Below, piece by piece: positions 1-64,000 of a stretch of DNA of 64,000 bases (within the stretch, counting starts at the first letter, position 1; each line of letters begins with the position of its first letter). A program made the translations under genes and the position numbers. The notes under the pieces were generated by a model, which made no database searches, was not told where the DNA came from, and saw nothing but the letters and a program-made list of their open reading frames with translations. The stretch is from Eledone cirrhosa. Its lineage: Eukaryota. The stretch is from positions 1-64,000 of the forward strand of contig CAXHJY010001681.1 of the NCBI GenBank assembly GCA_964016885.1, written 5' to 3'.

Positions 1-4496
<4,496 letters not shown>

Positions 4497-5102
4497 GGTG
4501 GCTGCCAACTCGTTTTCGAGTACGGCCACTACTTTATATCCATGTAGGAGAACCCCTACCGATGCGCTGAACGAATGTGACTTTTTAGTCCAGCCAGCGA
4601 CTTGAAAACTCTGGTACAAAGACTACACTTGTGACCATTATTGACACATAGTGCAGGGCACATGGTACCATGTGATGACAAGTGCTGAGAGATCTCCAGA
4701 TATAAAGCAATGCCTGTGCTGTGAAGCTTTTATAGTGAGCAAAGGCACTGCACAAAGCCAGTCCCACTCTCTTAACCAAGATGATATTTACCAAAAAGAA
4801 GAACAAGTCAACATCATTGGATACCATCAGGGTTGCAGGTGTTATATCAGAGTTTTCCTTCTCCTAGAATTCTGCCTTGACAAAGGCTAAGGGGTCATCT
4901 CTCCCGGTGATTTTGGATGGCTATTGACTCTTAAGAGCTCCCTTGCCCTTTGACAGGTTTTGTTTTTAGTCCTGCAGGATGTCCAAAGTCACCCTCCTCA
5001 CCAAGAAACCTTGGTGGTGTTGCCAGTTTAGTCGCCAACGACCCGACCATGAGACAGGTTGTACTGGGATACATGTTACCAGTAGCACCAACTGGTGACC
5101 TG
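4497..5102 (-). mobile_element. Probable 5'-UTR fragment of a second RTE (BovB-like) LINE family embedded in (TA)n
   Basis: Higher-GC island flanked by (TA)n; minus strand has CTAGGAGAAGGAAAACTCTGA, a motif I recognise from invertebrate RTE 5' ends; no database check. Confidence 0.5.
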
Positions 5103-5978
<876 letters not shown>

Positions 5979-6280
5979 CATCATCATCATCATCATCACC
6001 GTTTTACGTCCGTTCTTCCACGCTAGCATGGGTTAGACGGGTTGTCCTGTTGTGGGCAGTGTCTGGTCGGCTGACCATGCCTTGCTCATACAGGAACTGA
6101 TCTGGCTTGATTTCTACAGCTGGATGCCCTTCCTAACACCAACCTCATTTACAGTGAGTGCTGGGTGCTTTTTCGTGGCGCCTACACGTCCACTTTACAG
6201 TGTGGGCTGGATGCTTTTTTGCCGTGGCACCTCCACGACCACCTTGCGGTGGGGGGGGGGGGGCATATTGTTTATATGCT

Positions 6281-9200
6281 TCAGCATGTACCCATGGGAG
6301 GTCGGGTACCCTGTATTACTGCGTGACGCCAGAAGTCACGGTCGTGTGTCATTGACTTTGAGAGGTGTAGTTGGGTAAGGTCGGCTTTTATCACCTCATC
6401 CCAAGTCATCTTGGGTCTCCCCACTCCGCGGTTTCCGTCAACTTCTAGTGCTCTGCACCTTTTTATGCAGCTGTCATCCTTCATACACATCACATGTCCA
6501 TACCAGCGTAACCGCCTCTCCTGCACGCAGCATTTGATTCCTCTTATGCTCAGTCTCTCTCTCAATTCATTTATGCTTTGTCGTTCACGTATATTACTGT
6601 TACACATCCATCGGAGCATGCAGGCTTCGTTTCTCTCTAATCTACGTAAGTCTTCCACCTTCAGCGCCCAGGTCTCACTACCATGCAACATCGCTGTTCG
6701 GATACACGCATCATACAGTCTGCCTTTCATTCTGAGGGAGAAGCCTTTTGCAGCTAGCAGTGGTAGTAGTTCCCTAAACTTCTTCCATCCCGTTCTTACC
6801 CTAGTTATTGTACTTTCTGAGCACCCACCTCCGTTGCTAATTCGGTCACCTAGGTAGCAGAAGCTGTCTACTGTTTCTACAGGGCCCACCCAGAGATTGG
6901 TGGTACTTGTTTCCTGTGGCTGTTTGCTTGCTGTTTCAGCACAGCTGCTGCATGTGAATCCTACATTCTTAATTAAGCTTCCTGAGATCCCGCTACATCT
7001 CTTGTGTACCCATTGTTTGCATTTGGGGCAAAGAATGGAGTTCCTACCTACACCTTTCCTACATACTGAGCAAGGCCATTTCCCTGAGGGGATCTGGGTT
7101 CTGTTTTCTCGTCTACTTATAAGGACCTTAGTCTTTGTCATGTTGACTTTGAGGCCCTTTCTCTCTAGTCCCTGCTTCCAGGTTTGGAATTTATTCTCTA
7201 GTTCTACCATAGATTCAGCTATGAGTGCGAGGTCATCAGCATACAGGAGTTCCCATGGGCATCCGGTCTTAAACTCCTCCGTTATTGCCTGCAGGACTAT
7301 GATGAACAGGAGAGGGCTAAGAACAGAGCCCTGGTGGACCCCAACCTGTACGCTAAATTCCTCGCTATACTCATTGCCAATCCTAACTTTGCTGACTGCT
7401 CCCCTATACATGGCTTGTACCGCTTTCACAAGCCATTCATCTACTCCTAGTTTTCCAAGAGCCCACCAGATTACTGCACGTGGAACTCTGTCAAAGGCTT
7501 TCTCAAGGTCGACAAATGCCAAGTAGAGTGGCTTACTTTTAGCTAGGTACTTTTCCTGTAATTGCCTCACAAGGAAGAGCGCATCAGTGGTGCCTTTCCC
7601 TGGTACAAACCCAAATTGCATCTCGTCTATATTCACCCGGTCCCTAATCAGCTGTGCTATAACTCTTTCTGTTACTTTCATGACCTGGTCCATCAACTTT
7701 ATACCTCTATAGTTTCCTCTATCTAGTGCATCGCCTTTACCTTTGTAGCAGTTGACAATGATGCTACTGCACCAATCTTTTGGTATGGCCCCCTCTAGTA
7801 TTACCTGGTTAACGATACGTGTGGTTATAGTGTGACCTACAGACCCAGATGCCTTCAGCATCTCGGCAGCTATACCCGATGGACCGGTTGCCTTCCCTAT
7901 CTTCATATCTCTGATTGCCTTACTTACTACGCTGCCGCTGACTTGTACTGCTGGTCCCTCTATAGGGTCTACGTGGGGTAGGGTCTCTTCTTCCCATGCA
8001 TTCTCCTCATTTAGTAATCTATCATAATGACTCTTCCATGCATCTTTCTTCTCAGCACTTGTGAGGGCAAGCTCACCTTTATCATTCCGGATACACTTCT
8101 CTCCAATGACATCACAACTATCTCTGACACACTGCCTCGCAATCTTGAATACCTCCTGTTTCTGGTCCTCACGTTGTAAAACATGCTTGAATTTTCTATC
8201 CTCTGCTTCCCTCCTAGCTAAGTATACTTGTCGCCTAGCTTCCCTCTTGGTCTCTATGTAATGTACCCTGCTCCCCCCGTTCTTCCATTCTTTCCATGCC
8301 TGTCTCTTGGCCTTGACTGCTTCATCTACCTTATTGTTCCACCACCAAGTCACTCTCCTCCTGCTTGAGGTCTTACTCCAGCCACAAACCTCATCCGTCG
8401 CCTCTAGTAAGTTATTTTTTAGGAACTCCCAGTTCTCTTCTACGTTAAATGTCTCTATCTGTTCTTCTTTACTGTCGTAGGCGTTGAGTAAAATATCTTT
8501 AAATCTGTTACTGGTTGAGGGGACTTTCAGCTTCCAGATCTTTCTTCTCCAGGTTGGCCTCTGTTTCAGGGCTCGTCTAGTTCTGACCGTGAGGTCGCTG
8601 ACAACTAAGCTATGTTGGGATGTACATTCCTCACTAGGGAAGGCTTTTGTGTTTACGACCGTCCATCTGTCACGTCCTCTGATGAGGATAAAATCTAACT
8701 GACTAGAGTGCTCCCCTGATCTATAGGTGATCAGGTGGTTGTCGGGTTTTTTAAAGTTTGTGTTACATATCGACATGTCATTGGCGTCGCAGAATTCTAG
8801 AAGTCTGAATCCTTCCTCATTCCTTGTGCCAACTCCATGGCCTCCATGTACTCTATTGAAGCCGTCGCAGTGTTTACCTACGTGTCCGTTAAAATCTCCT
8901 GCAATGATTAGGAAGTCCTTGTCGTCTGTTAGAGCAGTAGTGTGTATTAGGGACTCGTAAAACCTATCCTTAAGTTCGTCTGGCAGCCCCGATTGGGGTG
9001 CGTAAGCTGATATTATTGTGGTAATTGTCTTATTCAGGACTAGTCTGAGTTTAATGATTCTTGCATTTACCCTGTACACTGAGATTACTTTATCTACCCA
9101 CTTGTCAGCTAATAGTATACCTACACCACCCATCCCATCGTCATTTCCCACCCAGAAAAACTTGTAGCACTGGCTTTTTCCTACAAGGACTCTAGCAGAC

Positions 9201-9400
9201 CCTCCTCTCCATCTAGTCTCTTGCACACAGCATACATCAACTTCCTTTCGCTCTAGCATTTCTACGATTTCTCCTGCTCTTCCTTTCATTGAGCCTACAT
9301 TGATGGTACCAACTCGGAGTTTTGGGCATTTGTCGACACTCGTAGGGGAGGGTCTCTGGGTTGGCGCTTCACGTGGGTGCTTGGTAGCTCGCAGATTCAT
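6281..9400 (-). CDS. RTE LINE ORF, 1039 aa: AP endonuclease + reverse transcriptase + PHD-like Cys/His finger
   Basis: APE motifs TINVGSM, VQETRW, SAYAPQ, GDFNGH, LDFIL, SQH; RT motifs QFGF, FVDLEKAFD, GVHQGSVLSP, LYADD, YLG; C-terminal RRLRWYGHV and GRP; no stops. Confidence 0.97.
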   Translation of the reverse strand: MNLRATKHPREAPTQRPSPTSVDKCPKLRVGTINVGSMKGRAGEIVEMLERKEVDVCCVQETRWRGGSARVLVGKSQCYKFFWVGNDDGMGGVGILLADKWVDKVISVYRVNARIIKLRLVLNKTITTIISAYAPQSGLPDELKDRFYESLIHTTALTDDKDFLIIAGDFNGHVGKHCDGFNRVHGGHGVGTRNEEGFRLLEFCDANDMSICNTNFKKPDNHLITYRSGEHSSQLDFILIRGRDRWTVVNTKAFPSEECTSQHSLVVSDLTVRTRRALKQRPTWRRKIWKLKVPSTSNRFKDILLNAYDSKEEQIETFNVEENWEFLKNNLLEATDEVCGWSKTSSRRRVTWWWNNKVDEAVKAKRQAWKEWKNGGSRVHYIETKREARRQVYLARREAEDRKFKHVLQREDQKQEVFKIARQCVRDSCDVIGEKCIRNDKGELALTSAEKKDAWKSHYDRLLNEENAWEEETLPHVDPIEGPAVQVSGSVVSKAIRDMKIGKATGPSGIAAEMLKASGSVGHTITTRIVNQVILEGAIPKDWCSSIIVNCYKGKGDALDRGNYRGIKLMDQVMKVTERVIAQLIRDRVNIDEMQFGFVPGKGTTDALFLVRQLQEKYLAKSKPLYLAFVDLEKAFDRVPRAVIWWALGKLGVDEWLVKAVQAMYRGAVSKVRIGNEYSEEFSVQVGVHQGSVLSPLLFIIVLQAITEEFKTGCPWELLYADDLALIAESMVELENKFQTWKQGLERKGLKVNMTKTKVLISRRENRTQIPSGKWPCSVCRKGVGRNSILCPKCKQWVHKRCSGISGSLIKNVGFTCSSCAETASKQPQETSTTNLWVGPVETVDSFCYLGDRISNGGGCSESTITRVRTGWKKFRELLPLLAAKGFSLRMKGRLYDACIRTAMLHGSETWALKVEDLRRLERNEACMLRWMCNSNIRERQSINELRERLSIRGIKCCVQERRLRWYGHVMCMKDDSCIKRCRALEVDGNRGVGRPKMTWDEVIKADLTQLHLSKSMTHDRDFWRHAVIQGTRPPMGTC

Positions 9401-9679
9401 ATTTCATCTATTGATTCAGAGTTGCTCGTGTATTCCCAGCTCATCCATCCATAACGGTGGGAAAATTGAGGGCTAGAAGGACAGTGGTGGTGGGGTAATG
9501 GCAGGGTGTGTTGGGATGCGCCAGAGGAGGAGAGAGTTAGTTAGGCAGGTAGTAGCAGCAGCAGCAGTGGAAATGGCATGCTAGGTTTGATTGGTCGAAT
9601 AGACTATGGTGGTGTGTGGGGGTGGGGGGGAGGGAAATTGTGAGGTAGGAACTGAGGGTCGCATGGTAAATATCCAAGT

Positions 9680-11318
9680 TAATACTACATCAGTAAAATT
9701 AACAATAATAACGTCATGAAAAAAGCTACTAAGAGAAACCCTCGAAAATTTATCGCTAATACAGCAGGGAAAATTTAACGCTAATACAGCAGGGAACATC
9801 ATAATATTAACGACAATATGTAGGCTAAAATACCTTCGTAGATTAGATGGATGGCTGGCTGGGAAAATTTGAATCAGCTCTAGTGGTACATTTTAGCAGA
9901 GAAGAATGGGAAAGTGTCTTATCTCTTCAATATTTTCAGATTGAATGAATTAGGTTAAAGACAGGGTAGTAAGCCTTAAAGAAGTGCATAGAGAGGGGGG
10001 GGGGGGGGGTAGGAACTGAGGGTCGCATGGTAAATAACTGAGAGAGATACAATAGGATTAGAATACCGCATGGTAAATATCCAAGTTAATAAGTTAATAC
10101 TACATCAGTAAAATTAACAATAATAACGTCATGAAAAAAGCTACTAAGAGAAACCCTCGAAAATTTATCGCTAATACAGCAGGGAAAATTTAACGTTAAT
10201 ACAGCAGGGAACATCATAATATTAACGACAATATGTAGGCTAAAATACCTTCGTAGATTAGATGGATGGCTGGCTGGGAAAATTTGAATCAGCTCTAGTG
10301 GTACATTTTAGCAGAGAAGAATGGGAAAGTGTCTTATCTCTTCAATATTTTCAGATTGAATGAATTAGGTTAAAGACAGGGTAGTAAGCCTTAATGAAGT
10401 GCATAGAGAGGGGGGGGGGTAGGAACTGAGGGTCGCATGGTAAATAACTGAGAGAGATACAATAGGATTAGAATACCGCATGGTAAATATCCAAGTTAAT
10501 AAGTTAATACTACATCAGTAAAATTAACAATAATAACGTCATGAAAAAAGCTACTAAGAGAAACCCTCGAAAATTTATCGCTAATACAGCAGGGAAAATT
10601 TAACGCTAATACAGCAGGGAACATCATAATATTAACGACAATATGTAGGCTAAAATACCTTCGTAGATTAGATGGATGGCTGGCTGGGAAAATTTGAATC
10701 AGCTCTAGTGGTACATTTTAGCAGAGAAGAATGGGAAAGTGTCTTATCTCTTCAATATTTTCAGATTGAATGAATTAGGTTAAAGACAGGGTAGTAAGCC
10801 TTAAAGAAGTGCATAGAGAGGGGGGGGGGGTAGGAACTGAGGGTCGCATGGTAAATAACTGAGAGAGATACAATAGGATTAGAATACCGCATAGTAAATA
10901 TCCAAGTTAATAAGTTAATACTACATCAGTAAAATTAACAATAATAACGTCATGAAAAAAGCTACTAAGAGAAACCTCGAAAATTTATCGCTAATACAGC
11001 AGGGAAAATTTAACGCTAATACAGCAGGGAACATCATAATATTAACGACAATATGTAGGCTAAAATACCTTCGTAGATTAGATGGATGGCTGGCTGGGAA
11101 AATTTGAATCAGCTCTAGTGGTACATTTTAGCAGAGAAGAATGGGAAAGTGTCTTATCTCTTCAATATTTTCAGATTGAATGAATTAGGTTAAAGACAGG
11201 GTAGTAAGCCTTAAAGAAGTGCATAGAGAGGGGGGGGGGGGTAGGAACTGAGGGTCGCATGGTAAATAACTGAGAGAGATACAATAGGATTAGAATACCG
11301 CATGGTAAATATCCAAGT
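9680..11318 (-). repeat. Four near-identical tandem monomers of 407-411 bp (9680-10086, 10087-10496, 10497-10907, 10908-11318)
   Basis: TCCAAGT recurs ending at 9679, 10086, 10496, 10907 and 11318; units differ mainly in G-run length. Confidence 0.97.
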
Positions 11319-11367
11319 ATATATGCATGAATATATATATATATATATATATAAATATATATATGCA

Positions 11368-11435
<68 letters not shown>

Positions 11436-11465
11436 TGAATATATATATATATATATATGCATGCA
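11319..11465. repeat. GCATGAAT-(TA)n microsatellite, right flank of the LINE
   Basis: Direct sequence. Confidence 0.95.
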
Positions 11466-14400
11466 TGCAAGAGTAAAACCTAGAAATTGAATGGCATTGT
11501 TTATGCCTTATAAGAAAGGACTGCACCCAATCCTCTCTAATCCTTCAAATACTAGAGACAAGCTCTGCTGGAGGAAAGTTAATAAACCTACAATATCAGT
11601 TTGAACAGTTATATTGTGTATGTATATAACTAAATATATATTGTATATATCTTTGTTTATGTTCTTTATCCCCAGAAAAATTGTGATCCAGTAGATCTAT
11701 GGTTAAAATTTGCCAGCCATGATCATTCCCCCATTTATTCAGTCGTAGTATATGTAAAATTACATTGTCTCCCTTCTTATTTTTAACATGGTAGGATGAG
11801 ATTTGAAGGAGATTTGGTTAATATTTCTAGCAGGTCAAGTGACCCTGTATTGGCTCACCCGCAGGCGTGATATATTGAATATATAATGAATATGGGTTTA
11901 GTGTATGCAATTACTATGCATATCATTCAAATTGTAATCAGGAAGTAAAATAATGATAGCCTTTTACTGGCTGAGAGGGTAAGTACAGTTTGGTAATGTT
12001 AATTATTAGTTTTCTGTTTCCTAACATTTTGTGAGCATATTTCTAATGAAATACACTATTTTCAATAAATTAATGAAAAATTTGGAGGGATTTACTAGAG
12101 TAATTAATTATTTCAATATTATAATGTTAATTGTAACATATCTTAAAAGGTTCATGTTTCAAATTACGAAGGAAGATTGTTATTTAAATGGGTAGTTTTG
12201 TTTTATAGAAACAGAGGTAGTTTTAGGCAATTTGGTATGAAAAATGTTAAGATTTATAAGCTGACAATAAATAAATAAATAAATAAATAATAAAAACAGA
12301 TAGTGAGTTCCAAAAAGTTGAAGCTCGGTGCAGGGACTCAAAATAAATTCGTAGGTTTAAAAAGTAGGTGAGACAAGTAGCTTCAAATGAAAGGGATACA
12401 GAGCAATCTATATATTCAGATGAAGAAAATGCAATGTAGTATCGATATAAAAACACAGAGAAAGGATAGATTCACAGCCCAATGATTTATCGGAATTTTA
12501 AATTTGAAAATTCATATGGAAAATTAGGGATATTAGATTTTTGCTCTTATTAAGATATGACCTATATCATGAGTCTCATTATAAGCCCTAATTGCTAACA
12601 TGTCTTAATTGAGATTTATGTGTATGTATGTCCAGAAGAGGGGAAAAGAGAGTCTTGTCAGTGAAGTGTGACTTCATAAACATTTCATAGTTTAATTTAT
12701 TTCTCTTCTGTGCACTAAATTCAGCTGAGCATATTGGCAGTGAGGTGGGTAGTGAGGTATTAAAAGCTAAATTCAAACAATCCATCATCATTATTGCCAG
12801 AACCAGCAACAACAACAACAATTTCTAGCAGGCAAAAAAGGAAACCATTATGTGGTGATTGAAGCTGTTAGAAATAAGAGCCAAATCGCCCTACAAAAAA
12901 CATCCTACTGACTAAATGTATTTCTAAAAAGATGAGGATGCTTTGAATCATATAGATTGGCTCAATCAGGATTGACCTGGAGCTAAACTACAACAACAAC
13001 AATTAAGGATGTTTTTGTATAGGTGCAAAACATTACATTTATAAATAGCCGTAAGGATGACTGTGACATTTATGTTGTTTCTTACAAGGGAAATAAAACA
13101 GCTACAATTGAGAGCTAAAATTGGGTTGCATATTTTGTTAGTTGAAAACATCCATAAAAAACATAACACCAATAATATTTTTTTGGACTAACATGGACAC
13201 AATGTCATACATTTTGGAGCAGCAGTGTAGTTGAGGGATTAGTACAATGTATATAATAATGAGAATGACCCTGGAAGGGTAAATTAGCAGAATGCCAATC
13301 AGCAGTAAATAACTCAGTAACCCGTTATACACTGATGAACCACCCTGTTTACAATCAGCCACAAAAAATGCAAGATTGTTGCTCCACAAGATATGGGAAG
13401 TGGCAGTGAAATGGCAAGTCTATACCCAAACACTAAGACCAATATAATGGTTGTGGGATTCCATAAGTGCCCAGCGATTTCGTCAATTATCAGGTGATTG
13501 AACTGGTAGGAATATTAAAATACCTGAGTGTCTGCATTTACACTAACTGCCACAAAGGCAATGAAATTATTTTTCTTTAATAGATAATTAGCTTATTTCA
13601 TATTGTCAATTGTATATTTTTCCTTCATTTAATTTTTGTTGCTTCCAAGGGTAGATTAATTTGAATCTTTGACAATCATCCCGTTAAATAAATGCCATAG
13701 CAACCTCAATCCAGTTTTAACTAGCTATTGTACCCAGTGTTTTAGTCTAATATATTCACTAATTGTACATGCTGTATTGATAAGACTATGAACACATATG
13801 TATACATATCTCTCTATATATAACCATATCTAAAAATGGCAGGCATAATATTTAGACATCCAAGCATAGTCAGTAACTAGGAGAGAGATAGGCTGATTGG
13901 CTTTTTTTCATCATATACCAAAGGAGAAAGTAATTAAAAAATTATATACATCTATCAAAAATGTATTTCTATCAATTAGGCTTGGTCTATAACTATAAAT
14001 GTCCTCTCTACTGATGTATAGGATTTAGCAGGCTACCATTCTGGGATTGTTATTATTAGCGAGGTTTTCTTATTCTTTTCTTCCTTTTTTTTTCTAGTGG
14101 CAAAATATATTCTAGTGAAAGCAACATCTACACAGGGAGAGGGAAAGAGAAAGATAGAGAGAGAGAGTTGTAAGTTATTAAGTTGCCAGGTGTTATATAT
14201 TGTCCAGTATGCAACAAATCATGCACTGCACAACAATTCATATATTGCTTTTCAGCAACTGGAACATTTAAAGTAGAAACCATGCATTGGAACAATAAAA
14301 GTCCAGATCTAAACAACATTTAAGTTTGATAACAGCTTTTAGTAATAGTTAAAGTGGGTATATTTAATAGCTTAGCCTATTTTCTAAGAGTACACAGGTG

Positions 14401-14670
14401 TACATCTTTATTCCAATTAGTGATGGTCCACAAGTTTCTATGTTTTTGAGGGAGAGACTAAACACATAAAAAAATGTCCTCAAATTTCATTAAGATACTG
14501 AACTGTTCTTTTTCAAAAAAGGTAACATTAAAACCTGTAAAGCTAAGTCAGAACTATTTCTATTATTGCTAATATAAGCTAGTGCTCTATCCACAGGAAT
14601 AGTGCTTCCCAGTTGTTTCTTTGTGTTTAAACTGAAATAAGCTCTAATACCTTTTTCTTTAATATTATTA

Positions 14671-14856
14671 TTGGCAGTATCGGTAGAGGGTCGGATGCCA
14701 TGCTTTGATGCATAGAGTTACGGCCCTTGCCATTCTGAGTTCAAATCCCGCCGAGGTTAACTTTACCTTTCATCCTTACGAGGTCGATAAAATAAAGTAC
14801 CAGTAATACACTGGGTAATTGCTGGCCTTGTGCCAAAAAGTAGAAACAATTATTAC
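14671..14856 (+). mobile_element. tRNA-derived SINE
   Basis: B-box-like GAGTTCAAATCCC; core CCTTTCATCCTTACGAGGTCGATAAAATAAAGTACCAG; near-identical to 16851-17032. Confidence 0.8.
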
Positions 14857-14865
14857 TGTCCCATA

Positions 14866-15420
14866 ACATTCTGAATTCAACTACTACTAAGTTGACCTTG
14901 CTTTTCATCATTCAAGCATCAGTAACATAGTTACTTATGTACTAAGGTCAATTTATTTGACACTTTCATCTACTCATATTTGTGGCCTTGAGTCAATGTT
15001 AAAATTGCTGAAGAACTTGGTAGAATTATTATAAAATGCCTTGTGGTAATATTCCTGGCTCTTTACAGGCTGAATTCAAATTCCACTGAGGTCAACATTG
15101 CCTTTCATCCTTCCAAGGCCAATAGAATAAAGTACTAGTTAAGTATCGAGGCCTATCTAATCAACTAACCCCTCTTCCAAAATTTCTAGCCTTCAGTCAA
15201 TATCAGAAACAATTATTATGTGAAAGAAAATTATGAAGACAGACAGTAGACAACCAGACTAAATGCAATAAAGCATTCAGTTCAGAGTTCAAATTTTGTA
15301 TTGTGCAATTATCCTTTTCCAACTTTTGATAAAATAAAAACCAGAAAATATATTGGAGTCATTCAATTAGTATTACCCCTTGCATCAAATCAAAAGAAAT
15401 CAATATCATTAGTATTATTA
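14866..15420 (+). mobile_element. Cluster of about three older degenerate copies of the same SINE family, head to tail
   Basis: Repeated GAATTCAA...CTTTCATC...GCCTT pattern at ~14873, ~15072 and ~15287. Confidence 0.6.
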
Positions 15421-16846
15421 TTCAATAATTATTATTCAAGGACAATAAATTGCAAGAAATAGTGGAGAAAATACATTGAAATTTTAATCCCTTACTGAAG
15501 GGGGCTTAAAATGAAGCCTTTTATGTTCATTAACAGTATAAGTGAAGGCATTTTAATTGGTAACCAAAATGTTGTTGCATATTTGGCTTACCAGGAGCTG
15601 GTTTCTTGTTTAAATATTTGCCACATTAGCCCATTTGTCTATGCTAGCATGGGTTGGATGGAATTTGTCACTCATCACAGTCCATGTTGTCTGGCACAAA
15701 CAGTAACATAGAGAATCAGCCAATTAGGTTTTACTGAAAGTTATTACCTAGCTCAATGGGTGACCCGCAATAAGGTTTGTAGATTACATGTCTTGTTTGT
15801 ACATTCAACATTTGGCATGGTTTCTATGGCTGCATATTCAACCTATAATCAACCACTTTACAGAGTGTACTGGGTACATTCTGTTGTGCCAACAGTACTA
15901 GAGAGTTTTTAATATGCTAAAGACTATCCTCTACCCTTGAAAAACAGCAACAATTTTTAGGGGGAGGGTGCTGTTGATTTAATCAACCTCAATTGTTGAT
16001 GGGCACATAATCCATTGATCATATAGTTCAGAAAAGACAACATATATATTTTAAGACTAAGCCTAGTTGATAGAAATACATTTTTTACAGGCGCATATAC
16101 TTTCTTTTAATTTCTTTCTCCCCCGATATAGCATGGTTTTGAACTCAGTATGTAAAGGATTTTTTTTTTTATATATAATACCACCGTGAATTAACAATTC
16201 TTATCATCGACCAAAAAATGACTGCAGTTTCTTGTTTTTTCATAAAAATGAAAATATCAAGAAAAAGGGAAATATCAAATATTTCCTGGTATTTTGAATA
16301 GAAAGTTTAGGCCTATGACTAACATAACCTTCAGTCTTCAGGGTGCAGGGTGGAAAAAACACTATCTTCCATGCTGAGAAATATGGTAATCAAGTGCAAA
16401 AACTATTAAATGGCATTTAGGGCTTGCAAACTTGAGATTAGAAGTAAATAATTTTAGAGTGCAGCAAAGAAGGTTGGGACAGGGATGAAAGTGATGTGAA
16501 ACAGCAATTCTCCTGGCAAAGAAAATTATTTCAGATTTTCTATTACAAATCTGCAAGCCTATATCACACCACAGTCATCAGGAAAGGTGGATAAAATAAG
16601 TAAATAATTAAGTATTAGGATAAAATATAACACAAAAAATTAAGCAATGCTTTCTATAAAGAGAAGAATTATGTAATGTCTTTGGTTGAGATATTCATTG
16701 TTCTTTAATAAAAAGGATTTATTAGGAATATTACCAAACTTTTGCTCACACTAGAAAAGGTACCCAGAAATTCTAGTGGTTTTGTTTTTGTATTTGATAG
16801 TTTATCATCATCACCATTTAACATCCATTATTTCATCATGCTAATT

Positions 16847-17027
16847 GGATTGGCAGTATCGGTAGAGGGTTGGATGCCATGCTTTGATGCATAGAGTTAT
16901 GGCCCTTGCCATTCTGAGTTCAAATCCCGCTGAGGTTAACTTTGCCTTTCATCCTTACGGGGTCGATAAAATAAAGTACCAGTAATGTACTGGGTAATTG
17001 CTGGCCTTGTGCCAAAAAGTAGAAACA
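16847..17027 (+). mobile_element. Young tRNA-derived SINE with 20-bp target-site duplication
   Basis: ATTATTTCATCATGCTAATT at 16827-16846 and 17028-17047. Confidence 0.88.
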
Positions 17028-20000
17028 ATTATTTCATCATGCTAATTTAGATTAATACTTTATAATGTATTCTTTCATTGAAATACACAAACCAAGATCT
17101 TTTTCTAGCATTGAAAAAATATCTTGACTGAATATCATACAACATATTTTGTTGATTCTAGAAGTGGGCTGGAGTGATGCTGGAGAACTGCTATGAAGCA
17201 GATGATTGGAGCAGCTGAGTTTCAAAAGAAGTCATCCATCTAAGTATTAACTAGTGATCAAATGACAACAGGTGTTTTTCAGTATGAATGTTTCATTATT
17301 TCTAAAGATTTAATGTGGGAGATCAAAAGTGTGCAAAAGCAATAATGGAGAAAATAATGATAAAATTTGAATTAATTGTATAGCATGAGATCGTTTATAT
17401 TAATAACATGCTAATATCTATATGTCTATTCATATCAATCTATCTAAACTTATCTATCTCTTTTGTGAACCAATGAGGCCTCATTACAAGTGACAACATC
17501 ATGCAATGTGCCAAGTGTAAATAACAGCAACAAAACCTACCCCTCTCTGTATGTGTGTGCATATCACTGAATGTGTGTGTGTGTGTGTGCTTATTTAAAT
17601 GTATAGGGAGAAAAGAGGGAAATGAAAGAGAAATAGATAAATATCTAAAATAAGTATTTATATAGAATATATAGCGAGTCAAATTTAAGATTATTGTTTG
17701 TAAAAAGAAAAACATGACGATAAATTTGAACTTATAAAATTTGTCTCATTTCCCACCCATTTGTTCACACTAATATAGGTAAGGTACTTACATTGTAACA
17801 ATTGTTTCTTTGTTACCCAGTAGTCTTTATCCTAAGTGCTCAACAAGGAAATCATTTTAAATCTATGCTGAGTTCCCATGGTAACTGCCTACAGACACAG
17901 TTTTTTTCTTTCGGGACAGAAAACTTAGTTCTTAACAGTTGACAATGCTACACAAAGCACACATACAACCCATATTATTAGAGTACTGCTTGTAGTATGA
18001 GATAAAGTAGGTGCTACATACACAAACATCCAAGATGACCTCTGATTTACTTGCATGCTGTCACAGTATGTACCTATGGGCACTGCTATAACATTTTGTC
18101 CTCTGTTAAACTTGCTTTCCTCTTTTCATCACAAATATGTATCAAGCTGAAGAAGTAGTAAGGTTTGACCAAGCAATGAATTGTCCAGAACATAAACCTC
18201 AAAAAGAGACATTTAACTAAATATATTGGATTAGTTAGCCAGGAGAATATTGCTACTGATACATATTCAATAAGAATAAAAAGACAATGAAATAAAAATA
18301 GTGTAAAGTGTCAATGTAGTTTAATAATGAAACATATTGAAACTGGATATACTATCATGCACTATCACTTTGAAAATAGAGTAAAATTATTTAAAGAAAT
18401 GATGTTTCAATACAGGACATAGCATTATCTAATGTTCCTTTGGAGATAGAATGAAGTAATTTGAAGAAATGCTATTTCAATACTGGATTTTAAAAAGTAT
18501 CTCAAAACTGGAATGTTTTGATAGAGAATACCTTGATATCTGGCAGTGGCATCCTTACAGTGGTTGGTATTTGGAAAAGCCCCCAAATGCAGAAACCATA
18601 CAAACAGTAGGATGTATAAGTGAGACGGTGTCTTCTGACTAATCTAAGAGGTTAGTAACTCTGAATAAGAATTTAACTGAATTGTGACTCCCTGACCAAC
18701 CCATGCCAATATAGAATGCAGATGTGAAAACAATGTTGTTGATGATGATAATAACGAGAGCTTGTTACAATTAAGTAATCTACTAAAATAGAAAAAACAT
18801 TATTGCTTTATTATTATTATTATTATTACTTCATCAAATAAATGGTTGAAATGTAACAGCATCAGCCTAGTGTTAATTGTTTCATAGCCATGTCATTAGT
18901 GTAGAATTGAGAGAAGGCTACTGCTTCAATAACAGAATTGGATGGTTTCTTCTTTCATTTTCTTAACAATGACATTACAAGGAACCAAGTGAAACAATTA
19001 ACTGTCAGAGTACCTGACAGGCAATTTGATTGGCTAAGAAGTAAGTGATTAACGAAGACTGTCAAAGATCTCAATAAATGTCTATGATGAGAAAGAGTTG
19101 GCATGTATCTGTTTATATATACACATATATATAATCCCCTCTCTCCCTCTCTATATATAAGGCTAAACAGACTGAGTACAAAAGGTGTAGAAAAGTTTAA
19201 GTCTGGCAATCTGCCAGAGTTAAAGCTTTAAAAATAAACGGTAGAGGCTAAGACAATTGACATCTTGCACTTGCAGGGTTTTCTTCCTGTTCTAACAAAA
19301 ACAAAACACTATTTTTTTTTTGTTTTACATTACAATGAAACTGCACTACTTAAAGGGGAGTCTAGAGAGGAATTAACATGCTGTTGCTATGAATATAGCA
19401 TAAGAGGGAAATCCAAACACCCAGTCTTTGGTGATGTAACAGTACTATAGTAAAAAACAAAAACATTAAACTAGGTAACACCCACATATACATACATACA
19501 TATATATATACATACATACATACATACACATATTGCCCAGCTTTTTAGAATAGGCACATCTTAACCCTGCATGTTGTAAGAGGCAACTACAAGGGCTGGT
19601 GTCAGGAAAGGCATCCAGCAGTAAAACGAGCCACCAAAGAAATGTGGATGTATAAGCAATGATGATGATATATAAACATTATTTTGTCAAAATGTGTTAT
19701 TTACAGTATATTCTTCCGGTTTTTACTGGATTGTTTAATTAGCAGACTGAAATTAACCTCAATGCTGTGTTGCAATAGGCCATGTAGTGTAACTTGGAAG
19801 AAATTTCTGAAATTTTTACAATCTACAGAGGTATTGATGCAATTGTAGTTTCATTTACAGGCAAGAATCTTAAATATTTAGCCTTAATTTTTTTTATTTG
19901 ATAAGTCAAATGTTGAAGACTAACTCTACTAATGATAGCAAATGGCTTTAGTTAAGCATTTCCCATTTTCTACATTTTGTAGCTGTCATGTCAGATATGT

Positions 20001-20439
20001 CTGTTGTGCATTCATGTTTCTATGTTAACATGTTTGGGATGGTTTCTGTGTTATTCCTACTAACTACTCAAATCTGACATAGGCAAGAAACCCACTTATT
20101 AATAATGTTAAAGGTTTAGTAGAAGCTATGATAGATAGATCAGCAACCTACTAAGAAATTGTACACTTCTTTAATAGTTAATATCAATAATATATAAAGA
20201 GAACACCAAGGTCATCGTGAATAGCTCATGCTTTAGTAAGAAACACTTTTACATCCTTACCTGTAGAAACAATATTACTTTCTAAATATATGAATGATTT
20301 TCAAGAGTTTTGTTTGATGGTGCTTATGGAGCTCTCCTGGTTGTAGCTGATGTATCCAGTTTTTGAAGCATTGATATATAGACTGATATATGTTGTAATC
20401 ACTATCAGATTATCTTTGGTGAAGCTTCTTCTATGCCAC

Positions 20440-20760
20440 TGTTGAATTAGTGCCATTGTATGGGTCTACTGCTTGGACACTCACAAAACATTTGAAGGCA
20501 AAACTTTATGGTGCTTACTGGCCACTCTGAATATCTCTTGGACAGGGCATCATTCTGCAATCACTGGTGCCATTAGAGAGACATGTGTTTTGCAAGACAT
20601 TGGAGAACTTAACAATAACCCATTAGTGATATACACCAATGGATTCCATGACATGAATATACATGAGTCAGCCAGCCAGCCAAAACCTGCATTGACCAGC
20701 TATATAAGAACATGTGTTGTTTCCTTATTGACCCCTTGAATGCTATGTGAGATTGAAATG
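20440..20760 (+). mobile_element. Degenerate RTE (BovB-like) 3' ORF fragment
   Basis: Translates to YGSTAWTLTKHLKAKLYGAY, then LNISW after a frameshift. Confidence 0.6.
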
Positions 20761-20814
20761 GGTGGCAGGGGTTGATGATATTAATTTGTAACATAGGTTC
20801 AAAGCCAAACATTT

Positions 20815-21151
20815 TAGGGAAGGGATATAGTTGATTAACTAAGCAGCACTTAATTAGTACTTATTTTATCAACCTTGGAAAGATGAAAGATAAAGTTGAT
20901 CATTGGAGGATTTGAACTCAGCATGTAATGGGTTGATAATTATATGCACTGTAAGATATTTTTTTCAATACACTTTTGATTACGCTACCAAACACCATAA
21001 TAATAATAATTATGATTTTTAATGCAGACACAAGGCTGCCAAAGTTTTGTGTAGATGTGTAGTCAATTGACTCCAGTAGTTGAGTGGTACTTATTTTATT
21101 GATCCCAGACAGATGAAAAGCAAATCTGACGAGAACAGAAATTTAACTCAG
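20815..21151 (-). mobile_element. Two degenerate SINE copies
   Basis: Reverse complement of the SINE core (TACTTATTTTAT...GATGAAA...AACTCAG) twice. Confidence 0.6.
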
Positions 21152-22001
21152 TATAGAAGAAATTAACTTTTATTTTGTCTAAATAACAAAACTTTGTAGA
21201 TGAAGTGTACAGTTAAATGATAGGAGCCACTATTTCACAAATATTTATTTTATTAATACTGGTAGTGACAAAGCAATGTAAAAATTTTGAACTTGAACCT
21301 GGAGGTAGGTGAAACTAATGTCTATATGATGTTTGGAACTCATTATCTCAAATAACCTCATTAAACTCAAGAAACAAATAAACTCAAGAAACAAAAAAAT
21401 AAACATGATTATTGGTATTACTATCATTATGATAAATAAAGCTTTATTATTATTATCCTTTACTCCTAACAAAACAGCACATTTGTTTTGTTGGTAAAGA
21501 TCCAATATTTTAGTATTGCATCCTACAAAGAGAATTATTCTAAAACTGAATAATATATTCCTCATACTTGTGAAAGCAATGCAATATGCACATTAAAAAC
21601 AAAATAAATAACTAAATGATTAACACTGATTTCTTCCCAGTAACTAATTAATTTTTGATAGTTTTAAATGTCTAACTAATTTTTTGAATAACAACATAAC
21701 AGCCATCTTCTAGGGAAAACGGCTAAATTTGTAGAATGTTAAAAAGACTCTTGCATATTCCTGATAGATAACAATTTGGAAATAGGGTTGGTGCCAACAA
21801 TATATCCAATATGTTTCTTGTTTTTTTTTTATATGAAATGCACTAAAACTAGAGGAAGAAGAAGCTGTAAACACTATACAGAAACAGTTATTTGTGTAGA
21901 CATAGTCAAAATTGTTTCCTGTCACTTACAGCTCTATTTGCTATTGTAACACATTTACAACTGATCACAGTTTATTGTGGTAAAAAAAAAACATTATTAT
22001 G

Positions 22002-22146
22002 AATTCAAATCTCACGGAGGTTAGCTTTGCCTTTCATCCTTTCGGGGTTGATAAAATAAAGCAGTAGTAATGCATTGGGGTTGATTTAATCAACTTTCCC
22101 TTGTCCCAAAATTGTTGGCCTTATGCCTAAATGAGAAACCATTATT
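22002..22146 (+). mobile_element. SINE, 5'-truncated
   Basis: GAATTCAAATC...GCCTTTCATCCTTTCGGGGTTGATAAAATAAA. Confidence 0.7.
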
Positions 22147-22249
22147 TTTTAGTTGTCTTATTTTTATTGATGTTTTCACTGACTGCACTATTGAGTGCAG
22201 CTCTGTAAGTCTTAGGTATGTGCAATTCTTTGCTTTTGTAATTTCTATT

Positions 22250-22545
22250 TTATTAAAAGTGCTCTACATTAGGAATGCAGTACCTAGTAGGGCTACATTT
22301 TATATGCTGTACATAATTCTAAGTCTTTGGATTTTGGTTATGTATTTGTTTGCATGTTTTTTTTTAAAAATGATATTCAAAGCTTCTATTATTAGAGGGG
22401 TCCTTTCTGTTAATAATCCCCAACATTCTAGTTATCTCTATTTCCATTTATATTTCAATTATTTCTACATTTCTTTTATAGATACATTATCATCTGTTGG
22501 AACTGATATGTCAATTAGGGAAGGCTTCCTTGAAGACAGAATTTT

Positions 22546-22576
<31 letters not shown>

Positions 22577-23700
22577 CAAGTTTTGTAGCTAGTTATGTTA
22601 CTTTTCTATTGTTCTTTACTAAATATTTTTGTAGTCCTATCATGTATTTTCCTCCCTTTTACTTCTCATCCATTGTACATTTCTATTGTGCTGACTGTCA
22701 TTGTTCCATATTCCCTCCCAGTACATCTGAATTCCAAGTGCTGTTGGTGTGTCTTCTAGTATTATGGGTTCTTTTTTTATTGTTGATGTCTTTGCAGAAG
22801 CTTTTGGTATTAGATTGGAGCACTATTTTTCTATGAGAAACATTGGATTTTTTTCAGGGTATCTTTTTTATTGACATATTTTATTTATTTATTTTTGTTA
22901 TTTGGATCATTTTTCTCATTTTCATTTTGAACTTCACTTTTTCTAGTTCACTAAGTAAAGATAGATATTTCCTCTTTTTCTCAATTTGTGGAGTTAGGGT
23001 TTGGCTGGGGGTTTGTCTCCATTAGGATCAAACCCAGTTTCTTTCAACACTATCACTACTACTTAATAGATCTGATAATTTAGTCTTGATATTCAGACAG
23101 TTTGTTGTCATTAACAGAATTTCTTTATTTCATTAACAAAATTATATTTATTCATTATTTCAGAAGGCTGTTTATTACTTTGTATTTGGTGGGGGAGAGG
23201 GTTACACTGATCCTTGTTTATTGATCTTGAGATATTCTTTTCTACTTTTTTTATTGCTTCAGTTAGATCCTCCCCAATGTTAATTCTAGTTGAACTATTG
23301 TAAAGGGATTTTATTATCTTTGTTAAATGTGGGGGTTGAGGATATATTTTTGTTGTGCTTCTGTATTTGTCAGTATGTTCCTGTGGTGGTATTCTATGAT
23401 CTTCATCTGTTTTATTTTTTTAGTTTTTCATTTGCTGTATTGCAGGCATGGCTTCTATAGTAATTTTTGTTTTTAAAATTGTTGCTTTGTGTGGTTAGAT
23501 GTTTTGTTTTATTTTCAATATGTATTCAGTCTATTTCAATTTTGGAGATTTTTATATTTTTAACTACAAATCTTCCTACATTTGCTTTTGAGTTTGCTGT
23601 AATGCTTTTTTTCTACATTTTTTCTCCATAACTCCTATATCCCAATTATAATACAGTGTGTTTTACAGTGTTGTGTAGTATACATAGTCTCCTCTTATCC
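22250..23700 (-). mobile_element. Degenerate R4/Dong-like non-LTR retrotransposon fragment
   Basis: Minus strand gives VALLGTA (C-terminus) and IQMYWEGIW; similar to 29100-30100. Confidence 0.5.
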
Positions 23701-23749
23701 AGCATTCATTTTTAGTTCTACTTTCCCTTTGGATGATGACATTAAAAGA

Positions 23750-25320
23750 CAGGTCTGTCTCTTTAGGGTTAACTTTTTGAGAGGACAGTCTTTGAATTTT
23801 GTGTTATGAGGCACATACTTTCCCCAGACACATAGACAGCTCGTATGAAGTTACCAACAGACTGAAAGAACTTAACTCCACCACACTTAGATACCCTTTT
23901 AGCTTAGACAGTTTCTTTTTACACCTCTGCCTCTTACCCCACCATCAACTTAGTAACTGACAACATTATGGCCTCTACTGATCTCAATTGTTTTGGCCTC
24001 ACTGCTGCTGACATCTACAAATTGCTCTTTGTCATCCTGTGGAACACTTTCTTCCAATGTAAGGCCTCCATCTACAAACAGATTTCGGGACTGCTAATGG
24101 TGTTGAATCTCTTGGGCCTGCTAGCTATCACACACATGGATCAGTTGAAGCATACAGTGCTCACCACCTGCTGCTCTTGCTCCTTCTTCTCCAGGTACAT
24201 GGATGATATCCTGTTGCTCACTGTGTTGTGCAAAGCCACCAAAATATGTCTTCAAAAACGTGGATGACACATAAACTTTGAGATTGAACACATGGATATC
24301 ACTGGATCCCTCCCTCAATTTTACACTATGAAATCCATATACAGATCCATGGAGAAGGGATCCATATACACCAAATTTTACAGAAAGGATGCCAGCAAGG
24401 AACTATATGTACACCACAATTCTGCCCCCCCCCCCCCCCTTACAGAGTCAAAATTGCTTACATACAGAACGAGATCTTCTGGCTATGCAACAGATGTGAG
24501 GATAGTAACAAACACACCAGCCTGAAGGGATTCCAAAGAGGTTTAACCAAGAATGGCTATCTAACTTCTCTCACCAAACATTGAGATGCCAAGGCACCAC
24601 TAAAGAGGAGGAGGAGGACATGCACTCCTGGGGATAGTATATGCTATCTAAAGCTGCCACATTTCAATAAGAACAACTACTACCATCCAACAGCTATCCA
24701 TAGGCAAGGTCTGAACACACAACTGGCACAATCAGGACTTTGCCTACAGAGACTACTCTTCAAACCCAACTAGCATACAATATATACACAATTCCTAACT
24801 GTCCAAACAACAATGCAGAAGTGTGCACGAGAACATATCTGGTCTAGAGGGTCACATGAAGATGATGTGGTTTTTCATACATTTGAAGTACTTTCCAGAT
24901 GTTGCATATACGGATCGAGGAGCACATGACTACGAGAGCTTCTACTGTCAAAAACACCTTGATACATGTCACAACTAAGATACTGAAGTCACCATAGAGG
25001 TATGGAAAGGAATATGGAGAATTTAAGAATAAAGGAGGCCATAATTATAAATGCACAGAGACCACTAATCAACAATAGAACAGAACTACATGGAGCAGAG
25101 TGGCTTTTATGACTGCCTCATGCATGCACAATCCATGTACACAACATAGGACAGGTGCATTACAACAGGATATATAACTTTTTCTACATTCATTTGAAAA
25201 GGTATTTACCTTAAAATATGATGAAATATGTGTAAAAAAACATTACTTTGTTTTATTTGTCATCCTTTATCCAAGTACCACCTTTTTATATATATTTCTA
25301 TTTACATTGTACCGGTTTTC
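23750..25320 (+). mobile_element. Degenerate Penelope-like element (RT plus GIY-YIG remnants)
   Basis: FQCKASIYKQISGLLM, RYMDD, KFYRKD, LHIRIEEH; many frameshifts. Confidence 0.75.
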
Positions 25321-26439
25321 TGAGCTTCTTATCAATTTTGTTTTGTTTTGTTTGTATTTAAGTAGTCCACCCAACTGTTATGTTGTCTCTTATACTAATC
25401 TCATTCTATGCACATATTGCAGGTTATTTCAATAAAATATTTTATATGATAGACACAAGTCAGACAAAGTTTCTGTAGTAGATGTTGGGATCTGTTTGAC
25501 ATCTCTTCATTTCCTTGTTAAATTTAATTTTGATTTTGGAAATGTTAGTGAATTTTTTTGAATATTATGGAGAGCTATATTCACAAACACCCATGTTGTT
25601 GATATCAAAATAAATAATAAAGAAATCATAATAATGATAATTATTTTCATGTTTTGAATAGTTTTCTCTGAGTTTCTACTGTAGCACCAAGTACTCCTCT
25701 ATATTCCTGAAGTGTATGCAGCATCAACTTTTATGAATGTAGAATCGTATTTGTTTTTTTCCTCGGTTTCATATTGTAGGATTTGGTTTATTGTTCCTCA
25801 TGTTATTTTAGTGTTATGTCTATTGTATAAATTATGCACAATGTGAGTTGTGTGATTCTGTAGGGTGGTATTAATGGTTTGTATATATTATGTTTTGGTA
25901 TTATGTGTTTTAGTATCAGACAGTGGTGGTGTAAAGTATGTGCTGTGTGGGTTCTATTATATTAATAGGTTTGCCCTTGTAAATAAAGAAAGGATTATAT
26001 TAATAGGTTGCAACTGTGCAAAATATGAATTATGAGTTGTTGGTATTATAATGTCAATATTGATTATTCGAGAGAGTATGTGTGGTGTTATTTTATTGGG
26101 TGATGATTTTGTAAAGTATTATCATCATTATTTTATGTCTGTTTTCCATGTTGACATAGGTTAGACTGGTAATTAGACAGGTCAGAAAACGACATCTTGT
26201 TCATACGTTCCATATATTGGATAGTTACTATGACTGGATGCTCTTCCTAATGCCTGTGTTATATTGTTTCAGTAAAATATCATCCATGTGTTATCTTCTT
26301 TTTAAATGGTCAACACAATCCCAGACCTCATTTGCTTACTGAGTGAGGTGGAACCATCAAATCGGACAAAGGAAATGATGTTTCCATTGGTCTTTCCATT
26401 GCTGATACTATATACTAGTAACAACTCCTGACAGGAAGA

Positions 26440-26548
26440 GCAGCATGAAATAAAATGTCTTGCTCAGGGACATAACACATCGCTTGAGCCGAGAATCGAA
26501 CTTGCAAACTCAGAATGACAAATCCAATTCTCTAACCACTAGGCCACT
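26440..26548 (-). mobile_element. tRNA-headed SINE fragment
   Basis: Minus strand GTGGCCTAGTGGTTAGAG...GTTCGATTC and core GTCCCTGAGCAAGACA. Confidence 0.7.
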
Positions 26549-26754
26549 AGTATGTAGTGTTCCAATTATTATTGCTGTTGTTTTTACTTTCATACCTCAC
26601 ATTCTGTTTATTTCAATTTCAAGATCTTTGTAATTGACACTTTCCCCACTTGCTTTTGGGCAATGTTTTAGTCAGAAGGGATTGAGGTGTCTATCAGAAT
26701 ACAGACATTTTATTCCAGTTCTTGATTGAGAGGTGGGTAGGTTCTGCCTTGTCT

Positions 26755-27027
26755 TATCATCATTATCATCGATTAACGTCTATCTTCCATGCTAGCACGG
26801 GTTAGACAGGTTTGTTCCATTTAGAGGCAAGTTGGGTTGGATGACTGTGTCTCACTTATAGCTCATATAGGAGTCTTTCTAACGCCAAACACATTGATAG
26901 TGTGTGCTGGCTGCTTTTTGCCATGTCTTTTACACGTCCACTTTACAGTGTGGGCTAGGTGCTTTTTCTTGTGACACCTACACGAACACCTTACAATATG
27001 GACTGGGTGTTTTGTGGTACCAGCATA

Positions 27028-27060
<33 letters not shown>

Positions 27061-27775
27061 AATGCACGTATCATGATAATGATATAGACATATATATATT
27101 TGTGTGCATATATATGCAATATACATACACATTTACAGTGTGTGTTGGGTGCTTTTTGTTGTGTCACCTACATGACCACATTAGTGTGGACTGGGCACTT
27201 TTTGTCGTGACACCTACACAACCACTTTACAGTGGAGACTGGGCACCTTTGTCATGTCACCAACATGACCACTTTACAGTGGGGCCTGGGCACTTTTGTC
27301 TTGGGACTAGGAAGGGGAAGGAAACTTGGGAAAATTGTGGACAGGGTAGTAGGGGAGGTATGGTTACCGCTAAGGGAGGTGAACGAGAGGGGAGAAGGTT
27401 ACCTATTAGGTCTAAGCCTCAGCCTGAGGATAATAGCGGGTAGGTCTTCTGTAAAACTGCATAGTGCCACAGGTCGCGGTCCTATGTCATTGCTTTTGAG
27501 AGGTGTAATTATGCAAGGTCAGCTTTTATTACCTCATCCCAAGTCTTCCTAGGTCTGCCCACACCACGGCTACCATCAACTTTGAGTGCTCTGCACCTTA
27601 TTATCCAACTGTCATCCTTCATACGTATCACATGTCCATACCAATGCAATCTCCTTTCCTGCATACAACAACTTATCCCTCTTATGCCTAATTTCTCACG
27701 GAGTATATTTAGACTTTGCCGTTCACGTATATTGCTATTGCCTATCCAGCGAAGCATGGAGGCTTCAAGCTCTTC
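26755..27775 (-). mobile_element. 5'-truncated RTE copy of a diverged subfamily with repetitive 3' UTR
   Basis: ORF 27509-27757 MLRWIGNSNIRERQS...RRLHWYGHV...GRPRKTWDEVIK. Confidence 0.85.
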
Positions 27776-28788
27776 AATTCATTTAACTTCTAATTTATGT
27801 TGACACTGTAGTTTGTATCTAAAATACCTAACATATTTATAGTTATGTAATTTGTTTTTCCATTTTTATATATTGTATTTTATCAGTTTCATCTACTCCA
27901 AAATATTTATGTGTATGGCTATGGTCTAATTCTCTGATTTCAGTACTTCAGACTAATCTATTTTTCCTGAGTTTTAGTTCATTTGCCTCATAGTAGCTTT
28001 GGCATATTTGTCTGAATCCATACTCATTTTAATGTCATGGTTGAATTTATGAACAATTTTTAGTAGGTTATCCAACTGAAACATAATCTCTTGTAAATAT
28101 TCTTACATCATTCATGTAGTGAAAGTGGTTTATAGTTTGTCTATAGCATCGATAACGATTGGTGGATTTATTCAACAAATATAATCAGAACAAAGCAAAA
28201 GAGTAGAGGAGATAAATCTTCCCAAATGATTTGGATTCATATGGGTGTATGACTGGTTTTGATAGATTATCATCTCTTTGTTCTATTTTCATTTCTACAT
28301 AACATAGTTGATGTATTTCGTTAATATTGAGCTAATTTTTTTTTGTGTGTGGAGTTTTTTCAGTATCTCAAAACGATAAGTGACATACTATCTAATGCTT
28401 TTCAGTAATAAATCAAAGCCAAACTAAAGTTTGTTTTCCTTTTTTGCTTTCTATAATAGCTCTTGTTCATCAGTAGCTGCTCTTTAAAACCTTACATACC
28501 TTCAATTTTCCTTTCTGCTCTTCTGGAAACACATTATTACTCTCCAGATGAGTGCCCAACCTGTATGGATGTATATTGTTGGCAAAAAATTACAGACCCA
28601 TAACTTAATTTTTTTTCCAGCAGTCAACCAGGTGTTGAATCTAGTCTGCTTACTAGTTCCCTGAATGTTACCACTATATGGACACTGGTTAAATCTATCA
28701 GTCAGAGCTTTCTAGTTGCTTGGTGACAATAGTGGTTCATGTATCATGAGTAATTATATATAAATATATTTTTGGTCCTTTCTTATCC

Positions 28789-29070
28789 TAGTGGTAAGAA
28801 TATTGGACTTATGATCATAATTTTGTGGTTTCAATTTCTGGGCTGGGTTGCGTGTTGTGTTCTTGAGCAAAACACTTCATTTCATGTTTCTCCAGTATAC
28901 TCAGCTGAAAATGAGTACCAACAATAGCTAGGGGTTTAACCCAGCGATGGACTGGTGTCCTGTCCAGGGGGAAGTCTTGTACTCTCAGTCGTTTCACACC
29001 ACAGAAACTGGGATAAGCTCTGGCCTGATGAACTTCAGAGCTTGAGACAGACTTTAGACTTTTAGACTAG
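28789..29070 (+). mobile_element. tRNA-derived SINE with V-domain-like core
   Basis: TAGTGGTAAG...GGTTTCAATT head; GTTCTTGAGCAAAACACTT; GCGATGGACTGGTGTCCTGTCCAGGGG; GACTTTA repeats as tail. Confidence 0.75.
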
Positions 29071-31324
29071 ACATATTCATTATGCTTTTTCCTTGTGTTG
29101 AATGTTTTTGTCCTGTACTCCCTCCCAGTATGTTTGAATTTCCACCAATGTCAGTATTTCTTCCAGCAGTATGTTTTTCTTTTCTTTTCTTAATGTCCCC
29201 GTGGATTAATTTGGTATTTGATTGAAGTACCATATTCTCCTAACAAAAGAAGCCTTCACTTTCTTCCAAGTGCCTCATCCTGCATGCTTTTGTTAATATT
29301 TGTTTACTTTTCTGTAGTTTTCAGTGAGTCTTTTATTAATATATAAAATATGCTTTTATTGTTTGGGTTCTTCTTTTATTTATTTTTCATATTGGAGCCC
29401 TTCTTTTCTGTTTCACTAAGGAATGATAAGTCTTTCCTTTAACAAAAAAATTAAAAATTATGTAGTATAGTATCTTATATTTGGGGATGTGGGGTTTACC
29501 TAAGGGTTTCATACTATTAGGATCAAGCCCAGTTTTCCTCAATACAATGACTGTTACTGAATATCATTCAGTCCTATCAATATTTAGGTAGATTATTGCT
29601 GTGGATAGAATTTCTTGTGGAGTCCTTGTTACATATATTTATTCTTTCATAGAACTACTTGTCCGTATGTAGCTTGAGCAGGTGTTTATATTGATCAATG
29701 TTCGTCAATTTTGTTATATTCTTTTCTATTTTCATTGTTGTTTCTTTTAGGTCCTCTTTAATGTTAATTCTGGTTGCTCAGTTGTGATGTCTATTTATAT
29801 TGTTAGATGTCAGGTGCAGTATCAAGGTTATATCTTTGTTGTGGTTGCGCATTTCATTATGTGTTTCTATAGAGACTTCTATGGTCTTTACCATCTTTTT
29901 GAATTATAGTCCTTTGTAATCATTTTTGATTTATTGTAATGACTTGTTTGTTTCTTGTGTGGTGAATGTGGATTCTATAATATTTTCACTGTGCTTTGAA
30001 AACATTTATTGTATGAGGAGTCTTATGTGTTTTGTATGTGGTGGGTTCTGTGTTGATACTTTCAATGGCTTGTTGTAGGTTATCTTTGTTATGTATAACC
30101 ATTTTCTTTTTTAAACTATAGTCTATGTATCTAGCTTAGAATAGGTACACTGTATTTCTGTAGATAATAAAAGGCAACTAAACTGGGCGGCACCAGAAAG
30201 AGTATCTGCCCCATAAAATATTGCCTCAAAAGAACCTCATGATAAATATGAAACATGTCATAGGGGCTGCAAGAGTGACCCCTGGTTTAGCAGGGAAAAT
30301 AACTTTGGGACACTTGTATTGTTGTATATTCTTTCTATTTCAATTATTAGGATCTTGTTATTATTTACTATACATCTGTGCACATTCTTAAGTATGTTTG
30401 CATTGATATTTCACCTCATTTCTGTTTTTCTCCATAGCTCATGTTCCTTTTATAGTGCTCATCTATGTTGGATATCGTGTTGATGTGCAATCAATGTAGT
30501 GTTTATTGGTCCAGCAGTATCTTTGGATTTTCAACATTAACAGTAAGAGATGTGTCTTTATGTTTGAAGTTACAATTTTGAGAGGACATTGCTTCTGAAC
30601 TCTACATTGTTATTTCTGGATTGAAGTTGCAGTGTACTCATACTAGGAAATTCATCATATATCCCAATAATGTAATTGTTACTGATTGATTTACTCATTG
30701 ACATTGTGGACTTGCTTTAATATAGTGTAAACTTTCATCATTATCATCACCATTCAATGTCCATTTTTCCATGCTAGCATGGGTTAGACAAGTTGTTCCA
30801 TTGTGTGACAAGTCAGACCAGATGACCTGTATCTTTCTCATACAGAACTGGGTGGACTAGGCACTTTTTCTATGTTTTGTATGTATTCAGAGGTGTGTTT
30901 TGTTTTGTCATGGTGCAAGTCATAGTAGTATTGTGTTTGATACTGTAGATGTGTGTGGTATCTATAGTAGTATGATGTTAGCTGTAGTAGTATGGTAGTA
31001 GCTGCAATGATGTGATAGTAGCTAGAAGTTTAAAGCTAGCTGTAGACATGTGATAACAAGTTTAGTGATAGCAATAGCTACTGTGGTGCACTCATAACTG
31101 TAGTGTTGTAACTGGTATCAGTAATAATCTGCTATATTCTGTTAAAATATGTTAATATCATTAACTATTCAAACCAAACAGGAAAGTAACATCTACTTTC
31201 TGTCAATGGCAAGGAGGATTATGTGCTTTGCTTCTGGACACTACACAATGAGTGAAGCATAGTTTGAACTCACAGTAAGTAGTCCAACCACCATAACAAT
31301 ATTAGTATTATCATTATTTAGTTG

Positions 31325-31546
31325 AGAGTGATAAATGAGTAGAATCATTACGGTGTTGGAAAAATACTTTAAGGCATTTGTTCCAGCTCATTTTCAATAC
31401 AAATCCAGCTGAGGACAACTTTGCCTTTCATACTTCTGGGTTCAATAAAACAAAGTAGCAGTCAAGCAATGAGATCAAATTCACTGACATTCCCCGCCCA
31501 CCAAATTGCCAGCCCTACGCTGAAATTAGAAACCATTATTATTATT
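31325..31546 (+). mobile_element. Degenerate SINE
   Basis: AACTTTGCCTTTCAT core and ATT tail. Confidence 0.55.
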
Positions 31547-32544
31547 TAGTTGAGGAAGGAACAATAACACCCTTAGCATATGCATGGGCACCCAGACTAA
31601 TGCAGTAAATATTCGGTTTAAACAGAATATCTACTGCAACAGAAAGTTTCAGAGAACTGCAGCTAAGAGGAGAGAAGATTTAGCTAGATATTTAGAGAAG
31701 AGTTTATGAAGAGTAAAACAGAAAGGATTATAAGGGAAATAGTTAAATGTATCAGTTGGGCTTGAATGATGGTGAAAGTGTTAGGGGTAATAACTATTTT
31801 GCTAATTTGTGAGAGAAACTATTGTAGTTGAAGAGACAGTATATAAGTAGACTGACACTTCAGTAGGCTTAAAGTTGTAGTATACTGATGGCTCAAGATT
31901 GCAGTGTTATGTGAAGATAATGAATGAAGTAAGAAAATAGTGATTGATGAGTAGCTTAACAATAGCTTTCAAAAACCTGAGAACCACAGTTAAACAAAGG
32001 GCTCATAATTCATATTCTATTACTGGTGCTGTGTTGTGTCCATCATAAAGCACTTAACTATCAAACTACCAAATCCACCAACAAAGTGTGCCTATGATTT
32101 CACCAGCAAGTATTTTTTAAGCTAACAATGTTAAGTTCAAATCCCCCTGTGAGTATATTTTAGAAATATATAATCTACTGGATTATCTTGCCAGAGGCAT
32201 ATTACATGCACCACCAACCTAAAAAAACCCACATATTTTAAGTGCTTCCCTCTCTGTAAAGATGCTAGTATTAACAGTTATATTTTTCAACCCAAAGATA
32301 TTACCTTGTTGCAATGAAGTACCAAGTTGTGCAGTAGGGAGAGGGAATTATGCATGTGATGCAGTTGAAATTTTGTATGCAAACCAGCAGCTATTACAAG
32401 GGTGATAATCTCTTTCAGAAATGTTTATATTGATTAAATAAGCTGTGTGTAATTGCAGTTAGACAAGTGCTAAAGACAAAGGCACTAGGATGTAAGCATT
32501 TCAAAAATATTAGGCTTGGCAATTAACTATTTACTTTGTTGTTA

Positions 32545-32885
32545 TATATGTTGGTGTATTTATATAGGGTAGAGTGGTGTGTCTTATTGTAGGTTTTAAT
32601 ACTTTAGTATTCATAATATTAATGGCATTTGATATGTTGATATATTTATATATTGTAGCGTACCTTGTCTAAAATATAACATGATAATAGTCATAATACT
32701 GATGGTGTTAGATATGTTGCTGTGTCCTTATGAAGTAGAGCAGTCTGTCTTTCCTAAGGTTTAACCTTTTGGCAACCATAATACTAATGGCAATAGATAT
32801 GTTGATGTATTTATATAAAATAGAGCGGTATGTCATGTGTAAGGCTTAACACTTTGCCACCCATATCAATAATAGTGATAATATT
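32545..32885. repeat. Degenerate ~80-85-bp minisatellite, about 4 units
   Basis: ATATGTTG...TAGAGC/G...CATAATA recurs at ~32546, 32632, 32712 and 32797. Confidence 0.7.
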
Positions 32886-33000
32886 CATTTATTGACATAA
32901 AACTGATGAAAATATAAAACTAAGAATAATGTGACTTCTTGTGTGATTTGAAAGGAGTTTTGCCACCAATTTGACCATAAATTATAAAAACTATGTATTT

Positions 33001-33299
33001 CATCATCATCATTCATCATTTAATTTTACGTCCACTTTTCCCTGCTTGCAAGGGTGGGACGGGAACTGATTCTGGCTTGATTTCTACAGCTGGATGCCCT
33101 TCCTAACACCAACCTCATTTACAGTGAGTGCTGGGTGCTTTTTTGCCGTGGCACCTCCACGACCATTTCTACAGCTGAGTAAACTGGAGCAATGTGAAAA
33201 AGTGTCTTGCTCAAGGAAACAACACATCACCCGGTCTGAGAATTGAACTCACAACCTTTTGATTGCAAGGCCAATGCTCTAACCACTAAGCCATGTGCC
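33001..33299 (-). mobile_element. Complete tRNA-SINE whose 3' half derives from the RTE LINE 3' UTR
   Basis: Head GGCACATGGCTTAGTGGTTAGAGC...GAGTTCAATTC; ~33062-33165 matches RTE 3' UTR segments; (GAT)n tail. Confidence 0.85.
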
Positions 33300-34131
33300 T
33301 CAATTTGGTTGGATTAAATACTAAAGTGTTAAAGGAAAGGCCTGCTATCCTGTATAATTTGATTAGATGAAACTGATTAGTAAAGTGGTTTAGTGGGTGC
33401 ACTTAATACAAAGAATACATGGCTAGCATTTAAATAACAAATGAAACAAATATGACAATAATTTTAGGTATTAGATAATGCAGGATAATATTTTAGATAA
33501 AAATCCCAAATATTACTAATATGTGCTTTACCTTTTATTTCTATATCAAACTGAGAAATCACTGAACCCTACAATATATCATTCTTAACAGAAGCTGGAT
33601 ATTTTCTAAGTATTTAGAAAGTTAAAATTCTCAGGAAATGTTTTTTGCTAGAGAGATATCAACTTTACTCTGAAGTCAATAATGAATGTCTCTTGTGGTA
33701 GCATTACCAGCTCAATGTAGCAGCTAAATCCCCCTTAATAAACTCTCTGTCTTTGAAGTAGGCTCTACTTAGTTTTAATTCTAAATATTTGAATACCATA
33801 GCATACAACAATAAAGTTTGGGTAACTATGGTTAGAGACATTGATCTTAGCTACCACCATACTGTATGTCTTCGCAGGGAGATTTCATGACAAACTTTAC
33901 TACTTTGTAATATAAAACTTTAAATATTTAGCCAAAAAGAAAAGAGGGTGCGTAGAATTTATTAAATTGGAACAGTGTGTTAACAATAAGTTAATAAATT
34001 AATAAAAATAAAAGTAGTAGTGCAATTGTATTTTTTTTTAAGAGTCAACTTAACAATGGCAACCAACTGTTCATTCCATTGATATAGTTTGTGGGGGGGA
34101 ATAAGTAAAGACAAGAGAAAAAATGTAATAC

Positions 34132-34197
34132 CTGGCATCTGCTTCACTGTAAAACTCTCTAGCAACTATGTCTTCAAATAATTCACCACCTGTTACC
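34132..34197 (-). CDS. CaMKII: Internal 66-nt coding exon of calcium/calmodulin-dependent protein kinase II (kinase subdomain V region)
   Basis: tttttccag|G GTA ACA GGT GGT GAA TTA TTT GAA GAC ATA GTT GCT AGA GAG TTT TAC AGT GAA GCA GAT GCC AG|gtatta = (L)[21 protein letters not shown](S); peptide, size and phase match the conserved CaMKII exon. Confidence 0.95.
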
Positions 34198-34516
34198 CTG
34201 GAAAAACAGATATGTAAATGGGATTAGAACTGCATTATAAAAAATATATTTCTCATAATAATTATTATTATACATTTTGTTTCTAATGTGGAAGCCACAT
34301 TGCATTTAAACATTGAAAGTTTTCAAAAAATTGTCCTTTTTTATACAAATGGGAGTTCATATTGGTTATTTATTAATGATAATCCTGAAATAAATGTGGT
34401 TTTCTCTTTTGTAATTTAGACGCCTAGACGCTGGGGTTTTAAAAATCCATATTTTCTTTTTTTAAAATGAGATCCTTGGTATGGAATGATAATGTGCTAT
34501 GCAGAATATTTTATTA

Positions 34517-35129
34517 TGTTGCTAGACCCAGGGTTATTTACTTGAGTAAATGTCACCGGAATCTAACTACTAAATTTTATAAAGAAAAGGATAAGATATT
34601 TTTACATAACACCATGTCGAATGAGAGTTAATTCCCATTACAAAGGTAATGATAAAATGTAGGCAGTTTCTCGGAACGAGTATCAAATATAAGTCTTCAT
34701 TTTATTGTAGTTCCATGTTACAATTGTGGTTAGTAAATTTCTTCTACATATTGGTATAATCCAGATCCATGATAGGTAGTTAAAGAGAAGTTAACTTGCT
34801 TGTCTTCAGTGTTATCAAGCTCTCTCTCTTTTGGTGCCTTCCTTCGAATTGACAACACTTCTCTTTAACCACCTATCATAGATCTGGATTATACCAATAT
34901 GTAGAAGAAATTTACTAACCACAATTGTAACATGGAGCTACAATAAAATGAAGACATATTTGATACTCGTTCCGAGAAACTGCCTACGTTTTATCATTAC
35001 CTTTGTAATGGGAATTAACTCTCATTCGACATCGTGTTATGTAAAAATATCTTATCCTTTTCTTTATAAAATTTAGTAGTTAGATTCCGGTGACATTTAC
35101 TCAAGTAAATAACCCTGGGTCTAGCAACA
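34517..35129. repeat. Long inverted repeat built from two opposed partial LTR copies (arms 34517-34791 and 34857-35129)
   Basis: Arms are near-perfect reverse complements; both match 39661-39937. Confidence 0.97.
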
Positions 35130-35137
35130 CACTAAAA

Positions 35138-35155
35138 TGGTGACCCCGACGTGAT
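35138..35155 (+). other. Perfect 18-nt complement of the tRNA-Trp 3' end
   Basis: TGGTGACCCCGACGTGAT directly after the inverted LTR end. Confidence 0.92.
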
Positions 35156-35575
35156 ACCAACATAAAGACGAGTTGTTGGCGGGGAGGTTGGCGCGACAAT
35201 GAAGAGAAGGAGACCGACTCCGTGAACGCCATCTGGATGGTGTTTTTCGTGACACAGTTTAGCCACTTGACGAGTTAACGCGTCAATGGCTCTCAGTATA
35301 GAGTCCTCACAAGGTGAAACAGGCTGTGCTTCAAAAGTAGAAGAAGCAATGAGTGGATCTGCCGAAGTAGGCACATGAGAAAATTCCATTATACGATCCG
35401 CTAAGGCTGTAATTTGGTCCAGAGAACTGGTATCGACTATATTTGCTATTATGGTCTGCACATTTGTTGGCAAACGGGAGAAGAATAATTGTCTTACGAA
35501 AGAGTTGTCCTCTGCTGTTGAGTCGCTCAGTTCCCGGATGCACCGTAAAAACTGAGACGGGGGTTCTATCTCCCA
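35153..35575 (-). repeat. Duplicate of gag segment 38651-39073
   Basis: Highly similar by direct comparison. Confidence 0.95.
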
Positions 35576-38100
35576 CGATCAGATGCATCAACAGATAAGG
35601 AAAGTCTCGCATTTGCAACAGGATGGGCAAGGAAGGAAACTTTAGCTAGCTCAGACTTGACGGATTCAAAAGACTGCAATGCATCAGCAGAAAGTGAAAT
35701 TTTAGCATCTTTCTTTTTTTGCAGCCCTTAAAAACTGTGTCAAGGGGAACAACTTGTCCGCACAGTTAGGAATAAAGCGACGATAAAAGTTAATTAATCC
35801 CAAGAAATGGCGTAATTGTCTCAAGGATGTTGGTGGTGCTAATTGCTGAATCGCCTCTACTTTAGATGGCAAAGAACGAATGCCTTCTGAATCTATAAGG
35901 TGTCCAAGGAATTCCAGTGAATCTGTACCAAACACACATGTAGCTGGGTTGATTCTGATTTTGTACGATTGGAGACATTGAAATTACTGAGATAGATGTT
36001 GATGATGGTGTTCATCCGAATCACTGGCTATCAGGAGATCATCAATGTAAGCAAACACAAAATCCAATCCACGTGTGACTTCATCGATAAAACGCTGGAA
36101 CGTGCTAGAGGCATTCCACAAACCAAAAGGCATGGATAGAAATTCAAACGAACCAAAAGGGGTGGTCACAGCTGTGTTTGGTATGTCTTCCGGATGCATG
36201 GGTATTTGATGGTAAGCGCGTCATCATCATCATCATCATCATCACCGTTTTACGTCCGTTCTTCCACGCTAGCATGGGTTAGACGGGTTGTCCTGTTGTG
36301 GGCAGTGTCTGGTCGGCTGACCATGCCTTGCTCATACAGGAACTGATCTGGCTTGATTTCTACAGCTGGATGCCCTTCCTAACACCAACCTCATTTACAG
36401 TGAGTGCTGGGTGCTTTTTCGTGGCGCCTACACGTCCACTTTACAGTGTGGGCTGGGTGCTTTTTTGCCGTGGCACCTCCACGACCACCTTGCGGTGGGG
36501 GGGGGGGGGGGCATATTGTTTATATGCTTCAGCATGTACCCATGGGAGGTCGGGTACCCTGTATTACTGCGTGACGCCAGAAGTCACGGTCGTGTGTCAT
36601 TGACTTTGAGAGGTGTAGTTGGGTAAGGTCGGCTTTTATCACCTCATCCCAAGTCATCTTGGGTCTCCCCACTCCGCGGTTTCCATCAACTTCTAGTGCT
36701 CTGCACCTTTTTATGCAGCTGTCATCCTTCATACGCATCACATGTCCATACCAGCGTAACCGCCTCTCCTGCACGCAGCATTTGATTCCTCTTATGCTCA
36801 GTCTCTCTCTCAATTCATTTATGCTTTGTCGTTCACGTATATTACTGTTACACATCCATCGGAGCATGCAGGCTTCGTTTCTCTCTAATCTACGTAAGTC
36901 TTCCACCTTCAGCGCCCAGGTCTCACTACCATGCAACATCGCTGTTCGGATACACGCATCATACAGTCTGCCTTTCATTCTGAGGGAGAAGCCTTTTGCA
37001 GCTAGCAGTGGTAGTAGTTCCCTAAACTTCTTCCATCCCGTTCTTACCCTAGTTATTGTACTTTCTGAGCACCCACCTCCGTTGCTAATTCGGTCACCTA
37101 GGTAGCAGAAGCTGTCTACTGTTTCTACAGGGCCCTCCCAGAGATTGGTGGTACTTGTTTCCTGTGGCTGTTTGCTTGCTGTTTCAGCACAGCTGCTGCA
37201 TGTGAATCCTACATTCTTAATTAAGCTTCCTGAGATCCCGCTACATCTCTTGTGTACCCATTGTTTGCATTTGGGGCAAAGAATGGAGTTCCTACCTACA
37301 CCTTTCCTACATACTGAGCAAGGCCATTTCCCTGAGGGGATCTGGGTTCTGTTTTCTCGTCTACTTATAAGGACCTTAGTCTTTGTCATGTTGACTTTGA
37401 GGCCCTTTCTCTCTAGTCCCTGCTTCCAGGTTTGGAATTTATTCTCTAGTTCTACCATAGATTCAGCTATGAGTGCGAGGTCATCAGCATACAGGAGTTC
37501 CCATGGGCATCCGGTCTTAAACTCCTCCGTTATTGCCTGCAGGACTATGATGAACAGGAGAGGGCTAAGAACAGAGCCCTGGTGGACCCCAACCTGTACG
37601 CTAAATTCCTCGCTATACTCATTGCCAATCCTAACTTTGCTGACTGCTCCCCTATACATGGCTTGTACCGCTTTCACAAGCCATTCATCTACTCCTAGTT
37701 TTCTAAGAGCCCACCAGATTACTGCACGTGGAACTCTGTCAAAGGCTTTCTCAAGGTCGACAAAGATCTATTTTAGAAAATATCTTGCATCCATGCAGAG
37801 CGGATGCAAAATCCTGTAAATTTGGTAGAGGATAACGATCAGGTGTTGTGATAGCGTTAAGTCGTCTATAATCACCCACAGGTCTAAAATCCGCCTCACC
37901 CTTACGAGCTAAATGAAGCGGGGATGCTCATGGGCTGGTGGACGGTCGTATAAGACCAAGCTGAAGCATGTGATCGAACTCATCCCTGGCTTTTTTTAGC
38001 CTGTCTGGAGCCAGCCTACGTGGCCAAGAAAAAACAGGCGGAGAAGTTGTTGTAATAAAATGTTGAGTCGAGTGGATTACTTGGTTCGGTTTAAATGAAA
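35576..38100 (-). pseudogene. Gypsy pol (RT to start of RNase H), disrupted and split by an RTE insertion
   Basis: DFRPVGDYRRLN, FSKIDL|RAYHQIP, MPFGL, YIDDLL, FLGH, FLGLINFYRRFIP, SVDASD. Confidence 0.9.
36221..37764 (-). mobile_element. 5'-truncated RTE copy nearly identical to 5979-7516, inserted in Gypsy RT
   Basis: Only a handful of substitutions over ~1.5 kb; (CAT)n tail at 36221; open frame 36529-37677. Confidence 0.97.
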
Positions 38101-38106
38101 TGTCAG

Positions 38107-39347
38107 TTAACTCGAGAAATGAGGCAAGAAGAGAATGAAACTATTTCCAGAGGCAGCTATGAAACACACGGGACTTATGGCAGTAACAGTAGAACCACGA
38201 GCAGGCATAGATAAGGATGTGGTGCCATCCACAAGTTTCTGTCTCCTGACATCTACTAACAGTGAATAGTGGTATAAGAAATCCGCACCGAGAATAGGAT
38301 GGGGTAGGTCCGCTACAACGAAAATCCATTTGAAATCTCGACGCAAACCTAGGTCCAATGATAGAGATATTTGACCATAAGTTTTTATAGGAGACTGGTT
38401 TACTGCATACAAGGAAATACTGGAAAAATTTGGCTTGGTACAACTGAAACGAAGAGGCCAAATACTGCAACTAGATCCTGTGTAGACCATAAACGATTTG
38501 TTTGAAACTCGATCTTTGATGAAAAAGGCACGATAAGGAGAATTAATGGGGGAGAGGTCTGCCATGCCCAGACTCTCTAATTTTAGTTTTCCGAAGTCCC
38601 GAAAGAGCAGGGCTGAATACAATTATTTGCCTTTTTACGAAAACGCATGCGATACCAACATAAAGACGAGTTTTTGGTGGGGAGGTTGGCGCGACGATGA
38701 AGAGAAGGAGACCGACTCCGTGAACGCCATCTGGATGGTGTTCTTTCGTGACACAGTTTAGCCACTTGACGAGTAAACACGTCAATGGCTCTCAGTATAG
38801 AGTCCTCACGAGGTGAAACAGGCTGTGCTTCAAAAGTAGAAGAAGCAATGAGTGGATCTGCCGAAGTAGGCACACGAGAAAATTCCATTATGCGATCCGC
38901 TGAGGCTGTAATTTGGTCCAGAGAACTGGTGTTGACTATATTTGCCAGTATGGTCTGCACATTTGTTGGCAAACGGGAGAATAATAATTGTCTTATGAAA
39001 GAGTTGTCCTCTACTGTTGAGTCGCTCAGTTCCCAGATACGCCGTAAAAACTGAGATGGGGTTCTATCTCCCAGGTTTTCCTCCTCCAACAAGGAACAAA
39101 ATTTGCTCTCAGACTAACGGCTGTTCCGTCTGAGCACTTCTGCCTTAAGGGTCTCGTAAGTGACGCCTTGTGGGGGATCTGTGATGATATCTTTTACTGA
39201 TGTGGCGAGCGATGCAGGGATTCCGCTTATGAACACGTGTAACCTTTGTTGTGCCACTTGAACGCCATGGGCAACAAAATACGAATCTAGTGGTGCAAAC
39301 CACAACTTTGCATCACCTGAATACGTCGGTAGCGAAGAATTGCTCAT
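38107..39347 (-). pseudogene. Gypsy gag and aspartic protease (stop and frameshift damaged)
   Basis: LPTYSGDAKLWF, LGDRTPSQFLRR, LCWY...C...C knuckle remnant; protease MVYTGS (catalytic D appears mutated) and ILGADFL. Confidence 0.85.
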
Positions 39348-39634
39348 TATGAATGTAGTAGCCGCTGAGTGAAATGTTTTTTTAACTGCCGCACATGTGG
39401 TTTAACTTTCATGAATCAGCCAAAGACAACACATTTGAAAGAAAAAAATTAGTTGTATTTTCAAAATTATATGCACATGTGGTGGTAACATGAATAGTTG
39501 AAGTGATGTAACACGGAGGAAGCAAAATGGCGAATACAAAATGAAGGCTTTGTTGAAAACGAAGACACGAGGTGCAAACATTTTTTTTTTCTTATGCATA
39601 TCCGGAGATTACGATTCTTCGGTTGGCGTTTCTT

Positions 39635-39652
39635 TTTACGTTAGGGTCACCA
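39635..39652 (-). promoter_or_regulatory. Native primer-binding site (tRNA-Trp), 14/18 match
   Basis: TGGTGACCCTAACGTAAA adjacent to the LTR end. Confidence 0.85.
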
Positions 39653-39653
39653 T

Positions 39654-40103
39654 TTTAGTGTATTGCTAGACCCAGGGTTATTTACTCGAGTAAATGTCAC
39701 CGGAATCTAACTACTAAATTTTATAAAGAAAAGGATAAGATATTTTTACATAACACCATGTCAAATGAGAGTTAATTCCCATTACAAAGGTAATGATAAA
39801 ACGTAGGCAGAATCTCGGAACGAGTATCAAATATAAGTCTTCATTTTATTGTAGCTCCATGTTACAATTGTTGTTAGTAAATATTCTTCTACATATTGGT
39901 ATAATCCAGATCCATGATCGGTGGTTAGAAAGAAGTTAACCTGCTTGTCTTCAGTGTTGTCAATTCGAAGGAAGGCGCCAAAAGAGAGAAAGCTTGATTT
40001 GCGTTCCCTCTATTTATATCCTTTTACCGGAAGTTACAAAGAAGGTTCTAGAATTTCGATGGGAAGTAACGTTAGCTACTTCCCTTGTCTAGAGAGCGCT
40101 ACA
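39654..40103 (-). repeat. 5' LTR (~450 bp), TGTAG...CTAAA
   Basis: Starts TGTAGCG at 40103, followed by the PBS; matches both palindrome arms. Confidence 0.8.
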
Positions 40104-41279
40104 AAGCTATAATTGTAACAAGAATCACTGGGGAACTGGAGATACGGCAGAATGAACTGAAATAAGCTAGAGATAGTCTAGAAAGCAGTCTTTCTGGTGA
40201 CTCTGCATGAAGTTATGCATAAGACAAACAGAATATGATGACCTACTAATGTATAAGCACAAAGAGTCAATGAGTGGAGAGGCAGATGTATACAGAGGTG
40301 GAAAAATCTTTCAATGTTACCTTTATGATCCAACTAATGGATCATGGCACAATTGTAGTCAGCAAGAGTTTATAGTAACAATGATATTTAAATGAAATTG
40401 TTAAAGATGATCTTAAGGAAGACAAACAAGGACAAAGAACTCTTATTAACATCAAGAACTAAAGTTGCTTATCAGCAATATTCAATTTAACTTCATGGAA
40501 GGCGATGAAGATTACCACTTTAGCCAATACTTTAAAAAAAAAACATTTGTATAATGTGGAGATAGAATACGGTTTTAAAGGATTCAAAGCAAGGGATTTT
40601 CTTTGTATACCTCCAGGATAAACTAAACAGATGGCACAGAAGACATCAGAAATTGGCTAGAAGACAAAGAGAATGACCTTTGTCATAAAGCTAAATAGTA
40701 TGATAGATGAAGTTCCTGTTGCTGACAGGAGAAATAGTGAGGGTGATGAAAGTGGCAAACCATTGTCCAATAAACCAAAATTTTGTCATACAAGAATCTC
40801 TTGATGACATTTCATAAACTAACTTATGAAGAGAAACTGATATTCAACAATATTCTAAAAATCTTAGTGACTTAACAGAAGTCAGTATCTGGAAGCAGCA
40901 GCATCAGTATAAATAACTGAACCAATACATTCTTCAAATTAATTTGTCCTAACCCTTCTGCAGCTGCTAGTCACTTCAGACAGCTACAAGTGGGAGGCAA
41001 GGGACTGTGATGCACCATAGCTCTACAAACTCAAAATGACAAGTTAACACCTAAACCTCCAACATATAAAGCTCATCTGTCATTTATGACAGGTAAATGA
41101 AATTAACACTTTAAATTATCAGTCTTTTCATTTTTACATATTGTAATATTAAATAATTTTATAAAATATATATTTGTTTTATATAATTATATAATAGTTG
41201 CACTATTTTCTGCAATTATGTTACTGTTTATCATAGTGTACAGTGTATATATTTCCAATATCCTATCCACCAAAGACAA

Positions 41280-41780
41280 ACTAAATGAAAAAAGGCTACT
41301 GGCCCAAATAACATTCTTCTTGGGATACTTAAAGATGTCTTTTGGATGAAATTATCTTGAGGTTTACAAACAAGTTTCTTACAAACATGGAGAAACCTGA
41401 TCAGTGCTATGAGAGCAACCTCATATAGATTCCAAAATCAGGCAACCTCAGTGATCTGAGAAACTACAAAGAAACAGTGCTGCCTTCTTTAACTTTCAAA
41501 ATGACAAACAGAATGTTACTGAAACCATGTTCAACTTGTAATTGAATATCACCTGAGACCAAATCAAAATTACCTTTGTTGATTTTAGCAAAGTTTTTGA
41601 TCGAATTCACCAACACTCAAATACTCAAAATGTCAAAATCCTACTAACACACAGAATGCTTGAAGAACTGGTTTTAGCTATTGGAAAGACTTATGAAAAT
41701 ACAAGAATTTGTGTACTTTATGTGAACAGAAAATCTTAAGTTTCTTTCCCAGGGTGTGAGCACTTGTAAGAGGACACAAA
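41280..41780 (+). mobile_element. Degenerate RTE RT fragment
   Basis: TFVDFSKVFDRIH at ~41573-41611. Confidence 0.55.
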
Positions 41781-42909
41781 CAGCAGACAATTTTCTGAAC
41801 CTCTATATCTCTCACGACTACTGATTAATTTCCATTTATAAATGCTCCAAAACAAACAGTATATTAGCCACAGATAAATTCAATAAATGTAATGAAAAAA
41901 AAAAGGTACGAGTGTTCACGTGGGCCACATTAAAAAAAAGACTTACACCTTAAAAGTTTCAAATTGAACCACCAATTTTGCTGTTCTCCAGAAGAGGTCA
42001 AAATAACCTACTTAACAGGTTAACATTAGACAGGTTCAGCATTGATTAACAGGTGTTTCATAACAGATGTGTTCTAAGCAACTGGTTATGTAGGGCTGCT
42101 ATTTGATTACACACATGTAAGAAGAACACAAGAGAAGTCACAAACAATTCATTATTAGAAAGCACATGTTTAGCTTTGTCTATTACCAAAACAGCCCCCA
42201 TGCCAGCAAAGCACAAAATATCTAAATGTGTTACAGCATTATGGCTAGTAAATCAATCAATCACAATGGATACTAGCTCTAATGACAGTTTTACATATGC
42301 TTCACCGACACTGCATGATGATCTATAAATAAACAAAGGATTATATTTTGGTCAAAGAAAAATGTTCTAGTCTAGAGTGGCAGTAGTAGTAATAATAGAA
42401 ATGATGATAGTATGGTGCTATAACTTGCTCACATATCTGGAAGTGTGCTACTGCTACTGCTCATACAAACATCTGAGACTACATCAAAAGAAAAAAGATG
42501 TACTCTTCTTTTTGTCTCTTCTATCACTATAGTAATTGCTTCTTTTCCTCCGAGATAGCAAGCTGCCTACCATCTTCACCCAACTTACTTAAGTTCCATC
42601 TGAAGGTCAACCCCATGGATCTGGATAACATTGAGAGATGATGGGTTATGCCAACCTTAACCTGACTAAATAACAAAATCAAATAAATAAAAGTATTCTA
42701 TAGAATAAACGTTATCAAAACAAATCTCTATTCCTCTCTGTCCCACATACACACTAAGTAGTGCTGAATATAACATAGTGGCTATTGTTCAAGAGATAGT
42801 TGTCTAGAGAGCAACTATTTCTAATGTGACCATCATTTTTTAAAACATTAGGGTGTGATTTAAGGGAGATTTGGCAGACATTTCTAGCAGAATAACTGAC
42901 CATGTAGAG

Positions 42910-44360
42910 CAGTGGTTTTCAGCCAAAGTGTCATGAAAACAGATTAGAATTACCACAAACATGTTTTTCATTGTCTTTAACAAGAAATCCCATACATGAG
43001 AAGGGGAAAAAATAAAATAAAAGTGAAGGCAATAAGACATGTCCTTTTTATTTTAACTCTCAAGTAAAGCAATTCTCAGAGTAAAAGTTAACCCCATTGA
43101 ATTACAGTTTCTGAGTAATTGAGTCAATATTTTAAAATAGCCAGCTTAATATTTTGTCAGAGCTTTTGCTGTTTGCATTTCAAGTTCATCTAATGGGATT
43201 GAAAATAAAAAGGTGATTCACAGGTGGTGACAGCCTAAACAGTGAAAGTGCAACAAGAGAGCCCATGTACATCAGTAAAGGATCCTTGAGACTTAGTAAA
43301 TGAGAGTGATGACAGTGTTGACCAGCTCAAACAGTCATGTGCTCAAAAATACATGTAGGCGACAGAAGTATGGGCAGTATTTTGAATCTTATCTGTTACT
43401 CAGTTGACTTGGTATGGAAAAGAAAGCCTGTTCTTTGAGTGTCTTATTTATGCTATTCCTGAATTTCAAAAGGAAAGGCTCTATTTCACTAAAAATGTCA
43501 CGAGTCAGAAGGGAGTCTATTAAGCTAGTTTTGTTGCTTCAGAACAGATTATTATGGAGATGAACAACCACAACATTGGGGGAAACTTAATTAAGACTGT
43601 TTGTAAGAAGATGCTGTGAATTATATTTGGGAATCAGGTGGCCAATGAAACTGAAAAGAAGCCACTCTCAAATAAGGTTAGTTGTTGAGTAGAATACATA
43701 TGAGATATTAAACGAATCTTTATATGCCTTTGAAGTAGATGAAATGACAGACACAATTGGAAAATGTTACTCAATGAGATTTCTTAGGTTTGTTTAGGGA
43801 AATTTTATATCTAACCAATTTTTGTTCCTCGACCTTACTAACAGGGAAAACGGACATTAAATGATAAATGTTGATGAATGATAAAAGAACTTAACAACAG
43901 TCACAAGTAAAGATATTTTTGAAACTGTTGACTTGAGCTTCACAGCTCATAGAATACCTTGGAATAAGTGAGTTGGAATTTACATTGATGGCGCTCCAAG
44001 CATGACTGGTGTTATCAAGCAGGTTTGAAATGTCAGCAAGAAACATGAACCCAGATATAGTTACAATTGACTGTTTCATTCACCAAGAAATTCTAATGAT
44101 TAAGAAATTGAACAGTGAATTGCAAGCTGTTCTCCATGCCATTTAACATGATTCAACATGCTGTAATGTAGTAAAGTTTATTTTATTGCATTAAATATCA
44201 GTTATTTTACAAACATAAAAACCAATAAACTTCCTTTTCTCTTCTAAACTTACTATTTTCTTTATGATTGTGATAGGCAGCAATAGAAATGGGGCGCTAT
44301 GTATGTATAATATACATAATTAGGTGTTCCAAGAAAGAAAAAAAGTTCAGAACCTTTGAT
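42910..44360 (+). mobile_element. Degenerate hAT (Charlie/Buster-like) DNA transposon
   Basis: FEVDEMTD, IDGAPSMTG, CFIHQE remnants; possible TIRs CAGTGGTTTTCAGCC and GTTCAGAACCTTTG. Confidence 0.7.
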
Positions 44361-44879
44361 ATGAAGTCTCCCCTTGATATTCCTAGATACATTATACCTG
44401 AACAAAAGAACTCTTTGGTCATAGGTCTACTTAATCAGGGCTGACTTGAGATTTAACAACAAAAGTTATTTTCTTTGTGTACATAAAGTAGACTATATGA
44501 ATCATGTGTAAGAAGTGTAATACTGTATGGTAGAGAACATGGACAATGAATACAGAGGATCTACATTCACAAAACAGAAAATGGGTGGATGGAGAAGAAA
44601 AAGTGTAATTTGGAAAATGCCCAATGTTAGGTTATACAAGGTTATCTCATTTATTGAACTATGCCCAGCTATAGTTTCCACATAGTGGCAAACTCACTAC
44701 TGGACTAGAAGCAATCCAACAGCCCTGACATAAGCATCCTGTAATTATTTAGCAGAAAATGTCTAAGAATGGAGTCAGTTAATTCAAATGTTTATAAAAT
44801 CTTTACAAGCGGAAAGATCATTGTGAATATTTAGTGTAAAGACTTTATTTTTAATGTGATGCTGTCATAGTGCTGTGTT

Positions 44880-45180
44880 GTACTTTTCAAGAATGTCTTG
44901 CTAATGTAGATGTAAAAGACAAGCTCCCTTTCTTCAGTGCAGTATTCATGCTAACCCTTACCTATGGTTATGGATGTCGAGTAATGATTGAAAGAATACA
45001 ACCGTAAATACAAGCGGCTGAAATGAGGTTCCTCCAGTATTTAGAGTAACATTACTTGATGAGAGTACATAGCTCAGAGATCAGAGAGTCACTCAAGGTA
45101 GAGCTGCTAGTTCTCTGAATTGAGAGATCACAGCTCTTATAGTACGGGTATGTGGTTAGAAAGAATTGCTGGATAGATTT
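44880..45180 (+). mobile_element. Expander/RTE-type LINE 3' fragment
   Basis: LTLTYGYG..VMIER...IQAAEMRFL. Confidence 0.65.
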
Positions 45181-45949
45181 TGTAGATAATATTTCATAAT
45201 AGGGATTCAAATTGTCCATATTCTTCATTGTATGTTCCACACTATTGTCACTATGAGAATCAAGATTATACTAGAAGTGGACTGGCCCAGACAATGGATT
45301 ATACTAGGAACAGAATATTATACAAGAAAGTAAATTGCACTCTTACACTTCATTAGAAGTTGGAACTGTTGACAGTCATGTATGTTACATATAGAAGTCA
45401 CAAAGCATTCTCTAGCCATACAACTTATCAGAAACAATTTAACATCTGAGCTATGTGGTTTGCTTGGTGTTTTCTTTACAGCCTGGACCTTATAGAGCAA
45501 GGTCTGGCAGAGATGAAAACAGCTCACCAATATCTTTCCACATCACATTAGGGATCTACATAAAGTAGATCTATCACATTCAACATTCAAACAGCATTTG
45601 AACATTCTAGTGTAAGATTCCAGGAGAACCAACATCATCACAACTGACACATTAGCATTTAACAACTGACGCAGTAGCATTTACCCCAATTATTCACCTA
45701 ATAACTTATCTATGATTTTGTGTGTAGATGTGTGTGTGAATAATTGAGTTGCGAATTATCTATTTTCACCATTATTTTTTAATTAATTACTTATTATTAA
45801 TGATTTAAGTCTTATTATTTACATATTGTAGGTAGCAAAATACTGGCATATTGCTGGTACACAGCACTGATTCATACAGCCCCGCACCCGTCATTCAAAT
45901 TTTTAGTCTATTAGACAATCAGAATTACACCCTTTGGGTTGTATCCCAG

Positions 45950-46130
45950 CACCACCTATGTAGCAATATGGAGACAGCCTCTGTCTCAAAGTACCTCCAT
46001 GTAGCATCATGGAGACAGCTTCTATCTTAAACTACCATGTTGAAGCACCATGGAGATGGCCTGTTTCAAACAATCTCCATGTTGCACTGTGGAGACAGCC
46101 TTTATCTTAAACTACCTCAATGCAGCACCA
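45950..46130. repeat. ~41-bp minisatellite, about 4.5 units, with internal CTCCATG...CATGGAG dyad
   Basis: TGGAGA recurs at ~45969, 46010, 46051 and 46090. Confidence 0.8.
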
Positions 46131-46364
46131 TCTCTTTTGATATGTTCCAGATGATAACTGCCATAAAGTGTTACACAGAACATTCATAAAGCATAGAGAG
46201 GACATACTATGGTCTTGTATATGCTTCAATGCAATTCAAGCATTTTTGACATTGAATGGAGATAAAGCTGGCCAGGGACAGCAACTATTGAAGCACAGAT
46301 GAACTGTTCGGTGACTACTATGTTTAAAATGCAGTTTTTATAGTCATGTCAATATTAGTATGTA

Positions 46365-46508
46365 CTAGCAGAATGGCCCGGCGTTGCTCAGGATTTGCTC
46401 TAGGGTTCTTATATATTTGATATATATTTATCCTTATTGAGCCTCGTGAAATAAATACGTCTGTTTATATTTTGTTATTGTGTATGCAAAAATCTGTACA
46501 CAAATATA

Positions 46509-46545
<37 letters not shown>

Positions 46546-46979
46546 CAGATTAAAGTTTAAGCAAAGAATCGCTGCTTTCACGCTTAACGGGATCTTCTGA
46601 AACTAAAAAAATCAATCTGTGAACGCAGAAGTAAATATTTCGGAAAACGTTACAGACTATGTATGTGTGTATATATATATATACACACACACAGGTAGTG
46701 TCATAATGTCATAATGCAGACATACAGACAGATATTATAAGGGTGCAACGTTATATCTATGTTTCTATCTAAAAAGAAAGACTAAGAATTATAGAGAGAG
46801 ATCGCTAAATCGACTAATGCGGCCCCTAGGGCATTGAAAATTTGAAATTTCTTTTGCTCAAAACACTCACAGGACCATAAGTATTACATGTGTAAAGTTT
46901 GAAAACAATCGGTTGGGTGGTTCTCGAGTTTTAGGGAGTCAGACAGACAGACATACATTCTCTGTTTTAAATATATAGA
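46365..46979 (-). mobile_element. Non-autonomous Helitron (Lep1/Heleno-like)
   Basis: Minus strand begins TC and ends CTAG, inserted between A and T; GC-rich subterminal imperfect hairpin; (CAGA)n near the 5' end. Confidence 0.8.
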
Positions 46980-49229
46980 TGAAACACTAATGGTACACTA
47001 GTAAATAGGAAAGAACATTATTATGACTCCTTATGTAAAACAAGACTTTTTAAAGAGCATTTGAATCCAATTACTAACAACAGAAAAAAATGAATGAAAT
47101 GTTGGTGGGTTATAAAGAGTGAATACATTGCTGGCAACATACACTAGGCAAGCGCACGAAATGGAGTACTAAAGTATGGAAGATTTGTAAGGTGAACACT
47201 AGTTACCACTGTTGTTTTAATTTTTATATGATGAAGAAAGGCAGGTAATAAATGCTGACAATACCTGGTTTAGTGTATAGTAAATATGAGTGCTGTGAAT
47301 GTTTGTTTTGTTATACTACACACCAAATCAGAAATGGTGATTGCAAGACTGAACAGATGTAGTAACACTATTCAGGTCTGGCTAGTTATCCCAAAAAATA
47401 AATGTGATAAAAGCAAAAGCCTGCCAGAGAGAAACACCTCTGTATTCAGCAAATGTCCAGAAAACAGTGAAACAAGAGACTGTACAGAAAATACCAACAT
47501 CAGAAAAGGATGACTTTCTAATATGCATTCTGTAAGATTGCATTAAATAGAACTGTACAGCTTTCCATGAAAATTCTGTATAATTTAATTTCATAGAATA
47601 GCTGTTTTTTAAATTCACCTGTAAAGTGAGTGATAAATTATGCTCAATTATATTTGTGAATATCTTGTATAACTGAAACATTATTGCATATGTATTTTTG
47701 TATGTGTGTGAAAATATATTTCATTTTGTAGTTTTATTTAAACATTTTAATAAATTCCAGTATTTCATGCTATTTTAGCTTTATAGCGTACCTGCTTTAT
47801 ATGCATGCAAGTTCAATAAAGAATCTAATAGTGTGCAGAACTCTTCTATACAACAATTCAGTTATATATCACAATTGAATGTTAACTAATAACTAACTCT
47901 TGTTATATGGTGATATTCAAAGGAAATTTAAATAATTTTAAATTTCACTGAATTTACCTCTTTTTATCTGTAATTAAAGTAGTTTTAAGGCAGAAATGTC
48001 ATCATAGATTATATAATGTTTTGTTAAGTTGTCTCTCCAATGCAACATTCATGTATCAATAAACAAACAAAAAAAAACTTCTTTTACAAAACCAGTCTAA
48101 GTTCTTGATAATTTTACAATTTAACTGAGACATATAAGGAGTGTATTTTAGTTAGAAATTTAGTAGCAAACAGGATACTTGTTCGTGTGTGTGTGTGTGT
48201 GTGTACACATACATTCCTATTAGTGCATATATACGTATGTGTGTGTGAGTAAAATGTGTGCGTGGATCATTTGTCTGAGATGATTGGCAGGTAATTTGAG
48301 CAGGAATTAGTTTTTGGAAGGAATCCATGGTGTGAAATGCCATCATCTAGCTTTGTTGGTGATATTCTAGTAAACGCATAAGATGTAGCAATGATGATAT
48401 GCAACAAGGGATGGCTAGGTTAATCTGTAGAAGCTGAAGCTAGGTTGCAGCAACAATTAATTCTGTCGCAAGAATTTGACACCATATTGATTGCAGTGAG
48501 GTTGATGTCAAAACTTATTTTTCTCACCTGAAAGATGGAATATGTAACATTGCTGCTGCTGTGGTGGTAATAGTGAGGTTGGGGATAAGGAGTATTGTGG
48601 TGGTGGCAGCATAGGTGAGTAAGTGGTGGTTGGTGGTGGCATAGGTGAGTAGATGGGGGTGGTGGCATAGGTGACAGTTGAGTTGGTGGTAGTGGTGATG
48701 GGTATTGTGGTGGTGGTGTTGGTGGGTATGGGTGTAAGAGACTTAAATTGTCTGGTTTTATCTCAAACTGTAGAAAATAGTCTAAGTGGAGGTTGAAAGG
48801 TGGGAAATGTTTCCTCTTGTTGTGAGCAATATTTTGGCAGGTTTCCATCAGACAGACATCTTTTGACAACAGTTTATGACAGTGGTTAACACAAATTCCT
48901 ATTTCTCACCATTTCCAACAGCAATCCTTTCAAGTTTTTGTTACTTTTAATATTTCAGCCCAACTTATACATATTAATGAGCAGGAGTTTCTCCCTCTCT
49001 CACTCCCATGTGTGTGTCCTTTTATTACTCTCCCCACTTAAATGTAACATTTGAAAAATATGTTAACAGTTTCTGGTGCCAATTAATAATATATAATTGT
49101 TGCAAGCAAAACAGAATTGTTTCAGTGATCTTGCATTCTTCTATCACAAAATGGATCTATTTGGTCAATATAGAACAGGAAAGCATCATTAATTACTCCA
49201 AACTTCATTCTGCCATGGTGTGTGTGTGT

Positions 49230-49655
49230 GTCTTCTTTTTTGCCCACTTCTTCTTGGGAAGGTAGGGTCGTTGGGATAGCATCCTCAAACCTACCTTCCA
49301 GTGGGTCCTGTCAGAAGCAATTGTCTCCAATTGATCCAGCTGGATCCCCAAATAAGACCAGCTGAGCTCATAGATGTTATCCAACGATCTTACTCAGGGT
49401 CTACCCTGGGTCTCTTTCCAGTTGGTTTTGCCTGTAAAATCTGTCCAGTGTTTCGTTCTTAGACATTCTGACCACATGTCCATAGTTGTGATCTCTCAAT
49501 TTGGAGGAGGAGTGGCTCTACCTGAAGTGACTCGCTGATCTCTAAGCTACACACTATCAAGTCATGTTATCCCAAAGACACTTCGGAGGCATCCCATTTC
49601 GGCCACTTGTATTCATGATCATATTTTTTCAACCATTACTCAATGACTGTAGCTA
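49230..49655 (-). mobile_element. Expander/RTE-type LINE 3' fragment
   Basis: Same family as 44880-45180 on the opposite strand; (GAA)-type tail. Confidence 0.6.
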
Positions 49656-49821
49656 GATCCAAACAGTTCGATTCTAGCTGTCGAAATGGCCAGAGCTCAT
49701 CTGTTGGAGTCCTGACTCTTTTCCTATTACCCACTCTACTACCCTAAGTATCGAGTACTCTGGTGTGTCATGGTCCACCTGGTATCTTACCACAATTTCT
49801 TTGTTTTATATATATATATAT

Positions 49822-50108
49822 GTTAACCTTGGTCTTCCTCTTCCAGTGTGTCCATGTAGGGGCTCCCACAGGAGCACTGAGTGCAATGTCAACTCTGGAT
49901 GTCGGTGAGCATGTCCAGCTAACCTCAGTCTCCTCTGTGTCACTTTTGAGCTGACTTTTGGGTGGTTAACGATGTTGATGCCCTAAGGACAGACACTGGT
50001 CTGTTGGAGACGCAGGACATGGCAGCGATAATGAGGGACAGAGACCGCTGGAGAGAACTCGTCCATGGATCTCGGGAATTTTACCCGCCCTAGATATATA
50101 TATATATA
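49822..50108 (+). mobile_element. Short RTE (BovB-like) insertion with 5' inversion and (TA)n tail
   Basis: 49822-49963 antisense encodes KVTQRRLRLAGHAHRHPE...WEP...GRGRPRL; 49964-50093 sense continues VDALRTDTGL...DRDRWR. Confidence 0.85.
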
Positions 50109-50109
50109 C

Positions 50110-53100
50110 TTAAGGTAAACATTGATGCAATTCAATTCAAGCACTCAACGTACTTTTTCCACATAGGAGCGACGGAGTATATATCGAATAAGAAAAATCA
50201 AAGTAGTTTCAGATCTTAAAGTCCTTTAATGATAATGCTGTGATACATATTTCAATGACGACAGTGGCCACACGCTTCGGTGTACCCAGTCTCGTGACAT
50301 CATCAGACAGCTTCTTACATAAGAAGTTATGTTTCCAAGGCAATCCAAATTGAATCAACAGGGGAACGGACAAAGCATGTGCTCTTGAATCCTTCGTCCG
50401 TTCCCTTGTGAGGCCCAATTCACTCCAACTGGTCTGCGCAGGCGCAAGTCCGAAGGAAGTTGACCATCCACTACCCCAAAGTTCTACGAAACTCCCGTAG
50501 GCAGGTCCCCCTCTCAACCAAACGATGACCCCTATCAATTCAATTTGAATTGCCTCGAATATATACCCCGAATTAATAAATGAATATGAATCCGCGAATT
50601 ACCAAGCATCTATACAAAGCTTCAATTCAGAGACAGGAAGCATACACACTCCTCCACAAAAATTCACCGTTTCCCACGAGTGATGGCAAATGCCCAAAAC
50701 TCAGAGTTGGCACCATCAATGTAAGCACAATGAATGGAAGAGCAGGAGAAATTGTAGAGATGCTAGAGCGAAAGGAAATTGATGTGCCCGTGTGCAAGAG
50801 ACTAGATGGAGAGGAGAGTCCGCTATAGTCCTTGTAGGTAAAAGTCAGTGCTATAAATTTTTCTGGGTGGGAAATAACAACGGGATAGGTGGTGTAGGTA
50901 TACTATTAGCCGACGAATGGGTAGATAAGGTAATCTCAGTGAACAGGGTGAATACAAGAATCATTAAACTCAGACTAATCCTGAATAAAACAATTGCCAC
51001 AATAATATCAGCTCACACACCCCAATCGGGGTTGCCAAATGAACTTGAGGATAGATTTTACAAGTCCCTAACAAATGACAATGACTTACTAATCATTGCA
51101 GGAAATTTTAATGGACACGCTGGTAAACACCGGGATGGCTTCTATAGAGTCCACGGAGGACACAGATTTGACACAAGAAATGAAGAAGGCTTCAGGCTTC
51201 TAGAATTCTGCAATGCCAATGACATGTTGATATGTAACACAAACTTAAAAAAACCCGACAACCATCTGATCACCTATAGATAAGGAGAGCATTCTAGTCA
51301 GATAGCTTTTATCCTCATCAGAGGACACGATAGATGGACGGTTGTAAACACAAAAGCCTTCCCTGGTGAGGAATGTACCTCCCAACATGTGTACTTAGCA
51401 AGAAGGGAAGCGGAGGTTAGAAAATTCAAGCATGTTTTGCAACGTGAGGACCTGAAGCAGGAGGTGTTCAAAATTGTGAGGCATGTGTCAGAGAGAATTG
51501 TGATGTCATTGGAGAGAGGCGTATCTGGAATGATAAAGGTGAGCTTGCCCTCACAAGTGCTGAGAAGAAAGATGTGTAGAAGAGCAATTATGAAAGATTA
51601 CTAAATTAGGAGAATGCATGGGAAAAAGAGACCGTACCCCAAGTGGACTCTATAGATGGGCCAGCAGGTCAAGTGAGCTGCAGCATAGTAAGTAAGGCAA
51701 TCAAAGATATGAAGACTGGGAAGGCAACCGGTCCATCGGGTATAGCTGCCGAGATGCTGAAGGCATGGGTCGGTAGGTCATACCATAACCACACGTACTG
51801 TTAACTAGGTAATACTAGAGGGTGTCATACCAAAGGATTGGCGCAGCAGCATCATTGTCAACTGCTACAAGGGTAAAGGTGATGCACTAGATAGAGGAAA
51901 CTATAGAGGTATAAAGCTGATGGACCAGGGCATGAAAGTAATGGAAAGAGTTATAGCACAGTTGATTAGGGACTGGGTAAAACTAGATGAGATACAATTT
52001 GGGTTTGTGCCAGGAAAAGGCACCACTGACGCCCTCTTTCTTGTGAGGCAGTTACAGGAAAAGTACCTAGCTAAAATTAAGCTGCTCTAACTGGCATTCG
52101 TCGATCTGGAAAAAGCCTTCGGCAGAGTCCCCCATGCTATAATCTGGTGGGCTCTTAGAAAACTAGGAGTAGATGAATAGCTTGTGAAAGCTGTACAAGC
52201 CATGTATAGGGGAGAAGTCAGCAAAGTTAGGGTTAGCAATGACTATAGCAAGGAATTTAGCATACAGGTCGGTGTCCACCAGGGCTCTGTTCTTAGCCCT
52301 CTCCTGTTCATTACAGTTTTGCAAGCAATAACGGAGGAGTTTAAGATCGGATGCCCATAGGAACTCCTATATGTGGATGATCTCACACATAGCTGAAGCT
52401 ATGGTGGAACTAAAGAAGAAATTCCAAACATGGAAGCAGGGACTAGAAAGAAAGGGTCTCGAAGTCAACCTAACAAAGACTAAGGTCCTTGTAAGTAGAC
52501 GAGAAAACAGAACCCCTCTGGGAAATGGCCTTGCTCAGTATGTAGGAAAGATGTAGGTAGGAACTCCATTCTCTGCCCCAAATGCAAACAATGGGTACAT
52601 AAGAGATGTAGTGGGATCTCAGGAAGCTTAACTAAGAATGTAGGCTTCACATGTAGCAACTGTGCTGTGACAGCAAGCAGCAAACAGCCACAGGAAACAA
52701 GTACCACCAAACTCTGGGAAGACTCTGTAGAAACAGTAGACAGCTTCTGCTACCCAGGTGACTGAATTAGCAGCGGAGGTGGGTGTTCAGAAAGTACAAT
52801 AACTAGGGCAAGAACGGGATGGAAGAAGTTCAGGGAGCTACTGCCACTGCTAGCTGCAAAAGGCTTCTCCCTCAAAATGAAAGGCAGACTGTATGATGCT
52901 TATATATGAACAGCAATGTTACATGGTAGTGAGACCTGGGCTTGAGACTGGTTGCATTGGTATGGACATGTGATGCGTATGAAGGATGACAGCTGCATAA
53001 AAAGCTGCAGAGCACTAGAAGTCGATGGAAGCCGCGGAATGGGGAAACCCAAGAAGACCAGGGATGAGGTGATAAAAGCCGACCTTACCCAATTGCACCT

Positions 53101-53482
53101 CTCAAAGGTGATGACACATGACCATGACCTCTGGCGTCACACAGTAATACAGAAGACCTGACTTCCAATGGGTACAAGCCGAAGCTGAAGCATATAGACA
53201 GTACGCCCCAACCCCCTCACATTGCAAAGTGGTCGTGGAGGTGCCACATCAAAAAAGCACCCAGCCCACACTGTAAAGTGGACGTGTAGGCGCCACAGAA
53301 AAAAAGCACCCAGCACTCACTGTAAATGAGGTTCGTGTTAGGAAGGGCATCCAGCTGTAGAAATCAAGCCAGAATCAGTTCCCGTATGAGCAAGACAAGG
53401 TCGGCCGACCAGACACTGCCCACAACAGGACAACCCGTCTAACCCATGCTAGTGTGGAAGAAAGGACGTAAAATGATGATGA
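50110..53482 (+). mobile_element. Older near-full-length RTE copy (pseudogenised, internal deletions) with a different 5' region
   Basis: Collinear with the 1039-aa ORF from ~50580; stops, frameshifts, deletions at ~51388 and ~52942; 5' boundary uncertain. Confidence 0.9.
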
Positions 53483-53582
53483 CCCTTGCAAGCAGGGAAG
53501 AGTGGACGTAAAATGATGATGATGATGATGATGATAACCCATGCAAACATGTAATAGTGGACTTAAAAATGATGATGATGAG
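53483..53582 (+). repeat. Two further stacked RTE/SINE 3' termini, each with a (GAT)n tail
   Basis: CCCWTGCAA...GGACKTAAAA...(TGA)n repeated. Confidence 0.75.
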
Positions 53583-54130
53583 TGTGAGAGAGAGTAGGCA
53601 ATGTATTTGTTTTGCAAGACTTTTTTTTATATAAAATTATGTGTTGAAACAGATATTGTTATATTTGGGGAGGGCCATGTTGTCCTAATATTGCCAAAAA
53701 ATAGTAAAACACACTGTTTGGTTTGGTTTTCAGCATATTTTTATATTGCTATATATTTTCATAAGTAATTTAGCTGGCAACCAATGTTTATCCTTGATTG
53801 ACCAACAGTCAAAATTATAAATATAAATACAATGTGACATCTTCAGTGATTATTGGTGTGTTTTCTCCCGTTGTGTACCTATAATGTTTTTTTTTTGTCT
53901 GTGTGCATGTATTCCATTTGGTGTGTGTTCGTATCTGAGTCTGCGTGTGTGTTTTTAATCTATCTTTGGTCATTAGTGTGTGTTTGTGTGTGGGTGTTGT
54001 TATTGTATCTGTGTATATTTATATTCTATCTTAGATCACTAGTGTGTCTTTGTGTTTGGTTGTTGTAATTTCATTCATGTTTTCTGTTCAACCTAGGTTT
54101 TCTTAATTATATTTATGTAGCCTCCTTAAT

Positions 54131-54496
54131 TTATTTAATTGTTGAATCATTCCTATGTTTAGATGTTATTTTAACTTCTATGTTGTCTATCTTACCATCA
54201 TGTTTTAGTCTGGCGTATTCATATAGTAGCGAATTGTCTTTTTGTTCTTTTAGTTCACTCCAGTGTTCATCTATTCTCTTTCCTATGATACAGGCTGTCT
54301 CTCTTATGTACATTGTTGTCATGTTTCTGCAGGCACCCTCTGTACATCTTATGCTATAGACTACATTTCTAGTTTTACAATTTATTTGTGGACTTACTCT
54401 ACATATTACACATTTCTTATTTGTACAACGGATTTTCTTAACGGGGTAAGTTTTACTGATCAGGGATTTTATGGTAGTTCCTGGCTTTTCTACCAC
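54131..54496 (-). mobile_element. Penelope-like GIY-YIG endonuclease fragment
   Basis: CKTRNVVYSIRC...MYIRET...RIDEH. Confidence 0.8.
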
Positions 54497-54879
54497 TTTG
54501 ATATTTAAATAGGTTTTTTCTTATGTATGTATATTTATCTATATGTGTGTGTGTTTATATGTATGTGTAAAAGCAAAGAGATAACCGAATAGTTCCCCCC
54601 ACACTATTTTCATACCTTTAGCCTTATATAGTAAGGCAATACTGCCAAACATCACCTGTGGGTCATAGTCATTGTGCAACTAGCAGGTTTTTTTACTTGC
54701 AGCACTTCAAGGCAAAGTCTAGAACATTTGCTACAACAGTCAGAGATCTTCTTTATGATGATGATTGTAACTTGGTTGCATATTCAAAAAGTAACCTGCA
54801 GGATATTGTGTTTGTACTGTAATGGGCACATAAGTTTGTCCAAAACAAACATGTTCACTCCTACTCCTGTGAATCGTTA

Positions 54880-55290
54880 TTATTGAACCATCAATATTTG
54901 TATATAGTATGACACTACCTGTGGTTAATCAGTTCTTTTACATTGGTAGTACAATTTCAAGTTTTGCTATTTTGGATTAGGAAATTTGGAGAAAAATAGA
55001 AAGGACTTGTGTGGCTTTCAATAAGTTAGAAGATTGAACGTGGTCGCAAAGAGATACACCCCTAAGCATTAAATTGAGTGTTTATAAAGTTAGAGTCATT
55101 ACAGCACTTCTTTATATTGCCCATCAATGTGTTCTGCTTGAATGTTTTTACCAGAACTCCCTAAGATATTTATTAGGCATCCCAATACGGGAGGAAGTAC
55201 TTAAATGGTTCAAGTGTTTAAGCATTAAGATATACCTCATAAAATGTAAATTGAGATGTGCTGGTCATATAATACAACTAAATGATTGAT
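54880..55290 (+). mobile_element. Degenerate BovB-like RTE fragment
   Basis: VVNQFFYIGSTIS, KLSVYK, KLRCAGHI. Confidence 0.6.
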
Positions 55291-55439
55291 GGCTAAAAAA
55301 TAAAAAAAAACAAGCTTTGATGTAAATTTAATGAACCACAGGAGATCAGTTAGAATTGAACTGCCACCAGCTAGATAGCAGACAGCAGTGCTGGTATTGC
55401 TCAACAGTGAGAGTGATATAAGAAACCTTAACACAAGCC

Positions 55440-56330
55440 TCATGAAGAAATATAAAAATTGTTTGAAAACTGACCTAAGAGAACAGATACAGTGAGAGTA
55501 GCAACAAACATACCAACATGGTGGAATTCCAGAGAGTTCTCACCGAGAACAGCAACCCTACTTCTCTCATCAAACAGCGAAATGCTAAAGAAGCAAAACT
55601 TAAAGAACAAGGAAGACATGCACCCTAGAGGTAACATATGCTACCAAAAGCTGCTGCATTTCAATAGAAAGATAATTGCTGCCCTCAGACAAGCCATCCA
55701 TAGAGAGGGCCAGAAATTGCAGCTGGTCCACTCAGGACCTTCACTGAGGAGACTATTCTAAAGACATCAACCTGCATACAACGGTATATGCACACTTCCT
55801 AATTGTCCCATTAACAATGCAGAATAGTGCATCAGAATGTATGTAGTATACAATGTCAACAATGTAGCTCCCCATACATCGGAAAAAACCATTCAGATGC
55901 TATACATAAGGATCAAGGAGCACATGACAGCAATAGTCAAAATATACCTCGATGGATACCACAGCTGAAACATTAAGGACACCATAGAGGTGATGAAAAG
56001 GAATGTGAGAAATTTAAGAATCAAAGAGGCTATTATCATCAACAAAAAAAACCCCACCAATAAATAATAGATTAGAAATGCATGAAGCAGAGTGGCTACT
56101 ATAATTGCTCCATGTAAGTGTATTTTAAACAATTAGACCAGGTAGGGAAGAACACACCAATCCTTCATTAACCTTTAAACTGGCTTCATTTTTATATTTG
56201 AAAAGAGGGTTATAGCCTTGATATATTATCTTGAAATATATTGGGTAAAAACATTACTTTATTTTGTTTTATTTGTCATCCTTTGCCCTTTATATATTTT
56301 TACCACATTGTACAAACTTTCTGAAACATG
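55440..56330 (+). mobile_element. Degenerate Penelope-like 3' fragment related to 24400-25320
   Basis: LYIRIKEHM; shared AAACATTACTTT...TTTTATTTGTCATCCTTT tail. Confidence 0.65.
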
Positions 56331-57036
56331 TCAGTACATATTTCACAATGCTTCATTATATATTACATATTTTACAGTGCTTCATGTTGACTATACTACT
56401 TTACATATATATAGATATATATATGTGTATATGGAGTGGCTGCAGTGCTAAGACCAGAGAATTGGTGAGTAGAAGCTACAGGATGTCGTGCACGTGTGTA
56501 TGTGTGTGTGTGTGAAATCCCGACTGCGACACCATATAAATATATGTACCTTTTATTTATTCTACAATGCAAAAACATAATAATTGTCATTACACCATTG
56601 TATTAGAAGGGAGCAAAATCTGATAACAGAATACATCATTGCATAATTCTGTTCATCTCACATATATGATAAACACACATTTATGGTGAGGATGATGATG
56701 ATGAGGGACCTTATGTCACGATGGCTATTCCAGTTTGTTCAATCAATAGAACTACTTAGTCATTGCATTGTTGTGTAAGTGACAGAGTATTCCATACACT
56801 TATATTCTTCACATTATCTTCATACTCTGCTTAACACAGTGACAAGGCTGGCCTTTTATATTAAAGGTACAAACTACTTTACAAGCTACCATAGTTTCCC
56901 TCTACTACAATTTTAATCACAAAGCATGGGGTGGCTCAAAGGTATGGCTGAAAGCTCTTTTCCAGTGAGTCGTGCAGGGATATTGAAACCAGATCCTTTA
57001 CACACATACACCTTATATATATATATATATATATAT

Positions 57037-57075
<39 letters not shown>

Positions 57076-57185
57076 TACAGTGACATGCCAGCTTTTTAAA
57101 ATTCATAGTGAGGCTTCAGCGATGTTTATTCTATCTAAACATTTTTTTTTATATGTGTTTCTAAGTACAACCCCAGTCATATATG

Positions 57186-57432
57186 ATCATCATCACCATT
57201 TTACGTTCATTCTTCCATGCTAGCATGGGTTAGATAGCTTGTCCTGTTGTGGGCATGCCAGGTCGGGTGACCTTGTCTTGCTCATATGGGAACTGATTTT
57301 GGCTTGATTTCTACAGCTGGATGTCCTTCCTAACACCAACCTCATTTACAATGAGTGCTGGGTGCTTTTTTTCCATGGCACCTATGTATATCATCGTTTT
57401 ATGTCCATTTTTCCATACTTGCATGGGTTGGA
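57186..57432 (-). mobile_element. RTE 3'-UTR fragment plus a second short 3' terminus
   Basis: Matches ~5990-6183. Confidence 0.85.
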
Positions 57433-60009
57433 CTATATATATACATACCATATATACTTGTCTATAAGACGACTCCACAATTTTATGTTTGAGAAATTGG
57501 TAAAAATCCAAACCTTATTTATGTAGAGTTTGAAGTTCATGAAAATCGTCAAAATATTGACCCCGGATATATATAACCTAACCCACTTTCTACCATCAAT
57601 TTGTTTGGTTACATATTCCTCAGCTTATATTTGAGTAGAAACGGTAATTATTTACAAATAAGCCAGCACATTTTTAGTTTTCTTGTTTTCTATTGTTTTC
57701 TCCATACTTTCCTGCATTATTTCTTCCCCTCTGTACCATATGATGAAGTAACCTGAAAACTAATATTATCAGACTTGCTTTTGTATTTTTTGCTACATAG
57801 CTCCACATGCACATAGACCCTTCAAATGTGTCAAAGTTGTGAGAACCTCCCCAGTAGAGATCTACATGATAAATGCACCTAATACATGCAGGAAAGTGGT
57901 TGGTGACAGCATCCAATAGTAGGTTTGACAAACAAAGTATTGGATGTACCCATCACTTGTGTCACAGACATGACAACCTCCCTACTGATGGTGATCTATA
58001 TGATAAACACACTCAGTACCTTCTGTAGAAAACCTACCAAACAAAGTGTTGAGAGAAACCTTCAACAGTGTCAAAGGCATAACAACCTCCTTAGTGCTAG
58101 TGCCACAATAAAAAGCATTCAGTAGAGTGTGGGATTGGATCTAAGCAATTACCATCCCCCAGTACATCTGAGAGATCAGTAGCCCCACTTAAGTACTGAC
58201 TCAGTCTGTAAAGACCCATCCAACACTTGTTAGCAGATGCAAGCGTTGTTGATGATATATATATGGCTTATAATAAATCTAGAATATGTTATGTCTCTGT
58301 AGTTTGTAGTATAATGATTGATACGTTTGCTTTACAAGCAATAGATAAACAGTTCAATTCCTAATGGAAAGAAATCACTTATTTTTTTCAATTGCATTGT
58401 TTACATATGTATACCAATTAATGTATGTGTGTGTGTGTGTGTGTGTGCACAGGCACGTATATAGGTTCTCAATTCAAATTCTGCTGAGATCAATAAAATT
58501 AGAACTGGCCAAGTACATAAATTGATTCAATTGACTATAGGACTTCTCCCAAAAAATTGGGATTTTGTTCAAACATAATTTAATCACACTCACACACACA
58601 TACATATACAAACGGTGACATTAAAACTGAAATTATAATAGTATAAGAGTATATAAAAATTGTTGTAGCAACAGATGTTGCTAGAAGTTGTAATGAGATC
58701 TAATTGAGTGAAACAGGAACAACATCTGTGCTTTAGTTTTCTTTGTCCTCTGTTTCAGTTTAATCAAATATATTTTCTTTGGAGAATCAGGTAATTGAAT
58801 AAAACTAGACTCCTCCAAATTCAATTAAGTAAGGGTTATTTATTATGAATACAGGTCGATGTTGTAACACCAGCTTCTATGAGTATATTATAAGTAAAAT
58901 AGGTTGTTATTCAAATGCATGGCTATCTAAGAATCCAATCAAAATGCTAACCAGGTTTTATCAATGGTAATCAATCCATGCTGTATAAGGTTTAACATAT
59001 AATAACTTACTTATGTAACACAAAAAAATGGTTATGGCAAAATTAATACAAAAACTATATCAATGCTGATAAACAATACACCAGTATAAACTATAGATTG
59101 TATATATATGGTGAAACAGCTGTACAAGTTTATTAACTACGGATCAGTATTTTGGCTTTTGAGAGAAAAGTTAAGATTCTGCCCAGGATGTATGTCACAG
59201 GATGTAGTTAATGGTAAGCACTGAAGCAAACAAAATTAGATGAGTGGCTTGTGAGAGGTTTCAAAAATAATCTACAGACATTCCTTATATTAGTTTCTTT
59301 GAAGTTTTCTAGCATATAGTTCAAATCTAGATAGATAACCATATGAGACAACAGAGACAATATGGTACTCATGGCTGAATCAATTCAGAAAATGTATGAG
59401 AGAGAGAGAGTCAGACAAAGATTGAGGGATAGCCAGTGTAAAGCGAAATATAGAGAGACAGCTTGAATACAAAATGCTGAATTTGAAAATGGCCACAAGT
59501 TAGCAATAGAAACTTTTTGAAGCAATAGAATCATGGTAATAATTAATTGAGTAGAAGAGCTATAGTGACCTATCAAGTTGACTAAATACACCAAGTGAAC
59601 TAGCAATAATTCAAGCCTTCTTTTACCAAATGGCTTCGTTTACCAAAACAACTTGCATAATCCTTCTTTCTCAGAAATGCATCTCTCAAAACTTGCATCT
59701 TGATAATATGTAACAATATAAATTGGACATTAACTGCCATGATCTTGTCCTCTTATCGGTTGGTTGTGATTGTTGATAACTCTCAGAATATATACTTCAT
59801 ATTCTGGCGAAAAATATAACCATCTTTTTCATTGTGAGAACCTAAGTACAATTAACAATGAGAATGCAACAAGCTAATCTAAAGACTCAGAAACATGTTG
59901 ATCTCATCAGTTTGAAAGGACCAACAAAAACTATCTGTTAGACACGGAGTGACTAACAACAGAATGTTTTAAGTCTGCATGTCTGACATGCGTAGCTTGT
60001 GAATAAAAA

Positions 60010-60221
60010 ATTCAAGGGGTGTCGCTGGCCCTGATGATCGCCAAACATGTTTTGTAATATATCGTCTTATTGGTTAATTTCATCGTCATATTGGCTAATC
60101 AACCAGCGAGAGTAATTGTTGCTCAAAAGCATCCGCCATTTTGTTTGCACGTTTATTAATCGTTTCGTTTTTTAATCTTCCTCCTGTATTTCGTCAAAAT
60201 ATATTTCTCGTTTTGGTAAGT
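60010..60221 (+). promoter_or_regulatory. Candidate promoter and non-coding first exon
   Basis: Locally CpG-rich; two ATTGG boxes (60069, 60090) in duplicated 18-mers; YY1-type CCGCCATTTTG at 60133-60143; donor G|GTAAGT at 60215/60216. Confidence 0.5.
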
Positions 60222-60666
60222 TATATTGTTAATTTATATATGATTTTTTAAAATTTATATTAACAATTTTTTTTTCAGTTCGTTATAACATGCTTATAAT
60301 ATTGGTTGTATCATATTTACTTGTATATTTGTCCATATTATTGTTCGTTTTATGTTATATTATTTTATTATTATTATGTTAGATTATTTTTTTTATTACT
60401 ATGTTAGACTATTTGTATGTAATATTTAATTTTTATTAATTCAACTATAACAATTATTATGTAAAATATATTTATTTAATATTGATTGTTTTTTGTAGTT
60501 GTTTATATTAAAAGTCTGAAAATATTTTTATACATCTTACAATAATATTTATAAGATCATTTATAAAATAACAATTATATAATCTAATTACATTACAACG
60601 ATAATTTATTATTAATATATATTGTGTTTAACTAGTTATTACAAGCATTGCCTTAAAAAAGTATTA

Positions 60667-60942
60667 AACTAGACCTGAAAAATGCGCAAGCTCAAAAGAG
60701 TCACAGAATGTTATAATAAACCTTGAATGTTATAATAAACCTTGTTGCTCAAAAATATTGTAATCATTATCTATCGTACATTCTGTGGCATCCTTTATAT
60801 AAATATCACAATAAATACATCTAGAGTGTACGATAGATAATGATTACAATATTTTCGAGCAACAATTGTAGTCCCACACTTTTGAAGGTTTATTATAATA
60901 TTCTGTGGCTCTTTTGAGCTTGCGCATTTTACAGGTCTAGTT
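60667..60942. mobile_element. MITE / foldback element with long inverted arms
   Basis: 60667-60724 pairs with 60885-60942; 60742-60780 pairs with 60827-60865. Confidence 0.8.
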
Positions 60943-61178
60943 GATAATGTCCAACCCACATCCGATTAATAAATAATAATCACTCAATAATAGCCAGCTA
61001 TGTGCAATTTTAGACAGTCTTAAAATAGTAATGGATATTGTGTAAAAAACAGTTTAAAATTTTATAATTAGTTTTCATATAAAAGTAGTCATAGCATAGC
61101 TGTTTGGGGCCTGAAGAGAGACATAGATAAATAAACAATTTGGAAAAGTGGTACATTTTTTTACAACAAATAGTCTCT

Positions 61179-64000
61179 ATCATCACCATTTTACGTCCAT
61201 TCTTCCATGCTAGCATGGGTTAGATGGGTTGTCCAGTTGTGGGCAGTGCCAGGTCAGGTGACCTTGTCTTGCTCATACGGGAACTGATTTTGGCTTGATT
61301 TCTACAGCTGGATGCCCTTCCTAACACCAACATCATTTACAGTGAGTACTAGGTGCTTTTTCACTGTGGCACCTACACGACCACTTTACAGTGTGGGCTG
61401 GGTGTTTTTTTGTTGTGACACCTCCATGACCACTTTGCAGTGGGAGGGGGTGGGGGCATACTGTCTATATGCTCAGCTTCGACTTGTACACTTGGAAAGT
61501 CGGGTCTTCTGTATTACTGCATGATGCTAGAGGTCACGGTCCTGTGTCATCCCCTTTGAGAGGTGCAATTGGGCAAGGTCAGCTTTTATCACCTCATCCC
61601 AGGTCTTCTTGGGTCTCCCCACTCCAAGGCTTCCAACCGACTTTTAGTGTTCTGCACCTTTTTATGCAGCTGTCATCCTTCATATGCATCACATGTCCAT
61701 ACCAATGCAACCTCCTCTCCTGCACACAGCATTTGATTCCTCTTATGCTCAGTCTCTCTCTCAATTCGCTTATACTTTGCCATTCACATATATTACTATT
61801 ACACATCCATCAGAGCATGCAAGCTTCATTACATTCTAATCTATGCAAGTCTTCTACACACAACGCCCAGGTCTCACTACCATGCAACATTGATGTTCGT
61901 ATATACGCATCATACAGTCTGCCTTTCATTCTGAGGTAAAAGCCTTTTGCAGCTAGCAGTGGCTCCCTGAACTTCTTCCATTCCGTTCTTACAATGGTTA
62001 CTGTACTTTCAGAACACCCACCTCCGCTGCTAATTTGGTCACCTAGGTATCAGAAGCTGTCTACTGTTTCTAAAGCGCCCTCCCAGATTTTGGTAGTGCT
62101 TGTTTCCTGTGGCCATTTGCTGCTACATGTAAAGCCAACATTCTTAACTAAGCTTCCTGAGATCCCACTACATCTCTTGTGTACCCATAGTTTGTACTTG
62201 GGTCAGAGGATGGAATTCCTACCTACACCTTTCCTACATACTGAGAAAGGCCATTTCCTGAGGGGATCTGGGTTCTGTTTTCTCGTCTACTTACGAGGAC
62301 CTTAGTCTTTGTCAGGTTGACTTTGAGACCATTTCTTTCTAGTCCCTGCTTCTATGTTTGGAATATCTTCTTTAGTTCTACCATAGATTCTGCTGTAACT
62401 GTGAGATCATCCATACAGAAGCTCCCATAGGCATCCGGTCTCAAACTCCTGTTATAGCCTGAAATACTATAATAAACAGGAGAGGGCTAAGAACAGCCCT
62501 GGTGGACACCAACCTGTATGCTAAATTCCTCGCTATGGTCATTGTTATCCCTAACTGACTGCTCCTCACAAGCCATTCATCTACTCCTAGTTTTCTAAGA
62601 GCCCACCAGATTATAGCACGGGGGACTCTGTCGAAGGATTTTTCCAGATCAACAAATGCCAGGTAGAGCGGCTTACTTTTAGCTAGGTACTTTTCCTGTA
62701 ACTGCCTCACAAGGAAGAGAGCATCAGTGGTGTCTTTTCCTGGCACAAACCCAAACTGCATCTCATCTAGTTTTACCCGGTCCCTAATCAACTGTGCTAT
62801 AACTCTTTCCATTACTTTCATGACCTGGTCCATCAGCTTTATACCTCTATAGTTTCCTCTATCTAGTGCATCACCTTTACCCTTGTAGCAGTTGAGAATG
62901 ATGCTGCTGCACCAATACTTTGGTATGGCACCCTCTATTTTTACCTGGTTAACAGTACATGTGGTTATGGTGTGACCTACTGACCCAGATGCTTTCAGCA
63001 TCTCGGCAGCTATACCCGATGGACTGGTTGCCTTCCCAGTCTTCATATCATTAATTGCCTTACTTACAACGTATGCTGCTGACTTATATTGCTGGCCCCT
63101 CTATAGGGTCCACTTGGGGTAGAGTCTCTTTCTCCCATGCATTCTTCTCATTTAGTAATCTTTCATAATTGCTCTTCCACACATCTTTCTTCTTGGAACT
63201 TGTGAGTGCAAGCTCACCTTTATCATTCCGGACACATTTCTCTCCAATGACATCACAATTTTCTCTAACACACTGTCTCGCAATCCTGAACACCTCCTGC
63301 TTCTGGTCCCCACGCTGCAAAACATGCTTGAATTTTCTATCCTCCATTTCTAGCTTAGTATACTTGTCACCTAGCTTCCTTCCTGGTCTCTATGTAATGT
63401 ACCCTGCTTCTCCTGTTTTTCCATTCTTTCCATGCCTGTCTCTTAGCCTTAATTGCCTCATCTACCTTATTGTTCCACACCAAGCCACTCTTCTCCTCCC
63501 TGTGGTCTTGCTCCAACCACAAATCTCTTCTGCTGCCTTTAATAAGTTTTTTTTAGGAACTCCCAGTGCTCTTCTATATTGAATGTCTATCTGTTCTTTA
63601 TGTCATAGACATTGAGTAAGATATATTTAATTCTGTTACTGGCCGAGGGGTCTTTCTTCTCCAGGTTGTCTTCTGTTTTCAAGTAACTCTAGTTCTGACA
63701 ATGAGGTCGCTGACAACTAAGTTTTGTTGGGAGGTACATTCCTCACCAGGGAAGCCTTTTTTGTTTACAACCGTCCATCTATCTCATCCTCTGATAAGGA
63801 TAAAATCTATCTGACTAGAATGCTCCCCTGATCTATAGGTGATCAGATGGTTGTCGGGTTTTTTGAAGTTTGTGTTACATATCGACATGTCATTGGTGTC
63901 ATAGAATTCTAGAAGCCTGAAGCCTTCTTCATTTCTTGTGCCAAACCCGTAGCCTCCATGGACTCTATAGAAACCATCATGGTGTTTCCCAACGTGTTCA
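61179..64000 (-). mobile_element. Older degraded RTE copy, running off the window
   Basis: Collinear with the 1039-aa ORF from APE to 3' UTR; stops and frameshifts. Confidence 0.95.

Follow-up and report, generated by a model that had tools for sequence, protein, structure and literature searches.

A CsRn1-type Ty3/gypsy element of Eledone cirrhosa with a 3' half rebuilt probably by reverse transcription

Several ways in which the DNA of LTR elements is wrongly assembled have been described. HIV-1 minus-strand strong-stop DNA primes on itself in vitro, a dead-end reaction that is driven by the cTAR hairpin, suppressed by NC and, according to the relevant passages of PMC6088434, undetected in endogenous reactions. 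Asymmetric HIV-1 proviruses have an intact 5' LTR and a defective 3' LTR, and are proposed to form by way of the other genome's plus-strand strong-stop DNA (passages of PMC9278108). In the Triticeae, complex LTR insertions include chimeras that arise from template switching by reverse transcriptase (RT), as outlined in PMC1950507. In Ty3 particles, plus strands ending in tRNA sequence pile up as dead ends, and in both Ty3 and Ty1 the tRNA copy is reportedly not inherited (excerpts of PMC5371799); within the primer tRNA, m1A58 is the stop for reverse transcription (excerpt of PMC8599865). Members of the CsRn1 clade (CsRn1, PwRn1 and AgCR) have a tRNA-Trp primer-binding site (PBS), LTR ends of the form TGT...AAA or ATA, a CHCC gag motif (CX2HX9CX3C), the order gag-PR-RT-RH-IN and a 4-bp target-site duplication (TSD), according to passages of PMC2582038.

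The segment 34510-40103 on the minus strand of the window, which is the whole 64,000-nucleotide stretch of Eledone cirrhosa DNA that was analysed, is one CsRn1-type Ty3/gypsy element, primed by tRNA-Trp. Its 5' half is normal, whereas its 3' half has been rebuilt. In place of U3, PPT, integrase and most of RNase H, the 3' end holds U5-R in antisense and R-U5 in sense, then an 18-nt PBS and a duplicate of 423 nt of gag. The mirror repeat at the end of the element comprises 630 bases. The features, in window coordinates, are:

34510-34813, minus strand: left (short) arm, U5 and part of R, equal to 39654-39958, the outer 7 nt with 2 mismatches
34814-34818, no strand: turn, a TCAA microhomology with an A at 34814 that fits the terminal T.G wobble of a snap-back
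34814-35137, plus strand: right (long) arm, R-U5 from the equivalent of 39998 to the LTR end (35136) and 1 spacer nt
within 34814-35137, plus strand: extras of the right arm, namely a 35-nt loop, a 19-nt deletion and a 2-nt deletion
35138-35155, plus strand: tRNA-Trp-type 18-nt primer-binding sequence (the 18-mer), nt 12-18 overlapping the gag donor
35153-35575, minus strand: second copy, 423 nt long, of 38651-39073 in the 3' part of gag, with 21 differences, 10 of them CpG-type
35576-36220, minus strand: pol, C-terminal RT and the RNase H start (DAS motif), cut by the junction
36221-37764, minus strand: 5'-truncated RTE LINE, a later insertion inside RT, 99.5% identical to the copy at 5977-7516
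37765-38622, minus strand: pol, N-terminal RT and protease
38583-39401, minus strand: gag (Pfam DUF7041, E 2.3e-13)
39635-39652, minus strand: the element's own PBS, matching the 18-mer at 14 of 18 positions
39654-40103, minus strand: complete 5' LTR of 450 bp, TGTAG...CTAAA, with a TATA box from 40018 and AATAAA at 39850

The order and identity of these parts are read directly from the window, where self-BLAST recovers every piece named in the original prediction in the order claimed. The segment 34508-34818 is a same-strand copy of 39652-39963 (94.6%), 34814-35152 is an inverted copy of 39998-39638 (89.8%, with gaps of 19 and 2 nt), and 35153-35575 repeats 38651-39073 (94.8%), which is the antisense gag segment that had been proposed. 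Past 35575 the minus strand is pol, with the RNase H start LSVDASD and an RT with YIDD; the DAS motif lies directly after the junction, in agreement with the predicted entry into pol near the RNase H start. The RTE LINE splits RT between KIDL and RAY. Beyond it pol resumes, with RT back in register at 37765, and the N-terminus of RT is followed by protease, gag, PBS and the full 5' LTR.

The limits of the LTR and the size of the family come from reads and contigs of 4 runs, representing at most two samples, that were compared over 38550-40450. The loose ends of family reads (17 at 39654, 37 and 44 at 40103/40104) put the LTR limits at 39654 and 40103, so that 34510 and 35136 are LTR ends as predicted. 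Summed depth is mostly several hundred to 3100 over the element but about 15 in the single-copy flank, which puts the number of family copies in the tens to hundreds. Deletions within gag and within the 5' leader occur in other copies (38892 to 39397 and 39546 to 39633 are two of them), and deleted derivatives are thus common.

As far as its letters can be compared, the element matches the CsRn1 clade in its LTR ends, its tRNA-Trp PBS and its CHCC-spaced gag motif. The ends TGTAG...CTAAA have the clade's TGT...AAA form. Positions 35138-35149 fit the published 12-nt PBS consensus of the clade, while the element's own PBS matches its first 9 nt (consensus as given in the passages of PMC2582038). 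In the gag motif CX2HX9CX3C the Cys spacing is exact, but this copy has Arg in place of His; 12 of the 15 homologous loci listed have an intact motif. Gag, PR, RT and the RH start stand in clade order. Unlike the clade as it is presented in PMC2582038, the element is without integrase, PPT and 3' U3 and ends in an R-U5 palindrome, a PBS and a gag duplicate. The 4-bp TSD expected of the clade is also absent, a feature that concerns the insertion event and not the source family. A search for gag homologues gave one weak match, and the LTR has no close nucleotide relative among the 119 metagenome loci listed.

The likeness to the other described systems is partial. As in HIV-1 self-priming, a strong-stop 3' end would have folded back and extended on itself with no transfer; unlike that reaction, with its stable cTAR hairpin, the element offers a pairing of 4-5 nt and would have yielded a product that was rescued and became fixed in the germ line (comparison with the passages of PMC6088434). 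The intact 5' LTR and defective 3' LTR recall the asymmetric HIV-1 proviruses, some of which carry inversions, but those are somatic and not fixed, and no R-U5 palindrome followed by a PBS is described in the relevant passages of PMC9278108. In the Triticeae insertions two elements are fused at a shared LTR, and the outline in PMC1950507 describes neither a fold-back nor a jump at the PBS end.

All parts of the rearrangement are old and of a common age. The two arms differ from each other by 7 substitutions in 280 positions (2.5%) and by two deletions, a divergence that is not that of a read artefact, and they differ from the 5' LTR by 15/301 and 11/280 substitutions. Private events number 6 in the left arm, 4 in the right arm and 9 in the 5' LTR, which fits one age (p = 0.37). 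The right arm needs a template made up of a 5' LTR and PBS. It contains none of the 9 events private to the 5' LTR and so dates from insertion or shortly afterwards, and the duplication is unlikely to have happened once about 28% of the element's age had passed (p about 0.05). Five of the 10 columns specific to the 5' LTR appear among the 40 read rows listed, and there the reads side with the arms; at site 39941 the reads carry a third letter. The gag copies differ at 21 of 423 positions, and at 5 of the 12 displayed sites the duplicate and the resident gag agree against most reads, so that both come from one source. Conversion of an older resident copy by a younger cDNA was also considered and set aside, the asymmetry in private changes not being significant (9 vs 4, p = 0.27).

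These differences bear on two simpler explanations. A sequencing or assembly artefact, such as a fold-back read or a chimera, would be compatible with the reads to the extent that none of the three inner junctions is among the 5 joints listed from them, the contigs being short, so that the junctions are neither confirmed nor refuted. The differences between the arms and the CpG-type changes between the gag copies are, however, old genomic differences, and the 5' PBS region and right flank occur without any difference in sample S1 (which may be the assembly's own sample), leaving an artefact extremely improbable. The many copies of the family and the missing TSD would suit a pair of insertions from one subfamily, opposed or nested, that deletions or recombination fused at a later time. 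At least three further breaks would then have to hit the PBS and the vicinity of the promoter, the gag duplicate is antisense to the second LTR, and all parts have one age and one source; this history is very improbable.

The 18-mer was the centrepiece of the original prediction, which took it as exactly 18 nt copied from the tRNA primer. At 35138-35155 it is the sole match in the window at up to 3 mismatches (0.01 expected), and the element's own PBS indeed matches it at 14 positions, with mismatches at nt 10, 11, 16 and 18. Its last 3 nt are nevertheless identical to the gag donor, and nt 12-18 match the donor at 5 of 7 positions in the resident copy, or 6 of 7 with the majority-read letter at 38648. 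Because of this overlap the break may lie anywhere from nt 11 to nt 18, the length cannot be fixed at 18, and it is for nt 1-11 only that a PBS or tRNA source must apparently be invoked. The contrast between 14/18 and 18/18 is weak as an argument; the mismatches at nt 10-11 have the look of decayed CpG sites in the 5' copy, as had been suggested, and nt 16 and 18 may derive from the gag donor.

The 18-mer is also common. In a metagenome scan with its first 13 nt fixed, at least 119 loci were found; among the 119 matches listed, 15 have gag or protease similarity to the element, and the PBS of these has all 18 nt in 8 loci, 15 nt in one and 14 nt in 6. Two of the 15 (L141 and L152) are nearly identical around the PBS. 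Since 8 of these 15 listed relatives own the full 18-mer, and since its last 3-7 nt overlap gag, it is not diagnostic. Nucleotides 13-18 are presumably those of tRNA-Trp, and no tRNA gene was found within the window. Of 86 viral loci with the last 15 nt of the 18-mer, 9 have it in full; it also appears in the excerpts of two Rous sarcoma virus papers, and its reverse complement stands in a tRNA-fragment table (PMC12025293) with the isotype unnamed in the passage. At one metagenome locus (L158:222-239 onward) the 18-mer runs on past nt 18 as T-loop-like sequence; neither ARAGORN nor Rfam calls a tRNA in this stretch, which is possibly a tRNA fragment or a copy that read past the usual stop.

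The 18-mer thus does not prove tRNA copying, a question that sequence alone cannot settle. The remaining argument is positional: the sense arm breaks within an 8-nt window at the end of the PBS, where RT products end and where a process at the DNA level has no reason to break. Such a process, of the ODIRA, FoSTeS or MMBIR type and acting on a fresh or unintegrated copy, would have rebuilt the 3' half by three microhomology switches with the 5' LTR and PBS as template and no tRNA copied. There is short homology at every junction, the 18-mer may be an undecayed PBS, and replication makes inverted junctions at short interrupted repeats (passages of PMC10766183). Host-replication switching as treated in the passages of PMC10766183 and PMC8604942 also resembles the locus in its inverted junction and its loop inversion; it has no tie to primer or LTR ends, and is here both a rival origin and the proposed cause of the loop flip discussed below. 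An origin by DNA-level switching is distinctly unlikely: breaks inside the PBS and near the promoter would have no reason, the event would have to be very early given that the long arm shares 0/9 private 5'-LTR events, and an in-place rearrangement should keep a TSD, which is not there.

A reverse-transcription origin of the rebuilt 3' end remains the best reading, with a probability of roughly 0.75. It is preferred because the left end is the U5/primer junction and the returning arm ends in the PBS, and because the downstream parts run in the RNA-templated (minus) direction and the duplicate dates from about the time of insertion. The probabilities in this text, whether in figures or in words, are judgements and not computed values. 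The original prediction of a fold-back strong-stop accident is sustained in this general form; its central deletion, its proof from the 18-mer and the strong-stop part of its scheme are not.

The turn lies at the TCAA microhomology that had been proposed, with 4 bp and a wobble: the last bases of a minus strand that stops at 39998 can anneal to TCAA at 39960-39963, with a T.G wobble next to it at 39959. The long arm has 35 nt (39964-39998) that are missing from the short arm, slightly fewer than the 36 or so first noted. A simulated snap-back from 39998 followed by a flip of the loop gives the observed 32-nt centre except for one site private to the 5' LTR, and yields A at 34814, where a 3' end at 39997 yields G. 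This fit identifies the 35-nt asymmetry as a hairpin loop, so that the central deletion thought to be needed is superfluous, and a second primer, the other option offered, is a less probable alternative. The loop lies in the sense orientation, whereas a simple snap-back product would have it antisense; either a later flip between the 310-bp arms or a second primed strand is therefore required. A 19-nt deletion in the returning arm, about 45 nt from the centre, indicates that the centre was later remodelled. The priming hairpin is unstable (+1.9 kcal/mol for 4 pairs), and a 4-bp pairing is on offer in 4 of 1728 nearby end/site pairs.

Transcription is expected to start about 30 nt after the start of a TATA box. 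The TATA box of the element begins at 40018 and the turn comes 20 nt later, some 10 nt upstream of where the RNA would be expected to begin, so that the term strong-stop is unproven. A TATA motif is found in 2 of the 15 relatives among the matches listed, too rare to calibrate the spacing. A position upstream of the start, together with the second deletion of 19 nt near the centre, would be natural if minus-strand transfer had been normal, the fold-back had occurred in U3 and a TCAA-mediated deletion had later removed the centre, the turn being near TATA by chance. That deletion would leave G at 34814, however, and the observed A would need an extra point mutation, which makes a fold-back in U3 improbable.

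The orientation of the loop would arise directly, with no flip after insertion, if two minus-strand strong-stop DNAs in one particle had cross-primed through TCAA/TTGA, or if a second tRNA-primed strand had copied the hairpin. Particles hold two RNAs (passages of PMC6894440), and the minus strand from 35155 to 34510 reads exactly as primer end, long arm, wobble turn and short arm. This arrangement is unlikely; it needs a paused or trimmed second strand with its tRNA still attached and repair of the G.T pair towards A, and it too leaves the missing TSD unexplained.

A single snap-back in one faulty round of reverse transcription, with a later flip of the loop, is favoured tentatively, at a little short of even odds. 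The minus strand primed by tRNA-Trp would have run to the equivalent of 39998, where its 3' end would have skipped transfer to the 3' R and paired with TCAA 35 nt back by 4 pairs and the terminal T.G wobble. The strand would then have served as its own template, with synthesis passing back through U5 and on into the tRNA still joined to it, as far, probably, as the m1A58 stop. Freed by RNase H, the 3' end would have primed on gag RNA via a match of 5-7 nt, and 423 nt further on it would have switched to the RNase H start in pol RNA, the template probably being the second packaged molecule, and continued to the PBS. The intact 5' LTR would have come from normal plus-strand strong-stop DNA of the other genome. 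The DNA may have integrated abnormally, or the left junction may have been damaged later; a template switch or crossover between the 310-bp arms would subsequently have flipped the loop, and the young LINE would have inserted into RT later still.

Eleven of 2500 sites in the element match the 7 nt that would have primed on gag as well as or better than gag itself, of which the present copy matches 5 of 7. The switch from gag to pol probably involved some 3 nt of homology, a figure that is indirect because the donor's continuation is deleted. Besides the undiagnostic 18-mer, the unstable hairpin, the position of the turn and the remodelled centre, further points stand against the single snap-back: the loop flip is an extra, unobserved event, a clean product should integrate with a 4-bp TSD, which is not present, and in Ty3 and Ty1 the tRNA copy is reportedly not inherited. 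Inversion of a spacer and homogenisation of arms between inverted repeats are described, for short repeats in yeast, in passages of PMC8604942.

The flanks of the element read ATAT and AAGC; no TSD of 4 or 5 bp is found at up to one mismatch, and no larger duplication within 3 kb on each side. The TSDs of two opposed insertions, which the original prediction had named as evidence against itself, were not obtained, there being no TSD at all. The left arm has 2 mismatches in its outer 7 nt (P about 0.004 at the arm's rate), so that a clean integrase joint is improbable at the left junction. Uncoordinated retroviral integration leads to deletions or long duplications (passages of PMC2857682), and breakage beside the palindrome would be an alternative cause for the left junction. 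Every model leaves the missing TSD as its chief unexplained feature; the absence counts against an in-place rearrangement of a normal copy as well as against a tidy single event. AGAAT was rejected as a TSD, as it needs a right end at 40120 and the reads place the LTR start at 40103.

A heavily decayed LINE remnant occupies 40104-41800 and seems to be the target in which the element landed. The idea, formed by eye, that both flanks lie inside one old LINE is unsupported; when 66 full-length RTE proteins were compared by tblastn, the RT motif at 41572-41703 was the only region to score (E 0.004) and the junctions gave nothing, and a direct homologue search gave no match. Elsewhere in the window, a young RTE LINE on the minus strand (5977 to about 9800) has a long open endonuclease-RT frame, with a PHD-finger-like Pfam match on its RT protein, and has relatives of 84-90% at 51100-53500 and 61179-64000. 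The LINEs of the window presumably resemble cephalopod repeats. At 60667-60942 lies a MITE-like element whose inverted repeats are nested, with arms of about 50 bp in the outer pair and about 30-35 bp in the inner pair, and positions 1-6000 are a long, TA-rich block of simple repeats with a GC content of 9-20%.

Older retrovirus work on rearranged DNAs exists. In the literature searched, to which subscription papers were mostly external, no description was found of a genomic R-U5 palindrome with a PBS and a jump, and none of 27 selected PBS-bearing loci from other sources has an inverted repeat at the PBS; one of the loci (L099) has weak self-matches about 1 kb from its PBS. An amplified class of LTR-derived TIR or MITE elements would show these junctions in several copies; neither the 5 joints listed from the short contigs nor those 27 loci include such a case. 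The ingredients (self-priming in vitro, template-switch chimeras in plants, asymmetric proviruses) are known, and their combination in one genomic scar would appear to be a new variant. The rearrangement is real, dead and apparently single-copy, with no sign of function, and its value is therefore mechanistic.

The fullest statement of the mechanism, that a Ty3/gypsy RT self-primed minus-strand strong-stop DNA in vivo on 4-5 bases, read the tRNA to the m1A58 stop and was rescued by two jumps onto genomic RNA to give a product fixed in the germ line, is held more doubtfully than the single snap-back itself. If it is true, strong-stop DNA does prime on itself in living cells, and the product can be rescued and integrated. 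Such scars would then report the replication intermediates of elements that nobody can assay, and the breakpoints of this one would show, for an unstudied invertebrate clade, where the RNA begins and where copying of the primer stops. A search of the whole genome should then reveal similar scars, and the loop should be polymorphic in orientation.
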